64,000 nt of DNA from Thermoplasmata archaeon (GTDB taxonomy: Archaea > Thermoplasmatota > Thermoplasmata > Thermoplasmatales > Thermoplasmataceae), in contig JAJZZM010000015.1 in NCBI GenBank assembly GCA_021797555.1, positions 2,110 through 66,109 on the forward strand, in the 5' to 3' direction. Shown in pieces: positions 1 to 64,000 of the stretch. How positions within the stretch are numbered: position 1 is the first letter of the stretch; each line of letters starts with the position of its first letter. The translations under genes were made by a program, and so were the position numbers. The notes beneath the pieces are model-generated. The model had not been told where the DNA came from. It saw nothing but the letters and a program-made list of their open reading frames with translations, and searched no databases.

Positions 1-725
1 TTAAATTTTATTTGTACAACAGGGTCATCTGGATTTTTTTTAATATTCTTTTGTATTAATTTTTTCATATTTTCATTTTTGGTGGCAGTGTATAAACGTT
101 TACTCTCATCCTTTAATTTACCATATACCTTTACTATGGTTCCTGTGGAATTATAATTTGAAAATGCACGTATAACAATAACTTGCATATCCTCTATTTT
201 CTTATTTTCATTATGATAATAATATAATAAATCATTTGCATAAATTATTTTATTACGAATGCTAATTGATATGCACGGCTCATTATTAATGTCCCATGCT
301 CTAAAATCAATTATTAAATTAACACAAAAATTATTGGTACTATTATTTATTTTATACTTTTTCTCTAAATCTAATAATTCCCAATTATATTTTGATTTAA
401 TATACGAAACGATATATTCAGCAATAGACATATTATCAATATCACCGCTTAGCTGCCTTATATTTTTCAGAGATTGATATGATTCGTCCTTCCACAACTC
501 CTCAAGCAAACCCGGAATATTAGGTATATTGAAATCAGATACTAAAAGATCTTTTTCTTTATTCCAGCCGAAAATATTGTTATTAAACATTTTATTAAGC
601 CCATATTTTAATTTACCACCAAGCTGTTTTACATTGTATGATGTTGACTCTATTTTATAAATAAACAATTTTGGCATTTTGCTTTTATTTATTGAAAAAA
701 ACTCTGTTTTTATGGTATTGTTCAT
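1..725 (-). CDS. hypothetical protein, 5' part only (gene continues past the left window edge)
   Basis: Manual reverse translation from the ATG at 725-723 stays open for 241 codons down to position 3 (MNNTIKTEFFSINKSKMPKLFIYKIES...KNPDDPVVQIKF). It is missing from the ORF track only because no stop lies inside the window. No diagnostic motif recognised. Confidence 0.55.
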   Translation of the reverse strand, partial: MNNTIKTEFFSINKSKMPKLFIYKIESTSYNVKQLGGKLKYGLNKMFNNNIFGWNKEKDLLVSDFNIPNIPGLLEELWKDESYQSLKNIRQLSGDIDNMSIAEYIVSYIKSKYNWELLDLEKKYKINNSTNNFCVNLIIDFRAWDINNEPCISISIRNKIIYANDLLYYYHNENKKIEDMQVIVIRAFSNYNSTGTIVKVYGKLKDESKRLYTATKNENMKKLIQKNIKKNPDDPVVQIKF

Positions 726-1429
726 ATTAGCTTATTTATTTTGTAAATAAATTATTTTCCATATTAATAATAGAAAATTAAAAATAATCATAATTTAAGA
801 TTTTATGTTTAAATATATTTCTCTGAATAAAAAGATTTTTATTAATTAATAAGTCAGTAAATCCTGAAAATATATAAAATGCTGCTAAAGTTATAATTAT
901 GTAACATGTAAAATAAATAATATTTCTATTAATAAGTTTTTGTCAATATTTATATAATTGTGTTGTCCCATTATTATTTCCTTTATATACTTTATAAATT
1001 TATATGATTTCATTTTACCACCATTTTAGATTTGTGGCCATAGAAGGTGTAATCATATTATAACCATCTGGAAATGAATCATGTATTTTTTCATAAATTT
1101 GTATAGCACTGCCACACTGTAAAATATGGCTTTAATGACCTAATGGCAATATTTTAAATATTATTCTTTATATATTATTATATTTATTTTCTCATCAGTT
1201 TTCATTTTAGATTTACATTCTTTTTATTATATTGTTACTTGGTATATGGCAAATATTTACGGGATATCATAATCACCATTCTAAATATATTTTTATAATT
1301 AATCCTTTTAAGGTAAATATTAATACTGAAAAATAATTAAACAGTTAATAAAAATAATAATATTATCATTTTATATTTATTATAATTATAAAATAAAAAA
1401 TTTTAAATGCATGAAAGCATTAACACATC

Positions 1430-1972
1430 ATGGAAAACCTCAATGACCTATTGTATATATTAATATATGCGAGGGGGAAATCACTGAAGGATAATGAAGC
1501 CATACCAACAAAAATACACCTTCAAAAGGAAATATTTCTTCTTCAAAGGCGATACCCTTTCACTGAATTAAACCATAAATATAATTTTATACCCTTATAT
1601 TACGGACCATTCTCCAAAGAAGTTGCAATAGACCTCAATAAAGGAATAGATTCGGGGTTAATATCATGTAGTAATGGAATATTGCTTACACCTAATGGTT
1701 TCAAATATGCATCTGAAATATGGAATTCATTTAACGAGGATTACAGGAAAATAGCAATACAAATTAAGGATGAATTTAATAGAATGGATACTGAACAATT
1801 AATAAATTATGTATATGATCATTATCCCAAATTTGCAAAGAAATCCGCATTAAAAAAGGAAAATGTGGATAATTATTTTAATACCTTCTGGACTGAAAAT
1901 CAATTATCAGATGATTATTTTGTTGAAATTGTGCGTAAAAGCAGGGAGAACAGTGCTGAAAATAGTTATTGA
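1430..1972 (+). CDS. DUF4065/Panacea-domain (SocA-like) putative antitoxin
   Basis: 180-aa ORF. The N-terminal half shows the pattern I associate with DUF4065/Panacea antitoxin domains (TKIHLQKEIFLLQ ... FIPLYYGPFSKEV). Its 3' end overlaps the GTG start of the downstream PIN gene. Confidence 0.5.
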   Translation: MENLNDLLYILIYARGKSLKDNEAIPTKIHLQKEIFLLQRRYPFTELNHKYNFIPLYYGPFSKEVAIDLNKGIDSGLISCSNGILLTPNGFKYASEIWNSFNEDYRKIAIQIKDEFNRMDTEQLINYVYDHYPKFAKKSALKKENVDNYFNTFWTENQLSDDYFVEIVRKSRENSAENSY

Positions 1973-2429
1973 CACTAATGTTATACTTGCTATGTTGTAT
2001 AGCCATAAATCCACCAATATAAGTCCTTCAAGGAAGATATACGATTTATTAATATCAGATCAGCTTGATGCATACTGGTGTGACATATTTTCTGGAGAAA
2101 CTGTTCGAATAGCAAACACTGATCCAAAATTAAGCAAAGTTAAAGGGCCTTATTTTAATTCAAGATTTGAAGAACTGTTAAATCACATGAATGATGTTAA
2201 AATGGATTATGTAAATAAATTTAAGTCATCATTAAACTGGGACCCTAGGGATGTATATAAAATAAATGAAAATGATATTTATCTGGCTATACTTGCGTCT
2301 ATCACCAAATCTAAATATATAATAACTAATGATAAGGAATTTATTGATGCGTTTAATAATACATTTGAAAATAGAACTTCACTGGCATGCAATCCTCTTA
2401 AATTTATTTCCATTGAAAAACTCTTTTAA
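1953..2429 (+). CDS. PIN-domain protein (putative toxin ribonuclease)
   Basis: VLKIVIDTNVILAML at the N-terminus and NDIYLAILASITKSKYIITNDKEF near the C-terminus match the PIN acidic-residue layout. I prefer the in-frame GTG at 1953 over the track's ATG at 1863, which would overlap the upstream gene by 110 nt. Confidence 0.6.
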   Translation: MLKIVIDTNVILAMLYSHKSTNISPSRKIYDLLISDQLDAYWCDIFSGETVRIANTDPKLSKVKGPYFNSRFEELLNHMNDVKMDYVNKFKSSLNWDPRDVYKINENDIYLAILASITKSKYIITNDKEFIDAFNNTFENRTSLACNPLKFISIEKLF

Positions 2430-2736
2430 TAGAATATTAATGGTTCTTATTTGTGATTTAAAAACATTTAATAAAGCCCACTGAATAAGCTATTAACTTT
2501 TATTTTTTTTAATAAAATGTATGTATTTACCATTTTCATATTCTAAATTTACATACCTTGTACTTATCTTCATTTCTTTAGCTAGTACTGTTGATCATCT
2601 TCTTTTATTCTTTTCCCTTATTACATATTTTATTTTCTTATTGTTTAACTTCATTCATTATATTTTTACTGGGTATTTATAGGAAATATTTATGGGACAA
2701 TATAATATATTAATCTTATAGAAAAATTTATATAAT

Positions 2737-3663
2737 ATGCACTTATATATATATATTATGAAACAAAGATTCATAATAATTATATCTGTAATAGTTTCAT
2801 TATTGTTTATTATGATGGCATTTTCAGGAAATATTGATAATAAAAGTAATAATATTATCAATAATGATGCATCAAATAATAATTATATTAAGATAGGTAA
2901 TATTACATTTATGAACAATTTTAATATATCAAATAATGGTATATCATTTAATAATATTAATAAAACAAACATTAACGATATAAACAATTATAATAATATT
3001 TATTTAAGCAATGGAAATAACAATAAAACAATATTCAATGCATATAAAGGTAATATAATATATAAAAATAATATTAATTATACATTATTGTATTTTAAAA
3101 ACACTGATGTTAAAAATGCAATAACATTTACAGAGAAATTTAAGAATTACAAGGTTGAGATAGCAGATATAATATATAATAATTCTAACAATGATAATAT
3201 TTCATATATCTATGCTAATATTGTACCAATAAATTCATCCAAAATATTATTGGGAAATGAATTTACATTGAATTATAAATCTACATATAATAATGAGATA
3301 AAAAACTTAATAAATAGTATAGAATTAATATCATTGAATTATATGAATTCTAACAATAATACATTATATAAATTCGGTATGGAATATTCATATATAGCAT
3401 TAGCAATGAACAATATGTTAAAATTAACAAATAATAATATTAAAAATATGGAAATAAACAAAACATTAGGAATCGCAATAGATGCTAATTATGGATGCAT
3501 TTTTGCTTTAGTTGGTGGTTTTCTTTCCGGTTCTCTTGCTATAGCAACATTAGTTAGTGTTTTATTGGCAACAGGTCCTGTTGGCTGGCTTGTAGGTGCA
3601 ATATTGGTGGGTTCCTATATAGCTTTTGGGGTTTCGTTGGGCGGTATAATTTTTAGCTGTTGA
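2737..3663 (+). CDS. secreted/surface Asn-rich protein with conserved pre-tail segment and C-terminal Cys-X53-Cys hydrophobic hairpin (candidate polymorphic toxin)
   Basis: 308-aa ORF, with a more likely start at the second Met, 2758 (MKQRFIIIISVIVSLLFIMMAF, signal/anchor-like). About 200 aa are Asn-rich with roughly ten N-x-S/T sequons. The tail is GCIFALVGGFLSGSLAIATLVSVLLATGPVGWLVGAILVGSYIAFGVSLGGIIFSC. Confidence 0.7.
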   Translation: MHLYIYIMKQRFIIIISVIVSLLFIMMAFSGNIDNKSNNIINNDASNNNYIKIGNITFMNNFNISNNGISFNNINKTNINDINNYNNIYLSNGNNNKTIFNAYKGNIIYKNNINYTLLYFKNTDVKNAITFTEKFKNYKVEIADIIYNNSNNDNISYIYANIVPINSSKILLGNEFTLNYKSTYNNEIKNLINSIELISLNYMNSNNNTLYKFGMEYSYIALAMNNMLKLTNNNIKNMEINKTLGIAIDANYGCIFALVGGFLSGSLAIATLVSVLLATGPVGWLVGAILVGSYIAFGVSLGGIIFSC

Positions 3664-3672
3664 GGTGATATT

Positions 3673-3876
3673 ATGTTAATAACAAAAAAGATTAGGACAA
3701 TATTTTTAATTGCTGGCGAAGTTTTTTTTTCGTATACATTATTTTATTTATTATATTTTTTTGAGATATATAACAAAATAACATTTTTATATTTATCAAT
3801 AATTATTTTATTTTTTATAATAGTATTACCAATATTTTATATTATTGATAATAAAAATAAACATTTACCACAATAA
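3673..3876 (+). CDS. small two-helix membrane protein (candidate cognate immunity protein)
   Basis: 67-aa ORF starting 9 nt after the upstream stop, behind GGTGA (3664-3668). It has two hydrophobic helices and basic termini. Confidence 0.55.
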   Translation: MLITKKIRTIFLIAGEVFFSYTLFYLLYFFEIYNKITFLYLSIIILFFIIVLPIFYIIDNKNKHLPQ

Positions 3877-3887
3877 TATACTATAAA

Positions 3888-4065
3888 TTTAATAAACAGT
3901 ATAGAATTAATATCATTGAATTATATGAATTCCAATAATAAAACAATAAATAAATTTGGTATGGAATATTTATATATAGTATTATCAATGAATAACATGC
4001 TAAAGTTAACAAATAACAATATTAAAAACATCGAAATAAATAAAACAGTAGGAGTAGCAATAGAT
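3888..4065 (+). repeat. second copy of the ~177-bp conserved pre-tail segment (first copy 3307-3483)
   Basis: Direct nucleotide comparison: ttaataaa(t/c)agtatagaattaatatcattgaattatatgaattc... is shared, and similarity ends right after gcaatagat in both copies. Confidence 0.85.
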
Positions 4066-4251
4066 AATAAATGGAATTGTATTATAAATATAATTGGTTT
4101 TGTTTTCGTAGATCTTCTTACCATAGCAGCCGCGGCAGGTATAACCATAGGCACAGATGGAATTGGAATATTTGCAGTTATTTGGTTATTATCATGGTTT
4201 GCATATTCCACATTTGGTGTGTATAGTGTTGCAACAGCATGCGGGTGGTGA
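3916..4251 (+). CDS. orphan tail module: conserved pre-tail segment + divergent Cys-X53-Cys hydrophobic hairpin, no signal or Asn-rich region
   Basis: The ORF (TTG 3916 or ATG 3925) is homologous to residues ~198-308 of 2737-3663. Its frame is open from 3877, directly after the stop of 3673-3876. The tail is NCIINIIGFVFVDLLTIAAAAGITIGTDGIGIFAVIWLLSWFAYSTFGVYSVATACGW. Confidence 0.6.
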   Translation: MNYMNSNNKTINKFGMEYLYIVLSMNNMLKLTNNNIKNIEINKTVGVAIDNKWNCIINIIGFVFVDLLTIAAAAGITIGTDGIGIFAVIWLLSWFAYSTFGVYSVATACGW

Positions 4252-4252
4252 A

Positions 4253-4465
4253 ATGCATATAGATATAAATAAACAATTAATGAAATTAAAAAAAAGCATA
4301 ATTTTATTATTGCTAGCTGAGGCATTTCAATTAGTATTCATTTATATACCAAATTTCATGGTAAACAATATCTATAAAATTGCCACTTTCCTATCCTTTG
4401 GCATAATTGTCCTTATTGTATATTCATATTTTAATGAAAAAAGCAGGATAATAAATCATAATTAA
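4253..4465 (+). CDS. small two-helix membrane protein (candidate immunity protein of the orphan module)
   Basis: The ATG at 4253 lies 1 nt after the upstream stop (4249-4251), behind GGTGGTGA. The 70-aa product MHIDINKQLMKLKKSIILLLLAEAFQLVFIY... has the same layout as 3673-3876. The track ORF 4157-4465 includes a 5' extension overlapping the upstream gene. Confidence 0.5.
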   Translation: MHIDINKQLMKLKKSIILLLLAEAFQLVFIYIPNFMVNNIYKIATFLSFGIIVLIVYSYFNEKSRIINHN

Positions 4466-4629
4466 TTGAATTATGAAATAATTTCAAAAATTAAGCCATC
4501 ATATTCAGCTACAAGAAATAATATATTATCAATAACCAATATTTCTTAACATTTGTCCCATTTACCTTATCTATATTTAATTTTTCTGGAATAATACCCT
4601 TAAATTTTTATAAAATAATATATAATAAA

Positions 4630-5817
4630 TTATAATCTAACATTTGCTTTATAGGAATATGAATCATTTAATTTTTTTATTGACATGCCGGTTATTATTA
4701 CAGATATAAGGCATAATAATGTTGTTATATCTATTATCAGTAACAAAAAATGATATCCTGTATAATTGCCTATAAATCCCAGCAGAACTGAAATTACACC
4801 GCCGAACAATGCACCGAAATTATAGGAAAATCCGGAAATTATACCACGTACCTCGGGATTTATGCGGTCCATTAAAAGCAGTGGCGGTATGGTCATTGAT
4901 GATATGCCGGCACTGAATAATATAAAACCTTCCAGCTCAAAAGGCCTCAATAGGATTAAAAACGGCATTGCAAACCATGCAAATAATGCCGTTAATAATG
5001 CTCCAGCAATTATAAGCGTTCTCTTCCTTATTATCAGTGCAAGCCTTCCAAATAATATAAACGATACTGATACTGTTATGCTTGATAATATCATCATTAA
5101 TCCAACAATTCCATCAGGAATCCCGAAGGTTGGTGCCAGTGTGGGATAAAATGAGAATATAGAAAATGAGGCGGCAAAATAACTGGACATAATAACAGTT
5201 GATTTTATAAGTGGTATTTTATATTTATTTATGCTTACCTTTTTTCTCACAATTTCTATTTTATCCCTGGGAACCTTTAATATTGCATATGGAACAATAA
5301 TTAATGGAATTGAACCGGTAATTAAAAAATATCTCCAGTTAACGGCCATGGTCGGCAAAAACAGCAAATATGCTACGCCGGTTAATGCATATCCGATACC
5401 ATAACCGCTCTGAATTATGCCGAATACCGTGCTTCTTATACTAACCGGTGAGAACTCATAGCCAAGTACAGTTCCTGATGTCCATTCGCCGCCCATGAAA
5501 ATGCCCTGGATAAACCTTGCAATAAACAGTATAAAAATATCAGGTGAAAATGCCATGATTCCATTAAATATGGCATAGCCTGCTGTGCTAATTACCATTA
5601 TATTTTTTGCACCGTTGCGGTTTGTCATTTTTCCAAGATATAGGCCTCCAAAAAATCTGCCCATTAGGCCTAAAGAAAATAACAATGATACAGCACCGAG
5701 ACCTATGTTATATGATTTTTCAAGTTCAACATATATGTATGTAACTATTGTCAAATCGTATATGTTGCCTATCCATGAACCTGTGGAAGAAAACATTGCA
5801 TGAATATAGCCTTTCAT
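4630..5817 (-). CDS. MFS-type transporter
   Basis: 395-aa polytopic membrane protein with roughly 12 hydrophobic segments and an MFS motif-A-like GGLYLGKMTNRNGAKN after TM2. Confidence 0.7.
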   Translation of the reverse strand: MKGYIHAMFSSTGSWIGNIYDLTIVTYIYVELEKSYNIGLGAVSLLFSLGLMGRFFGGLYLGKMTNRNGAKNIMVISTAGYAIFNGIMAFSPDIFILFIARFIQGIFMGGEWTSGTVLGYEFSPVSIRSTVFGIIQSGYGIGYALTGVAYLLFLPTMAVNWRYFLITGSIPLIIVPYAILKVPRDKIEIVRKKVSINKYKIPLIKSTVIMSSYFAASFSIFSFYPTLAPTFGIPDGIVGLMMILSSITVSVSFILFGRLALIIRKRTLIIAGALLTALFAWFAMPFLILLRPFELEGFILFSAGISSMTIPPLLLMDRINPEVRGIISGFSYNFGALFGGVISVLLGFIGNYTGYHFLLLIIDITTLLCLISVIITGMSIKKLNDSYSYKANVRL

Positions 5818-5897
5818 AACTTATTATAAACAGTGTAAAGTTAAACATTGCTCAATTATTTATGTTTTTATCATTTATTCTCTAATTTTTATTGAAC

Positions 5898-5917
5898 TGT
5901 ATAATTTAGATTATACA
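5898..5917. promoter_or_regulatory. perfect 8-4-8 palindrome TGTATAAT-TTAG-ATTATACA upstream of the truncated ATPase gene
   Basis: Read directly from the sequence. It lies about 60 nt upstream of the 5978 start. Confidence 0.3.
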
Positions 5918-5977
5918 ATATAAATTTATTATAATTTATTTTGGATATATTTTTAAAGAAAAACCAAATATATTATA

Positions 5978-6508
5978 ATGTTGCTTGGAAGGGAGTACGA
6001 ATTACAATTTTTGGAGAATATATACAAAAGAAATAATGACAATATCATAATTATATACAGTAAAAGAAGAACAGGGAAAACATTCCTTTTAAATGAATTC
6101 TCAAGGAATAAGCCAAGTATATATTTTCTTGCATTAAATGAAAGCAAAAGAGAATTGATCAAAAAATTTTCAATCAAATTATCCGATTTTTACCATGATG
6201 ATTTAATGGCGCCTTTTACCTCATGGGATGCTGCCTTTGAATATTTAATTCAAAAAACCATGAAAAACAGAAAAAAATTGCTTGTAATTATTGAGGAAAT
6301 AACAAATATAACATCATCGGATAAATTGTTTTTATCTGCATTATGGAAATATTATGATTTATACCTAAGGAAAAATAATATAATGATTATATTAACCGGG
6401 TCATACATAGATACAATGTCAAATAATATACTATCATATTCCTCACCTTTATACGGAAAAAGGACCGAAAAAATAAAATTAGAGGAACTTAAATTTTATG
6501 ATGTATAA
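5978..6508 (+). pseudogene. truncated archaeal ATPase (Arch_ATPase/DUF234 family), N-terminal 176 aa only
   Basis: LGREYELQFLENIYKRNNDNIIIIYSKRRTGKTFLLNEF parallels the full-length paralogue at 25941-27347 (FINRKYELKFMDD...IIIYGRRRIGKTMLIKKF). It retains Walker A and the LLVIIEE Walker B but stops at about one third of full length. Confidence 0.6.
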
Positions 6509-6806
6509 ATCGGAGCTATAAGATATATGCCAATAAATTGTAATAATTTCATATTTTGAAAGAATGTAAAATATAAAAATATTCCAAGAAAAACCAATGC
6601 CGGGGTTAAATAAAACGTTATGGAACCTTTAATGTGCGCCTTATTTTTCATAAAATTTTAATAATTTTATTATATTTAAAAGTTTTTATTATATTCATTT
6701 AATAATTGATATAACAATTAATGTTTTAGATTAAAAAACTAATAACTTTATAAGATATTCAACTGATTTATAGATAACTTAATATTTAGGTATATAATTT
6801 AATTTT

Positions 6807-7043
6807 ATGGTAAATTTAATGGTTGAAATGGAAAAAAATGGTAAAATATACATTCCAAAGGAAATAAGGGAAAAATATGGAAAAAAATTTTTTATAATTC
6901 CATATGAGGGCAAAATCATACTCTATGATATTCCAGAAAATCCAGTAAAGGATTTGATGAAACTTGGAGAAAAGTTAAGGGATATACCCATTGAAAAATT
7001 AAAAAATGATATAAATGAAGAGGCTTACCATGACATACGCTGA
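6807..7043 (+). CDS. vapB: AbrB/SpoVT-fold antitoxin (VapB-like)
   Basis: GKIYIPKEIREKYGKKFFIIPYEGKIILY is a typical looped-hinge-helix motif. The gene overlaps the downstream PIN gene. Confidence 0.65.
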   Translation: MVNLMVEMEKNGKIYIPKEIREKYGKKFFIIPYEGKIILYDIPENPVKDLMKLGEKLRDIPIEKLKNDINEEAYHDIR

Positions 7044-7380
7044 TACTGACTTTTTTCTGGCAATTTTAAAAAGTTCTGATTGGTTAAAAGAAAATGCAGT
7101 TAAGATTATGAAAAATTATACAATTGAAACTTCCGAGGTAACTTATATTGAATTAATGCTGCTGGCAAAAAAATATAACCTGGATTTTATTGAAATTATA
7201 AAGGATGTTATGGCCATCTGCCATGAAAATAATAGTATATATATCATGGCCGCAGAATATATAAAAAACGGAGTTAATGTTTTCGATGCATTCCATGCAG
7301 CCCATTGCAATGGGGAAATAATCAGTTCTGACCATATTTATGACAAACTAGATATTAAAAGGATAAAATTAGAGGATTAA
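7015..7380 (+). CDS. vapC: PIN-domain toxin (VapC-like)
   Basis: MTYADTDFFLAIL..., TSEVTYIELMLL and NVFDAFHAAHC...IISSDHIY follow the PIN acidic pattern. The likely start is the ATG at 7030. Confidence 0.7.
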   Translation: MKRLTMTYADTDFFLAILKSSDWLKENAVKIMKNYTIETSEVTYIELMLLAKKYNLDFIEIIKDVMAICHENNSIYIMAAEYIKNGVNVFDAFHAAHCNGEIISSDHIYDKLDIKRIKLED

Positions 7381-8301
7381 ATTATTTTAACATATTTACC
7401 ATGTTATTATATATATTCTAAAAAATTAATTTACCATGATATAATATTTATATAAAAATCCAAATTTAAATATTAGTTGAATATAAAGTATTATACCTAT
7501 ATCTCAACAAAAATTTATTAATAAATAGTGGAAGTTTGGATACCTGTTCATATCATAAAAATTATTGAGGAAATTATAGAATAAGATCTAATTCAATAAT
7601 TTGATTATAAATTATTCTTTTTCTTAAAATATACATGAGAATTATCAATATATAATTGAAAGAATATTAAGTAATTTAACAGTACTTGCAAAGGTTTTTT
7701 ATTAGTAATGCTAGAACTGAGGCCATAAAAATAGGCCATATTGTATTATTTTTATGCTGTGAGGACATGTAAATAACATCAAATTTGGGGATATTGATTC
7801 CTGTGAATTAGAAGCACCAACAAAGCCAATAATATCAAAGTGTGTATTTACGCACACGAATATAGAGAATGCATATGAATTTATGTGCATTATAAGGTAC
7901 AATAATATTATAAAAATTCAAAATTTTATATTCTTCCCAGCGCGCTAAAACATATTTGAAATCATCAATTGTTACCATTATTGTATAATATACGTACAAT
8001 TTAGACAGATCATAAATCATATTTAATCTGTTTTAATTGAATATGTATGAAATATTTGCGTAACAACATAGGTTTATAAAATTAAATAAATTATCAATAG
8101 TTAAAGATATCTGCTGGGAGCTTAAGTGAATATACTATTTAGCGATAATCAATACATCTGAGGAAATAATTTGTATATAAAAGAAGTAATAATGAATCAT
8201 TATATATCTGCTTGAGTTTGCAGTTAATTATTATATAATTTCATTTTTATTTTAATTACATAAATGAAAAAGTTATTAATACTGATTATAATTTATTTCT
8301 A

Positions 8302-8685
8302 ATGTATACAGATCTGATCAGTAGCACTATTAATTACATTAAAAAACTGGACAAGCAAAATAGGATAAAATTTATTGTTAATTATGGTTCCTATGCAAAC
8401 GGCACATTCCATAATGGTTCTGATATTGATTTGTGCATTTATTATGATGGAAACCAGGGGGAACGAAACAAATTTAGATTAAATGTGCTCTCAGAAATAA
8501 ATGATATTTTTGATGTGCACATATTTCAGGATCTGCCACTTTATATAAGATTCAGTGTTTTGAAGGGAAAAATACTCTATTATAAAGATAAGGATATATA
8601 TGACATTTTTAGATTAACAATAGAGGAATATGAGGATTATAAACGCGGATATTATGATTATATAAACCTGGAGAAGATACAATGA
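8302..8685 (+). CDS. mntA: MNT-type nucleotidyltransferase antitoxin (DUF1814-unrelated minimal NTase)
   Basis: GSYANGTFHNGSDIDLCIY is the G-S...D-x-D polymerase-beta-type NTase motif. It has an ATGA overlap with the HepT start. Confidence 0.75.
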   Translation: MYTDLISSTINYIKKLDKQNRIKFIVNYGSYANGTFHNGSDIDLCIYYDGNQGERNKFRLNVLSEINDIFDVHIFQDLPLYIRFSVLKGKILYYKDKDIYDIFRLTIEEYEDYKRGYYDYINLEKIQ

Positions 8686-8753
8686 GAAATGATATAATAA
8701 GGAATAAAATAACCGAATCCAAGAAAGTTTGGAATTAATATGGGATAATTTAC
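8682..8753 (+). pseudogene. hepT: HepT (HEPN/DUF86) toxin, 5' fragment, interrupted by an IS and apparently frameshifted
   Basis: The ATG at 8682 gives MRNDIIRNKI, then the frame dies at 8736. The +2 frame, open from 8708, reads NRIQESLELIWDNL up to the TTAC at 8750-8753. Confidence 0.65.
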
Positions 8754-8967
8754 AAATCAACATACCAGAAAGAAAGCCACTGAGTTTACGATGTGGATGA
8801 ATTTCCGGAAATAAGGAAATTAAATATTTAATAAATAATTATCAATTTGAATGTTTTCATAATTTATGAATGATGTGATTTTTAAAATGATGATAAATTA
8901 TATATTTTTAGAATAAATACAATAAATAATAATATTTATATAATATTATAATATTTAAAATAAATCA

Positions 8968-10333
8968 TTGATTAACATGATTGATACATCAGAAGAGAAA
9001 AAGAATAAAATAAAAGATTCATTGAATAAAACAAAAGAAAAAAGGAAATCACAGGAAATAGCAATTATCAAAACAAAGCTCGATTATGATAAATTAAATA
9101 AAAATACATTAAAAATATTAAATAGAATATTCTTGGAGGCTAAATGGCTATACAATTATATAATAAATAAGGAATTCAACAATGATATTTTTAATATAGA
9201 TTATAAAATAAATGAAGTACCAGTGTATGTAAAGGACCATTATGAAACAAGGAAATTAAAATATATATCATCACAGATGAAGGAGGAAATAATGGACCGT
9301 GCAATAGACAATATAAAAGGATTGCATGAATTAAAGATAAAAGGATTTAAAATTGGATCACTTAAATACAAATCTAAAGTAACATCAATACCATTGAAAC
9401 AGTATGATATTACATATAAAATAATAAACAATAAATATATTAAAATACAGGGTATAAAACAGAAATTAATGGTAAATGGATTGGATAATCTGTAATACTA
9501 TTTTGAACCATCAAATGCATTGTTAACCAATAAAAACAACAATTATTATATCTACATAACAGCATATAAAAATAAATACATTTTAGATAAGCCGATAAAT
9601 AATCAAAAAATAGTATCTATTGATTTAGGAATTAAGAATCAATTAACATTGTCAAATGGTCTTATACTAAACTACAATATACCAAAATCTAAAAGAGAGA
9701 AAAGATTGCAGAGAAGATTATCTAAAAAGGTTAAGAACTCAAACAATTACAGGAAATTAAACAATAAACTAAATATAGAGCAAACTAAAACAGTTAATAA
9801 GAGAAGGGATACTATTAGTAAAATAGTCCATTATATATCAACAGATTATAATATAATAATAACACAGAAAGACAATATAAGAGGATGGAAGCATCTCTTT
9901 GGAAAAAGAATAGAATCAACAAATATAGGTGGAATAATAGAGGCACTTAAACATAAGGCTTCAACATTTATATTATTGGACAGATTTATTCCAACAACTA
10001 AAGAATGCTCAAAATGCCATAACAGGTATGATATAAAATTAGATGAGAGAATCATACAAATGCCCTAATTGTGGTTTTATTATAAACAGGGATTATAATT
10101 CTACATTAAATGACATATATTATGGAATTATAGAATTGAATAAGAAATTAATAATTAAGAATAGAAAATTAAATAATTATTTTAAGGAATATAATATAAA
10201 TATGAAAATACCTGCGGAGCGCTTAAGGGAATATACGCCTGTGGAGATTGATGCCCCTGCCCTGGAAGGATTAAGTCCGCATGTAAGGGTAAGCATGGTC
10301 GATGAATCAGGAAGCCTCTATGCCTTGGCATGA
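8968..10333 (+). pseudogene. tnpB: tnpB (RuvC-like RNA-guided nuclease family), disrupted
   Basis: Three track ORFs make up the gene. The first two share a frame and are separated by an in-frame TAA (9493-9495). The third is reached by a frameshift around 10046-10058. Motifs seen: VSIDLGIKN (RuvC I) and a zinc ribbon CSKCHN...YKCPNCGFIINRDYNSTLN. Confidence 0.75.
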
Positions 10334-10343
10334 GGTAGCTCAC
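10206..10343 (+). ncRNA. putative omega/right-end RNA scaffold of the tnpB element
   Basis: This segment is distinctly GC-richer, overlaps the tnpB 3' end and runs to the IS terminus. It is conserved at 54609-54753 and, more distantly, on the minus strand at 40099-40190. It contains a short hairpin, atgcc-tt-ggcat. The RNA role is inferred from the TnpB literature and was not observed here. Confidence 0.45.
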
Positions 10344-10690
10344 CAGATTCATTTGATGAATTCCAGAACCTTGGCATTATAAAGGATGGCATATACAAAA
10401 GGCTCGAATATTCTATTGAAAATTTAATAGACATTTTTTATATAATTAATTCGGATTTGGAGCTTGGAATACCAGGTGATGATTCCCCAATGATAGACAA
10501 CCTCTACAATAATGAAATTATAAGCATTGGAATTAGGAATTTAATGAAAAACATGAAGGGTTTCAGGAACATTATTGTCCACAGATATGGGAAAATAGAC
10601 GATAGACTTGCATATATATTCACAAAGGATAATATTAATGATTTTGATGTTATAATAAAATGCGTGGATAATATAATTCATAAATACTAA
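10344..10690 (+). pseudogene. hepT: HepT (HEPN/DUF86) toxin, 3' fragment
   Basis: PDSFDEFQNLGIIKDGIYKRLEYSIENLIDI...MKGFRNIIVHRYGKIDD carries the R-x4-H HEPN motif. It is in the same frame as track ORF 10457-10690. Confidence 0.75.
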
Positions 10691-10828
10691 TTAATACAAT
10701 AAAATTCACCAAATAAAATCCTAAATATGCCAAATTTATAAATGATATATAAATCAGTGTTTAATGAAATATTAATTATAATTCATAGTTATTTAATTTC
10801 AATTTAATTTAAAAAATATTGTTAAAAA

Positions 10829-12154
10829 TTATTTTTTCACATCGTGTATCATTTTACTATCAAGGCCTGCAAGACTCTTGGCCTTTGTTTCAAAGCCCTT
10901 TCTCTGCCATAATACTGTCATTATTAATGATAGTATAAATATGGACATAACAGCAGATGCGGGTATAATAAATGGCATTGTTGTATATGTTAAAAGTATT
11001 ATAACAATACCGGTGCCAACCCATACGGTAAATCTTACTATGGAAACATATGTGCCCCTTTTATGTGTTGGGAATATTTCTGGCTCAAGCATTCCACGTG
11101 CAGCCCACGTAACCTCTCCGGGAATGAAAAGAAGCACTATTAATGCAACAAGGATTATACCGGATGTGCTGTGTGTTAGGATTTCAAATATCCATAGAAT
11201 TCCCCAGAAAAGTACCAGTAATCCATATGACATTATTGTAAATGTTTTTCTTTTTAATTTTTCAACAACAACAAGACCTGTGATTATTCCGACTATTGTC
11301 ATTGTAAATCCACCGATTATTGGTATGTCATCTGCAAGCCCCAGTGAAAAATAACTGTAACCCACGCCATATGAAAAATAAACGAATGCAACGTCCTGTG
11401 CTATGCCTATTATAATAAGTATAAGGAAGCGCAATGGCAGTCCGATATTGGGCTTTACAGGTTCTGCATTATCATCTACCTGCCAGGCATCCTCAACGTC
11501 TGTTGTTGATTTTAATGTTGTCCATGGTATGCTTTCCTTAACATAGAACCATGAAAGGCCTAAAGCAATAAGGGGTGCTATGAAAAGCATTGATATTGCA
11601 AGCCTGCTTACTGCATCTGAAAGGTGCAGAAAAAGAGGAATAAATGTTAATGCAACCCCGATATTCCCAAAATTCTGAACTATGACAAGTGATTTGCCAC
11701 GTACATTTGCGGGCACAGACTCAACAATCATCGACAATATTGGTGTTTCCAGACCTATAGCAGCCATTCCAATAAGAATAAAAGATATTATAAGTGCAAT
11801 AAAGAATTTTGACAAAAATGCAAAGATTGTTATGCCAATAATAATCATTGCGGATGTAACCATGAATGAACCGCGCCTGCCAATTTTATCTGCAAGAGTG
11901 CCTGAAAAGAGTGCACCAACACCTCCGGCTATATATGGCAGGCTTAATCCAATAAAAAAGTATTTGGCAGGTAAAATTCCGCTTATTACTGAAACGGGTC
12001 CATAACTTTCGGCAACGCCATAAACAAGCATGCCCATTGCAAGTGCTATTAAAGCTACTATTGGAGTACCTTTTCTTACCTTTACTTCATTATTATATCC
12101 TTCCTTAAAATGGCCTGGCAAATTACTATCTGTATTATCAGTTCCCTGATCCAT
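10829..12154 (-). CDS. MFS transporter
   Basis: 441-aa polytopic protein with the classical MFS motif A, GTLADKIGRRGSF. Confidence 0.75.
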   Translation of the reverse strand: MDQGTDNTDSNLPGHFKEGYNNEVKVRKGTPIVALIALAMGMLVYGVAESYGPVSVISGILPAKYFFIGLSLPYIAGGVGALFSGTLADKIGRRGSFMVTSAMIIIGITIFAFLSKFFIALIISFILIGMAAIGLETPILSMIVESVPANVRGKSLVIVQNFGNIGVALTFIPLFLHLSDAVSRLAISMLFIAPLIALGLSWFYVKESIPWTTLKSTTDVEDAWQVDDNAEPVKPNIGLPLRFLILIIIGIAQDVAFVYFSYGVGYSYFSLGLADDIPIIGGFTMTIVGIITGLVVVEKLKRKTFTIMSYGLLVLFWGILWIFEILTHSTSGIILVALIVLLFIPGEVTWAARGMLEPEIFPTHKRGTYVSIVRFTVWVGTGIVIILLTYTTMPFIIPASAVMSIFILSLIMTVLWQRKGFETKAKSLAGLDSKMIHDVKK

Positions 12155-12357
12155 TATGGAAAAGATAAAAACTTTATAAAAAACTTTCTCAAAATTTTTC
12201 AGTAAAAATGAGATATATTATAAATTTTAATGTTGTTTATCTCAATATTATTCAGATTTCCGGACAAATTTAAATCAGGCAGCACCAGATTATATAAATG
12301 AATAAATCCGTATAATGATTTTAACATAACTCCATTGACCATGATCAGTGGATACCG

Positions 12358-12517
12358 TAACAATTATAATCAGCAAATTACAAAAACAGGAATTAAATGG
12401 AAAAGCAAAATTCGGGATGAATTAAATTACATAAATTATTTGTTATATGGGCCCTTTACAGTGTTTAAATTTGAACTAATTGTAACCATTGATCATGGTT
12501 ATAATATATATGCTTAA
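12358..12517 (+). pseudogene. dead 5' remnant of an abiEii-like gene
   Basis: caaattacaaaaacaggaattaaatggaaaagcaaaattcgggatgaatta (12374-12424) is near-identical to 18173-18221 and aligns with codons ~8-27 of the intact abiEii at 16545. Confidence 0.55.
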
Positions 12518-12586
12518 AATCCTTATATAAGCAACCAATTTAATGATATTATAAAGTGATAAATATAAGAAAAACATTTTATATTA

Positions 12587-15500
12587 ATGCCAGATTATTC
12601 TGATATAAATATAATGCACGGAACATGCAAATTTGAAAACAATAGCCTATTTTTTGTAATATGGGTTGAGGGTAATAAAAAAACTGTAAGAAAAAAAGAA
12701 TTTTATCCATATTGTGGAAATCCCGCATTACTGAAACCTGATATCGAAGATATTATACCAGATGCTATATTTGATTATAAAACAACAGAAGTAAGCATCC
12801 CCTCATTTGGAAATAATCCATTGATATCAGACGAACTATCCGGCCTGGTGGAAATAAAAAGCGATAATAACGATACATTAACAATGAAAAAATGGAAAAT
12901 CAATGCAATTTATATTTCAATACCGTCTGCAATTAAATTGCTTTTACACATAAAAAACAGTAGCAAAAAGATGGGTCTGGTTTTTGGCTCGGATATAAAA
13001 TTCTGGATTTCCGTGTCAGAACTAATATTGGATTTAATGAAAAACGAAAAATTTATCCCCGGAATAGTTGAGGAAAACAGCAGCATCAGGTCAAAATGGA
13101 TGCCATTATTGGAAACATCGGATGAACAGGAAATTATATACAATTTATCACAAAATATGCCTGAGGCCTGCCTTATGATGAATTACGGCTATACGGACAG
13201 GGAATCATTATTAAGGTCATTCATCAATACTGCTGTGGATATGCTTGCAAGGGAATTTAGCGGCAATATTAATAAAATTAATTCAAGGAATTATGGTGAT
13301 ATATATAAATGGGTTGATTCACTTTCAAATGATAATAATCTAATATCATACAGCAGAAGCCTTGCTGTAATGAAAATAAATGAATGGACGCAGAAGATAT
13401 ACAAGCGTACCGAATCGCCTCTGAAAATGGGCTTCAGGATATATCCTCCGGAAAATGATGAAACAGACTGGAAACTGGAAATAATAATACAAAATAAATA
13501 TGACCCGGATTTTATTGCACAGCTTGGAGAGATAATGAACCGCAAAAGCAAAGCAGCCACTCTTATTAGGAAATTTACGGAATTTCCGGAGGAATTTGTT
13601 CTTGAGTCCATGGGCATTGCGTCAATGATTTTCCTACCATTGAAGAGATGGTATAAGGAATCGTTTCCGTCCATTATTTATTTATCCGCAGAAGAGGCAT
13701 ACAATATGCTCAAGGAATATGGCAATGCACTGATTGATTCAGGATTTGCATTTATTTTTCCTGAATGGTGGAACAAAAACAGAAATCCGGCATTAAAAAT
13801 TAATGTCAAAAATGAAAATGGCACTGGCGTATTAAATTCACAAACGCTTTTAAGATATAACCTTGATATTGACATTGATGGAGAAACCATATCAGAGGAA
13901 GAACTAAAGAAACTTTTAAACATGAAAATACCCTTGATAAAAATTTCAGGAAAATGGGTGGAAATAACATCAAAACAGATAAAAAGCATATTAAAAGCGA
14001 TAGAAAAAGGTAAAAACGGTGTAACCCTTCCTGAACTGCTTTCACTGGATATAGATAAGGATTCACTGCCTGTAAAGGAAATAATAGGTGACAAAAAAAT
14101 AATGGATTTAGTAAATCTCAACATAAAAAACGTCATTGTACCGTCATCGCTTCATGCCGAATTGCGTGATTATCAGAAAACCGGGTTGTCATGGCTTGCA
14201 AATACTGTGGGAACCGGATTTGGATGCTGCCTTGCAGATGATATGGGCCTTGGGAAAACCATAGAGGTAATTTCCTATATATTAAGCAGGAAAGAAAATA
14301 ATAATTCAAATGGAACAACATTGATAATATGTCCAACATCTGTAATTACAAACTGGGATCATGAAATAAAAAGATTTGCACCGGAATTAAATGTTCTTAT
14401 GCATCATGGCAGCAGAAGGGAAAAGGAAGAGGCTTTAATTTCCAGCATTCATAATTTTGATGTGGTTTTAACCTCATATTCCATTGCAACAAGGGATTAT
14501 TCTACACTGATAAATGTAAACTGGGATGGCATAATAATAGACGAGGCACAGTACATAAAAAACAGGTGGACAAAACAGAGCAATGCAATAAAATCATTTA
14601 AAAGCAATTACAGAATAGCCCTTACCGGCACTCCAATAGAAAACCGCCTGGATGAATTGTGGTCCATATTTGATTTCATAAATCCAGGATATCTAGGCCC
14701 GCAGAAAAAATTCAGGGAGAATTTTGAAATACCTGTTGAGAAGGGGAATGATAAGCATGCATTAAATGTATTATCAAGGCTGGCAAGGCCATTTATACTG
14801 AGGCGTCTTAAAAGCGATAAAAAGGTTGCACCGGATTTGCCCGAGAAAAATGAGATGAAATTATATGTTCCCGTAACCAAGGAGCAGTCAATACTATATG
14901 ATAAAATTGTAAACGGGATGATGAATGCAATAGAAGATTCTGACAATATAAAAAGAAGGGGAATAGTTCTTGCCGCCATAACCAAATTAAAAAGGATTTT
15001 AGATTATCCGTCGCTGGTAACAGAAGATAAGGATATAAGCATTGACAGATCACAAAAACTCAGAAGATTGATTGATATGATCTATGAAATAAGATCAGAT
15101 AATGAAAAGGTGCTAATTTTTACACAGTATAAGGATGCAGGAAAAATATTAAAGGAGGTAATGCAAAAAGAAATGAATGAGGAGGTTTTATTTCTGAGCG
15201 GAGAATCCAGCAGAAAGCTAAGGGATACCATGGTTAACCGTTTCCAGAAAGAATCGGGTCCTGCAATATTTATTATATCATTAAGGGCAGGAGGTTTTGG
15301 CCTTAACCTTACAGCCGCAACAAATGTAATACATTTTGACAGGTGGTGGAATCCATCAGTGGAAAATCAGGCCACAGACAGGGCTTACAGAATAGGCCAG
15401 ACAAGGAATGTTAATGTTTACAAATTTATTACGTCTGGAACTGTAGAGGAAAAAATAGATGAATTAATTGAATCCAAATCCATGATCCTTGATCAGGTGG

Positions 15501-15601
15501 TCTCTTCCGGCGAGGGATGGATTACAAACCTATCCAATGATAAATTAAAGGAAATACTGGCGTTGAGAAAGGATTCAATAGAATCTTCAGAGGTGGAGTA
15601 A
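12587..15601 (+). CDS. SNF2-family helicase with a long (~520 aa) N-terminal non-helicase region
   Basis: Motif I LADDMGLGKT, motif II IIIDEAQYIKN, motif III ALTGTPIENRLDELWS and motif VI QATDRAYRIGQ. Confidence 0.9.
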   Translation: MPDYSDINIMHGTCKFENNSLFFVIWVEGNKKTVRKKEFYPYCGNPALLKPDIEDIIPDAIFDYKTTEVSIPSFGNNPLISDELSGLVEIKSDNNDTLTMKKWKINAIYISIPSAIKLLLHIKNSSKKMGLVFGSDIKFWISVSELILDLMKNEKFIPGIVEENSSIRSKWMPLLETSDEQEIIYNLSQNMPEACLMMNYGYTDRESLLRSFINTAVDMLAREFSGNINKINSRNYGDIYKWVDSLSNDNNLISYSRSLAVMKINEWTQKIYKRTESPLKMGFRIYPPENDETDWKLEIIIQNKYDPDFIAQLGEIMNRKSKAATLIRKFTEFPEEFVLESMGIASMIFLPLKRWYKESFPSIIYLSAEEAYNMLKEYGNALIDSGFAFIFPEWWNKNRNPALKINVKNENGTGVLNSQTLLRYNLDIDIDGETISEEELKKLLNMKIPLIKISGKWVEITSKQIKSILKAIEKGKNGVTLPELLSLDIDKDSLPVKEIIGDKKIMDLVNLNIKNVIVPSSLHAELRDYQKTGLSWLANTVGTGFGCCLADDMGLGKTIEVISYILSRKENNNSNGTTLIICPTSVITNWDHEIKRFAPELNVLMHHGSRREKEEALISSIHNFDVVLTSYSIATRDYSTLINVNWDGIIIDEAQYIKNRWTKQSNAIKSFKSNYRIALTGTPIENRLDELWSIFDFINPGYLGPQKKFRENFEIPVEKGNDKHALNVLSRLARPFILRRLKSDKKVAPDLPEKNEMKLYVPVTKEQSILYDKIVNGMMNAIEDSDNIKRRGIVLAAITKLKRILDYPSLVTEDKDISIDRSQKLRRLIDMIYEIRSDNEKVLIFTQYKDAGKILKEVMQKEMNEEVLFLSGESSRKLRDTMVNRFQKESGPAIFIISLRAGGFGLNLTAATNVIHFDRWWNPSVENQATDRAYRIGQTRNVNVYKFITSGTVEEKIDELIESKSMILDQVVSSGEGWITNLSNDKLKEILALRKDSIESSEVE

Positions 15602-16423
15602 ATGCCAAAAAGGAAAGAATATTATTATAAGCCGTCAAAACCCAGGGAAGCGAAAGGCGGCATAAAGGCCCATACCAAAAGGGGTGAAATTGGATCCAAA
15701 TGGTATTCAAAGAAATTAATAAGCGTTTTAAAGTCATACGGATGGGAAAACCGGTTATCAAGAGGCGCAAGATACGCCAGGACCGGACAGGTTATTAAAA
15801 TAAACATAGATAAAGGCAACGTTGAGGCATATGTACAGGGGTCACGTTCAAAACCATACCATATTAAAATAATATTTCCGGCAATCCCTGAAGAGCAGTG
15901 GAAAAATATTTTTAAGATGCTTAATGAACATAAAGAGGTGGTATCAGAATTATTGAATGATAATGTTCCTCCTGAGTTTGAAGATTTGTTAGAAAAAATG
16001 AATACCTCATTATTTATTAAAAAACCTAATGATATTCATATGTCATGCACATGCCCTGATTATGCTGTGCCATGCAAGCACATAGCTGCTGTTTTCTATA
16101 TACTTGCAGAGAATTTTGACACAGATCCATTTTTAATGCTTCTTTTAAGGGGAAAAAATAAGCAGGATATTATGTCTGCAGTTTCAAACACTAATGAATC
16201 CAATAGCACTGAAATACCAGAAATTGAAAATAATAAAGTGGATTTATATACATTCTGGTCAGGGAATGATATGAAAACTGTAAGAATAGATATGGTTAAA
16301 TCAAATCCATTAAGCCGCTATCCTTTGCCTGATGAACTCAACGAACCTGAAATTATGAAAATACTTTTTGAGTATTATAATAACATAAAAAAAGGTGCGG
16401 AAAAACTTGAAAATAATAGATAA
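15602..16423 (+). CDS. SWIM zinc-finger protein
   Basis: CTCPDYAVPCKHIAAVFY is the CxCxnCxH SWIM signature. The ATG directly abuts the SNF2 stop codon (15599-15601). Confidence 0.8.
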   Translation: MPKRKEYYYKPSKPREAKGGIKAHTKRGEIGSKWYSKKLISVLKSYGWENRLSRGARYARTGQVIKINIDKGNVEAYVQGSRSKPYHIKIIFPAIPEEQWKNIFKMLNEHKEVVSELLNDNVPPEFEDLLEKMNTSLFIKKPNDIHMSCTCPDYAVPCKHIAAVFYILAENFDTDPFLMLLLRGKNKQDIMSAVSNTNESNSTEIPEIENNKVDLYTFWSGNDMKTVRIDMVKSNPLSRYPLPDELNEPEIMKILFEYYNNIKKGAEKLENNR

Positions 16424-16510
16424 GTAATAATTTTGATATTGATGGCCAGACAATATTATTAATTATATTTGATAAATATCTATTAATATGTTAAATTAGA
16501 AATAACCAGA

Positions 16511-16528
16511 GTTATATTTTTATATAAC
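16511..16528. promoter_or_regulatory. inverted repeat GTTATAT-TTTT-ATATAAC overlapping a TATA-like box upstream of abiEii
   Basis: Read directly from the sequence. It is centred about 25 nt upstream of the ATG at 16545, and the same 20-mer recurs at 18124-18143. Confidence 0.45.
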
Positions 16529-16544
16529 TTTTGTATATCACGTT

Positions 16545-17201
16545 ATGAAACTTCCAATAATTAAACAGTTAAAAAATAGAATTCAAATAGAAACAGCCAA
16601 ATTGCAGGATGAGTTAATCATTTTATTATACAGTATAGATAATTCCCTGATTATACACGGAGGCACCTCTTTATGGAGATGTTATTCCGGATATCGTTTT
16701 TCAGAGGACATTGATTTATATTCCTTTGATTTTCCCGATTATGTAAATAATTTTAAAAATGAAGTTCAATCACATGGACTTAAACTATTGAAATTAAAGG
16801 ACACAGGAAATATATTTTTTTCCAATATATCTGAAAACAGTGTAAATGTAAAAATAGAAATTAACCATAAATATTACCCGGAGAATCCGGTGGAAATGGA
16901 ATATGAACTTGTTGATGGCAATACCATAAATGTATTGACATTATCCCCTGAAGACCTTATTAAAGAAAAAATACTGGCATATAACAATAGAAGGTTTATC
17001 AGGGATTTATATGATATATACATTTTAATAAAACATGTTAATCATCCTGAATTAATTAAGGAAAATCTGGTAAATTTTATAAATAATATACAGAAACCTG
17101 TTGATGAGGATGTATTAAGGACGCTGGTATACCTTGGTTTACCGCCATCATATAATAAAATGCTTGATTATATTAATCAGTACATAAATTCATTGAAGTG
17201 A
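16545..17201 (+). CDS. abiEii: AbiEii/DUF1814 nucleotidyltransferase toxin
   Basis: IIHGGTSLWRCYSGYRFSEDIDLY matches the AbiEii GGT...R.S.DID NTase motif. Confidence 0.7.
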   Translation: MKLPIIKQLKNRIQIETAKLQDELIILLYSIDNSLIIHGGTSLWRCYSGYRFSEDIDLYSFDFPDYVNNFKNEVQSHGLKLLKLKDTGNIFFSNISENSVNVKIEINHKYYPENPVEMEYELVDGNTINVLTLSPEDLIKEKILAYNNRRFIRDLYDIYILIKHVNHPELIKENLVNFINNIQKPVDEDVLRTLVYLGLPPSYNKMLDYINQYINSLK

Positions 17202-17803
17202 TATTTATGAAATATGTGAAACAATTTTTTAATACCTTCCAGAATAAATACGTATTCTCGGCAAATGATGTTAAAAGGTTTTTCTCTTTTAGAAAGGCAA
17301 ATAATGATTATTATAAGATATTTCTATATAAACTGATGAAGGAGGATAAAATAAACAAAATTAGGTATGGTTATTACAGTTTTTATAATGATATTATGTT
17401 AACTGGCTTTTCATACTATCCATTTTATTACGGCCTTGAAAATGCGTTATCAATATTGAAACTATGGGAACAGGAAACAAATCCGGTGATAATTACGCCT
17501 TTGCATGTTAGAACAGGATTAATGCAGTTTAATAACAGAAATTATATTGTCAGAAAAATCTCAAGGGAAATGTTTTTTGGATATACCTATGTAAAATATT
17601 TTGATTTTTATATTCCTGTTTCTGATATTGAAAAGACTTTAATAGATTTAATTTATTATAATGAAAAAATACCTTCAGAGTTATTTAATGAACTGAAGTA
17701 TAAAGCAAATAAAAATGTATTAAAAATGTACATTTCTAAAATAAAGGAAAATAGAGTAAAAAATAAAATAATAAAGTTTACAAATATTTCTGGTAAACTT
17801 TAA
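17198..17803 (+). CDS. abiEi: AbiEi-like antitoxin/transcription regulator
   Basis: N-terminal wHTH-like segment (FSANDVKRFF...IFLYKLMKEDKINKIRYGYYSF) plus a C-terminal segment with YYGLENALSI ... IPVSDIEKTLIDLIY, as in AbiEi. It has a GTGA overlap with abiEii, with an alternative ATG at 17207. Confidence 0.6.
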   Translation: MIFMKYVKQFFNTFQNKYVFSANDVKRFFSFRKANNDYYKIFLYKLMKEDKINKIRYGYYSFYNDIMLTGFSYYPFYYGLENALSILKLWEQETNPVIITPLHVRTGLMQFNNRNYIVRKISREMFFGYTYVKYFDFYIPVSDIEKTLIDLIYYNEKIPSELFNELKYKANKNVLKMYISKIKENRVKNKIIKFTNISGKL

Positions 17804-17851
17804 TATAAACTTATAATTAAATTTTATATAATATTATAAAATATAATTAAT

Positions 17852-18076
17852 ATGAATATTATTTCCATAACAATACCTGAAGAATTAAAAAGGGAATTAA
17901 AAGAATATAAAATAAATTATAACAATGAGGTTAGAAAATATCTTGAATTATTAGTTAAAAAGGAAAAGATAAAGGAAAAATTAAATGATATAAATAATAA
18001 TAGAAGCAAAATGAAAGCAAAATATGGAATTTTTGATGATTCATACAAATTAATAAGAAATGACCGTGATAGATAA
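17852..18076 (+). CDS. small ribbon-helix-helix-like protein (orphan antitoxin candidate)
   Basis: MNIISITIPEELKRELKEYK... is an RHH-like N-terminus. The gene is followed only by the dead abiEii 5' remnant. Confidence 0.4.
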   Translation: MNIISITIPEELKRELKEYKINYNNEVRKYLELLVKKEKIKEKLNDINNNRSKMKAKYGIFDDSYKLIRNDRDR

Positions 18077-18123
18077 TAAAGATACATTTCTCAACATCAG
18101 CCACAATATTTAAAATAACAAAG

Positions 18124-18235
18124 GTTATATTTTTATATAACTTCTGTATATTATAAAACCTCCAATAATTAACAAATTACAAAAATGGAAATTAAATGGA
18201 AAAGCAAAATTTGGATGAATTAATATTATTATAAT
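18124..18235 (+). pseudogene. dead promoter + 5' remnant of an abiEii-like gene
   Basis: gttatatttttatataactt plus ccaataattaa...gatgaattaat aligns with 16511-16640. The start codon is lost (ata in place of atg, with a small deletion). Confidence 0.6.
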
Positions 18236-18649
18236 AATATATATCTAATTCATTTTTTATTTATTAATGGCATTTTGAATGTTTATAAAAATAAATTTCA
18301 AATCAGCCCAATAAAAATTTCGATAAGGAGATAAAATAAATTTTTTACATTATTAAATTCTTTAATGTTTTATAATTCATGTTATAATATTGAAATTATT
18401 GCAATGTAATTCATCTCCTCCTTTCTTTTATGTTTTTATTAAAATTTCCCTATGAATTATAATCGCTTAATATTCTATAATCACCAATTTATATAAATCC
18501 ACATAACATTATATTTTGATATATTTAAATTTGATTCTTATGTGGTCCATTTTATAAGGAATTTGAACCACACATAATATATATTACTGTAAATAATCCA
18601 TAAGCATATGCAACAAATATTATTATATTAATTTCCAATATATACATAT

Positions 18650-19303
18650 ATGGAGCAATCCAATAAAAAAATAAAGGCAATAAAAAGGGGGGGTATCAAG
18701 AGTGACGTAATTAATATTTTAAATGAAAATAATACCTTTAAATGGATGATTAATACAGGTGTTGTTAATTACAATTCATTATCACGCATAATTCAGGATG
18801 AAATAAAAAAGAAATATGGTTATAACCCAAAAATAAATACAATATCAACAATTTTAAGGAAAAATTATAACATGGCAAAACAGAAAACTGAAAACAATCC
18901 ATTTTACGATATGAAAATTAATATTATTACAGGGCTTTCACTCCTGTCATGTGATTATAATGTTGATGTAACAAATGCATACTTCCCTTATTCCCGTGCA
19001 ATACGTATAACACCGGAGAATAATACCATGTGGGTTATGATTTCCGGGGAAACGCCAGAAAGTATTATAAAATCATACCCGGGAAAATTATATGGTGATT
19101 ATATTGAAATTAATATTACTATAGATAAAAATAAAATGAATGAAGACTCAATACAGATGTTTCTGGAAACACTATCATTTAATTACATAAATGTTTCACA
19201 GTTTATGATGTCAAGGGATGGCTTTGAATTATTCATCAGTGCAAAATATCTTGACAGGGTATTAAAACTTATAGAGACAATAAGATCCAACAGGCATTTT
19301 TAA
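18650..19303 (+). CDS. hypothetical protein
   Basis: 217-aa ORF with ordinary composition, preceded by a ~570-bp AT-rich gap. No motif recognised. Confidence 0.5.
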   Translation: MEQSNKKIKAIKRGGIKSDVINILNENNTFKWMINTGVVNYNSLSRIIQDEIKKKYGYNPKINTISTILRKNYNMAKQKTENNPFYDMKINIITGLSLLSCDYNVDVTNAYFPYSRAIRITPENNTMWVMISGETPESIIKSYPGKLYGDYIEINITIDKNKMNEDSIQMFLETLSFNYINVSQFMMSRDGFELFISAKYLDRVLKLIETIRSNRHF

Positions 19304-19445
19304 TTTAAATTTAGTTTTTACTTAAATATTTTAATAATTTCTATGTGTGGGAATTTTATAATCTGCATAATAATCTTAAATAAGATTATTATTAATATTA
19401 ATTCTTAAATAAGATTATTTAAATACGATAATTACATATATAATT

Positions 19446-20198
19446 ATGTACATATTTTATCTGGAATTTATTGTACTTGGAATAATAGTTGGTGCATTAA
19501 CCGGCGTTCTTGGATCCAGTGGCGTTGTTGCTGTTGTTCCTGCATTAATAATTATAAATTCCGAATTGCCACAGGATGCCATAGGCACAAGTTTACTGAT
19601 AGATGTTATTACCTCGCTTATAGTTGCATATGTATATTTCAGGAGGGGAAGGGTAAACATAAAAAAGGGCATACCTATGATTATCGGTGCGATAATAGGG
19701 TCCCAGATTGGTGTCAGGGTAGCATTCCTCATTCCTCCGGTGTATATAAAAATAGGTTTTGCCGTTTTTATAATTGCCATGGGCATTTATTCATTATTTA
19801 GAAATAAAAACATGCATAAAAAAGAAGGCATGAAAAATATAAATATCAATTCATATGAGGTGGTTCTAATAGCAATACCAGTAGGGCTTGCAACTGGAAT
19901 ACTCGGGGCCAGCGGAGGAATAATGTTTCTTATTATATCAATTTTAATACTGAAACTGGATATAAAAACTGCGGTGGGGACAGCGACGTTTGCAATGATA
20001 ATTTCAGCTCTTTCTGGCACTATTGGCTATCTTATTGTTGGACATATAGTAATTCTGGCTGCCATTGTTATAGGAATTGTATCAATAATATCCGGATTTA
20101 TCTTTTCCAGGATAGGGAATAATCTAAATCCATTAAAAACATATAAAATCCTTGGAACTGTTTTTATAATAATAGGGGTGGTCCAGATAGTTTTGTGA
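19446..20198 (+). CDS. TauE/SafE (DUF81) family anion exporter-like membrane protein
   Basis: 250 aa with an internally repeated 4-TM layout and Gly-rich helices (GALTGVLGSSGVVAV, GLATGILGASGGIMF) typical of this family. Confidence 0.65.
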   Translation: MYIFYLEFIVLGIIVGALTGVLGSSGVVAVVPALIIINSELPQDAIGTSLLIDVITSLIVAYVYFRRGRVNIKKGIPMIIGAIIGSQIGVRVAFLIPPVYIKIGFAVFIIAMGIYSLFRNKNMHKKEGMKNININSYEVVLIAIPVGLATGILGASGGIMFLIISILILKLDIKTAVGTATFAMIISALSGTIGYLIVGHIVILAAIVIGIVSIISGFIFSRIGNNLNPLKTYKILGTVFIIIGVVQIVL

Positions 20199-20204
20199 TG
20201 TTTT

Positions 20205-21428
20205 ATGATTATAAAAGAATATAAATGGCTTGCCCTGATTATAATGAGCATTTCGGAATTAATGGTTATGAGCCTGTGGTTCAGTGCATCTGCCATAGCA
20301 CCTGAACTTGCCGCCATCTGGGGTATTTCCGGAATAGGTACCCTTATTGTAACATTAATGGTGCAGTTTGGCTTTGTTGCAGGTGCCCTTATAAGTGCAT
20401 CTCTTGGTCTTGCAGATAAAATTAACCCGAGGAAATTATTTGCATTTTCGGCTGCAATGAGCGCTTTATTTACAGTAATGTTCGTTTTTCTATATAATTA
20501 TTTTTTTATTGAAATGATTCTTATGCTATTAACAGGCGTTATGATGGCAGGCATTTATCCGGTTGCAGTCTTAATTGTATCGAGCTGGTTCCCTGAAAGA
20601 AGGGGATTGGCACTTGGCATTGTTATAGCAGGGCTCACACTTGGGTCTGCACTGCCACATATAATACTGGATTTGCCATTTATCCTGGAATGGGAAGCAC
20701 TGCTGGAGTTTTCGTCACTGCTGTCTCTTCTTGGAGGAATTATAGTTTTTTTTATTTTGCGTGATAATAAAAAATACATTAATGCCCCAAAATTTAAATG
20801 GGATACAATTAAGCTCATAATAGGAAATAAACCTGTAATGCTTGCAAATTATGGCTATTTCGGGCATATGTGGGAACTTTATGCCATGTGGACATGGATT
20901 CCTGTATTTATATTTTCCAGCTTTTCCTTTTATTACACAGGGAATAAATTATTATTTATGGTTGGCATTGTTTCATTTTCAATTATTGGAGTTTCGGGTG
21001 TAATCGGTTCCATACTTGGCGGTTTTATATCAGATAAAATAGGAAGAACATTATCAACATCAATATACCTTGGTATAAGCGGGACTTCTGCAGTATTAAT
21101 AGGATTGACATACAGGTCCACGCCATATATTACAATAATTGTTGGCATTATATGGGGAATAACGGTAATAGCGGATTCGGCACAGTTCTCAACAGCAGTT
21201 ACGGAATTAAGCAGCGATAAAATAAGGGGAAGCGCATTAACGTTTCAGATGGCACTTGGCTTTTTAATAACAGTAGGATCAATTTATGCTATAGATATAC
21301 TTAGAACCGCTGTTGGCTGGCACTGGACCTTTTCATTTCTATCAATTGGGCCATTACTGGGCATAATTTCAATGATAAGGCTCAGATACAAAAATGAATC
21401 TTCATTAATGTGCAATGGTAAAAAATAG
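20205..21428 (+). CDS. MFS transporter
   Basis: 407-aa polytopic protein with LGLADKINPRKLF and FISDKIGRTLS motif-A-like loops in the two halves. Confidence 0.7.
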   Translation: MIIKEYKWLALIIMSISELMVMSLWFSASAIAPELAAIWGISGIGTLIVTLMVQFGFVAGALISASLGLADKINPRKLFAFSAAMSALFTVMFVFLYNYFFIEMILMLLTGVMMAGIYPVAVLIVSSWFPERRGLALGIVIAGLTLGSALPHIILDLPFILEWEALLEFSSLLSLLGGIIVFFILRDNKKYINAPKFKWDTIKLIIGNKPVMLANYGYFGHMWELYAMWTWIPVFIFSSFSFYYTGNKLLFMVGIVSFSIIGVSGVIGSILGGFISDKIGRTLSTSIYLGISGTSAVLIGLTYRSTPYITIIVGIIWGITVIADSAQFSTAVTELSSDKIRGSALTFQMALGFLITVGSIYAIDILRTAVGWHWTFSFLSIGPLLGIISMIRLRYKNESSLMCNGKK

Positions 21429-21920
21429 TTTTAATAATTTAAATAAAATTTTTTTTAAAAATTATTATTTCTAATTGTCCTTGCTTCAATGAAAATATCA
21501 GATCTCAAAATCAATGGCTAAAACGCATTTATGCTTAACGTGCTCATTATTTAATAGTTCCTGCATTTATATAACTCTGATAAATCTAAGAGATTATTCA
21601 TTAATTTAAAATGCATTACATAAATAGTGATTAATAATTAATATAAATAAACTAATCAGCAAATAGGCATTAACAAATTAAAAATAATAAATATCAAGAA
21701 ATACCAAAATATGGTAATTGAATTATGATTGAGGCAATTAAATGTTCTTATTATAAGAATAATATTAAAAATAATTTATTGTTTTGAATGCATTATTTAT
21801 TTATCTTGCGGATAAAAAATATAATCTTAATTAACCAATGAAAAATTATGGGTGGTATGGTCTCTTTAACATTGGGTCTATGTAATAATATTGTTTTATA
21901 AAAAAACAAAATATTATAGA

Positions 21921-21943
21921 AATTGTTTTATTAGAAAACAATT
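21921..21943. promoter_or_regulatory. perfect 9-5-9 palindrome AATTGTTTT-ATTAG-AAAACAATT abutting a TATA-like box
   Basis: Read directly from the sequence. Its 19-nt core TTGTTTTATTAGAAAACAA recurs exactly at 25724-25742. Confidence 0.4.
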
Positions 21944-21954
21944 TTATATTAACT

Positions 21955-23294
21955 ATGCATTATATTTATATGGAAAGCAGTAAATTAGCATTCAGGAAGG
22001 TTATATCTGAATGGTTAACAGGGGATTTGCCATACGCACGCAAAAGAGAACTAAACATACCGTTAAAATCAGATAAAATTATAACAATAGTAGGCCCAAG
22101 GAGATCAGGAAAAACATATTTTTTATATTTTACAATAAATGAACTGCTTAAAACAGAACCTAAAAATAACATATTATACATAAATTTGAGGATGAAAGAT
22201 TAATAAACATAAAGATATCCGATATGGAAAATATAATACCCTTATTTTTTGAACTGGCAACTCCGGATAAAAACAAAAATATATACCTGTTTTTTGATGA
22301 GATACAGAATATCGAATACTGGGAAAAATATATAAGAAGAATTTATGATGCGAAAAAATATAGAATTTATTTATCGGGCTCATCATCAAAATTATTGGGC
22401 CGTGAGATTTCAACATCATTAAGGGGAAGAAGCCTTGAGTATATTATAATGCCGTTAAGCTTTAAGGAATATCTAGAATTTAATGGAATAGAATACTCAT
22501 CGCTAACAGGATACACAGATCAGAGGGGATACATAATTTCAGAACTGAAAAATTACCTTGAATACGGTGGATATCCTGAGGTTGTTATTGAAAAAAATAA
22601 TGATAATAAATTAAGAATATTAAGGTCATATTACAATACAATATTTTAAATGGATATGGCAGAGCATTTCAATATTTCTGAAATAAATGTTCTGGATGCA
22701 TTTTTGAAATATCTTATATCAGCATATTCAAAATATTTCAGCATATCAAAAATTTACAGTATATTTAAATCATCAGGCTATAAAATAAGCAAAAATAAAC
22801 TACTTGAATTTTTATATGATTCTGAGGAGGTATTCTTCATGTTTTATCTAAAAATATACAGCAGATCCGAAAATAAAAAAATGTCATATCAAAAGAAAAT
22901 ATATATTATAGACACAGGAATCATAAATTCACTTAAAAATGAAATGTCTCATTCAAGATTAATGGAAAATTTAGTATTTTTAGAGCTAAATAAAAGAGGC
23001 ATGAAAAATAATTTTGGCATAGCATACTGGAAAGAATACGGAAAGGCAAACGGCATGGAAATAGACTTTGTATTATATGATTCCTTCAAGGTTATTCAGC
23101 TAATACAGGTGACATATATATCAGATATAAGCGAGATTAATTCCAGGGAGATATCCGCACTTTTAGCCGGTTCCAGGTATTTTAAATGCCATGATATCAT
23201 TATCATTACATGGGATTATGAGGAAAATATAATGAAAGACGGCGAAAAAATAATTTTTATGCCCGTATGGAAATGGCTTCTTAAACTTAAATAA
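21955..23294 (+). pseudogene. AAA ATPase with DUF4143 C-terminal domain, disrupted
   Basis: Paralogue of 23460-24815 (GPRRSGKTYFLY, LFFDEIQNIEYWEKY). A frameshift near 22180-22187 is seen: the alternative frame reads KFEDERLINIKISDMENIIP, continuous with the next ORF. An in-frame TAA lies at 22647-22649. The likely original start is the ATG at 21970. Confidence 0.75.
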
Positions 23295-23410
23295 TCTTAA
23301 AATTTAATTTTTGTTTCCAGTATTATGTATTTTATTGTTCAATAATTGTCTGCATTTTATATTGCATTAATTTTAATCTTTTATTTATTATTTGGGCTTT
23401 CAGAATAGTA

Positions 23411-23457
23411 TGTCATATGTGACACAATATTTATATAAAACTATGTCTTATGTGACA
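23411..23457. promoter_or_regulatory. two TGTCA-N4-TGACA palindromes flanking a TATA-like box
   Basis: tgtcatatgtgaca (23411-23424) and tgtcttatgtgaca (23444-23457) bracket atatttatataaaa. The ATG at 23460 follows immediately. Confidence 0.4.
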
Positions 23458-23459
23458 TA

Positions 23460-24815
23460 ATGATTTCAGATGAGGAATTTATCAGTATTTTATCCGATTA
23501 CAATTTCTGGGGGAAAAAACCCTATACGGGTATATCAAGGGAGTTTTATATTAATAAAATACTTAAAATATTAAATGGAATTAATATAGTAACGGAAAGC
23601 GGTCTGCGCAGATCCGGAAAATCATTCATATCCCTGCAGGTTGCTTTATTATTTATTCAGAATGGTTATAATCCAGAGGATATATTAATTATAAATTTTG
23701 ATGATGAAAGGCTTGATAATAATATTAAAACCCTTGACAATATATATAACGCATACAAAAAACTGATTAAAAGGACTGATAATAACATAATAATAATGGA
23801 TGAGGCACAGGAGGTATCCGGCTGGGAAAAATTTGTTAGAACATATTCAGAAAAAATAAAATTTATAATTACCGGCTCATCCTCTAAATTATTAAGTTCG
23901 GAATTCTCAACATTATTATCGGGAAGAAGCATAAACATCACTGTAACTCCACTGTCATTTAAGGAATATCTTGCATTCAACGGCATAATCATAAATGGCA
24001 TTAAAGATACAGGCATAAATCTGGAAAATATCCTAAAATACCTTGAGTCATATATTAAATACGGCGGCATGCCGGCCCCTACACTGCATCCAGATATACA
24101 TCAGGAATTAATAAAAAGCTATTTTGATACCATTATACTAAAGGATATAATGGATAGATATAAAATAAGGGAGGGAGATAAATTAAAGTTTTTGATCAAA
24201 TATTATTTAACCAATATTTCATCACTAATAACTTATAATAGTATATACAAATCAGTAAAAAATACACTGTTACTGCCTTTAAAATCCATTCAGAGATATA
24301 CTGAGTATATAGAATCCTCTGGCCTGATATTTTTTACAAGGAAATTTTCATATTCATTAAAGGAACAGGAAAATAGTCCAAAAAAGGTTTATTCCATAGA
24401 CAACGCATTTTCATATTATTTTGGATATAATTTCATGGAAAATAAGGGTAAATTCATAGAAAATACCATTGCACAGGAATTTACAAGATTAAAAAACATT
24501 ATTCCATTTCTGGAATTATATTATTACAGGGAAAATAGCTATGAAATAGATTTTATAGTAAAAATAAAAAATACCATAATTCCAGTACAGGCAAGCTATA
24601 TAATTGAGGAAAATAATATTAAAAGAGAAATAAAGGGAATAATAGACTTTTCAAAGAAGTTTAAAACTAAATCCGGAATTATTATAAATTCTAATATGAG
24701 CGGAGATAAAAATTATGATGGCATTAAAATTAAGTTTATAAGATTACATGACTGGCTTATAAATTCATATAACTATATAATGAATTACGAAAGCATTGAA
24801 AACAAATTGCAATAA
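23460..24815 (+). CDS. AAA ATPase with DUF4143 C-terminal domain
   Basis: 451 aa, with Walker A GLRRSGKS, Walker B IIIMDEAQEVSGWEKF, and a C-terminal region typical of the AAA_14/DUF4143 family. Confidence 0.75.
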   Translation: MISDEEFISILSDYNFWGKKPYTGISREFYINKILKILNGINIVTESGLRRSGKSFISLQVALLFIQNGYNPEDILIINFDDERLDNNIKTLDNIYNAYKKLIKRTDNNIIIMDEAQEVSGWEKFVRTYSEKIKFIITGSSSKLLSSEFSTLLSGRSINITVTPLSFKEYLAFNGIIINGIKDTGINLENILKYLESYIKYGGMPAPTLHPDIHQELIKSYFDTIILKDIMDRYKIREGDKLKFLIKYYLTNISSLITYNSIYKSVKNTLLLPLKSIQRYTEYIESSGLIFFTRKFSYSLKEQENSPKKVYSIDNAFSYYFGYNFMENKGKFIENTIAQEFTRLKNIIPFLELYYYRENSYEIDFIVKIKNTIIPVQASYIIEENNIKREIKGIIDFSKKFKTKSGIIINSNMSGDKNYDGIKIKFIRLHDWLINSYNYIMNYESIENKLQ

Positions 24816-25026
24816 TTAATTTATATACATTTTTGTATAAATATAAATCTTCTGTTAATAATAAGATTAGTATTAATATTAAATTTAATAAAAGAATTAT
24901 TCCATGGCTGTTTATTAATTCATGAGAAAATATTGCAAGGCCTAATAGAGAAAAGTTTCTGGCAAATGTGAATAGACTATAAATTCAATCCAATAGAAAA
25001 AGCAATATGGGAAATAATAATAAATA

Positions 25027-25629
25027 ATGGTGAAAACAAACTCCGATGAATTAAAGGCTAATTCGAATTTTTGCTTGGCATTAGATAATAAATTTGCAAA
25101 TTTAATGATCAAAAATAAGTTAGACAAAAATCAATTAATAGAATATTTTAAACAGGATTATTTCTTTGTTGAGGAGGATATAAAAATACTGAAGACATTA
25201 ATTAAATTATCCAGAGATAAAAAAGAAAAAATAATGCTGAAATGGTTTCTTAGAATGGTCAACACAGAGGAAATTCCATACTTAAAAAACATATTCTTCT
25301 ATAATAATATAAACGTAAATGAAGTCATAATATCTTCAGCAACCAGGGAATATATAACCTTTATTGAAGATGCAATTACAAGATCAAATTATCTGGAGCT
25401 CCTCACAATCCTGTATGCCGGAGAATCTCTATATTTCCAGACTTTTTCAGAAAAGAAAACAGGCAATTATTATATTAACCAATGGGAAACACTTCATTCA
25501 GAAGATTTAGGCAAACTGGTTAATTTTTTGAGAAGGATTATTGATGGTTCAGATATAACCAATGATATCGTGGAGATATTTAATAGTACAATAAATTTTG
25601 AAATATCTTTTTATCAACAATTTTTATAG
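25027..25629 (+). CDS. TenA/PqqC-like (haem-oxygenase-fold) family protein, tentative
   Basis: YFKQDYFFVEE and YITFIEDA...LLTILYAGESLY resemble the TenA-family QDY and helix patterns. The assignment is by eye only. Confidence 0.35.
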   Translation: MVKTNSDELKANSNFCLALDNKFANLMIKNKLDKNQLIEYFKQDYFFVEEDIKILKTLIKLSRDKKEKIMLKWFLRMVNTEEIPYLKNIFFYNNINVNEVIISSATREYITFIEDAITRSNYLELLTILYAGESLYFQTFSEKKTGNYYINQWETLHSEDLGKLVNFLRRIIDGSDITNDIVEIFNSTINFEISFYQQFL

Positions 25630-25940
25630 TTTTTATACTATATTAATAACTATTACGGTTTAATTTCTATTTTATGTTTCTTTAAACCTTGTTTAATATT
25701 AAATAAAACTATTTTGTTTTATTAGAAAACAATACACATAAAATTAGAGGTTATATAACGCCGGTTTATGATATTTTATTTATGCATTTCAATAGAATTA
25801 AATATAAATTTGGAAGTTCTCATATATTAGCAGGTGTAGAGCCTTAATAAATAGAATAATATATAAAATAAAAATTAAAAATATAACTTATTTATACGGT
25901 TATAATAATTGCATATATTTTCATAACATGAGTTTATAAA

Positions 25941-27347
25941 TTATATATATTTATTTAAAATATTGAAATCTATATTAATGGCATACTCGCTTTTTGTTTT
26001 AAATGATTTTGCTATAATAATAAAATATTCCTTATTCCTTTTATAATCAACCTTTAATGATTTGTACTTTAAATCATTGAAAACTTTAATTCCGTCAACA
26101 TTATCACTAAATTTGCACTCAATAAAGGCCATTTCATTTGTTTCGTCATTTCCTGCTATGGTATCTATTTCTATATCCTTATACCAGAATCTTTTTACAT
26201 ACATAATTTTAAATGGCAATTTTATTATGTTATTTCTTATCATATCTATAACTATTCTCTCAAATGCATGGCCATAATATGTATTGATATCTTTTTTAAT
26301 TATTTCCATGACTTCATTAACCCTATTTATTTCCAGATCAGATAAATTAGGATACACAAACTTATAATAAAAATTTAGAAAATAATCATTTATTTCATAA
26401 ATGCCCCTGCGTTTTTGATTTAACGGCAGTGTATAATTAACAAGCCTAACAGAGATTAATGTCTCTAAATATTTAGATATATTTCCCTTATCAAGGTGCG
26501 TTGCATTAACAATTTCGCCATATGTATTATATCCCATTGAAATATACCTTAAAATTAATTCATATATTCTTGGCTCCTTAAATTCCTCCTTTAATAATAT
26601 TTTTGGTTCCTCATATAATATCTCGCCCTTTTTTAATATTTTATTTTTTATATTTTCCTCAACGCTTTTGTTTTTATTGATTAAAGAAAGATAAAATGGT
26701 ATATTTCCAAATACAGCATTTATTTTTATTAAATCATCTATATTAGAATTATAAAAATATTTTATGTTTTTTATATTAAAGCCGTTAAGCTCTATGCTGC
26801 CTGTCCTCCTTCCATATAATGGTGATTTATAGCTTAATAATTCATCCTCCATCATGCTTATGCTTGAACCGGATAATATAATATACAGCATTGTGTTATC
26901 CATTAATTCATCAAATATTTTCTGCATTATGGATACAATTCCGTGGTTTAGCTCTATTAAATTTGGGAATTCATCCAGAACAATTATTATCTTATCTGAT
27001 TTTATTTCATTTATAAAATATTTAAAAATTTCATAAAAATTTGATTTTAAATCATTAAAATAATACTTTCCTGTGATTGCCGCAAAGTTATTTTTTAATG
27101 AATTTAAATTTTCATCAAGGCTATCCAAGGTGCATAAATGGTATATATATTTTTTATCTTCAATAAATTTTTTGATCAGCATTGTTTTGCCTATTCTTCT
27201 CCTGCCGTAAATAATTATAAGCTCCTTTTTATTTTCATTATATTTATCATCCATAAATTTTAATTCATATTTTCTGTTTATAAATTGTTGTAACATAATT
27301 ATCATAATTTGATTACAACTAAATATATAAAATATTTTATAATCCAA
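25941..27347 (-). CDS. archaeal ATPase (Arch_ATPase + DUF234)
   Basis: FINRKYELKFMDD...IIIYGRRRIGKTMLIKKF (Walker A) and IIIVLDEFPNL (Walker B), with a long C-terminal region. The likely start is the internal Met at 27296 (MLQQFINRKYEL). Confidence 0.8.
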   Translation of the reverse strand: MDYKIFYIFSCNQIMIIMLQQFINRKYELKFMDDKYNENKKELIIIYGRRRIGKTMLIKKFIEDKKYIYHLCTLDSLDENLNSLKNNFAAITGKYYFNDLKSNFYEIFKYFINEIKSDKIIIVLDEFPNLIELNHGIVSIMQKIFDELMDNTMLYIILSGSSISMMEDELLSYKSPLYGRRTGSIELNGFNIKNIKYFYNSNIDDLIKINAVFGNIPFYLSLINKNKSVEENIKNKILKKGEILYEEPKILLKEEFKEPRIYELILRYISMGYNTYGEIVNATHLDKGNISKYLETLISVRLVNYTLPLNQKRRGIYEINDYFLNFYYKFVYPNLSDLEINRVNEVMEIIKKDINTYYGHAFERIVIDMIRNNIIKLPFKIMYVKRFWYKDIEIDTIAGNDETNEMAFIECKFSDNVDGIKVFNDLKYKSLKVDYKRNKEYFIIIAKSFKTKSEYAINIDFNILNKYI

Positions 27348-27469
27348 GATAATATAATTATTTTACTGTAAATTCAGATGACCCCTTGCAATGTCAAAAT
27401 TAAGTAATAAAAATGACAAAGACAAAGAATCAAGCAATTATAAAAAACAATGAAATAATTGAAACAAAT

Positions 27470-28104
27470 ACAATGGATATATATGACATAGAAAAACACA
27501 GAGGGATTATGCAAGGAAAAGAATTAAGATTCAAAAGCATATAAAAAATACCTGGAAGAGAAACAGGAAATTAAGGTATGCAAAGCAAAGGCAGAGAAAT
27601 ATTACAGGGGACAAAATACAGAAATTAACAACTAAAATAGTAAAAAACAATAATGATAAAACATTTGCATTCGAGGATTTAACAAATATAAAAAAGAACG
27701 GAATGAGGAATAAAAACATCAAAAAGAAAAATAATAAAAATAATACAATAAACAGTGAATCAAATAATAACAAAAACAATCCTAATAAGTCAAAAAGGTT
27801 CAGGACATATATCAACAGATGGCAATACAGATTATTTTAAAGGTTTATAGATTATAAATCAAACAATGAAACATTGTATGTAAATTCGGATGGGATTTCA
27901 TCTGAATGTCCTGTATGTGATGAAAAAGTAAAGCACCCAATCTGGAAGGAATCAAGATGCATTAAATGTGGTTTAGACCTATGCGGTACGCCGTTTACCG
28001 TGAATGGCAGTACCTCCTGGCATTTTATGAAGAATAGTTACCCGTATCATTCAGGTCAGGCAATTATTGAGAATGTTCAGCGACTGCAGGAAAGAAATGC
28101 ATAG
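27470..28104 (+). pseudogene. tnpB: decayed tnpB of a different subfamily
   Basis: Multiple frames carry TnpB pieces: TFAFEDLTNIKKNGM (RuvC II), RFRTYINRWQY, and the zinc ribbon SSECPVCDEKVKHPIWKESRCIKCGLD. There are several stops and frameshifts. The 3' portion (about 27960-28140) is conspicuously GC-richer. Confidence 0.6.
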
Positions 28105-28259
28105 CAATGCATAATATTTCAGGAACAGCTCTGATCATGCACCAATAGAATTATTATTAAAATAATTAATTAAAAATTTTTTAATTTATTTAAAACGTTT
28201 AAAAATAAGGATAAAATTATAATAAAAAAATATAAGTATAGTATACAAATATAGTATAC

Positions 28260-28514
28260 ATGAATACAGATGTTGTGCCGTTAAGAATAGATAAAATAAC
28301 ATTAAATAAGATAGATAAAATGGTTGAATCCGGTATGTTTAAATCAAGAAATGGGGCTTTAAATATAATAGTAAAAGCAGGCATAAATAATTTTAATTTC
28401 TGGACCAATATAATAAATATGTCTAATAATTATGATGAGGATTATGATAATAAAATATCCTTGCGTTTAGGTAATGCATTAAATAAGTTTTTAATGGAAC
28501 GTGATAGATTTTGA
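28260..28514 (+). CDS. vapB: CopG/RHH antitoxin (VapB-like)
   Basis: VPLRIDKITLNKIDKMVESGMFKSRNGALNIIVKAG is an RHH fold pattern. There is a 4-nt overlap with the PIN gene. Confidence 0.65.
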   Translation: MNTDVVPLRIDKITLNKIDKMVESGMFKSRNGALNIIVKAGINNFNFWTNIINMSNNYDEDYDNKISLRLGNALNKFLMERDRF

Positions 28515-28960
28515 ATTATCTCGATACCAGTGTTGTTATACTCCTTCTTGACAGTAAGGATTACAGATTTAATGAGGTAAATAATATTATAAATAATGAA
28601 AATCCTATTATTTCGGATCTTGGTTTTTTAGAATTAACATCATTTTTAAGTCGCAATAATATAGAAAATCCATTATCATACGCTATTCATACAATTAAAA
28701 AATATAAAATAAATTTATTATCAAAAATTGGTACATCTTTTATTCCGGGATTTGGAAATATAAATACATTATTTTATAATTCCCTAAATTTATCCGAAAA
28801 ATTAAAACTGAGAACACTTGATTTAATGCATACTTCATATTGTATTGAATTAAAAAACAATGATTATGATATTAAAAATTTATTTACTGCAGATAAGGAA
28901 TTTATTAAATCTAAAAAAATATTAAATAAATATAAAATAGAATTAAAGATTGTAAATTAA
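28511..28960 (+). CDS. vapC: PIN-domain toxin (VapC-like)
   Basis: MNYLDTSVVILLLDS, LGFLELTSFL, RTLDLMHTSYC and LFTADKEF fit the PIN acidic pattern. Confidence 0.7.
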   Translation: MNYLDTSVVILLLDSKDYRFNEVNNIINNENPIISDLGFLELTSFLSRNNIENPLSYAIHTIKKYKINLLSKIGTSFIPGFGNINTLFYNSLNLSEKLKLRTLDLMHTSYCIELKNNDYDIKNLFTADKEFIKSKKILNKYKIELKIVN

Positions 28961-29723
28961 AGATCGTGTACATTATACTGTGTATTTATAAAGGGTACCT
29001 CTTGTTTAACATTTCCTTAATCCCATCATTACATTTATAATATCCGTTCATCTTCCTGAATATATGCTTTGAATTGAATTCTATTGATTTCGAATAGAAT
29101 ATTGATGTTGGATGTTGATCATTAAACAGGACTGAAAGTATATATTAACATTCTATTATAATTATTATATAAATTAAAAGCTGTATTTTAAGGCTTTCAT
29201 GGTGTGTATAATTTGCCATATTTTTATATGATCCTTATCTTTACAGAAATTTAGGTTTAAGGGATAAAAAATATTTAGAAAATGAATTTTTAAATTTTAT
29301 ATTAAATTGAATATTTAATTTAAAAGAGCCTTAAATAAATACCGGATTAAATACAATAATTCTCCATATTTATATTTTATATGCATTATTTATACCTCTT
29401 TAGGTTTGTTTAACATAAAATGATCATAACCAATTTCTGCTGTTATTATTTTTACCATTAAAAATTAAAATTTTGATAACATTTCAAAAACTATTTTAGC
29501 CATTGGGTCCTTATTTATTATGTAATCTACATATTCATTTATTTCCTCTTTTCTTATTTTTAACTTCTCCATTTTTAACACCCAAATTTTGTTATAAATA
29601 TCTTATCAACCTGTATATAAATTATTTTATCGATTCTGGTTAATAATTTTTATTAAAATTATAATGCCGGGAAGTGCCTTAAAAATTACTGGCATTTTCA
29701 GCATTGAAGATCAGGCATTCACC

Positions 29724-30098
29724 TTACCTCCTTATTGTCTCAATTATCTTCCGGTATTCCTCCTCTGTTATTTCTCCTTTTGCCAATCTTTCCTTTGCAA
29801 TATTTTCGGCATTATTTGACCACATGTTATGCCTTTCCATATATGTGCCCCTAATATTGATTAGAAGGAAACGCACAAATATTACAACAAATATAATGGT
29901 TATTATAGCCATTATTGGCATCATTATAGCTATGCCATAGTATGCATATCCATTAGCCGGCATATTAATACCAAACGACCTATAAGAGCCATTATAGTAA
30001 GGCCTGCCAAAAAGAACAGACATAACTACAGAGATAGTTGCCATAACAGCAACAAGAGCTATCAGTATCCAAACCATATTCCATATTTTCTTTTCCAT
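29724..30098 (-). CDS. membrane protein with C-terminal SHOCT domain
   Basis: Two hydrophobic helices followed by AENIAKERLAKGEITEEEYRKIIETIRR, which is the SHOCT signature. Confidence 0.65.
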   Translation of the reverse strand: MEKKIWNMVWILIALVAVMATISVVMSVLFGRPYYNGSYRSFGINMPANGYAYYGIAIMMPIMAIITIIFVVIFVRFLLINIRGTYMERHNMWSNNAENIAKERLAKGEITEEEYRKIIETIRR

Positions 30099-30153
30099 AC
30101 TATATGTATCCGGAAATAGCTCTTAAGCTCTGCCTGAAACAGGTTTCATGGAA

Positions 30154-30723
30154 CTATTTGAAATAGGTTTCAGGAAGGATTATCTCATTTGTTACCCCTT
30201 TTCTTCTTTTTGATACTACTCCTTTGTTTTCCAGGGATGCAATAGCCCTTGAAGCGGATGCCTTGGATATCCCTGACGAAGCAACAATAGCACTCTGAAG
30301 CATTGCATTGTGGTTTTTCATAAGAAGATCAATAATATCAAGTTCCGTCTGGGAAAAAAACTTTGTTGTAAGTATCTCCTTTCCAAGTGGCTTATCCACG
30401 TTTTCCCGTGATTCCGGCCGGGATACCAGAATGATTTTTTCATTGCCTGCATGTGATATGAACATGGTATAGATATGCATGATTCCCCTGAGGGAAATTG
30501 CCATAATAGCAATATTGATTGAAATAATAGCAAAAATTAAATAAAGATAGTATAAAATCAATTTATACCCAAGAAGAACAACGGTTACCAGTATTGTAAT
30601 AGAAATCATAATTATTATAATCGAGAGAAAGAGGGAAACAATGTAAAAAGCCAGGGATTTCATAATAGGGCTTTCGTTTGTTTTTTTTGTATCGTCTTTG
30701 TGAGAATGCTCTTCTATTTTCAT
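30154..30723 (-). CDS. membrane-anchored winged-HTH (MarR/TrmB-like) regulator
   Basis: Two N-terminal TM helices, then ELDIIDLLMKNHNAMLQSAIVASSGISKASASRAIASLENKGVVSKRRKG. Confidence 0.6.
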   Translation of the reverse strand: MKIEEHSHKDDTKKTNESPIMKSLAFYIVSLFLSIIIIMISITILVTVVLLGYKLILYYLYLIFAIISINIAIMAISLRGIMHIYTMFISHAGNEKIILVSRPESRENVDKPLGKEILTTKFFSQTELDIIDLLMKNHNAMLQSAIVASSGISKASASRAIASLENKGVVSKRRKGVTNEIILPETYFK

Positions 30724-31484
30724 CCAATATCTACCCTTATTTTCATTCCTATTCCATTTATTTATTAAATTAAATTGCCTTTAAATATATTATTGTTGTG
30801 CTTATAATATTCTGGATAGTGTACATAAATTGCCATAAATTTAAAAATGTTCTATGCAGCCTTGTACTTTAATATAAATTACAGGCATGGCTTTATTGAG
30901 GATATACCAGCAGTGCTTAATTTCCAAACCCAGGCACATTTTTTCTTTCTATACAGATTTGCTATTGCACCTGTGACCCACACAATTGTCAACCCAACGC
31001 CAGTTCCACTGAAGTATATTTTATCTACAATATATCCGATTGAAATAAATATTATGCTCAGAACAAATTCCAGGAGTATAATTGCTGTATCCATCCTATC
31101 CAAAACACTTCTTCTCCATGCCAGTACTTCCTTTTTATATATTTAGTGCTTTAAACAGCGCCGTTTTATCATGATAATGTAAAGTCCAATAATTCTATGT
31201 AATAAATACTTTTTATTCCAATCCTTCCCATTTAATTAACTATTACAAAATCATTTTAGAGTTATATTTAATTTTCCCTCAAAAAATTTAAGGACATATT
31301 GTTCATTACTTGATTTATTTCATACAGTAAACATAAAAATATAATAATAAACCAGCAATTAGTCTAAATAATAAAAAGGCACATAATAATCGGGAAACAA
31401 TAGTAAATATATAACGACAATTTTCAATACATACTTATGTAAATACAATACTTTTAAATTTTAATTTATATCTTATAATTAATA

Positions 31485-32120
31485 TTATAAATCATGATCC
31501 ATCTTAAGGTAATTTCTTAGCCTTTTATTTGCCTCTTCAACGTTAAAATATTCTGGATCGAAATCCTCACTAAGCCAGTTCTTTATCTCATCATATTCCT
31601 TATTTTTTGGGTCTTTAATTACATCAAGCATATTTAAATAGCCATATGCACCTCCGGAATCTTCAGGTGGGCATGCCCTTTTCCCGGCAACGCACCTTGG
31701 ATAATAAACACCTTTAACTGCCGGGATTACCTTTTCAATTTTCACAGCATGTATCCACTCATCACCAAAATCATATCTGTAAACAATTTTTGTGTTTTTC
31801 CCCGTAAGGACAATTTCATTGATGTAAGTGGATTCTGAATCCTCATGAACCGGCAAATCAGGGAATTCCGGAAATTTGGACCATTTGTCAGGATTACTGG
31901 TAAATATCTTATTCCCGATTTTGAACTCGTAAAGATGGTAGTTTTCCCATCCCATTGCGGCCTGTATTATTAAATGGAGATCATGCAGTGTTGAATCACA
32001 TGGCACTTCTATTCTTCTCAAGATCTGTGGCCTTATGCCCTCTAAACTTACCTCAATAGAAAAGGCATTCATATTATTTTTACCCTTTTTACTGGATCTA
32101 TGTATTGATGATTTATCCAT
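31485..32120 (-). CDS. plasmid pRiA4b ORF-3-like family protein
   Basis: FSIEVSLEGIRPQILRRIEVPCDSTLHDLHLIIQAAMGWENYHLYEF ... YRYDFGDEWIHAVKIEKV ... ACPPEDSGG is characteristic of this family. Confidence 0.75.
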   Translation of the reverse strand: MDKSSIHRSSKKGKNNMNAFSIEVSLEGIRPQILRRIEVPCDSTLHDLHLIIQAAMGWENYHLYEFKIGNKIFTSNPDKWSKFPEFPDLPVHEDSESTYINEIVLTGKNTKIVYRYDFGDEWIHAVKIEKVIPAVKGVYYPRCVAGKRACPPEDSGGAYGYLNMLDVIKDPKNKEYDEIKNWLSEDFDPEYFNVEEANKRLRNYLKMDHDL

Positions 32121-32590
32121 ATGATTATAGTAATTGTTTGGATAAAAATTTTATGTTGCAACTGAAAAATTAGATAATCTATACAATAACACTTAAATCT
32201 ACAACTACATTTTACACCTAGGAAGTTTACTGTTATATTTGATCACCGGAAAGATAAAATTTTATACCTGTAAATTCATTGTTTATGGAATTTTATTATT
32301 CTGTTATCTAAAAAACACTGTTGAGGTGTTAATATAAGGATCAAGATGCCGTTCCGGAGTTTATTCCTATCACCTGTGTTCCATTCCTGTCACCGGAAAA
32401 GAATTGGTTTCCATGGCCTGTTAATATTCCCCGGCCTTCCATATAATTGTATGGCGTATTCTAAGTTTCCACAAAAACATAAAATTAAGAAAATTGGGAA
32501 TAAAAAAATAAAAATAGAATATGGCAAATCTAATCTATGCATATGTATAATAACGAAATTAATAAATGTTCAATAAAATTATTCAAAAAT

Positions 32591-34678
32591 CTATAATTCC
32601 CTGAGTATATAAGCTGATTCAGATTTTACATTTATTTTCCGTGCATCATTTTTTATCGGGAAGCTATTATGTTCAGGAAGTGAATCTATTAAGATTTCGT
32701 ATTTTTCCCACGTTTTAGGTATTGTAAAGTCAATATCTTTATCACATGGATTAAAAATAAGCATGAGGTTATTATATAATGCCTGGCCGGGTATTATTTT
32801 TTCCATGCCAATTGCAGTTAGTATTACCCCTATGGATTTTTCTAATGACCAATCATTTTCCGACATTTCAGTTCCATCAGGTTTTGCCCATATAACATCC
32901 TTTATGCCTGTATCCGGTATTATGATGCCATTTAAGAAATTCTTCTTTTTTAATACCGAAAACTTTGACCTTATCGAAATCATATATTTAACAAATTTTA
33001 GCATATTATTTTTTTCTTCATCGAGATTCCAGTTATACCATGATGTTTCATTATCCTGGCAGTATGTGTTGTTATTGCCATTCTGTGTTCTCATAATCTC
33101 ATCTCCGCCAAGAATCATGGGTGAACCCTGGGATGTTAAAAGAGTTATGAAAAAACTTCTCATGCGCTTATTTCTGAGGTAATTTATTCCCTTATCGGAT
33201 GTTTCTCCCTCGGTTCCAAAGTTTTCACTTATATTGTTATCTACGCCATCCGTATTGTTATTGAAATTTTTTTCATTGTGCTTATTTTCATATGCTGTAA
33301 GATCATACATTGTAAAACCATCATGTGATGTTATGTAATTTATGCTTGAACGTGGCAGCTTTCCAATAGCCTTATAAATGTCAGGGGACCCGGATAATCT
33401 TGTTACAAAATGGCCAAGGTTGGATCCGTGATCTCTCCAGTAATGCCTTATGTCATCCCTGTATCTTCCATTCCATTCTGACCACATTGGCGGAAACTCA
33501 CCAACCTGATATCCTCCTGGACCAACATCCCATGGTTCTGCTATTAATTTTACAGTTGATATTACCGGATCCTGATATATGATATCAAAGAATGCCGACA
33601 GGCTGTCAACTTCATATAGCTGCCTGGCAAGAGAAGGTGCTTCATCAAATCTAAAGCCATCGATATGCATTTCTGTTATCCAGTATCTCAGGCTATCCAT
33701 AATTAATTTCAATACCTGTGGTCGGCTTACATTAAAACTATTTCCTGTGCCTGTTACATCATAATAATATCTTGGATTGTCTCCACTCAGCTTATAATAT
33801 ATAGAATTGTCTATTCCCTTAAAGGACAGTGTTGGCCCAAGCTCATTTCCCTCAGGAGTATGATTATAAACCACATCCATAAACACTTCTATATTATTTT
33901 CATGGAATTTTTTCACCATGTTCTTAAATTCATTTATCTGGCCACCTAGTGTTTTTCCTGATGAAAATCTAATATCTGGTGCAAAATACCCAATTGTATC
34001 ATATCCCCAGTAATTTGCCAGCTTATTGTCAATTAAATACTGGGCATCTACGTCCTGTTGTGCAGGCATTAATTCAACTGCTGTTATGCCCAGATCCTTC
34101 AGGTAAGATATCATATTGTCTGATGCAATACCCAAATATGTTCCTCTCAGATTTTCATCAATATCATTTCTCTGTTTTGTAAATCCTTTTATATTTGTTT
34201 CATAAATTACCGTATCATTCCACTCTATGTCCGGTTTTTCAACCCCATTCCAGTCAAAATTGTCCTTATAAACAATGGATTTCGGTATATACTCTGCATC
34301 ATCTTCGCCATTAAATGATAAATCCTTATCCTTACTGTTAACATCATATCCATAAACCGATTTATCCCACTTAACAGTGGATGCAATTGCTTTTGCATAT
34401 GGATCAATCAATAGTTTATTCTTATTAAACCTTAATCCCTGCTCCGGTTTATATTCCCCATCCACCCTATAATTATACAGCGTTCCGGGAGCTATGCCCG
34501 GAACAAATGTATGCCATATATATGCATCTATTTCCTTCAAATTTATCGTTTCTGATGGATATTTATCATATGGATTGGCGTATATTTCTAAATTGACCGA
34601 TGTTGCATGTTTGGAATATATACCAAAATTTGTGCCGGAATCATATACTTTTGCACCCTGATAATATTTATTATTCAT
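32591..34678 (-). CDS. glgX: glycogen debranching enzyme (GH13, GlgX/TreX type)
   Basis: GH13 regions DVVYNHT, GFRFDEAPSL, AEPWD and YITSHDGFT. I place the start at the internal Met at 34678 (MNNKYYQGAKVYD), because the 37 upstream codons look non-coding. Confidence 0.85.
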   Translation of the reverse strand: MNNKYYQGAKVYDSGTNFGIYSKHATSVNLEIYANPYDKYPSETINLKEIDAYIWHTFVPGIAPGTLYNYRVDGEYKPEQGLRFNKNKLLIDPYAKAIASTVKWDKSVYGYDVNSKDKDLSFNGEDDAEYIPKSIVYKDNFDWNGVEKPDIEWNDTVIYETNIKGFTKQRNDIDENLRGTYLGIASDNMISYLKDLGITAVELMPAQQDVDAQYLIDNKLANYWGYDTIGYFAPDIRFSSGKTLGGQINEFKNMVKKFHENNIEVFMDVVYNHTPEGNELGPTLSFKGIDNSIYYKLSGDNPRYYYDVTGTGNSFNVSRPQVLKLIMDSLRYWITEMHIDGFRFDEAPSLARQLYEVDSLSAFFDIIYQDPVISTVKLIAEPWDVGPGGYQVGEFPPMWSEWNGRYRDDIRHYWRDHGSNLGHFVTRLSGSPDIYKAIGKLPRSSINYITSHDGFTMYDLTAYENKHNEKNFNNNTDGVDNNISENFGTEGETSDKGINYLRNKRMRSFFITLLTSQGSPMILGGDEIMRTQNGNNNTYCQDNETSWYNWNLDEEKNNMLKFVKYMISIRSKFSVLKKKNFLNGIIIPDTGIKDVIWAKPDGTEMSENDWSLEKSIGVILTAIGMEKIIPGQALYNNLMLIFNPCDKDIDFTIPKTWEKYEILIDSLPEHNSFPIKNDARKINVKSESAYILREL

Positions 34679-35000
34679 AAAAATATAATGCGAATATCTA
34701 TAAAAGCATATTTTCCAGTAAACATTTTCTGTATATGCTGGATAAAAGTATATTAATGGAATACAGCCAAGAATAAAGTTAAACAGCAAGAAAATAAAAT
34801 ATATAATAAAGGAAAGAACAAAAGAAACTATCTATAGAAATTTCTTCACTGTATAGGCGGTGTTATATATTCATTTTGTGCCATAGTTTCTGCTGTTTCC
34901 AGCCAGCTTTCCGCAGTGCTTATTGCCTCTTCCGCTATTTTTCTATCACTGCTATTCTCTTAAAGTATGCAGAATCCAGTACTGCTACCCGTATAATAAG

Positions 35001-35867
35001 TTATTCTAATTTTAATCCGGTTCCCATACCCTTGTTTGCAAAGTATCCATATTCATCGGCACTGACAGCTATAACGCCCGCAATCACATTTTTAAAAAAT
35101 GAAATCTCCTCTTTCATAACATCATGCAGTGGTTTGGTGCCAATTTTTTCATGTATTCTAAAACATAAAAGCCTCTTGCTGATTTCCTCACCTATTCCGG
35201 TTGCAACAACTGCTCCTTTGTCACCGACATATATTCCAGAACCAAATACAGGTGAATCGCCAATCCTTCCCCTGAGCATTGGAGAAGCTCCACCGGTGGA
35301 CACTGCCGCTGCAAATTTTCCATCAATGCGTGCTACGGCGCCAACGGTATCGCAGGAATCTTTCATGAAATCATTAAAATCAGTTTTTTCCATAAGTTTG
35401 GAATATTTTGCATAACTATCACTGCCAGGCGTTTTCAAATTCTCAAGGGCCACCTTAAGCCTGTTTCTGGCCCTATCGGTGGATGGGTCATATTCTTCAT
35501 ATCCCAGCAACCTTGCAAATTTAACTGCACCATCGCCTGCAAGCATTGTATGTGGTGTCATTTCCATTACATCCCTTGCAACCATCACAGGGTTCCTTAC
35601 CGATTCTATAGCAAGGACAGACCCAAATTTTCCAGGAATGGCAACGGATGCATCCATCTGAATGCTGCCGTCAATTCTCATAACTGAACCTGTACCGGCA
35701 TTGAATTCCGGGTCATCTTCCATCATTCTGACTGCTTCAATGGCTGAATCAAGTGGATTCCCATTTAATTTAACAGAACTGGCAAAATAATTAAGCTTAA
35801 TGTTTGCAGCATCAACAAGATTATCGTCAATGCCAACTCCACCGTGGATAAGAAGTACATTTGTCAT
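35001..35867 (-). CDS. isoaspartyl peptidase / plant-type L-asparaginase (Ntn hydrolase)
   Basis: LLIHGGVG at the N-terminus, the autoprocessing site CDTVGAVA, and GGASPMLRGRIGDSPVFGSG. Confidence 0.85.
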   Translation of the reverse strand: MTNVLLIHGGVGIDDNLVDAANIKLNYFASSVKLNGNPLDSAIEAVRMMEDDPEFNAGTGSVMRIDGSIQMDASVAIPGKFGSVLAIESVRNPVMVARDVMEMTPHTMLAGDGAVKFARLLGYEEYDPSTDRARNRLKVALENLKTPGSDSYAKYSKLMEKTDFNDFMKDSCDTVGAVARIDGKFAAAVSTGGASPMLRGRIGDSPVFGSGIYVGDKGAVVATGIGEEISKRLLCFRIHEKIGTKPLHDVMKEEISFFKNVIAGVIAVSADEYGYFANKGMGTGLKLE

Positions 35868-36100
35868 GCTACTTGCATTTTATCCTGATTAATAAATTTA
35901 TAGATGCAAAACAGATTCTAGAAAAAACAAGGTATATTATTTATATTTACCATCACTCTAGGAAATTGCAGAATTAGTATATAATAGATTCCGTGGATTA
36001 TTGACTAATTCGTGCTTTTATATTTACTATGATAGTATCAGAAAAATTGTAGCGTTATTTAATAACAAAAAGTATTAATATAACATATAAATAGAGCCGA

Positions 36101-37516
36101 ATGGAAAATAAGGAACTTATACATAATGTTTTAGGCTTCTGGGGTGTTGTATTTTTATCATTTACTGCAATTTTCCCTGCAAGCATTTATTTAATTTCGT
36201 CTACCACATCCTTAACATTTGCCGGGGAGGCTGCTCCACTGACATTTGTGGTAGGGACTGTATTGATGCTATTTGACGTTGCAGCTGTTTATATATTTTC
36301 AACAAAAGTTTCCAATGCAGGGGGTTTTTATAAATATGTACAGGCAGGCACTAACAGCGGCCTGCTTTCAAGGACTGTTGCATGGGATCAATTCATTGGG
36401 CAGATGAGCCCTGTAATTATATCATCTGCAGTGCTTGGATGGCTAGTTTCAGTCAGTGCAAAGACACTGTATAATATAATTCTACCATCCTATCTGCCAT
36501 TTATTATTACAGTACTTGTTATTATATTCATTTTTATTGTAAGTTATTTTGGCATTAAACTTTCTTCAAGAATAGCAATTATTGTTGGAATCATGGAGGT
36601 AGTATTCCTGCTTTCAGCCGGCATATTTGTGGTAATGCACACGCATTTTAATAGCATCCAGACATTTAACATAGAAAAATCTTCTGATGGCCTTAGCGGT
36701 TTCTTTATAGGTATGGTTACCGGTCCACTCACAGCATATATAGGCTATTCTGCAGTAATACATTTCAGTGAAGAGGCAAAATTTTCAAAATCTACCATGA
36801 AACATGCTATCCTCCTAGCAGTTCTTATAGCCGGAGTTTTTGAAACTTTTATGATGTACGCTATCACAGTAGGCGTGCCACAGTCACAACTATCATCCCT
36901 TGCTGGCACCTATGCACCTGCACTCATTGTTACTGCAAAATATGCGGGCACAGTGGTTGCTGTAATTGTACTTGCTGTAGCATTCTTGGGGCAGCTAATA
37001 TCACCACTTATATTCGGAAACTCTGCACAGAGAATTCTATACTCGCTTAGCAGGGATAATGTGCTCCCAGCATATTTCTCAAATATACACCCAAAATACG
37101 GAAGCCCGAGCAGGGCAGCATCATTCGTTCTGGTATTTGCATTAATTGCATCGCTTTCCACGGAAATTCCACTTACATATTATTATGGCGTCCTTACAGG
37201 CTTTTTCTATAGTGTGGTAATATGGGCAACTATACTTACTACAACGAACCTGATCTATCATTTTGCAGTGAATGAAACCCTACCAATTTTTATGAGGCGC
37301 ATTAAGGAATTCAGTACAATTAAACATGTGGTCGTCCCTACAATAGGAAGCATATTTATAATTATAATATTTTACTATACATATGTTGGCCTGGCATACC
37401 CATTCATATTTGCCGGCATTTTTGTTATAATATGGATCATTTTCAGTTTTGTAGCATCATACCTGAAAAAAGGCGTTCCACTGGAAAATGCCGATATAAG
37501 TATAGAGAAAAAATAA
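36101..37516 (+). CDS. APC-superfamily amino-acid permease
   Basis: 471 aa with about 12 TM segments and an APC-like layout. It is divergent from the asparaginase gene. Confidence 0.7.
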   Translation: MENKELIHNVLGFWGVVFLSFTAIFPASIYLISSTTSLTFAGEAAPLTFVVGTVLMLFDVAAVYIFSTKVSNAGGFYKYVQAGTNSGLLSRTVAWDQFIGQMSPVIISSAVLGWLVSVSAKTLYNIILPSYLPFIITVLVIIFIFIVSYFGIKLSSRIAIIVGIMEVVFLLSAGIFVVMHTHFNSIQTFNIEKSSDGLSGFFIGMVTGPLTAYIGYSAVIHFSEEAKFSKSTMKHAILLAVLIAGVFETFMMYAITVGVPQSQLSSLAGTYAPALIVTAKYAGTVVAVIVLAVAFLGQLISPLIFGNSAQRILYSLSRDNVLPAYFSNIHPKYGSPSRAASFVLVFALIASLSTEIPLTYYYGVLTGFFYSVVIWATILTTTNLIYHFAVNETLPIFMRRIKEFSTIKHVVVPTIGSIFIIIIFYYTYVGLAYPFIFAGIFVIIWIIFSFVASYLKKGVPLENADISIEKK

Positions 37517-37582
37517 AATATATATAAATATTTGATAAACAATTAAACTGATTTAAGGTGATAGAATTTGGAATATCAAATA

Positions 37583-38680
37583 TTACCTTACATTTTCAAT
37601 TATTAATTTGCATCCTTTTTTTAATGCCGCCACATCTATAGTTAAAGGCGGTGAAATGCGCAGTACACCCGACATGGATGTGATCATCAATCCATGTTCC
37701 CTTAACTTTTCAGCAAGATTTTCAGCAGTATCGCCTTTTTCAGGAATAATGCCACGTATTAGGCCCCTGCCGGTAAGCCTGCTGCCATAAACAGGGTATA
37801 GCATATTATAAAGAATTTTTCCCTTGTCCCTTACCATTGATAAGAAATTTAAGCTGGAAACCTTATCAATAATTAAATTAGCAATGTCCAGTGACATCAA
37901 ATTCCCTGATGTTGACCCATAAGCATTATTCCTGAACATTTTATATACCTTTGAATTTGCAGATATGCCCCTAGATACAAGGGTTATCCCAAGAGGTAAA
38001 CCACCACCTATTGCCTTGCCTATTATAAGCAGGTCAGGTGTTATGTCATATTTTTCATATGCAAAAAAATCTCCAGTTTTGCCTATTCCTGTATACGCTT
38101 CATCAAAGCATATTAAGAGTTCTGGAAATTTCTCCCTAAGTTCCCTGACAAAATTAAGCGGGATTTCCTTTAAACCCCCCTCAACCTGAAGTGGCTCTAT
38201 TATAATTCCTGAAATTCCATATTTTAATAATTCGGCCACAGGTTTAATATCACCATTATATGGAAAATCAATGCAGAAATCCCTGCCAAACTGTCTAACA
38301 TTATCTGAATTCATGAATATGGACTGCCCTGAATTCCCCTGATATGATCCTGAAATAGTTATAAAAGGGCCATGTTCCCTCATTATGGACATGGCAACAT
38401 CTGCAGCTTCAGACCCTGATGATGTAAATACATATCCTGCATGGGCCATGCCGACTATTTTAATAAGTTTTTCTGCAATCATATCAGCTATTTCAGGCCT
38501 TGATATTGTTAATGGATAATGTATAATTCCCGAGTTAATATAGGAAGATATTGCTTCTATTATTTCCGTACTTCTGTGACCCAGTATATTTATTGATTCC
38601 GAGAAGTTTATGTATTCCCTGCCGTCTTTATCATACAGCATGGAATTATTTCCATCAATGATTTTTATATCCATAAACAT
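37583..38680 (-). CDS. class-III PLP-dependent aminotransferase
   Basis: SSGSEAADVAM, FDEAYTGIGKTGDFFAYE and IIGKAIGGGLPLG (the PLP lysine). It is short for the family at 365 aa. Confidence 0.75.
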   Translation of the reverse strand: MFMDIKIIDGNNSMLYDKDGREYINFSESINILGHRSTEIIEAISSYINSGIIHYPLTISRPEIADMIAEKLIKIVGMAHAGYVFTSSGSEAADVAMSIMREHGPFITISGSYQGNSGQSIFMNSDNVRQFGRDFCIDFPYNGDIKPVAELLKYGISGIIIEPLQVEGGLKEIPLNFVRELREKFPELLICFDEAYTGIGKTGDFFAYEKYDITPDLLIIGKAIGGGLPLGITLVSRGISANSKVYKMFRNNAYGSTSGNLMSLDIANLIIDKVSSLNFLSMVRDKGKILYNMLYPVYGSRLTGRGLIRGIIPEKGDTAENLAEKLREHGLMITSMSGVLRISPPLTIDVAALKKGCKLIIENVR

Positions 38681-38776
38681 ATAGTCTTTATCTTTATATA
38701 TTATTTGCCAGAAATATGCACACCTTGGCTTTCAATGCTTAAATAAACTTTATTTACATTAAAAATATATTAAAAA

Positions 38777-39961
38777 ATGGAACTTCAGGGCAGGATATTT
38801 GATGGAGAAAATATTATGGAAAATGGAAAAATATCAGTTTCGGTGGATACAGGAAAAATAGAATATGCTGAACAGGCCGCAGATGTTCCTAAAAGATATA
38901 GGGATGATAATATAACATTCCTTCCTGGGCTTATTGATACGCATATACATTTATTTGGAACACCGGAGCGGTCTCTGGAGGGCTGGGTACTGACATCAGA
39001 CGTTATTCTCACAGTCAATTCTCTAAAAGACCTTAAAAATTTAATAAATAGTGGTTTTACAACGGTCAGGACCATGGGAGATAAGGTATCACTGGAGCTC
39101 AGCAGAGCAGAAAAGCTTGGAATCATAGAATCGCCAAGAATAATCTCATCAGGCTATTCCATAGCGGAAACTGGAGGGGACGATGACCCAAAAATGTTTC
39201 CACTGGACTTTGCTGAAAAAATATCATATTCATATTACGCAGATGGACCATGGGAATGCATAAAAGCTGTAAGAAAAAATATAAGGGCAGGTGCAGAGTC
39301 AATAAAGGCATATGCATCAAGCAGTTTTGTTGGTGGTGGGTCGGTAAGGAATGAACTATCCGTTGAGGAATTGAGATCAATTTCCGGTGAGGCTAAAAAG
39401 TACGGTGTGCCATCGGCTGCACATGCATACGGCGCATCTGCGATTGAAAATGTTATTGAATCTGGATTTGCAAGTGTTGAACATGGCCTTGGATTAAATG
39501 AGGACCTTGCTGAAAGAATGGCTTCCGGAGGAATATTTTATACCCCAACCATGTCAGTATATAAAGCACAGAGGAAAAACTCAAGTGCATACAGAGATAG
39601 TTATATAAAAAGGCATCTTGAAAAGGAGGTTACAATAGCCGATAGTGTGGGTGTAAAAATAGTGGCCGGGACTGATTTTGTCGGAAGCACAGAAGAAAGG
39701 CATGGCAACAATTACCTGGAGGCCGTGTATCTGTCACAGGTTATAGGCAATTTAAAGGCGCTTAAAGCTTCAACATCCCTGGCTGCTGAATGCCTTGGCC
39801 TAACTGATAGGGGATATATAAAAAACGATTATGCTGCAGACATAATAGGCGTATATGGAAATCCCATGGAGGATATAAACTGCCTGAGGCCAGAAAAAGT
39901 AGCCCTCGTAATCAAGAATGGAAAAATATTAAAAAACAATACTGGCCGGTATTTCAATTAA
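38777..39961 (+). CDS. metal-dependent amidohydrolase
   Basis: PGLIDTHIHLFG (HxH), AHAYG and AGTDF motifs of the amidohydrolase superfamily. Confidence 0.8.
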   Translation: MELQGRIFDGENIMENGKISVSVDTGKIEYAEQAADVPKRYRDDNITFLPGLIDTHIHLFGTPERSLEGWVLTSDVILTVNSLKDLKNLINSGFTTVRTMGDKVSLELSRAEKLGIIESPRIISSGYSIAETGGDDDPKMFPLDFAEKISYSYYADGPWECIKAVRKNIRAGAESIKAYASSSFVGGGSVRNELSVEELRSISGEAKKYGVPSAAHAYGASAIENVIESGFASVEHGLGLNEDLAERMASGGIFYTPTMSVYKAQRKNSSAYRDSYIKRHLEKEVTIADSVGVKIVAGTDFVGSTEERHGNNYLEAVYLSQVIGNLKALKASTSLAAECLGLTDRGYIKNDYAADIIGVYGNPMEDINCLRPEKVALVIKNGKILKNNTGRYFN

Positions 39962-40098
39962 GCATGAAAATATAAACATTAAACTATATAATTGCCATGC
40001 AGTGAAATGTATTATTTTTTTATTTCAATGCTCCAGAGAATAATTCAGAGTTTATTATTTATAAAATATATAATTTATGCCTTCATAATGAAAATATA

Positions 40099-40243
40099 GT
40101 GAGATATTCGATACTAAAACATTGGGGCTTCCTGTTTCATGGACTATATATGCCTTAACATGGGGTTTATATTAAGTCCTTCCAAGGTACTGGTTCTGAG
40201 TCGCATCATAAATTCAGTAGCCTTCTTTCCGGTAGAATGATTT
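40099..40243 (-). mobile_element. 145-bp miniature derivative (left end fused to right end) of the tnpB element family
   Basis: The reverse complement reads aaatcattctaccggaaagaaggctactgaatttatgatgcgac... (compare IS left end aaatcaacataccagaaagaaagccactgagtttacgatgtgga) and ...ccttggaaggacttaa...catgttaagg...catgaaacaggaagcc...atatctcac (compare the IS right end). Confidence 0.6.
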
Positions 40244-40326
40244 TTAATACTCCCATATGCTGAGCCTGAAATTGAATTGTTTTTTCTTCCTGTAATATTA
40301 TATATATTTAAAAATTGTAAATTATT

Positions 40327-41007
40327 TCATGCTGTATTGTTTTCCTTTTCCGCATGTGATGCGGCAATGTAAATAAAAATAGGGGCAAGAAGAGCTGCAA
40401 ATGGTATTATATAAAGTATTGCCCCTACTTTTCCTATGCCCTGGTTATATTTTTCAGAAAAGTCAAATAAACCTATAATTAAATATATAATTCCGATAAG
40501 AGCCAGTATGCTGAATATTAAAACTATAATCAGTATTGCAAGCATGGCAATTAAAGCGCCAGAACCACTAAATGGTATGGCCCCTATCCTGGCTGCACCA
40601 AAATTAATTAACAGTAGCAATGCAAATACAGCAATCATAATAAAGAAAAATATAACAATATATTTTGAAAATGAATATGGGCCAGAAAATCTTTTATCCT
40701 CAACCATATAATATCCAAAACCTTTTCTATAATTTAATATGCTTATAATATAAAATATAAAAGATAAAAATCCAAATATTATGAATATAGCATATATAAT
40801 AGATGAATCTGATGTAATTCCAGGACTACTGGATAGGCCTGCATATAATTTAATCATTCCAGTAATGTCTGAAATAAATAAAAAATCGATAAAATATATA
40901 GGTATGCTGATAATTATGCCTATTATTCCGAATAGGGACCCTTTCTTTATGCTGGAAATACCTGATTTTGTTTTTTCGGTTGCATTTGTATCTGTATTAA
41001 TAGCCAT
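40327..41007 (-). CDS. polytopic membrane protein, unknown function
   Basis: 226 aa with about 6 hydrophobic segments. No motif recognised. Confidence 0.6.
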   Translation of the reverse strand: MAINTDTNATEKTKSGISSIKKGSLFGIIGIIISIPIYFIDFLFISDITGMIKLYAGLSSSPGITSDSSIIYAIFIIFGFLSFIFYIISILNYRKGFGYYMVEDKRFSGPYSFSKYIVIFFFIMIAVFALLLLINFGAARIGAIPFSGSGALIAMLAILIIVLIFSILALIGIIYLIIGLFDFSEKYNQGIGKVGAILYIIPFAALLAPIFIYIAASHAEKENNTA

Positions 41008-41125
41008 GGAGATTTATAAAACTATTGTATTTAAATATGTGTATTTTGTCCCGAAAATTATGTGTTGTGTAATGAATTCAGTTACTGTATGCTTTTTTAA
41101 TATATGCATTTAGTTTCTAACTGTA

Positions 41126-41359
41126 TTGCATTATAAATATTTCATGTATATACCAGGTAAAAATACAATCAAAGAATATCAACCCGGGATGAAGTTAAAT
41201 GATAAGAAAATAAAATATATAATCAGGAACAGGAGCGTATTACCAACACAGCTCTATAAAAAAATAAAAATATCTGTAAGGTATGTAAATTACATTTACA
41301 AAAAATATAAAGAGAACGGTGATTACATTATAGGCAGTAAAAGGAACAAACAGCAATGA
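41126..41359 (+). CDS. small HTH-like protein, possibly the N-terminal remnant of a transposase
   Basis: KLNDKKIKYIIRNRSVLPTQLYKKIKISVRYVNYIYKKYKENGDY looks like a transposase-type HTH. A second frame continues to about 41500 (IAFVKDIKDKYTLSD...). Confidence 0.3.
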   Translation: MHYKYFMYIPGKNTIKEYQPGMKLNDKKIKYIIRNRSVLPTQLYKKIKISVRYVNYIYKKYKENGDYIIGSKRNKQQ

Positions 41360-41805
41360 AATAGCCTTTGTTAAGGATATTAAGGATAAATACACATTAT
41401 CAGATAGTGATAATATAGTTACATCTACAATGGCATATAAATCTAAAATGGAAATATATAAATTTATTAAGTATATAAAGAAAATAATAACAGGATAACA
41501 CAATAAAAAACATTTAATACATGGTAATTATATTATAATATGGAAGGCACATTGGAAGAACAGTGCATATTCAATAGAAACGGTAAATGCTATTTTGTAG
41601 AATCAAATGTATCAAAATGCTCACTGTGCTTTAATTTCAAAACATTCCATATGTACGGCACAAAGAAAAAATCATACTATAACCTGTTTGATTATCTAAA
41701 GGAAAATAAATTAGATAGGGATCTATTCCCGGATGGCAATGATGAGCAGGATTCATTAAAAGATTTATAATAAATATTATATCATTATATTGCATTTGAA
41801 TTATA

Positions 41806-42144
41806 ATGTCCAGCAATACAGATCATTTCGCAAATAGAAGAACGTTTCTAGCGTGGATACGAACAGGAATAGCTCTGATGGGATTTGGCTTTGTCATAGC
41901 AAAATTCGAGATATTTTTGCATATACTTGTAAAGGAAAGCACATCATCATTGAATGATTCCCTTGTTGCAGGAGAAGTTATGATTGTCCTTGGAATGGTC
42001 ACAATAGCATATGGTTTATTTGAATTTCTGGCAAATGAAAGGGATTTAGATAATAATAAATACAATTCAAGAAAAACTGAAATTATAATATTCTGTTCAT
42101 TAATAATAGGCATGGCAATACTTTTATTATTGTTTATTCTATAA
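41806..42144 (+). CDS. DUF202 (YidH-like) membrane protein
   Basis: FANRRTFLAWIRTGIALMGFGFVIAKF is the DUF202 signature. The protein has three TM helices. Confidence 0.75.
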   Translation: MSSNTDHFANRRTFLAWIRTGIALMGFGFVIAKFEIFLHILVKESTSSLNDSLVAGEVMIVLGMVTIAYGLFEFLANERDLDNNKYNSRKTEIIIFCSLIIGMAILLLLFIL

Positions 42145-42154
42145 AATATAAAAA

Positions 42155-43183
42155 TTATTCTTTTGGCCTGCCTCTTAAAACTATTTCCCTGAGTTCTTTT
42201 CCAACCTGTTCTTCCAGTGAATTGTCAAGGTCCGACATTAAAGCCTCCAAGTGCTTGGAACCCTCGTCATATTCTTCTATCCATTCATCAGCAAATTTTC
42301 CGCTCTTTATTCTTTCTGCCTTTTCCATCATTCTTTTTCTTACATCATCGTTTATAACATATTTTCCAACCGTTAAACCACCATATTTTGCTGTATCAGA
42401 AACTGCCCTTAACATGCCGGATAAACCATTTTCATAGATCTGGTCTGTTATCAATTTCATTTCATTTATAGCCTCAAAATATGCCATTTCAGGCCTATAG
42501 CCTAAATCAACTATTGTATGGAATGTGGACCTTAGCATTTCTGTTAACCCGCCTACAAGGTCTAACTGTTCTCCCATTAAATCTGTTTCAGTTTCTTCCT
42601 TAAAAGTTGTTTCAAGGACTCCGGCCTTTGTCGCACCAAGGCCCTTTGCAATGGCAAGTGCTTTTTCCAGTGCTTTTCCAGAGTAATTGCTATCAACGCC
42701 TACCAGTACGGGAACACCGCCGCCCTTGACAAAAAATTCCCTTACTGATGGGCCGGGCGCTTTCGGTGCTGCCATATAAACATCCACATAGTCCGGTGGC
42801 TGTATTAACTTATAATGTATATTAAATCCATGCGCAAATACTAAATCCATGCCCTTTCTTAAAACAGGCCTGACCTTTTCATTATATATTTTTCTCTGAA
42901 CCATATCAGGAACCAGGAATATTACAATATCTGCATCCTTTAATGCCTCTTCTGTTTTCATGGGCTTAACACCGTCTTCAAGTGCTTTATGCCATGAATT
43001 GCCCTCCCTTTCAAGACCCAGCCTGACATTCAGGCCCGAATCAATTAAATTTAATACCCATGCCCTGCCCTGGCTTCCATAACCAAGTACAGCTATCTTT
43101 TTATCCTTCAAGTAACCTAAATCTGCATCATTCTCTGTATATACTTTACCAAGTACCTTGCTCAACCTTTTCACCCCATTCAT
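42155..43183 (-). CDS. ilvC: ketol-acid reductoisomerase
   Basis: GYGSQGRAWVLNLIDSG (NADPH site), class-I KARI length, and DLMGEQLDLVGG. Confidence 0.9.
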   Translation of the reverse strand: MNGVKRLSKVLGKVYTENDADLGYLKDKKIAVLGYGSQGRAWVLNLIDSGLNVRLGLEREGNSWHKALEDGVKPMKTEEALKDADIVIFLVPDMVQRKIYNEKVRPVLRKGMDLVFAHGFNIHYKLIQPPDYVDVYMAAPKAPGPSVREFFVKGGGVPVLVGVDSNYSGKALEKALAIAKGLGATKAGVLETTFKEETETDLMGEQLDLVGGLTEMLRSTFHTIVDLGYRPEMAYFEAINEMKLITDQIYENGLSGMLRAVSDTAKYGGLTVGKYVINDDVRKRMMEKAERIKSGKFADEWIEEYDEGSKHLEALMSDLDNSLEEQVGKELREIVLRGRPKE

Positions 43184-43475
43184 ACCTTTCGGAATTATTA
43201 TAATTTAATTCAAAATTTTTTAATTTATAATCATTTATTACTTCAACATAATCTATATCAACCATTTTGCTAAGTGTTAATATTGATAGGTCAACATTGC
43301 CCAAATTGTATTTATCGTATAATAATAAATATAATACACAGTTATTGCTTTCATCGCAGCTAACATTCATCCATTTTATGTCAACCCAGAATTTTCTGAA
43401 ATTTGCCGAAACTCTTTCCATTAATCCAGCATCTCTGTAATTTCCATTAATTTTTACTACTTTTTCTTGGGTCAC
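43146..43475 (-). CDS. ilvN: ACT-domain protein, probable acetolactate synthase small (regulatory) subunit
   Basis: Its position between ilvB and ilvC, overlapping both, together with an ACT-like pattern (VVKINGNYRDAGLMERVSANFRKFWVDIKWMNV...LSKMVDIDYVEV). The sequence is divergent. Confidence 0.5.
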   Translation of the reverse strand: MTQEKVVKINGNYRDAGLMERVSANFRKFWVDIKWMNVSCDESNNCVLYLLLYDKYNLGNVDLSILTLSKMVDIDYVEVINDYKLKNFELNYNNSERYEWGEKVEQGTW

Positions 43476-45165
43476 TTACTATCACCTCACTTAATTTTCC
43501 ACCTGGTGGCAGTGTTGGCAGTGCAAGCTCTTCCTTGCTTACAGGAACACGCAGCACCGATGGCACATTCTCTTTTATTGCCTTTCTTATATACTCATAT
43601 AAATCATTATAATTATGGACATCGTATGCATCTGCACCGAATGATTCCGCATATTTTACGATATTAGGAGAATTCCCATAATCAACTCCCACTATTCTTT
43701 TATCCTGGAACATATCCTGAACCTGCCTTACAAGCCCCAATGTCCTGTTGTCATTTACTATTGCTATTACAGGTATGTGTTCATCAACTGCAGTTGCTAA
43801 ATTATTTCCGGTCATCATAAATGAACCATCGCCATCGTAGTCTATTACAACCTTATCCGGCTTTCCTATTTTTGCTCCCATTGCGGACGGCAATCCAAAA
43901 CCCATCGTGCCCATTCCCGTTGATGAAAAGAATGACCTCGGCTCTAAATTCTCCCACTGTGTTTCCGCCCACATCTGATGCTGGCCAACCCCTGTTGTTA
44001 ATATTGTATCCCTGGGCACTGCCTCCCTTATTGTTTTTAATATTTTCCAGGGCTTTAAATGGCCATCATCCTCTGGATGAGAAAACTGTGAATAATATTC
44101 CTTTAATTCATTTATACGCTTTGTCCACTCATATAAATTACTCTTTCTGCCAAGTGCATATAATACATTTAATAATTCTTTCAATAATACTTTTGCATTT
44201 CCCTGCATTGTTAAATCAGGCCTTATTCCCTTGCTAAAATCGGTTGGGTCCATATTTACTGACATAAATATTTTTTTAGTATCACTCATTTCATTGTATG
44301 ATGTGAATGTTCTATCGCTGAATCTTGACCCAATTGCAAATAAAACATCTGATTCCAGCGCTGCCTTGCTTGCTTCGGCACGCCCATAGTATCCCATGGC
44401 ACCTATATAAAGGGGATAATCTGCGGGCATTGATGATTTTCCAGGCAATGTTGATACTACAGGGCATCCAAGGAATTCAGATAATTTGATTACCTCTTCA
44501 GTGGCATTTGCCCACGCAACCCCTGCTCCTACAAGTATTACCGGCCTTTCTGCGTTCAGCAGATTCAATGCTGTCTTTCTCAATGCATCCCTGTCTATAA
44601 TAGTCCTGAATGGTTTATAATGGGCATTTACATCATCAGGGTACTTTACATTGTCTATATCCTCCATCTGAATATCTCTTGGTATATCAACAACCACAGG
44701 TCCCGGCCTTCCTGTTGACGCAATATAAAATGCATTTTTTATCCATTGCGGTATTTCAGTAATGTCTTTTATTTCAACCGCATATTTTGATACTGGAAAA
44801 GACACGCCCAATGTATCCGATTCCTGGAATGATAATTTTCCCATCGAGGATCTATTGACACCACCTGCTATTGCAACAACCGGTGATGAATCCTGGTATG
44901 CCGTCACAAGGCCGGTAACAAGGTTGGTTACTCCGGGTCCAGCTGTTGCTGTACATACTCCGGGTATTCCGGTTGCACGCGCAAACCCATCGGCAGCATG
45001 TGCCGCAGCCTGCTCATGCCTCATCAATATATGCCTAAGCTCTCCATTTTCAAGGTCTTCATAGAAGGAATCGTACATGGGCATATTATATAAACCAGGT
45101 ATGCCAAAAATATTTTTGACTCCTTCCCTTTTCAAGGATTCTATAAGCAGTTTAGAACCCTTCAT
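43447..45165 (-). CDS. ilvB: acetolactate synthase large subunit (ThDP-dependent)
   Basis: The ThDP motif GDGSFMMTGNNLATAV plus N-terminal GIPGLYNMP...HEQAAAHAADGFARATG. Confidence 0.9.
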   Translation of the reverse strand: MKGSKLLIESLKREGVKNIFGIPGLYNMPMYDSFYEDLENGELRHILMRHEQAAAHAADGFARATGIPGVCTATAGPGVTNLVTGLVTAYQDSSPVVAIAGGVNRSSMGKLSFQESDTLGVSFPVSKYAVEIKDITEIPQWIKNAFYIASTGRPGPVVVDIPRDIQMEDIDNVKYPDDVNAHYKPFRTIIDRDALRKTALNLLNAERPVILVGAGVAWANATEEVIKLSEFLGCPVVSTLPGKSSMPADYPLYIGAMGYYGRAEASKAALESDVLFAIGSRFSDRTFTSYNEMSDTKKIFMSVNMDPTDFSKGIRPDLTMQGNAKVLLKELLNVLYALGRKSNLYEWTKRINELKEYYSQFSHPEDDGHLKPWKILKTIREAVPRDTILTTGVGQHQMWAETQWENLEPRSFFSSTGMGTMGFGLPSAMGAKIGKPDKVVIDYDGDGSFMMTGNNLATAVDEHIPVIAIVNDNRTLGLVRQVQDMFQDKRIVGVDYGNSPNIVKYAESFGADAYDVHNYNDLYEYIRKAIKENVPSVLRVPVSKEELALPTLPPGGKLSEVIVSDPRKSSKN

Positions 45166-45462
45166 AAAAACACCCCAAAAACTTTAAAACCCTTTATAGC
45201 TATTCCATTAACTCTTCTGTCAAAAAACACGCCACAGGTGTTAGATAAAACTTCTCACACTATTCATTTTTTTCACCTGCTTCATTTTATGCTTGGTAAA
45301 TACACTAAATGAAGTTAATAAAATGTAATACTTAATTTTATTTAAACGTTTTGTTTTAAAATTTATGCTTAATTCAGTTGCATAATCATCCAATTTGAGA
45401 ATTCCTATAATTGTCATAATAAAATAAAAAATTATATATATTATTATCACTTTTATTTAAAA

Positions 45463-47121
45463 ATGAAGAGATCTGATATAACTTATAGTGGGCCGGAAAG
45501 GGCGCCTAATAGATCATATATGAAGGCTATGGGATTAACTGATGATGATTTAAGTAAATATATTGTTGGCGTTGCAGCGGCATGGAATGAGGCAGGCCCA
45601 TGCAATATACACGTTTTATCTTTAGCAAATAATACAAAGGAGGGGATAAGGCATAATAATGGTACACCAAGGTTATTTGCAACACCTGTTGTTATCGATG
45701 GCGTTGCAATGGGAACAGAGGGAATGAAATATTCTTTAGTTAGCAGGGAATTAATAGCGAATACGGTAGAATCAACGGTAAATGCACACAATTATGATGG
45801 TTTTGCCGCAATATCAGGGTGCGATAAAACATCTCCGGGAATGATGATGGCAATGGCAAGGCTAAATATACCATCAATAGTTATGTATGGTGGAACTACA
45901 CTGCCGGGTCATTTTCATGGAAAAGAAATAGCGGTGGGCGATTTATTTGAGGCAGTTGGTTCATATTTAAATGGAAACATGTCAATGAGTGAATTAAAAT
46001 TAATGGAGGATAATGCAGTGCCCACCGCCGGATCATGTGGCGGATTATATACTGCTAATACAATGGCAATGATGACCGAGGTTTTGGGTTTGGCATTGCC
46101 GGGAAGTGCATCACCACCTGCTGTTGATGGTGCAAAGGTAAAATATGCATACGAAACTGGAAAATTAGTAATGGACCTGCTGGAAACTGATTTAAAGCCC
46201 AGGGATATATTGACAGAGGAATCATTCTATAATGCAATAACAGTTTTAATGGCTTCAGGAGGTTCAACAAACGCTGTTCTCCATTTATTGGCAATAGCAC
46301 ACGAGGCAGGCATAAAATTAAGCATGGATGATTTCGATAGAATATCAATGAAAATACCTGAAATAGTCAATATGAAGCCTTCAGGCGAATATGTGATGGC
46401 AGACCTTGATAAAATAGGCGGAGTACCTGTTTTAATGAAGATATTATTAGATCACAATTTATTAAACGGGGATCAGTTAACTGTAACAGGAAAAACAATA
46501 AAGGAAAATCTAAGGGATATAAAAGTAATGAACAAAGGCAATATAATATCAGATATAGAAAAACCATTAAATCCCTCGGGCGGAATAAGAATATTAAAGG
46601 GCAATTTAGCAACAGAAGGTTCAGTTTTTAAGATATCCGCATCAAGTGTAAAATACCATAAGGGCCCTGCTAAAGTTTTTGATTCTGAGGAGGATTCATT
46701 TAAGGCAATAAAAAATAGGGAAATCAACCCCGGCGATGTTGTTGTAATAAGGTATGAAGGACCAAAGGGCGGCCCGGGAATGAGGGAAATGCTATCCGTT
46801 ACCTCGGCGGTTATAGGCGAAGGCTTGGGTGATAAGGTAGCATTAATAACGGATGGCAGGTTCTCAGGTGCAACACGTGGCATCATGGTAGGCCATATAG
46901 CTCCTGAAGCAATGGATGGCGGTGCAATAGCAATAGTAAAAAACAATGATACAATAGAAATAGACGGAAACAATGGAAAAATCAATCTTTTAATCGATGA
47001 AAACGAATTAAACAATAGATTAAAAAACTGGAAAAAGCCCGATCCAAAACATAAAACTGGATTGTTATACCAGTATTCTAAATTAGTTTCATCATCATCC
47101 ATGGGTGCCGTTATGGAATAA
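45463..47121 (+). CDS. ilvD: dihydroxy-acid dehydratase
   Basis: [25 protein letters not shown] and [14 protein letters not shown]. Confidence 0.92.
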
Positions 47122-47150
47122 TATCAAAAATACTTTATATTTTGCCATAA

Positions 47151-47411
47151 TTGGCTATAATGGATAGCAAAGAAGAAATGGAAAAAATAGGGGATAATAT
47201 AGAAAAGGAACTTGACACCTTCAGGCAGAGAACAGAAGATAATTTTAATGAAGTGTATAATAAATTAAACAACAAGAAATTAAGCGAAGAAAATGAAGAG
47301 AATTTATCACTTGCATTAACAATGATGGAATCTATTGGAATAGATATATTGCATTTATTAAGGGATTATGACGATTTGGTAGATTATTTAGAAATATTGA
47401 AAAAATTATAA
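47151..47411 (+). CDS. small acidic coiled-coil protein, unknown function
   Basis: 86-aa ORF that starts 30 nt after ilvD. No motif recognised. Confidence 0.4.
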   Translation: MAIMDSKEEMEKIGDNIEKELDTFRQRTEDNFNEVYNKLNNKKLSEENEENLSLALTMMESIGIDILHLLRDYDDLVDYLEILKKL

Positions 47412-47422
47412 ATTTTTATTAT

Positions 47423-48820
47423 TCATTCCTCACCGGTTTCATTCATTTTTTTATTATTGGTGTGTTCTGTAGGTTCCTTCCTGGCTATATGGGATGGTGG
47501 ATAGCCTGTAATATCAAGGCCAGCTTCTCCATGTATGGCCATATCTCCTATTATTAATTTATCCTCGGTTTCTCTTAATGGAATAAATTTTCCAATTAAC
47601 TTTAATAATCCGTATGTTAGGGCAAATACATAGAGTATCACTATAACAGCGGCAAATGCCTGTATTTCTAATTGATAGAAATTCCCATATAACGCACCCT
47701 TTAATCCCGGGTCAATATACTGGGTTACAATAGGGTCTGCAAAAATACCTGTTAATAAGCCTCCAAGAACACCAGCAACGGCATGCGATGAGAACACTCC
47801 CAAGGTATCATCTATCTTAAATTTCGGTTCTATTCTGTATAAAAATACCCATGGTATTATGCCTGTAGCCATTCCTATAACCATTGCACCATAAATATTT
47901 ACATAACCTGCTGCGGGAGTTATACCCACCAATCCCGATATTGCACCTATCGAAGCACCTATTAATGATGGTTTTTTGAAAAATTTCATATCCATGAACA
48001 TCCACGTTATCATGCTAACTGCAGTTGCCACATTTGTATTTATTATTGCTATGCCAGCATCCACCGTACTGCCATATGGGTCACCGCCATTGAAGCCATC
48101 CCAGCCCAGCCATATTAAGCCCAAGCCAAGCATTACCAGGGCAAGGTTATTAGCCTTCATTTTCATCTCTTCCTTTAATCTTGGCCCTATTGCCAGCGCA
48201 GCCGCTAAAGCACCTATGCCAGCATCAACATGTATTACATAGCCCCCTGAAAAGTCGACAGCACCTAATTGATTTAACCATCCACCGGCAAATAGCCAGT
48301 ATGCCACAGGGCTATAAACAATTAAAGACCATACAGGCACAAAAATCATCCACGCTTTAAAATTCATTCTTTCAAGTATACCACCCATTAAAAGTATAGG
48401 GGTTATGGCAGCAAAAACAAACTGGAAAAATATTATTGTTGCATTTGGTACGGTCAGTGCCGTTTTTAATGGGCCTATTATTGCCTGGCCACCTATAAAT
48501 GAACCTGATGCCGCCGGGAAAGGCACACCAAAAATATAATATCCATTTATTTCTAAGGAACTTGATGTACCAAATCCAAAATTATAACCTGCTATTACCC
48601 ATATTATAAGAACTGCCGCAAATGCATATAAAGCCATCATCATCGCATTTACCATGTATTTTCTTTTGGTTAAACCCGCATAATATAAAGCCAATCCCGG
48701 GATACTCTGTAAGCCCACAAGTGTTGCGGCCGTAAGCATCCATCCATTATTTCCGGTATTTAACCATGTATTGCTATCAGATTTTATTAAATAATATAAC
48801 ACCATGATATTAAATAACAT
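47423..48820 (-). CDS. amt: ammonium transporter
   Basis: [28 protein letters not shown] and [21 protein letters not shown] are Amt/Rh signatures. Confidence 0.9.
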
Positions 48821-48916
48821 GGAAATAATTAATACACCTTTATTAATATATATTTTTGTAATTTTTCTGTTATTTATTTTAATTTTAAGTTATTATTTGA
48901 ATAAAAATTTAACTTT

Positions 48917-50791
48917 TTATATCCTTTTCTCTATTACAGTAAATTTATTATGCAATTTTTTTAAGTTGTTTGTATTCATTTTAGCATCAAAATCTTTTAT
49001 AATATAATATAATTCATTATATTCATTTTTATTTAAATATCTATAATTATATGATGGTATTTCATTTTTGTTATACAATTTTTTAATATATATTTTTGCT
49101 TCTTCCGGCAATAAATCTATTATATCAATAAAATTTTTGTTTTTTAAATTTTTATATAAATCATTATCTATTAGAGATTCCATTAATAATGCCCTTAAAA
49201 TATTATTTTTAAAATCAGGCTGCATCCCTATTTTTTTGCTGTTAACCCTGCCATAAATATATATTTTTCCACCAGTCATTCCTGAACCTATATATTTGCC
49301 GGAATATTTATTATTAGATAATACAGTTATAACACCGCCTGACATATACTCACCTAAATAATCATCAAATCTTCCATTTATTACTATATATGGAATATTA
49401 TCATATGCCCTGAGCTGAATTCCGCATCTGTTGCCAGCATCCCCCTTTATATATATCCTGCCATTATTCATTGCCTGGCCCAAAACATCGCCCGCACTGC
49501 CATATATTTTAACCTCGCCGCCTGACATTGAATCACAGCAGTCATCAGCAACATTGCCGTAAATATTTGCATTATTATTCTCATTTAAGTTCATCAGGCA
49601 GTTGCCAGCATTGCCATATAGATCTAAATTATAATTTTTATTAAAAATTTTAATTCCTATATATTTATGGCCTGTAACATTTTTTATTTTTATATCTTTT
49701 TTATTTAATTTTAATATTTCATTGTCTAATTTATTGTAATCTATATTATATGCATCAATATCATAATTATTTATATCATAAGTTTTTGAATATTTTATAT
49801 TTTTCCTTCCTGAATTTATTAAGCCTTTTTTTAAGGATGCTATAAAATATGAATCAGGCTCTAATGTCCATATCCTGGCATTTTTATTTATTAGTTTTAT
49901 TTCTTTTTCCTCACTTGCTATATAATAATTATTTTTATCCTCTCCCAAAATTACTGGCCTTAATTTTGTTTTATCTGTTAATCCTATTAAATATAAATCA
50001 CTGCCATCATCATAGCCTATAATAACTGTATATGGCCCATCAAGGACATAACCACGGTTTATATATTTTATATATTTATCATTAATTTTATTATTCATAA
50101 TTTTTATTGAGGTTACCAAATCATATTTTTTTAATAATTCCCTGAATATATATGATATAACCTCGCTGTCTGTGCCGACAAAGCTTTTTATTCCATGGTT
50201 TTTCAGGGATTCCCTGTTTGCGCCGAATGAACTTATGTCACCATTGTGTATTATTGCAATATTAAATGTGGAAAATGGATGTGACCAGTATGGTTCGTCT
50301 CCAGGAGAATTTGTTGGCTGCCTTGTATGTGCAAGCCATAAATCACCTTTCATATTATCTATATGGTATTCATCGGAAACATCTAAAGGATACCCGACAC
50401 CCTTGAAAACATTTAAAGATGTGCCTGAGCTATAAATTCTTCCCGATCTATTTTTCCATAAAAGATAATTAACATTATCTATTAAATTTAAATCAATAAC
50501 ATCAAGGTTATAGCAGTAACTCTTTACATTATTATTATTTTCAACATAATAATTACTTATATCAAATTTTTCTGATATTATTTTATTTAGTTTTTCTTCA
50601 TCTCCATTATAAAAAATCTTAATCTTATAATTATTGTCATTTAAATTGAATACAGCATAACCTGATCCCTTGTCACTGCCACGGTATTTTATTGAATCCA
50701 ATGAATTAGAAACAATTTTCCCTGATATTTTTTCGGAATCATTTCTCCTTAAAATAGCCAATAATCCACATGAAGAGGGATAATAATTCAT
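48917..50791 (-). CDS. archaeal-type glutamate synthase subunit: class-II glutamine amidotransferase domain fused to GXGXG beta-helix domain
   Basis: N-terminal MNYYPSSCGLLAIL (nucleophile Cys after a 7-residue leader) and HTRQPTNS. The C-terminal part carries GNAGNCLMN...GNVADDCCDSMSGGEVKIYGSAGDVLGQAMNNGRIYIKGDAGNRCG repeats. Confidence 0.8.
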   Translation of the reverse strand: MNYYPSSCGLLAILRRNDSEKISGKIVSNSLDSIKYRGSDKGSGYAVFNLNDNNYKIKIFYNGDEEKLNKIISEKFDISNYYVENNNNVKSYCYNLDVIDLNLIDNVNYLLWKNRSGRIYSSGTSLNVFKGVGYPLDVSDEYHIDNMKGDLWLAHTRQPTNSPGDEPYWSHPFSTFNIAIIHNGDISSFGANRESLKNHGIKSFVGTDSEVISYIFRELLKKYDLVTSIKIMNNKINDKYIKYINRGYVLDGPYTVIIGYDDGSDLYLIGLTDKTKLRPVILGEDKNNYYIASEEKEIKLINKNARIWTLEPDSYFIASLKKGLINSGRKNIKYSKTYDINNYDIDAYNIDYNKLDNEILKLNKKDIKIKNVTGHKYIGIKIFNKNYNLDLYGNAGNCLMNLNENNNANIYGNVADDCCDSMSGGEVKIYGSAGDVLGQAMNNGRIYIKGDAGNRCGIQLRAYDNIPYIVINGRFDDYLGEYMSGGVITVLSNNKYSGKYIGSGMTGGKIYIYGRVNSKKIGMQPDFKNNILRALLMESLIDNDLYKNLKNKNFIDIIDLLPEEAKIYIKKLYNKNEIPSYNYRYLNKNEYNELYYIIKDFDAKMNTNNLKKLHNKFTVIEKRI

Positions 50792-52854
50792 AATGATCCG
50801 GCCTCACTTAAATTTAATATTTTTGATATATTATTGTCTAAATTTACCGACCTTAATAATTCTATATTTCCTGTCAATGAATTCTGCATATTTGATATTC
50901 CCATTGCACCACATAATAATGACAATTCCTTTTTTACTCCAATTATAAAATTTAAGGCCTTTTCATTTATATTATTTTGATTTGCCAGGCCATATTCAAA
51001 AATTTTTGATGGCAAAATAACGGCATCTGCACCCAATGTCATATATTTTGCTATATCCCCGGTATTCCTGAATTCATTGATATATAATAAAATATCATAT
51101 CTTTCCCTTTTATTTTTTAAATTATTCTTTAATTTGGCAATTTTCAATAAATCATAATCATTTATTATATATCCTGAAGCGTTTTTATTTTTATAATCAA
51201 ATGTATAAATATAATTTTTATATTTATAAAAAGTATCATATTTTAATAATGTGATATTTTTATATTTATTTTTTATTCTATCGTTTATAACCAATGTATT
51301 CATAAGCGATGATGCAAATAGTATTCCATTTTTTATTTCATCATTAGAATTGGAAATATCAAAAATAACGGGCAATGATAAATTGATTTTTCCACTGCAC
51401 ATATTAATGTTCAGGTTTATTGCTTCACGGTAGGGGTCTATAGAAGGCCTTGTAACCTGTGATCCGTCAAGCATTAAAAAATCAATGATCCTTGATGGCT
51501 TTACAACATCCGGTGGTGCATTGCTGCCCATGCCAGTTATTTCAGGTTCTCCCTTATTAATTAAATTATTCAAATATTTTTTATCAGGTATAAAATCTCC
51601 CTGCTTATAATAAGTATTTTTTATATTTTTATAATCAATATCTAAAACGTTTAATGTGTTTCTGGATAAATTATTTCCTATTAACAAATCCTTATTTCCT
51701 ATTAATTCATTTATATTTTTTAAATTTAAATTGTCTAAAATATTTTCTATTTCTATTTTGAATCCTTTTATAAAATTTATTATATTATTAACACCAAAAT
51801 CAATATCAAATAATTTTCTGTTGTCTGTTTTATTTGTTAATGCCGCAGGGCAGTAGCCAAGATTGCATTTTCTTACCATTATGCATCCCATTGCTATTAA
51901 TATTGATGTGCCTAAACTTACAAAATCTGCACCAAGCGCATATAATTTTGCAGCATCTGTTGAATTTGAGACCCTGCCGGCGGCAATAATTTTGAAGTTT
52001 TTTCTTAATTTTTCTTTTAATAATATATTATGGGATGATGCGACAGCTAATTCTACCGGTATTCCTAAATTATCCCTTATAGCCAGTGGCGTTGCACCTG
52101 TCCCGGCACCATGCCCATCAATAATAACGCCATCTGCACCTGACCTTGCTATTCCTGTTACAATATATGGTATATAATTTGTTGCAGCAACCTTAACAAA
52201 TACAGGTTTATCAGTCAATAATTTTAATGCTTCCACTCTCTGTGATAAATCCTCTATTGAATATATATCGTGATGCGGTGCAGGTGAAATTGCATCCGTA
52301 TTTTCTGGAATTTTCCTCGCTTTGGAAATGTTATACGTTACCTTATCCGCAGGCAAATGGCCTCCTATTCCTGGCTTTGCGCCCTGCCCTATTTTTATTA
52401 CTATTCCTGATCCTGCATTTAGGGTTTCTGCTGTTACACCGAACCTTGCAGAAGCCCACTGAACAAATATTCTTTTATATGATGATATATCCTTATACAG
52501 GCCACCTTCACCGGTACCTGACATTGTTTTGGTGATTTCAGCGGATTTTGCTATTGCAAGATTCGGGTTTCCGCTTAATGCTCCATATGACATATCGCCT
52601 AAATATAATGGGACAGACATTTCCATATCTGCTAAATATGATTTGGTATTGCTATGTGTATTTAATGTAATTTTATCATTATTCATTTTAAAATTTACAT
52701 TATCAAGTATCCTTAAACTATTATTTTTTATAAATATTTTATATGGTTCACCAGTATCTGCAAGTTCCCTTATGTGGTTAATTTTATCAAATGACCAGAA
52801 ATCCGGTTCTTTCTGTAATGGTATATTCATAAAATTATTTACTATATTATTCAT
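50788..52854 (-). CDS. gltB: glutamate synthase FMN-binding (GltB domain-2-like) subunit with extra C-terminal ~290 aa
   Basis: MSYGALSGN, GTGEGG, KIGQGAKPGIGGHLP, DGHGAGTGATP and CNLGYCPAALT. There is an ATGA overlap with the downstream subunit. Confidence 0.85.
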   Translation of the reverse strand: MNNIVNNFMNIPLQKEPDFWSFDKINHIRELADTGEPYKIFIKNNSLRILDNVNFKMNNDKITLNTHSNTKSYLADMEMSVPLYLGDMSYGALSGNPNLAIAKSAEITKTMSGTGEGGLYKDISSYKRIFVQWASARFGVTAETLNAGSGIVIKIGQGAKPGIGGHLPADKVTYNISKARKIPENTDAISPAPHHDIYSIEDLSQRVEALKLLTDKPVFVKVAATNYIPYIVTGIARSGADGVIIDGHGAGTGATPLAIRDNLGIPVELAVASSHNILLKEKLRKNFKIIAAGRVSNSTDAAKLYALGADFVSLGTSILIAMGCIMVRKCNLGYCPAALTNKTDNRKLFDIDFGVNNIINFIKGFKIEIENILDNLNLKNINELIGNKDLLIGNNLSRNTLNVLDIDYKNIKNTYYKQGDFIPDKKYLNNLINKGEPEITGMGSNAPPDVVKPSRIIDFLMLDGSQVTRPSIDPYREAINLNINMCSGKINLSLPVIFDISNSNDEIKNGILFASSLMNTLVINDRIKNKYKNITLLKYDTFYKYKNYIYTFDYKNKNASGYIINDYDLLKIAKLKNNLKNKRERYDILLYINEFRNTGDIAKYMTLGADAVILPSKIFEYGLANQNNINEKALNFIIGVKKELSLLCGAMGISNMQNSLTGNIELLRSVNLDNNISKILNLSEAGSL

Positions 52855-52948
52855 GGTAATATGAATGATAATATCTATCTATATATAATTTTTTATTAAT
52901 TGAATATTAATTATTTTTAATAAGAAATTATGATTCGTGGTTATATTT

Positions 52949-53467
52949 CTACATTATTTGTTTAAAATATACATCAATATTATAATTTTCGTCCATAGAA
53001 AATTTATATTTAATTAATTTTATATCTATATTTTCTATTTTATCAAGTGTATTTATTTTCATTGCACGTTTAATTACCCTGTAATATGTTTCAATATGAC
53101 CCCTCTGTTTATGTATGTTCGCAACACATAATAGTATTATAAACTGGTATGTTTTCTTGATTATTCCATTTTTATTGCGCCATATATTCTCCAGAACCTC
53201 GTGAGCCTCCCAGTATCTCTGATTTGAAATAAGATAAATTGCATAGCTGACTGAATCAATATTTTTTAAATTGTTTACATATATTTTTTGATAATAATCT
53301 TTTAAAAGTGATTTTATTTTAATGTTTATTTTATAATAGGATGCTATTTCTACATGGTTATCTGCTATCCTTAGATCATATATATTGCCATCAAGCATTT
53401 TAAAAAATTTTAATTTATTATCCCTGCAAATATTTTCCATTTTTATGTTATAAATATAAATGAACAT
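52949..53467 (-). CDS. DUF309-like protein
   Basis: QRYWEAHEVLENIWRN is the conserved DUF309 core. The likely start is the internal Met (MENICRDNK). Confidence 0.5.
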   Translation of the reverse strand: MFIYIYNIKMENICRDNKLKFFKMLDGNIYDLRIADNHVEIASYYKINIKIKSLLKDYYQKIYVNNLKNIDSVSYAIYLISNQRYWEAHEVLENIWRNKNGIIKKTYQFIILLCVANIHKQRGHIETYYRVIKRAMKINTLDKIENIDIKLIKYKFSMDENYNIDVYFKQIM

Positions 53468-53495
53468 AATAAATAAATTTTATATTGTATATAAA

Positions 53496-54422
53496 TTAAT
53501 TTATTGAATAGCTTTTTATTACGTCCTGCTTAAATGCCTTATATGCTATGGGTGTCATTTTATATTTTATATTTGTATGGTCTATAAATGAATCTATAAG
53601 CCAGGATGGCACTGTGCTTATTATATAACCTGCAACACCCATTATTTTATCTATGTTATCAATTTTTATTTCGGAATTTTTATAATCTCTCATATATGAA
53701 TTTATTATATTTATTTCATTGGTAAATGACCTCAGTGTTCTATTTATTATAATTAAATAAAATAGGTCTCTTTTATATTTATATATCAATGGGTACTGCC
53801 TTATAAACTCATTTATTTCAGGAATTACTCCTATAGGCAATGATTTTACAACCATGCAAAAATTATCTATTCTTCTATTTACATGGCATTCAAGATGTTT
53901 TTTGTATTCATATAAATATATATTTTTATTGCATAATCTGCATGTCATTGTTTCTGACATATTCGGCATGAACTTTTTTATTATATTATTTATATAAAAA
54001 TTTGTGCTCTTTATTATTTTATAATTAATATCATACAATATTTCAAGAGAATCATTAATTTTATTGATCCCTTCTATTTTTATTGCTATCTGGTAGTCAG
54101 CCTCAGTTTTACTTATATTTTCAAGGTCCAATCCATTTTTTTTGCCTATATAATGGATTTTTTTATTTAAATAACTATCATAAATATCCCTTTTAAAGTG
54201 TGTTTTTTCGAAGAAATCATCTATATAATCGGTTATATCATACATATCATATAACTGTACATATGCTATAATGTAATCCATATTTCCGTTATCATAAAGT
54301 TCTATCTCATCATTTTTTATTACAATATTACCGCAATCTAAGTTCTTTGAAAAATATGAGCCCAAATTATATGACATTATAAATTCAAATCCATATTTTT
54401 CTAGATATTTACATGTTTTCAT
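53496..54422 (-). CDS. hypothetical protein with a C2HC/C2H2-like site
   Basis: 308-aa ORF. CRLCNKNIYLYEYKKHLECH is the only motif-like element seen. Confidence 0.5.
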   Translation of the reverse strand: MKTCKYLEKYGFEFIMSYNLGSYFSKNLDCGNIVIKNDEIELYDNGNMDYIIAYVQLYDMYDITDYIDDFFEKTHFKRDIYDSYLNKKIHYIGKKNGLDLENISKTEADYQIAIKIEGINKINDSLEILYDINYKIIKSTNFYINNIIKKFMPNMSETMTCRLCNKNIYLYEYKKHLECHVNRRIDNFCMVVKSLPIGVIPEINEFIRQYPLIYKYKRDLFYLIIINRTLRSFTNEINIINSYMRDYKNSEIKIDNIDKIMGVAGYIISTVPSWLIDSFIDHTNIKYKMTPIAYKAFKQDVIKSYSIN

Positions 54423-54484
54423 TAAAATTTACATACCATAGATATAATAATTATTTATGAATAAATTCTAAGAATATTAATTAC

Positions 54485-54753
54485 TAACATTTAATATAAA
54501 TGTGGATGAATTCCTATAATAAAATATTTATATAATATATTTTAATAACATCAAATAATAAGAGGAATAATAGAAGCACTTAAATTAAGGCTTCAACTCT
54601 TATAAATAAAATACCTGCGGAGTGCTTAAGGGAATATAAGCCTGTGGAGATTATTGCCTCTGCCCTTGAAGGACTAAAAGCCCGTATGTAATGGTAAGCA
54701 ATGGTCAATGAATCATGAAGCCTCTATGCTTTGGCATGAGATATCTTACTCAC
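54485..54753 (+). mobile_element. 269-bp internally deleted (MITE-like) copy of the 8754-10343 tnpB element
   Basis: It starts right after TTAC (54481-54484). It contains left-end pieces (atgtggatgaattcc, tatttatataatat), a short tnpB-internal piece (ggaataatagaagcacttaaattaaggcttcaac, compare 9928-9962) and the full right end (acctgcggagtgcttaagggaatataagcctgtggag...ggcatgagatatcttactcac). Confidence 0.75.
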
Positions 54754-54944
54754 GGAAAATATCATATGTTCTCTATTATTTCCTATAATTACTTTATAAA
54801 TTTATATATTTTTTATTTACCGTCATTTTTATATGGATCAAGGTGTAACAATATTATTGCCATGCAATGAATTGTGTTATGTTTTATGTTTTATACTAAA
54901 CTAATATACATACATTTTTATATATAAATAAAATAAAGATAATA

Positions 54945-55871
54945 ATGTTAATAAACAGCATACACAGTAAAATAGATATGAAATGTAAATTATATATAAA
55001 GGTCGAATCATACATTTTCAGGATTTCTTCAGTTCATGATATGGTTATGCCAGTGTTTTTAACTGAATCTAACAATGAATTATATTTAAGGGTGTTTATT
55101 GAAAAAAATAATATGGTTGTTGCCATGAAAAATTTAATGGGCTTTATTGAATCGGAGGAAAGGAATAATTATTATGTGTTAACCGAAAAAATATTTGATA
55201 GCAATGTTAAGGAACTTATTGACGCATTATTTAAAATTCCTAGTGTGATTATGGCAGAGCCATCAATTGAAAATGGCAAATTAGTTATAGAATTCAGATT
55301 TCACCACAATTACAGCAAAAAGGTAAGTGATGTATTGTCATTAAAAATTATGAAGCCATTATTTATAGATAAAATTGAATATCAACCAGCAGAGGATATT
55401 TTAACAATGTTAATGAAAAAGAATGAAAAAAAGAAAATATCTGTGATAAAATATAAAATCCCTATTGAATCATATGAAGATAAAAATCTTATAGATGCCG
55501 TAAAAAAACATAATGTAATAGTTGAAATAATAGATTCATATAAAAATTTAGATTATTTTAATACCATAGTTTATTCAGATGATAATATTGATGGTCTCAC
55601 AAAAATAGCGGATAATATATATTATACTAAAATTAAAACAGTAATGCTTGAAAAACTCCGGGAAAAAGCTAATAGTATAGGTATTTATAGGGATGCCATA
55701 TTTGGAACAATTGAGGGTAATTACATAGTAATGACTGCATTTTTATCAGCATACAGGGCAATAGATTATATGAAAATATTGTTCTCAAATTCATATGAGC
55801 TTGCAGGTAAGAACACAGTATCGCTTGATATTGTATGTCAACTTAGTAATGATATCTATAAATATTTATAA
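54945..55871 (+). CDS. uncharacterised protein, paralogue A
   Basis: 308-aa ORF, roughly half identical to 55938-56861. A TATA-like atttttatata lies about 25 nt upstream. No domain recognised. Confidence 0.7.
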   Translation: MLINSIHSKIDMKCKLYIKVESYIFRISSVHDMVMPVFLTESNNELYLRVFIEKNNMVVAMKNLMGFIESEERNNYYVLTEKIFDSNVKELIDALFKIPSVIMAEPSIENGKLVIEFRFHHNYSKKVSDVLSLKIMKPLFIDKIEYQPAEDILTMLMKKNEKKKISVIKYKIPIESYEDKNLIDAVKKHNVIVEIIDSYKNLDYFNTIVYSDDNIDGLTKIADNIYYTKIKTVMLEKLREKANSIGIYRDAIFGTIEGNYIVMTAFLSAYRAIDYMKILFSNSYELAGKNTVSLDIVCQLSNDIYKYL

Positions 55872-55937
55872 ATTATAATAAATTATATAAAAATTTAAAG
55901 TGAAATCATTTTTATACATCAATGCAATTAAAGTATA

Positions 55938-56861
55938 ATGTTGTTAAACCAGATAAAAAATCAATTAGATAGAAAATGCAAATTATATATAAATATGCCA
56001 TCATATATTTTTAGGATTGCAAAGGTTCATGATATGAAGATACCTGTATTTTTAAGGGAATATGATAATAATATATACTTAAAGGCTTTAATTTATAAAA
56101 ATTCAGAGGATTCAAATTTGGTGGAAAATTTAATGCCATTTCTTGAATCGGAGGAAAAGGACAATTATTACATTATAACTGAAAAATTAAACAGTGATAG
56201 TATAAAGGAACTTATTGACAATTTATATAGTATAAAATCACTTTCACTAGGATCCACGTCAATTGAAAATGGCAAATTAGTTATAGAATTCAGATTTCAT
56301 CACAATTACAGCAAAAAGGTAAGTGATGTATTGTCATTAAAAATTATGAAGCCATTATTTATAGATAAAATTGAATATCAACCTCTAGATAATTTATTTT
56401 CATTATTTTTTCAGGAAAAATTGCCTTTATGTGTTGTAAGATATAAAATACCATTAGGAATATATAAAGATAATAGCATCATAAATACAATAAAAAACCA
56501 TAAGGCAGTGGTAGAAATTTCGAATACATGTATGAATACAGAACTTATCAACGCTATTGTATTTTCAGAAGATGAAATATATGAATTTGATAAAATAGCT
56601 GATAACATATATAGTTTAACATTAGAAACCAATTTATTGAGTAATCTAAGAGAAAAGTTAGGTAATATAGCACTTCAAAGATATGGGATATTTGGGGCAG
56701 TTAACGATAATTATCTTGTTGTAACTGTTTTTGTTCCATCATACAGGTCATTAGATTATATTAAAACAATATTATCAAATCTCTATGAATATAATGAAAA
56801 AAATACCATATTGCTTGATATTGTAAAACCGTTAGATAAGAATATTATTAATTACATTTAA
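55938..56861 (+). CDS. uncharacterised protein, paralogue B
   Basis: 307-aa ORF. It shares the exact peptide SIENGKLVIEFRFHHNYSKKVSDVLSLKIMKPLFIDKIEYQP with paralogue A. Confidence 0.7.
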   Translation: MLLNQIKNQLDRKCKLYINMPSYIFRIAKVHDMKIPVFLREYDNNIYLKALIYKNSEDSNLVENLMPFLESEEKDNYYIITEKLNSDSIKELIDNLYSIKSLSLGSTSIENGKLVIEFRFHHNYSKKVSDVLSLKIMKPLFIDKIEYQPLDNLFSLFFQEKLPLCVVRYKIPLGIYKDNSIINTIKNHKAVVEISNTCMNTELINAIVFSEDEIYEFDKIADNIYSLTLETNLLSNLREKLGNIALQRYGIFGAVNDNYLVVTVFVPSYRSLDYIKTILSNLYEYNEKNTILLDIVKPLDKNIINYI

Positions 56862-57083
56862 TTAATGCATTAGCAGATAATATAATTTATTTTAAACATT
56901 GCACATATTATTTTTACATTATAAATATTTATATTGGTTTATATAATTATTAAAGTAAATATATGGAAGACCTAAAAATATTATATGATTATGGGTTCTG
57001 CAACTATTTGAAATATATATAATATAAATATTAAATATAATTTCGAAACTATTATATTACTGCACAAAATATAGGCTTATATT

Positions 57084-58220
57084 ATGGCATTGAATATAAA
57101 TATAGATCATATCAAAAAAATGGTTTACGATAAATTCTCTATCAATGTAAACAATGTAGAAAATAATGTAGAAGTTCAGGGTACTCTGCTTTCACACAAA
57201 TTTGATTATATAGCATCAAACAGTGAAAAAATCGCCATTAAAATTATTGATAGTTTGGATGCAACATCAGAAATAATGGCATTTCATTCTGAATTAGAGG
57301 ATTGCAATATTAATAATAGTATGATAATAGTAAATAGGGAACTAAGTGCCAATGAAATAAATATTTTAAAGGCATATGATATTAAAATATCGGATTATAG
57401 AAATTATTCAGGTTTGAGCTACCGTTTTAGATTTGGCATTCCTGATCTTGATATGCAACTTTTTGGTGGCCTGCGGTCTGGTTTTGTTTATTTAATATCA
57501 GGTAAAGCCGGTTCAGGAAAAACTACATTATCAAGCATGTTCCTTTCGGAAGGTGCAAAAAATGGCCAGAATGGAATAATGATTTTAACAGACACATTTC
57601 CGGAAGAGTATTTAAATAATATAAAAACAATGAATATAAATTTTTATGAAAATTATAAAAATGGAATAATAGACGTTATAGAAATTTCAGATCAGATAAG
57701 ATCCATGAAAATTGATGTATTAAATCAGAAAACAGATTTCAGGAAGTTCATAACAAAAATAATTTCTGAATTAAAGAAACTTATAATATCAAAAAATATA
57801 AAAAGAGTGGTTATAGACCAGGTAACCTTGCTTTTGATGCCAAATGATGATTATATAAATTTATTTATAAACAGCCTTGCAATGAATGATGTAATAGTAA
57901 TTATAACAAGTGGCGTACGTGCTTCAGATTTTAGTGTTTTTGGTGTTGAAGAAAATTATGTAACAGGCATAATCAAATTAGAATATAAACTAACAGATAC
58001 AGGTATGGAAAGAACTATGAGGATACCAAAAATGCGAGGGTCGCAGTTCAATCCAATGCCTATGAAATTTAATATAACTTCAAATGGCATAGAAATAATA
58101 TCAAACGAGGCAAATAATAGGAATAACTTTGATGATTTAGAAAAATTATATCCATACAAAGATAAAAAAAATGATGATTTAATAGATAGCAATAGCTTAT
58201 TCAAACAATTTAGGGGATAA
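57084..58220 (+). CDS. KaiC/RecA-superfamily ATPase with an unassigned ~120-aa N-terminal domain
   Basis: FGIPDLDMQLFGGLRSGFVYLISGKAGSGKTTLSSMF (Walker A, KaiC-like context) and Walker B VVIDQVT. Confidence 0.75.
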   Translation: MALNINIDHIKKMVYDKFSINVNNVENNVEVQGTLLSHKFDYIASNSEKIAIKIIDSLDATSEIMAFHSELEDCNINNSMIIVNRELSANEINILKAYDIKISDYRNYSGLSYRFRFGIPDLDMQLFGGLRSGFVYLISGKAGSGKTTLSSMFLSEGAKNGQNGIMILTDTFPEEYLNNIKTMNINFYENYKNGIIDVIEISDQIRSMKIDVLNQKTDFRKFITKIISELKKLIISKNIKRVVIDQVTLLLMPNDDYINLFINSLAMNDVIVIITSGVRASDFSVFGVEENYVTGIIKLEYKLTDTGMERTMRIPKMRGSQFNPMPMKFNITSNGIEIISNEANNRNNFDDLEKLYPYKDKKNDDLIDSNSLFKQFRG

Positions 58221-58221
58221 T

Positions 58222-59748
58222 ATGAAAAAATATTTCTATATTATGAATATACTTACAGTTTTAACATTAATTTTTATATTCATAGGCATATTTTCATCAG
58301 TTTATGCTGTAACAATATTACATAATGGCAACATCGTCGATGATTTTTTTTCAGTGTTTTTCTGGTTAGCAACATTATTCTTTGGCATACAGAGTTTATC
58401 ATTTATGCTTGCATTCAGGAGAAGCAAATATAAATATGATACAACAACATCGAATAGTTTTATAAAATCATACAGGGAGAAAATAGCAATTTTAGTTCCA
58501 ATATACAATGAAGATATCAATATGGCAATGACAAATTTAATGGCAATATACAGTAATGTAGGAAATATTGCAAAACTGTATATATTAGATGATTCCACAA
58601 ACGATACGTCAACAAAACTAAGGGAGATATCGGATAAAATGAATGCAGTTTATATCCATAGAACAGATAGAACAGGATATAAGGCCGGTGCATTAAATAA
58701 CGCATTAAAAAATTTTGTTAATCAGGAATACGTTACGGTTCTGGATATTGACCAGATGCCGTCACCCGATTTTGTTCGGGAAACTGTAAATCTCCTGGAC
58801 AATAATCCTGACGCGGCATTTATCCAGGTTCCACAGTATTATGCAAACACGGATGCAAGTGCATTGGCCGAAATGGCTGAGGCACAGCAGTTTATTTTTT
58901 ATGAAATATTAACAGAGGGCAAGAGTGTACTGGGTTCATTATTTTCATGTGGAACCAATGTTATATATAGAAGATCAGCACTGGCAGAAGTAAATTATTT
59001 TGATGGGACAAATCTGGTTGAGGACATTGCAACATCGGTTAATATGATATCAAAAGGATATAAGGGTTTATATTACAATAAAAAACTTGTATTTGGTAGG
59101 GCACCTACAACAATGGAGGGATATATAAATCAGCAATGGAGGTGGTCAGCCGGTTCACTGGCACTTATGAAAAAAATTTTTAAAAATATAATATTCAAAA
59201 GAAAATATGGTCTGAAAATGAAAATAGACTGGTTTGCAACATCAACATGGTATTTATTTGGCTGGTTCTATTTAATGTTTTTATTAGCCCCAATACTTGA
59301 TATTTTTCATGTGAGGGTATTGATAATGAATCCGTATATTTACATACTGGCATGGCTGCCATACACTATAGTTTTAATGTTTACATTTATAATGACGCAT
59401 GTGGATAAGGGCGCACCCATGAAATATGTTTTTTATAATATGGCTGCAAATTTAGTTTTATTTCCACTGAGCATATCGGTTACATTAAGCGTTATATTAA
59501 AAAAGAAAAAGCCATTTACAACTGCAAGGACAGGTGGTAAGCTTCCATGGTATAAATTTTTGCCGCAGATAATAATTATGGTATCGATATTTATAGCATC
59601 ATCAATATTAACATATGAGGGTGGCTTTTATAATTATATAACAGCATTCTGGGGTTATTTCCAGTTTATGCTTCTAACACCTATATTTATATTAAATAGG
59701 ACTCCAAGGGAGTCATCAATTGATATTCCTGTTTTCAAGGATTATTGA
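58222..59748 (+). CDS. processive family-2 glycosyltransferase (cellulose/chitin-synthase-like), membrane-embedded
   Basis: YILDDSTND, VLDIDQMP, VEDIATS and QQWRWSAGS (the D, DxD, ED, QxxRW set). There are 2 N-terminal and several C-terminal TM helices. The gene starts 1 nt after the ATPase stop. Confidence 0.8.
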   Translation: MKKYFYIMNILTVLTLIFIFIGIFSSVYAVTILHNGNIVDDFFSVFFWLATLFFGIQSLSFMLAFRRSKYKYDTTTSNSFIKSYREKIAILVPIYNEDINMAMTNLMAIYSNVGNIAKLYILDDSTNDTSTKLREISDKMNAVYIHRTDRTGYKAGALNNALKNFVNQEYVTVLDIDQMPSPDFVRETVNLLDNNPDAAFIQVPQYYANTDASALAEMAEAQQFIFYEILTEGKSVLGSLFSCGTNVIYRRSALAEVNYFDGTNLVEDIATSVNMISKGYKGLYYNKKLVFGRAPTTMEGYINQQWRWSAGSLALMKKIFKNIIFKRKYGLKMKIDWFATSTWYLFGWFYLMFLLAPILDIFHVRVLIMNPYIYILAWLPYTIVLMFTFIMTHVDKGAPMKYVFYNMAANLVLFPLSISVTLSVILKKKKPFTTARTGGKLPWYKFLPQIIIMVSIFIASSILTYEGGFYNYITAFWGYFQFMLLTPIFILNRTPRESSIDIPVFKDY

Positions 59749-59852
59749 TTAAAATATTGTTTTTCCATATTATTATTCCATTATATGGTTTTCTTATATT
59801 ATTTATTATTCCATCTATGTTTATATTTTCCATATATTATGTAGTTTTCTAT

Positions 59853-60668
59853 TTATATATTTATTCTTTCGGGCTTTGTGTATATATTAAATCTATTATC
59901 CCTGACAAAAGAAATCAATGTTATATTGAACGCTTCTGCGAGTTCAATTGCCAGTGATGATGGTGCAGAAACAGAGCTTATAACCGATATGCCGAACATT
60001 GAGGCTTTCTGTACTATCTCAAAGCTTGCCCTGCCACTTACCTGCATTAATGTATCTTCCCTGCGGTCAATGCCATTCAATAGAAATTTGCCTATTGACT
60101 TGTCAACAGCGTTATGCCTGCCAATATCCTCGGAAATATTTAATAAATTCCCTGAATAATCAAATATGGCTGCAGCATGTATGCCGCCGGTATACCTGAA
60201 TATTTTCTGGTTGTTTTTCATTTTGCCCGGCAATGAAAGGATTAGATCAGGTTCTATCATCTCCTTTATTTTGATTATTTTAGGGTTTTTTATAAAAACA
60301 TTGTCTATATTTGTTTTGCCGCATACACCGCAGCTTGAGTTAACATAGAAGTTTCTTTCATTAATTAAATCCTTATTTATATTTTTAACATAAACATTTA
60401 TTATATTATTCATTTCATTTGTTTTTGAATTTTTATCATAATCCATGGATATATAATCATCAAGTTTTATTGTCCCCTCATCAAATAAAAAACCCAGTGC
60501 CAGAGGAAAGTCATCTACAGGTGTCCTCATTATTACTGATACCGGCTCAATATCATTGTTATTTACTAACCTTATTTCAAGTGGCTCCTCACCGGTAATA
60601 TAATCATCATAATTACTGGCACTGCCTGAAAAAAATTTAATAATTTTTTTATTTATATATGCATTCAT
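59853..60668 (-). CDS. fdhD: formate dehydrogenase accessory sulfurtransferase FdhD
   Basis: SSCGVCGK and TGGIHAAAIFD motifs. The gene is in an fdh context. Confidence 0.85.
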   Translation of the reverse strand: MNAYINKKIIKFFSGSASNYDDYITGEEPLEIRLVNNNDIEPVSVIMRTPVDDFPLALGFLFDEGTIKLDDYISMDYDKNSKTNEMNNIINVYVKNINKDLINERNFYVNSSCGVCGKTNIDNVFIKNPKIIKIKEMIEPDLILSLPGKMKNNQKIFRYTGGIHAAAIFDYSGNLLNISEDIGRHNAVDKSIGKFLLNGIDRREDTLMQVSGRASFEIVQKASMFGISVISSVSAPSSLAIELAEAFNITLISFVRDNRFNIYTKPERINI

Positions 60669-61102
60669 TTTTCTATTCCTGATAATATTTTCAGGAATAA
60701 CATTATTGTTTTAGCAGTATCCTTATTGTTTATCAGTTTTATTATCTCAGTTATTCCATACCTATCCTCGCTTAGTTCTGCACTGTTTATTGAATCGCCA
60801 AGTTTTGACATTAAATCATATGTTCTATCAGTGTCTATTTTGGATAATAGCGCAAAAACATTAAAAATATTTGTAACAGCCTTTTTCGTATCATCTGAAT
60901 TCAGCTGGTCAGACATGGAATCAATTATATATTTATAATTCCTGGCCATTGCATTAATTAATGTTAATAAACCGGAATCATTCAAGGATTTAACCGTTTT
61001 AAACAGATTATCAATGCTCTCTTTATATTCTTTAGGTATCAGCGTGTTAGTCTCTTCATCAACATTTTCAATATATTCTATAGGTTTTGCCATTTCAATC
61101 AT
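60665..61102 (-). CDS. DUF1641-like protein
   Basis: 145-aa helical protein lying between fdhA and fdhD and overlapping both, which is the usual position for DUF1641. The assignment rests on context plus length. Confidence 0.5.
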   Translation of the reverse strand: MIEMAKPIEYIENVDEETNTLIPKEYKESIDNLFKTVKSLNDSGLLTLINAMARNYKYIIDSMSDQLNSDDTKKAVTNIFNVFALLSKIDTDRTYDLMSKLGDSINSAELSEDRYGITEIIKLINNKDTAKTIMLFLKILSGIEK

Positions 61103-64000
61103 CCGTTAATTTTTTATAATCACTTCTCTTCCATTTCATCTCTATATTTATCCCCTTCTGTGGAAAACGCCTATAATATCTTGGGTTTGTCTTCGGCAGC
61201 GGTGAATCACCACTTTCCTTTAATTTTGTTATTTTTACGGGCAATTCTTTGTATGCAGGTGTATCTGAATCAGGGTCGGTTGTATATGAAGTTAATAAAT
61301 TAACACCGTTATTTTCACCTATGGCATTCATTGGCATGTATAATTCATTGTGGCTTACCCTGTCAGTTATTAATGCCTTAACCTTTACACTGCCCCATTT
61401 AGATGTTACCCTTACATAATCGCCGGTATTTAACTTATATTCTTTTGCGAGTTCCTCCGAGATCTCGATAAATGAATCCGGAACCTTTTCTTTTATGCCT
61501 GCTGTTTTGAATGTCTCATTGCCCTCATGGAAGTGCTCAAGCATTCTGCCATTATTTAAATGCAGTGGGTATTCTTCGCTTTCTGTTAAGGGTGGCCTGT
61601 ATTTTAAAGAATAAAGCCTTGCCTTTCCATCCGGGAAATGAAATTCCTTTTCATATAAATATTCTGTACCTTCACCATTTTCCTTCATTGGCCACTGTAA
61701 ACTCTTAAACCCTTCAAGCTTTGTATAATTAACACCTTTAAACATAGGTGATAATTCCGCGGCCTCATCCATTATATCGGAAGGATGGCTATAATTCCAT
61801 TTAGCGCCAAGATTGTTTGCTATTTTCTGTATTATTTCCCAGTCAGGTTTTGTATCGGCATATGGATCCATTACCCTATATAATCTTTGTATTCTCCTTT
61901 CTGTATTTGTGAATGTCCCTTCCTTTTCAAGGCTTACGGATGACGGGAGGATAACATCCGCAAATTTTGCTGTTTCAGAGAAGAATGGATCCTCCACTAT
62001 AAGGAAATCAAGTTTTCCTAATGATTCCCGCACCATATTTGAATCCGGTCCAGTGGAGGCAAGTTCCTCTCCTACAACGTACATTGCTTTTATTTTATTA
62101 TTATCAATGTTCTCTATGCACGATACATTATCTATTCCGGGCTTACTGGATAATTTTGTTTTCCATGCCTTTTCAAATTTATCTATTATTTTATTATCAT
62201 TTATTGGCTGGTATCCCGGCAAATATGTAGGCATTGAACCAAAATCGCTTGCTCCCTGTACATTGTTGTGTCCCCTTAATGGATATGCCCCTGTTCCGGG
62301 CCTACCATAATTGCCGGTTATCAATAATAGATTTGATATTGCTGTGGAAACATCAGAACCTGCAGAATGCTGGGTAACTCCCATTGCCCAGAGTATGCAC
62401 ATGCTCTTTACACTGTGGATCATTTCAGCTGTTTTTATTATTTTATCTCTGCTTATATTTGCTATTTCCTCAGCATTTTCCAGTGTAAATGCTTCCAAGC
62501 TCTTATAATACTCATCAAAATTGTTTACCCTTTTATTTATAAAATCCTTATCATGCCAGTTTTTATCTATTATATATTTTGTAATTGCAGATAATAATAC
62601 GAGGTCCGTTCCGGGTGCAGGATGCAGATATATGTCGGCACGTTCTGCCATTTCATTTTTCCTTAAATCTGAAACTATTAATTTCTGCCCATTTAATTTA
62701 TGTGCCCTTTTAACTCTTGTTGCCAAAACCGGATGTGATTCTGCAGTATTTGCACCAACAATCATTACAAGTTCAGATTTATATATGTCCTGTATTGACC
62801 CTGCATCCCCTCCATAGCCTACAGTTCTCCACAGTCCGGTAGTTGCAGGGGCCTGGCAGAATCTTGATGAATTATCAATATTATTATTGTGGAACACCTG
62901 CCTGGCAAGTTTCTGCATTAAATATGATTCCTCGTTTGTTCCCTTTGATGAGGCTATAAACATTACAGATTCATTGCCATATTTCTCAGAGGCTTTTTTC
63001 AAGCCGTCTGCTGCAAATCTTAAAGCCTCATCCCATGACGCTTCCACAAATTTTCCATTTTTCCTTATCAATGGTCTTTTTAATCTATCACTGCTGTTAA
63101 CAAAGTCCCATCCAAATTTGCCTTTAATGCAGGTAGATATTCCATTTGCAGGAGATTCAACCTCTGGCTGTACCTTTAAAATTTTTCTTCCTTTAGTCCA
63201 CATTGTGTATGAACATCCGACACCGCAGTATGTGCATACAGTTTTTGTCTTTTTTATCTGTTCATTTCTCATCTGTGATTCAATATTGCTGATTTTCATT
63301 ATCATTCCAATGCCTGTAGGTTTTTCTAATCCCTTTCCAAAATCCACTAAATTATCCTTCGCTTTTTTTGTCAATGATGTAAAATAACCCGCCTCTTCCA
63401 GCATCGGCTTCTCCATCAATGCATTTACGGGGCAAACAGTTACACAGTGGCCACAGGAAACACATGAAGACTCATTTATAGGCCTGTTGTCATCCCATAT
63501 AACCCTTGGTTTTTCCATGGACCAGTCTATGCTAAGTGTTTCATTGACCTCAATGTCCTGGCATGCCTCAACACACCTGCCACATAATATGCATTCATCC
63601 GGGTCATACCTGTAAAATGGGTTTGAATAATCAGGTTCGTACCCCTTTTTCTCAAATGGGTATTCCTGCCTGTCTAAATTTAACTGGTCAACAGCATTAT
63701 GCAGTGCACAGTCACCGTTGTTATTTTCACATACTGTACAGTGTAAATTATGCCTTGTTAACAATCTATTCACGGCCTCTAATTGCCTTGAGTGTACATC
63801 TTCTGCTTCATATGATATATCCATATTATCTTCAATTCCTGTTGAACATGACCTTACAAATTTGCCATTTGCCTTAACAATGCATGTATCACATGATTCT
63901 ATAGGCCCAAGAGCAGGATTGTAACATACATGTGGTATATCTATATTATTTTCTGTCATGGCTTCAAGAATAGTTTTACCCTTTTCGGCGTTGTATTCTT
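61095..64000 (-). CDS. fdhA: formate dehydrogenase alpha subunit (molybdopterin, Cys type) with N-terminal 2Fe-2S/4Fe-4S domains; 5' end outside the window
   Basis: CILCGRCVEAC, CVSCGHCVTVCP, CTYCGVGCS and SRFCQAPATTG. The frame stays open upstream of the first in-window Met (...EYNAEKGKTILEA-MTENN) through to position 64000. Confidence 0.9.
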   Translation of the reverse strand, partial: EYNAEKGKTILEAMTENNIDIPHVCYNPALGPIESCDTCIVKANGKFVRSCSTGIEDNMDISYEAEDVHSRQLEAVNRLLTRHNLHCTVCENNNGDCALHNAVDQLNLDRQEYPFEKKGYEPDYSNPFYRYDPDECILCGRCVEACQDIEVNETLSIDWSMEKPRVIWDDNRPINESSCVSCGHCVTVCPVNALMEKPMLEEAGYFTSLTKKAKDNLVDFGKGLEKPTGIGMIMKISNIESQMRNEQIKKTKTVCTYCGVGCSYTMWTKGRKILKVQPEVESPANGISTCIKGKFGWDFVNSSDRLKRPLIRKNGKFVEASWDEALRFAADGLKKASEKYGNESVMFIASSKGTNEESYLMQKLARQVFHNNNIDNSSRFCQAPATTGLWRTVGYGGDAGSIQDIYKSELVMIVGANTAESHPVLATRVKRAHKLNGQKLIVSDLRKNEMAERADIYLHPAPGTDLVLLSAITKYIIDKNWHDKDFINKRVNNFDEYYKSLEAFTLENAEEIANISRDKIIKTAEMIHSVKSMCILWAMGVTQHSAGSDVSTAISNLLLITGNYGRPGTGAYPLRGHNNVQGASDFGSMPTYLPGYQPINDNKIIDKFEKAWKTKLSSKPGIDNVSCIENIDNNKIKAMYVVGEELASTGPDSNMVRESLGKLDFLIVEDPFFSETAKFADVILPSSVSLEKEGTFTNTERRIQRLYRVMDPYADTKPDWEIIQKIANNLGAKWNYSHPSDIMDEAAELSPMFKGVNYTKLEGFKSLQWPMKENGEGTEYLYEKEFHFPDGKARLYSLKYRPPLTESEEYPLHLNNGRMLEHFHEGNETFKTAGIKEKVPDSFIEISEELAKEYKLNTGDYVRVTSKWGSVKVKALITDRVSHNELYMPMNAIGENNGVNLLTSYTTDPDSDTPAYKELPVKITKLKESGDSPLPKTNPRYYRRFPQKGINIEMKWKRSDYKKLTDD

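Follow-up and report, generated by a model that had tools for sequence, protein, structure and literature searches.

A candidate polymorphic toxin/immunity locus of Ferroplasmaceae with hypervariable hydrophobic tails and adjacent membrane-protein partners

The window analysed here, a 64,000-nucleotide stretch of contig JAJZZM010000015.1 (assembly GCA_021797555.1), carries a full-length gene, A1, a small partner gene, B1, and behind these an orphan module with its own partner, A2 and B2 (Table 1). Since MKQRF forms the N-terminus of all homologues (n = 44, approximately 300 aa), translation of A1 likely starts at the ATG at 2758, and less likely at the in-frame ATG at 2737; the identical 301-aa product is annotated on ENA contigs. 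Two independent AF2 models gave the same domain order: a TM helix, a beta domain, a helical hairpin, a strand, and a C-terminal helical hairpin. We infer that the signal helix may be cleaved after AFS. Asn accounts for 29% of ectodomain residues, compared to 6.5% in six further long open reading frames of the window, and 9 of the 11 N-x-S/T sequons of A1 are located here, the other 2 lying in the junction. The beta strands of the ectodomain were modelled with a pLDDT of 75-90 (AF2), and a search of PDB and BFVD gave no fold match for this part. The junction is predicted to consist of a helical hairpin and a strand, and terminates at an Asp that is kept without exception, distant relatives included. 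The first-pass annotation had described a signal-like helix, an Asn-rich part with about ten sequons, a conserved segment and a hydrophobic tail, and all four were recovered, with 11 sequons and a junction of 60 aa.

Table 1. Features of the locus, with positions in the window
Feature	Position	Strand	Remarks or basis
A1, full-length carrier-plus-tail gene	2758..3663	+	301 aa; ORF 2737-3663 and homologue starts
N-terminal signal/anchor helix, MKQRFIIIISVIVSLLFIMMAFS	2758..2826	+	AF2 helix 2-22; kept in homologues
Asn-rich, beta-rich ectodomain	2827..3303	+	sequon count, Asn fraction, AF2 strands, homologue identity
Conserved junction, 60 aa, NLINSIEL...GIAID	3304..3483	+	DNA repeat, HMM, Asp invariance
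Variable tail 1, 59 aa	3484..3660	+	Gly/Ala-rich helical hairpin without Lys/Arg; first Cys at +5, second one C-terminal
GAGGTGAT, Shine-Dalgarno-like motif for B1	3662..3669	+	overlaps A1 stop codon
B1, 67-aa partner of tail 1 with two TM helices, candidate immunity protein	3673..3876	+	ORF; begins 9 nt past A1 stop
A2 orphan module	3877..4251	+	junction 3886-4065 and tail 2
Variable tail 2, 61 aa	4066-4248	+	first Cys at +5, last Cys 2 residues ahead of the stop
GGGTGGTGA, Shine-Dalgarno-like motif for B2	4243..4251	+	made by the last codons of A2 (Gly-Trp-stop)
B2, 70-aa partner of tail 2 with two TM helices, candidate immunity protein	4253..4465	+	begins 1 nt past A2 stop

The A2 frame opens directly past the stop codon of B1, in the same frame, and comprises no signal or ectodomain part, as had been read from the DNA earlier. 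The first start codons of A2 are internal (TTG at 3916 and ATG at 3925), with none ahead of the conserved segment. DNA 3307-3483 is 88.1% identical to 3889-4065, versus 36% in the flank just upstream and 42% downstream, and the protein similarity between A1 and A2 (E 3e-26) stops after AID, in line with the claim that the repeat collapses at this point. Near-full-length matches of a junction HMM in the fetched loci reached E values of 1e-19 to 1e-35, thus the repeat is not a matter of chance, and the HMM matches every module. Because they are unrelated in sequence, the A2 tail and B2 are not copies of the A1 tail and B1; no significant similarity was found between B1 and B2, though both contain two hydrophobic helices. 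Tail 2 is similar to an orphan tail from elsewhere, L018_1182 (phmmer E 3.6e-17), and B2 is similar to that tail's partner over the partner's N-terminal half (phmmer E 7.4e-6). The description of B1 and B2 as strongly diverged two-helix proteins, starting within 1-9 nt of the tail genes behind a GGTGA-type motif, proved accurate, the motifs being GAGGTGAT and GGGTGGTGA. For the tails, it had been correctly noted that exactly 53 residues separate the two Cys, with 0 or 2 residues between the last Cys and the stop, but the first Cys follows in an AID-x4-Cys and not an AID-x5-Cys arrangement.

Among 27 full-length homologues, the mean pairwise identity was 0.6-0.88 in body and junction versus 0.19-0.27 in the tail, and the drop sits just past the invariant Asp, so that the anticipated hypervariability beyond AID, with body and junction kept, was borne out. 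In 57 of the 78 module pairs with junctions at least 85% identical, the tails were at background identity. The tails are hypervariable, Gly/Ala-rich hydrophobic helical hairpins of about 45-75 aa with 0.5% Lys + Arg across the family. Exactly two Cys were present in 41/50 tails, all two-Cys tails (43/43) have their first Cys at +5, giving the junction motif ..(A/I)(I/V)D-x4-C, and one tail class is without both Cys, which were lost together. The Cys bracket is therefore conserved in the family, whereas the spacing of 53 residues is common to the two tails of the window only and is not a family rule, since the spacing runs from 34 to 62. Tails are 24% Gly + Ala with a GC content of 39%, compared to 24% GC in the junction and 21% in the partner genes. 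An excess of glycine zippers was not found, as the small-x3-small-x3-small pattern occurred 62 times versus 72.5 +/- 8.6 in composition shuffles; with a count not above composition, proven glycine zippers were dropped and the term Gly/Ala-rich was retained. The dN/dS (w) of tails and partners was 0.16-0.28 (divergent pairs, orphans included) and, judging from these ratios, both are under purifying selection within classes, orphans among them.

The same data bear on the alternative that A1 is an ordinary surface glycoprotein, its hairpin merely an anchor and the small protein a structural or assembly subunit, in which case tail diversity would reflect relaxed drift and occasional duplication. 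The conserved part is indeed the ectodomain, and the sequons hint at glycosylation of a surface protein. In other archaea, the two-gene unit is retained by distant relatives (GC 0.40-0.58), the six that were examined are single modules free of orphans, and the copy of F. acidiphilum is flanked by translation genes; the ancestral pair may therefore be housekeeping. However, mere anchoring does not sit well with purifying selection within classes combined with many classes, with the 24% Gly + Ala of the tails despite a strong AT bias, or with the strict retention of the Cys bracket and the junction Asp, and one would not expect arrays with as many as 6 modules, or the replacement of cassettes between strains at one locus (see below). 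We consider this explanation improbable.

In total, 54 junction matches (~50 modules) were found in 26 loci, on one strand throughout and with a maximum of 6 per locus (L006). All 26 loci come from Ferroplasmaceae genomes or metagenomes, and it is from these sources that the family assignment of the window derives; they are mostly metagenome bins, and many are at contig ends. Orphan arrays, already suspected to occur elsewhere, are common: 16 of the 26 loci contain arrays of 2-6 modules, with up to five modules behind the expressed pair. The orphans retain variable 5' stubs of 0 to ~45 aa of body and are mostly intact (w ~0.2), while some are degraded by a Cys to Tyr change, truncations, or decay of the whole module (L014_1082). 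An informative locus is L029 (ERZ27237373), which is 98.2% identical to window positions 1-3482, with identity breaking at the AID codon at 3482. Past this break, L029 carries a different tail and a 65-aa partner, followed by the A1 tail and B1 of the window as an orphan, the tail being 97% identical at the amino acid level and the B1 copy 100%. This strain-level comparison shows that the cassette at the putative expression site of the window locus has been exchanged. In addition, several pairs had a dS of 0.04-0.14 in tail and partner versus 0.35-0.43 in the adjacent junction, and the far lower cassette values point to cassette transfer or gene conversion. The junction, as the block common to A1 and the orphans, is the likely recombination substrate, and recombination inside its 140-180 nt of homology likely swaps the tail/B cassette that is fused to the carrier.

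These findings leave little room for the second copy being a functionless, decaying tandem duplicate of the A1 3' end. The missing start codon ahead of the conserved segment of A2, and the degradation of some orphans elsewhere, would suit such a remnant, but relatives of the A2 tail and B2 exist (L018_1182), orphans are widespread, mostly intact and have a w of ~0.2, and the expressed cassette of the window is an orphan in a near-identical strain. We find this explanation hardly credible, and the relatives elsewhere, the w of the orphans and the L029 arrangement contradict it. An expression site, promoter-less silent cassettes with a common homology block, and switching would equally be found in a system for surface variation against viruses or attackers, in which, as with variable pilins or the lipoproteins of mycoplasmas, silent cassettes are recombined into the expressed position, and the host family is wall-less, like mycoplasmas. 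Yet it is the exposed ectodomain that is conserved here, the predicted location of the variable part is inside the membrane, and antigenic variation does not need a co-varying partner for each cassette, which makes surface variation quite improbable.

No gene recurred near the arrays in at least 4 loci, and this includes genes for export, processing or delivery; because no neighbour gene of any kind recurs, there is no conserved exporter either. Searches of plasmids, phages, IMG/VR and JGI metagenome contigs gave no match, and a mobile-element origin was dropped for this reason. A scan for promoters and terminators with bacterial models, uninformative when applied to AT-rich archaeal DNA, returned 33 sites versus 30 expected, and an Rfam scan of the window gave no match.

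Partner genes are a regular part of the modules. In 42/44 modules of the first set, an open reading frame for a 2-4-TM protein starts between 45 nt upstream and 160 nt downstream of the tail stop codon. The partner proteins have 2-4 TM helices and Lys/Arg-rich termini, and GGTG precedes 19/37 of their start codons (51%), versus 3.2% in the background. The small open reading frames are conserved and evolve under purifying selection, with Shine-Dalgarno motifs ahead of them, in favour of the earlier reading. To compare tails with partners, similarity was scored by phmmer E-values, replacing global identity and BLAST clustering: single-linkage BLAST clustering over-merged the tails, and covariation by global identity was absent or weak (Spearman near 0, Mantel r 0.19), a measure that is uninformative because low-complexity TM sequences give a background of ~30%. 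All 13 module pairs with similar partners (E<=1e-6) also had similar tails (13/13, Fisher p=4e-15), so tail classes go with partner classes, as had been proposed, although part of this association comes from shared descent because the genes are adjacent. In another 45 tail-similar pairs, the partners had no detectable similarity, which means a pairing less strict than one-to-one, or a faster divergence of partners. The same tail-partner class can be expressed in one genome and an orphan in another, as in A1/B1 of the window versus module 2 of L029, L006_9941 versus L005_11955, and L002/L005 versus L016_776. Degraded tails beside intact partners were found in L006_13925 and L020_766, which is as expected if immunity genes are retained.

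Searches of Pfam, NCBIfam and PDB/BFVD with A1, B1, A2, B2, ten tail classes and distant relatives gave nothing above noise, and neither sequence nor fold searches revealed similarity to known toxin, bacteriocin or immunity families. Carrier, tail and partner are three protein families without a match in the libraries searched. Matches to Ssp4, MakA and HblD (E 0.2-1.3; Ssp4 E 0.2) reflect hydrophobic composition only and were rejected. The family is undescribed in the full-text literature searched; the survey of Makarova et al. 2019, which reportedly covers archaeal polymorphic toxin examples, lay outside that search.

The architecture was compared with known systems, and the comparative findings above support the polymorphic-toxin-like layout proposed earlier. 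We use the term polymorphic toxin systems as Zhang, Aravind and colleagues do. A close parallel is CdiA-CT/CdiI, with an exported conserved carrier, a sharp junction (VENN in CdiA, ..AID here), a hypervariable C-terminus, an adjacent downstream immunity-like gene, stub-bearing orphans, and recombination into the expressed position. In the E. coli EC93-type CDI system, the ionophore CT acts on the membrane and CdiI is a small membrane protein. Unlike CdiA/CdiB, the window locus is without FHA/filamentous repeats, VENN and CdiB (Pfam, NCBIfam, neighbour genes), the carrier is just ~240 aa, and the host is a single-membrane archaeon of a wall-less family. Classical polymorphic toxins also mix unrelated toxin domains, whereas all tails here follow one structural theme. 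Rhs/YD-repeat and WapA/LXG toxins likewise combine a conserved N-terminal part with a variable C-terminus, an adjacent immunity gene and orphan arrays, but no YD, Rhs, LXG or known toxin domain was found here (Pfam, NCBIfam). Of the recognised modules for secretion or trafficking (T5SS/T6SS/T7SS, Rhs, MuF, etc.), none was found in A1 (Pfam, NCBIfam), no neighbour gene recurs, and the N-terminal signal/anchor helix is the only export feature present.

With regard to the tail itself, the killing element of colicins E1, A and Ia has an uncharged hydrophobic hairpin that inserts into the target membrane, and the immunity proteins of colicins, which are small and have 3-4 TM helices, recognise this hairpin within the membrane. 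The locus shares with pore-forming colicins the uncharged hydrophobic hairpin and the small membrane partner (2-4 TM here), but differs in that the tail is the hairpin alone, ~60 aa with a Cys bracket, and that colicin-type translocation and receptor domains and a lysis gene are lacking. The colicin pore domain and Colicin_immun gave no Pfam match with the tails or B1/B2 (E<=1-10). TspA/TsaI of Staphylococcus and T6SS Ssp4/Ssp6/Tse4 depolarise membranes by means of a polymorphic C-terminal hydrophobic domain, and have polytopic immunity proteins in multiple copies; they differ in that they need T7SS or T6SS machinery, and matches to them were sub-threshold only. IdsD and IdsE of Proteus mirabilis are membrane proteins that bind each other allele-specifically via variable membrane segments, but IdsD is delivered by a T6SS, orphan arrays are lacking, and neither protein is homologous to the window locus. 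Class II bacteriocins and microcins (double-glycine leader, short precursor, C39-peptidase ABC exporter) differ by the ~300-aa precursor and signal-type helix found here, and no bacteriocin profile matched the family. Archaeosortase signals (PGF-CTERM etc.) consist of a single TM helix, a signature motif and basic residues, unlike the two-helix, Cys-bracketed tail, for which there was no NCBIfam match. Among halocins, HalC8 corresponds to the last 76 aa of a ~280-aa precursor and contains ten Cys, with immunity residing in the N-terminal part of the precursor. The activity of halocin H4 requires an internal TM region, residues 179-194 (bioRxiv 10.64898/2026.07.27.741052). Halocins C8 and H4 resemble the locus in being archaeal, exported and membrane-active, and the HalC8 precursor is shaped like carrier plus tail, but no Pfam or NCBIfam halocin family matched here, the relation being judged from profiles and from architecture, which differs. 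We know of no description of cassette arrays for halocins C8 and H4.

Taken at the level of sequence and predicted structure, the locus would be a polymorphic membrane-acting toxin/immunity system of Ferroplasmaceae, a family without a cell wall, and we put the probability of this reading slightly above even, at roughly 0.55. The carrier would be exported, with its ectodomain facing outward, and the hairpin would enter the membrane and return, so that the two Cys are adjacent on the outside and could be disulfide-linked. In the producer, the cognate B protein would bind the hairpin within the membrane and render it harmless. Transfer of the hairpin might occur by membrane contact between wall-less cells, by vesicles, or once it has been cut off close to the invariant Asp. 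In a target without the matching B protein, the hairpin would oligomerise and cause a proton or ion leak, which would be lethal for an acid-loving organism with a large pH gradient. Orphans would then form a reserve of alternative toxins and additional immunity genes. In its full form, the model is a tentative one: a self-contained archaeal contact-dependent inhibition that operates without a secretion machine, in which a disulfide-stapled uncharged hairpin on a glycoprotein stalk is passed to the neighbouring membrane directly or via vesicles and collapses the proton barrier unless the matching partner is present, with re-arming from stored cassettes, and with a carrier fold, tail and partner that would all be new families with relatives in further archaeal lineages.

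The chief rival to toxin/immunity is self-recognition, i.e. kin (self/non-self) recognition or membrane compatibility without killing, in which the hairpin would meet the partner of another cell after contact or membrane mixing, and match or mismatch would decide on adhesion, fusion, DNA exchange or territoriality; the self-recognition pair IdsD/IdsE of Proteus is a precedent. A hypervariable tail, a co-varying membrane partner, a cassette store and switching fit this equally well, the variability lies within membrane-embedded segments of both proteins, and no toxin-like domain was detected. On the other hand, partners retained behind degraded tails and arrays with many partners typify the stockpiling of immunity genes, many silent alleles of both components would be of little use in recognition, and no fusion or DNA-transfer genes were linked to the locus among its neighbours. 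Self-recognition therefore appears possible but rather doubtful.

To our knowledge, fighting and mutual recognition among archaea are very poorly understood, and the literature searched contained nothing on either for Ferroplasmaceae. Some natural microbial populations that rank among the best studied are dominated by acid-mine Ferroplasmaceae, and the locus is an experimentally tractable candidate, consisting of two genes with numerous natural allelic pairs, strain-to-strain switching, and a specificity determinant that is predicted to lie inside the membrane. A toxin/immunity function would mean that polymorphic-toxin logic arose independently of bacterial secretion machines and that wall-less cells can use membrane-to-membrane delivery, and would shed light on how strains are structured and recombine in acid-mine-drainage populations. 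As a recognition system, the locus would be a candidate gatekeeper of archaeal cell contact and gene exchange. Whichever reading holds, the ~60-aa hairpins may serve as membrane-active peptides.

The feature between 2737 and 4465 is real and well delimited, and the first-pass annotation had described its layout correctly bar one detail. As listed in the table, four closely packed reading frames lie on the + strand: A1, the full-length gene for a carrier with its tail; B1, the gene for the small membrane partner of A1 and candidate immunity protein; A2, an orphan module lacking signal and ectodomain; and B2, the partner gene of A2. The A1 start was taken as 2758, since MKQRF is the N-terminus of all 44 A1 homologues and a TTTATATAA element lies approximately 27 nt upstream of this ATG; with this start the A1 mRNA would be leaderless. 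The product begins with a hydrophobic helix, followed by an ectodomain that is 29% Asn (versus 6.5% in the other ORFs of the window) and carries 11 N-x-S/T sequons, a conserved 60-aa junction segment ending in GIAID, and a 59-aa tail, ANYG-C-(53 residues)-C. The tail of A2 is a different stretch of 61 aa, NKWN-C-(53 residues)-C-GW. A Cys does follow AID, as had been noted, but it is the fifth residue, so that the motif reads x4 and not x5. DNA 3307-3483 and 3889-4065 are 88.1% identical, versus 36% in the flanks before and 42% in the flanks after, and B1 and B2 have no detectable similarity to each other. The locus is surrounded by genes of defence or toxin-antitoxin type, which form an island with a GC content of 22-25% versus 30-38% elsewhere in the window. 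The neighbouring MFS transporter gene also adjoins the array in L009 and L013, two of the homologous loci fetched for comparison (designated L0xx, with the module position after an underscore); three loci, the window included, are too few for an association, and this may be synteny among related genomes.

Features of the locus and its surroundings (window positions)
Feature	Position	Strand	Remarks
A1	2737 or 2758 to 3663	+	preferred start ATG 2758
B1	3673-3876	+	67 aa, two hydrophobic helices; start 9 nt past A1 stop, behind GAGGTGAT
A2 open frame	3877-4251	+	directly after B1 stop, same frame; repeats only the 60-aa segment
B2	4253-4465	+	70 aa, two helices; start 1 nt past A2 stop, behind GGGTGGTGA
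MFS transporter gene	4630-5817	-	
Defence or toxin-antitoxin type island	1430-2429 and 5978-10068		includes PIN-domain gene with 180-aa upstream partner, and ATPase_2 gene
VapB/VapC-like pair	6807-7380		
Nucleotidyltransferase	8302-8685		
Two adjacent ORFs	8968-10068		resemble fragments of TnpB-type transposase
1004-aa ORF	12587-15601		SNF2-helicase-like motifs (DEAQ box, RWWNP...QATDRAYRIGQ); unrelated to the toxin-like locus

A search of 5.8 billion proteins returned 44 relatives of ~300 aa; those with a name are from Ferroplasma, Acidiplasma or Thermoplasmatota bins. Among species-representative genomes, Ferroplasmaceae bins and Acidiplasma aeolicum together contained 23 loci, with up to five in one genome. 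Ferroplasmaceae lack a cell wall. An ENA metagenome contig (L024) was 100% identical to the window. Many further short products of the orphan type came from a profile search of 1.84 billion representatives. No homologue was found in the plasmids, phages, IMG/VR contigs and JGI metagenome contigs searched. Most loci come from metagenome bins and are often broken at the junction repeats; many modules are found right at MAG contig ends (L014, L016, L018-L023). The repeats probably break short-read assemblies, and array lengths and copy numbers are therefore underestimates.

Tails had been proposed to be hypervariable past the junction, and this was borne out: among 27 full-length homologues, mean pairwise identity was 0.6-0.88 over body and junction versus 0.19-0.27 in the tail. 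Tails were at background identity in 57 of the 78 module pairs with junction segments at least 85% identical. The first Cys was at +5 in all 43 tails with at least two Cys, and 41 of 50 tails had exactly two. The spacing between them ranged from 34 to 62 residues, so the 53 residues claimed earlier hold for the A1 and A2 tails but are not a family rule; the two tails may agree by coincidence or belong to a common length class. In one tail class, WNILYD...LWDAFPGDLK (P0016, P0020 and P0021 of Ferroplasma sp.; L019 620-967), both bracket Cys are lost together, and both are kept in the sister class WNIWCD...LLWGCM, which fits what a disulfide pair would predict; the Cys-free variant persists in full-length Ferroplasma genes. 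Tails contain 0.5% Lys+Arg, 12.5% Gly and 11.7% Ala, and a periodic glycine-zipper pattern was not above composition expectation. Since tail DNA has a GC content of 39%, between junctions of 24% and partner genes of 21%, selection holds the Gly/Ala codons against the AT bias of the genome. A close homologue of 225 aa (P0005, 85% identical) continues as unrelated sequence from a few residues short of AID (...NKTLGILTVAAAWYFLCLYL...), suggestive of insertion or rearrangement at this same hotspot.

The small partner ORFs are conserved, as had been anticipated. Between 45 nt before and 160 nt past each tail stop, the range searched, an ORF with two or four hydrophobic helices was found for 42 of 44 tails (first module set), its product Lys/Arg-rich at both termini. 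GGTG occurred at most 16 nt upstream of the partner start in 19 of 37 cases, versus 3.2% of random positions, and several classes form the Shine-Dalgarno motif from the tail's own final codons (FGGW-stop, CGW-stop, CNW-stop). GGAGG, GGTGGTGA or TGGTGA codes for the residues past the last Cys (FGGW, GW, NW) at window 4243-4251 and at the tail ends in L005, L006, L007, L030 and other loci. This conserved motif at the tail C-terminus thus serves at the same time as the Shine-Dalgarno site for the partner gene, and part of its conservation may be a translational rather than a protein constraint. In divergent pairs (dS above 1), including those with one or both members orphan, dN/dS was 0.16-0.28 for tails and partners alike; by this measure both are real, constrained genes. 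That the tail is a passive anchor and the small protein its assembly partner agrees less well with the data, and we consider it improbable.

Scanning the six-frame translations of all loci with an HMM of the junction segment gave 54 matches in 26 loci, always co-oriented. Orphan arrays, whose occurrence had earlier been raised as a question, do exist, and arrays hold from two to six modules. One full-length gene is accompanied in L006 by four or five orphans and in L011 by three; L018 has four orphans, at the end of a contig. No start of their own is evident in the orphans, which keep between none and ~45 aa of body upstream of the junction, the same body-stub pattern as displaced 3' ends of CDI and Rhs loci. 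Several are degraded, with a truncated or Cys-to-Tyr tail and an intact partner (L006 13925-14317, L020 766-1026, L005 11955-12377) or with both truncated (L014 1082-1462). The expected co-variation of tail and partner held in one direction: tails matched in all 13 module pairs with a partner match of 1e-6 or better (phmmer E-values; Fisher p=4e-15), but the converse fails, as 45 tail-similar pairs had dissimilar partners. This statistic alone is weak because adjacent genes share descent. More telling is that the same tail-and-partner class sits at the expressed position in one genome and among the orphans of another (L006_9941 versus L005_11955; L002/L005 versus L016_776; L007/L030 versus L006_12355). 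The A2 tail and B2 both resemble a single orphan module from another genome, L018_1182 (E-values 3.6e-17 and 7.4e-6, respectively). The reading of the second copy as a simple decaying duplication, which the first-pass annotation did not favour, is contradicted.

Cassette replacement was apparent in L029, a contig of another ENA sample. Its alignment to window 1-3482, with 98.2% identity, stops at the AID codon; past this codon come another tail (WSTLC...CTCYN) and a two-TM partner of 65 aa. The second module of L029 is an orphan with a tail 97% identical to that of A1, followed by B1, identical at every base; the third is unlike A2. By this order, the window equals L029 minus the first tail, its partner and the second junction, the product that would be expected from recombination within the 140-180-nt junction homology; alternatively, L029 gained a cassette there. 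In other pairs, tail and partner had a dS of 0.04-0.14 versus 0.35-0.43 for the adjacent junction, thus the cassette is much younger than its junction, which points to gene conversion or cassette transfer. Surface variation, as an explanation of the locus, fits the data less well and seems very improbable.

Of the structural features of a polymorphic toxin/immunity locus, this one has all that could be tested from sequence, in support of the earlier architectural reading: its carrier is conserved and its junction sharp, the C-terminus is hypervariable, a small co-varying gene lies next to it, orphan modules retain stubs of homology, and cassettes are replaced by recombination between strains. 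In both proteins the variable part consists of membrane helices, and specificity would therefore have to be read inside the membrane. Functionally, the nearest analogies are the pore-forming colicins and their membrane immunity proteins, CdiA-CT/CdiI of EC93, and TspA/TsaI. We prefer a membrane-acting toxin with a membrane immunity partner, at a probability of roughly 0.55. The ectodomain would be exported, and the uncharged hairpin would go into the membrane and back, its two Cys forming an external disulfide. In the producer, the hairpin would be neutralised by the cognate partner, and in a neighbour without this partner it would make the membrane leaky, having arrived by wall-less cell contact, in vesicles, or after cleavage near the invariant Asp. 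The main rival, allele-specific self-recognition without killing, as in Proteus IdsD/IdsE, we regard as unlikely.

The 1.84-billion-representative search also returned ten distant full-length relatives (E 1e-11 to 1e-4). A profile from these alone finds the Ferroplasmaceae members back (E 1e-23 to 1e-32), and the relationship is therefore reciprocal. They retain the signal helix, a sequon-rich ectodomain (with PKD-like repeats in some), the core LGDxFxLNYSS...Q...Y...P...D, the invariant junction Asp, a Cys a few residues past it in 8 of 10, and, beyond a hydrophobic stretch, an invariant Cys at the C-terminus. Their loci have a GC content of 40-58%; one is labelled Thermoplasmatales and one Nitrososphaerales. 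All six examined have a membrane ORF of 77-149 aa, with 1 to 4 hydrophobic helices by hydropathy prediction, starting from 11 nt upstream to 36 nt downstream of the stop. Because the distant relatives are single pairs, the ancestral function of the family may not have been antagonistic.

Pfam and NCBIfam gave nothing for A1, B1, A2, B2, ten tail classes or the distant relatives. An AlphaFold2 model of A1, made with the family alignment (mean pLDDT 69, core 75-94), has a TM helix, a disordered linker, a beta domain, a helical hairpin (the junction segment), one strand to the Asp and a C-terminal helical hairpin, and an independent distant-relative model has the same order. Fold searches gave no match at E below 1e-3, in PDB for both models and in BFVD for A1. 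We found the family described nowhere in the full-text literature searched, a set outside which the 2019 archaeal polymorphic-toxin survey falls. The system has a known type of layout; neither its protein families nor its predicted fold have a match in Pfam, NCBIfam, PDB or BFVD.

No accessory gene was recurrent near the arrays. In F. acidiphilum CP015363 (FAD_1647; L030 8001-9140) the pair lies between EF-1alpha/S10 genes and the EF-2 gene, and a distant high-GC relative (L027 6001-6831) lies ~3 kb downstream of an S10 gene; this neighbourhood may be coincidental, or mark a long-standing insertion hotspot. A gene for VKOR, which is disulfide-forming, lies 1.2 kb from a distant relative (L034 8117-8560), a single case and possibly coincidental.

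Follow-up and report, generated by a model that had tools for sequence, protein, structure and literature searches.

The window analyzed here is a stretch of 64,000 nucleotides from a Thermoplasmata archaeon, in which an MNT-type antitoxin gene is followed by a HepT toxin gene whose coding sequence breaks off and resumes 1590 bp further on. The locus raises two questions: what came to lie between the two parts of the toxin gene, and whether the intervening DNA, which carries a tnpB-like gene, is an RNA-guided element potentially programmed against the intact toxin allele, as a preliminary description of the sequence had proposed. The most credible answer to the first, and one held with high confidence, is that a tnpB-only IS200/IS605 element was inserted scarlessly at a TTAC within HepT by a Y1 TnpA acting in trans, and decayed afterwards. 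The features of the locus are listed in Table 1.

Table 1. Coordinates of the features of the interrupted MNT/HepT locus, numbered from the first base of the window.
Feature	Coordinates	Strand	Evidence
MNT-type nucleotidyltransferase antitoxin gene, intact, 127 aa	8302..8685	+	Pfam; motif in translation; orthologs
HepT 5' fragment	8682..8753	+	translation; DNA alignment to intact orthologs
TTAC target site, transposon-adjacent motif (TAM)	8750..8753	+	directly 5' of left end
tnpA-less IS200/IS605-type element, 1590 bp	8754..10343	+	multi-copy alignment; gapless ortholog alignment after in silico excision
tnpB pseudogene	8968..10333	+	ORF list; Pfam on fragments; alignment to C11 and C12 copies
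Putative guide-RNA (omega RNA) scaffold core, RAGATH-18-like	10238..10313	+	Rfam RF03064, sub-threshold; covariation
Subterminal imperfect palindrome of right end	10314..10336	+	DNA fold; pairing across 7 divergent elements
TCAC, last four bases of element	10340..10343	+	right-end copies; conserved in distant relatives
Predicted guide segment, first 16-20 nt of HepT 3' fragment	10344..10363	+	right-end conservation stops at 10343; flank rule (PMC8612924)
HepT 3' fragment with R-x4-H-x-Y	10344..10690	+	PF01934; DNA identity to orthologs

The MNT/HepT pair and the split toxin gene

The MNT translation matches the Pfam families PF18765 (Polbeta, 2.2e-16) and PF01909 (NTP_transf_2, 3.8e-12) and contains the GS..x..DIDL nucleotidyltransferase motif. 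The stop codon of MNT and the start codon of HepT overlap as ATGA. The frame opened by this start ends at a TAA (8736-8738), and a second HepT frame reads ..ESLELIWDNL, ending at 8753. The 3' piece starts with PDSFDEFQNLG, continues through FRNIIVHRYGKID and matches PF01934 (HepT-like) at 7e-19 over profile positions 16-119 of 120, with the R-x4-H-x-Y motif at 10565-10588. Joining 8753 to 10344 keeps the frame, such that ..ESLELIWDNL is followed directly by PDSFDEFQNLG...

The early TAA is produced by the deletion of a single base adjoining 8715/8716, where the window reads ccg-aatcc and the orthologs aagaaatcc in the DNA alignment. This deletion, which accounts for the frameshift that had been noticed between 8708 and 8735, is private to the window sequence; it sits in a short A run and may be a sequencing error. 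HepT is evidently inactivated twice, by the 1590-bp interruption and by the frameshift. In the order of the genes, the ATGA overlap, the nucleotidyltransferase motif of MNT and the R-x4-H-x-Y motif of HepT, the locus resembles other MNT/HepT (type VII) pairs; it differs from them in that the toxin gene is interrupted and frameshifted, and the antitoxin gene alone is intact. The preliminary description had the MNT coordinates, the overlap and the in-frame junction right, and its view of MNT as an orphan fits the split and frameshifted state of HepT.

Boundaries of the element and its copies in the genome

The interrupting DNA consists of a left end, a tnpB pseudogene, a putative guide-RNA scaffold and a right end. 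When the organism's own genome (1.94 Mb, 24 contigs) was searched for copies at the DNA level, a second full copy (85% identical) came to light, along with a single half copy at the edge of a contig (96% identical) and dozens of end fragments. Flanks were taken from BLAST matches to the first 120 and the last 150 bases of the element. The 24 left ends start with AAATCAA.., with small variants in some, and are preceded by TTAC in 21 cases, by TCAC in two and by ATAC in one. Eleven of the 12 right ends terminate in ..TCAC and one in TAAC, and the sequences downstream are unrelated between copies. When 17 right ends, taken from this genome and from relatives, are aligned, conservation is lost exactly after the terminal CAC, which corresponds to 10343 in the window. 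Judging from these alignments, 8754-10343 is a discrete element whose ends are defined far beyond chance, as had been claimed.

By the same comparison, TCAC evidently serves as the transposon-encoded motif where the right end is cleaved. Since it differs from the TAM TTAC, the occupied site is not itself a target. A mini element at about 54600-54753 of the window was considered as a case in which the right end had mutated to TTAC; this was rejected, as it ends in ..CTTACTCAC, with TCAC as the terminal motif.

Among the sister copies, insertions disrupt a transporter-like frame and a glycosyltransferase-like frame, the latter open over at least 307 aa once the element is removed; another copy lies 5 nt upstream of the ATG of a hydrolase-like gene (gene names from motif reading). 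The genes entered by sister copies are thus unrelated, and there is no sign that toxin genes are preferred.

Comparison with uninterrupted orthologs

In two genomes of the same genus (G005 and G010) the pair is intact, with an MNT of 130 aa and a HepT of 140 aa whose genes likewise overlap as ATGA. Without 8754-10343, the window aligns to these pairs over 800 bases with no gap at the junction, where the intact HepT reads ..ESLELINDNFPASFDEFQNLG..; the only gap within the HepT gene is the single base next to 8715/8716. This gapless alignment indicates that there is neither a target duplication nor a natural stretch of extra HepT sequence at this point, so that both of these earlier claims, as well as that of insertion directly after TTAC, are borne out. 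At the junction (marked by a slash), the orthologs read CTTTC/C or CCTTC/C and the window TTTAC/C; therefore, the TTAC target belongs to the lineage of the window.

The predicted empty-site junction is ..GATAATTTAC joined to CAGATTCATT... Metagenome scans with this junction (24-mer) and with the left flank plus TTAC (23-mer) each returned 0 matches, which is uninformative either way. As no empty-site allele from the same species was found, the insertion is deduced from orthologs whose DNA is only 79% identical over the 3' part of HepT. Four runs of one mine-drainage metagenome study (probably DNA) each contain 51-71% of the words sampled from the stretch, and may include the source sample; no RNA run was listed as containing it.

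Family assignment

The fragments of the internal gene match the Pfam families OrfB_IS605 (9.5e-11) and Cas12f1-like_TNB (zinc ribbon, 9.5e-5). A search of the rest of the genome for tnpA, proposed in the preliminary description, found no intact gene in this assembly; the sole trace is a 40-residue Y1 fragment beside a left end. A tnpA gene may nevertheless be hidden, since several of the 24 contigs break inside copies of the element.

Full-length relatives settle the family. In the complete genome of a member of the same genus (G007), an element of about 2 kb has the same left end as the window copy, directly after TTAC (TTAC/AAATC..), and the same right end, and carries a 137-aa Y1 tnpA (L067:1689-2102, minus strand) that overlaps a 461-aa tnpB. 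The same right-end sequence is found on a Methanosarcinales contig, together with a Y1 tnpA and a homologous tnpB, and on a Promethearchaeota contig. Since the G007 and Methanosarcinales relatives combine a Y1 tnpA with tnpB, the window element is of the IS605 type, and is best classified by sequence as a non-autonomous, tnpB-only member of IS200/IS605. The hallmarks of this family are distributed accordingly: in the window, the element lies 3' of the specific motif TTAC and has generated no target-site duplication, and the Y1 HUH TnpA is absent from the window copy and present in the full-length relatives. IS605 right ends are expected to carry a subterminal palindrome, and the right hairpin at 10314-10336 is conserved and 96% paired. 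The left end folds no better than shuffled sequence (z -0.13).

Like the window element, elements of the IS608/ISDra2 type insert immediately 3' of a short motif (TTAC in IS608) without duplicating the target, have differing left and right ends, and carry a subterminal hairpin at the right end. The overlap of tnpA and tnpB recurs in the full-length relatives, and the overlap of the TnpB 3' end with a structured RNA abutting the flank recurs in the window's family. Compared with these elements and with tnpB-only (IS1341-like) derivatives, the window copy has no tnpA and a broken tnpB, and its right cleavage motif is TCAC. A close parallel is provided by ISGst1-5 of Geobacillus stearothermophilus (Meers et al., bioRxiv 10.1101/2023.03.14.532601), where one left-end family likewise accompanies varied cargo, with many non-autonomous copies as well as mini elements (PATE-like) that encode no protein, and where the left-end TAM is likewise the TnpA target and the donor joint consists of the TAM and the right flank. 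In contrast to ISGst1-5, the host here is an archaeon, no intact TnpA was found in the assembly, and excision, guide RNA and cleavage are predictions from sequence.

State of tnpB and its clade

In the tnpB gene of the window, the AAA of the intact copy is replaced by an in-frame TAA (9493-9495), and an additional C at 10053, absent from both other copies, causes a frameshift within the zinc-ribbon region. The two lesions are unique to the window copy, and the resident TnpB nuclease is therefore dead. The earlier statement that the element has one tnpB-like gene and no tnpA is true on both counts, but it overlooked that tnpB is a pseudogene. This copy thus does not encode a complete TnpB, with zinc ribbon and RuvC D-E-D triad. 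The intact sister copy (L002:1729-3093, 85% DNA identity to the window copy) encodes a TnpB of 454 aa that matches the structurally solved ISDra2 TnpB at 5.5e-14. Homologs number in the hundreds; the named close ones, from Acidiplasma and Ferroplasma, are 73-78% identical, which fits the mine-drainage origin of the runs containing the stretch.

In the HMMER alignment, Gln300 lies opposite the RuvC-II residue Glu278 of ISDra2. This glutamine is invariant in 23 homologs (42-85% identity), always with an Asp or Glu two residues later, and it is a trait of the clade that differs from ISDra2, rather than damage to the window copy. Because the clade has replaced Glu with Gln at this position, nuclease activity is unproven even for the intact copies. 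Rearrangements of RuvC-II have been described, some of them nearly exclusive to archaea (PMC10691335).

The right end as a putative guide-RNA scaffold

The preliminary description suggested that the right end be compared with known RNA models. An alignment of 7 divergent right ends revealed a conserved, covarying RNA fold with four helices in the last ~110 nt of the element. Of the paired cells, 96% form pairs, a share that falls to 25-41% if partners are displaced by 1-3 columns. Compensatory two-sided changes occur in five pairs, and the covariation score was reached by 0 of 500 shuffles, in a test that used 7 sequences and a structure derived from that same alignment. The fold lies within the conserved C-terminal tail of TnpB (TPVE..PYV..S.V.E.GSL..LA), and the comparative evidence places a structured RNA at the 3' end of tnpB that ends at the transposon boundary. 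The right ends of the window copy and the intact sister are 87% identical.

The scaffold core has an outer stem (CCUG/CAGG), an internal loop, and an inner stem with compensatory changes. It matches Rfam RF03064 (RAGATH-18) over its full length with 23.2 bits, under the gathering score of 44.9. Weak full-length matches are found at the same place in five other elements (two sister copies and the G007, Methanosarcinales and Promethearchaeota elements), the six scoring 21.5-25.4 bits, and no right-end match to an Rfam family reached the gathering level. By score, the RNA resembles RAGATH-18 without being a member. The palindrome at 10314-10336 is likely to serve both as the TnpA recognition hairpin and as the last stem of the scaffold.

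RAGATH-18 is the guide-RNA core of IS607 TnpBs, which use the TAM AGGAG and whose RNA lies outside the reading frame (PMC11061315). The RNAs of these TnpBs likewise have a core of ~75 nt with the same outer stem and the internal-loop letters GGAG/GAUGAA, some 30 nt upstream of the guide. The right end of the window differs from them in its sub-threshold scores, the position of the RNA within coding sequence, the TAM (TTAC instead of AGGAG), and the association with a Y1 transposase instead of a serine recombinase.

The predicted guide and the intact toxin allele

By analogy with characterized elements, the guide would be the DNA abutting the right end (10344-10363). In the published homing mechanism, excision by TnpA rejoins the flanks as a donor joint consisting of TAM and right flank, TnpB cuts this joint, guided by an RNA that covers the right end and continues into the flank, and recombination then restores the element (PMC8612924; bioRxiv 10.1101/2023.03.14.532601). 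This mechanism aims each TnpB element at its own empty site, and the HepT case is therefore one instance of it. The part of the earlier proposal that holds is that the predicted guide equals the flank by a generic rule; nothing in it is specific to HepT, given that sister copies split unrelated genes.

The only perfect match of the guide in the genome is its own flank, which is preceded by TCAC. No match preceded by TTAC with three or fewer mismatches, and no second HepT copy for the guide to match, was found in the window's own genome. With no intact tnpA in the assembly, the excision that creates the target is not expected, and with the resident nuclease dead as well, activity of whatever kind would depend on a TnpB encoded by a different copy. 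Such a TnpB could possibly use the RNA of the window copy, as the 87% identity of the right ends suggests. The reading of this copy as a special, guide-programmed threat to the toxin allele is therefore not supported: tnpB is dead, no intact tnpA was found in the assembly, and the genome contains no target.

Origin of the interrupted gene

The account that we favor begins with an element that would have transposed as single-stranded DNA into a TTAC within HepT of a Ferroplasmaceae-like archaeon, with a Y1 TnpA as the catalyst in trans. Its integration would have been scarless, leaving TTAC on the left, the element's own TCAC on the right, and no duplication. Loss of the toxin was presumably harmless to the cell, so that the insertion persisted; the single-base loss in HepT may have come later or earlier. 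The element would then have decayed through the stop codon and the frameshift in tnpB, and with tnpB decayed and the assembly devoid of an intact tnpA, the window copy is expected to be immobile. If transcribed, its right-end RNA would extend into the HepT flank, with TTAC+CAGATTCATTTGATGA as the empty site to be recognized, and only a TnpB supplied by a different copy could put it to use.

That last step is where a more far-reaching reading would depart. The orphan right end would be transcribed and a TnpB from a sister copy would cut intact hepT alleles (TTAC followed by CAGATTC..), driving the allele with the element and the dead toxin through a recombining population. The genome does encode an intact 454-aa TnpB whose own right end is 87% identical to that of the window, the window scaffold retains all four helices, and homing itself is published (bioRxiv 10.1101/2023.03.14.532601). 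However, the genome holds no target, the clade has no canonical RuvC-II glutamate, the metagenome scans, uninformative either way, turned up no empty allele, and the same would be true of every copy, regardless of the gene it entered; we consider both the cutting and the resulting drive improbable. If they were real, a transposon remnant would constitute a heritable, RNA-programmed block on regain of the toxin and a drive for the disrupted allele. Poorer still are the prospects of two further readings. The sub-threshold but full-length RAGATH-18 matches at the same place in six elements, and the report of RAGATH-18 with IS607 TnpBs only (PMC11061315), might suggest an IS607-type element moved by a serine recombinase, but this is very unlikely given scores of 21-25 bits, far under 44.9, a flanking motif that is TTAC and neither AGGAG nor GAGGG, an RNA inside the tnpB frame that lies outside it in PMC11061315, a Y1 HUH transposase beside the homologous tnpB genes, and the absence of a target duplication. 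A repeat misjoined into HepT during assembly, with sequencing errors as the single-base lesions, is equally hard to credit: the assembly is a draft of 24 contigs, several of them ending within copies of the element, and the HepT deletion falls in a short A run, but the two junctions coincide with TTAC and TCAC to the very base and the reading frame is restored across them, which a misjoin would not achieve, the window copy has a sequence of its own (85% and 96-98% identical to the others), and each of the four mine-drainage runs, possibly the source sample among them, contains the share of its sampled words given above.

Implications

The HepT insertion is a clean example of well-understood transposon behavior rather than a new mechanism, and it leaves the understanding of TnpB and of toxin-antitoxin systems unchanged. 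For annotation, its value is that HepT is best recorded as a pseudogene and MNT as an orphan that lacks a functional toxin partner. A comparison of many copies now defines the TAM (TTAC), the right-end motif (TCAC) and the exact ends for an archaeal IS605 lineage in Ferroplasmaceae. Specialists in TnpB gain a lineage with an invariant Gln at the RuvC-II position, and a RAGATH-18-like core inside the reading frame, beside a Y1 transposase, blurs the reported association of such RNAs with IS607 only.

Sequence features of the TnpB clade and its RNA

The canonical RuvC-II glutamate position is occupied by glutamine in all 23 homologues of alignment A1 (42–85% identity; including Acidiplasma, Ferroplasma, Methanosarcinales and Promethearchaeota proteins), each with an Asp/Glu two residues downstream. 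The glutamine is a rearrangement shared by the whole clade and not damage peculiar to the window tnpB copy (8968–10333).

A RAGATH-18-like RNA core recurs at 21–25 bits, below threshold, inside tnpB coding sequence near its 3′ end, in genes adjoining Y1 transposases. RAGATH-18 was reported in one study solely with IS607 TnpBs and outside coding sequence (PMC11061315); here, in contrast, the core lies inside the tnpB coding end, with a Y1 transposase alongside.

Element copies and their context

Mini elements of 224–295 bp lack a protein gene and retain ~50–100 nt of the left end and ~150 nt of the right end, including the RNA scaffold. Like PATE-like elements, each abuts a different flank. In the mini element within the window, the left end is degenerate.

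Several contigs of the same assembly end within copies of the family. The gaps between contigs probably hide more copies of nearly the same sequence, and therefore the own-genome copy counts and absence of tnpA are lower bounds.

Upstream of the intact copy of the element, at a distance of ~700 bp, is a second small gene pair (L002:91–787, contig C11) that this copy does not interrupt. Judged by motifs alone, its first gene appears to encode a HEPN-domain protein (132 aa) and its second a nucleotidyltransferase (102 aa), a putative toxin-antitoxin-like pair distinct from the window MNT/HepT.

Coordinates of family features (C, own-genome contigs; L002 and L003, sister copies; L067, same-genus element; L068/L069, Methanosarcinales/Promethearchaeota elements)
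Feature	Location	Remark
Mini element	window ~54500–54753	
Mini element	C12:20579–20854	
Mini element	C14:29699–29988	
Mini element	C14:118568–118862	
Mini element	C22:22565–22851	
Mini element	C10:76616–76839	
Contig end in copy	C12:2–795	
Contig end in copy	C16:66–279	
Contig end in copy	C18:40359–40464	
Contig end in copy	C22:34–139	
Contig end in copy	C21:108215–108418	
Contig end in copy	C2:189995–190181	
RAGATH-18-like core	window 10238–10313	sub-threshold
RAGATH-18-like core	L002:2992–3073	sub-threshold
RAGATH-18-like core	L003:690–765	sub-threshold
RAGATH-18-like core	L067:327–408 (−)	sub-threshold
RAGATH-18-like core	L068:2662–2752	sub-threshold
RAGATH-18-like core	L069:2689–2779	sub-threshold
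Other TnpB type	C11:155078..	common left end
Other TnpB type	C10:104165..	common left end
Other TnpB type	C14:80517..	common left end

Other own-genome elements with the common TTAC-flanked left end (76–83% identity) carry different TnpB types, which match the zinc-ribbon profile strongly. A single left-end family therefore carries several cargoes.
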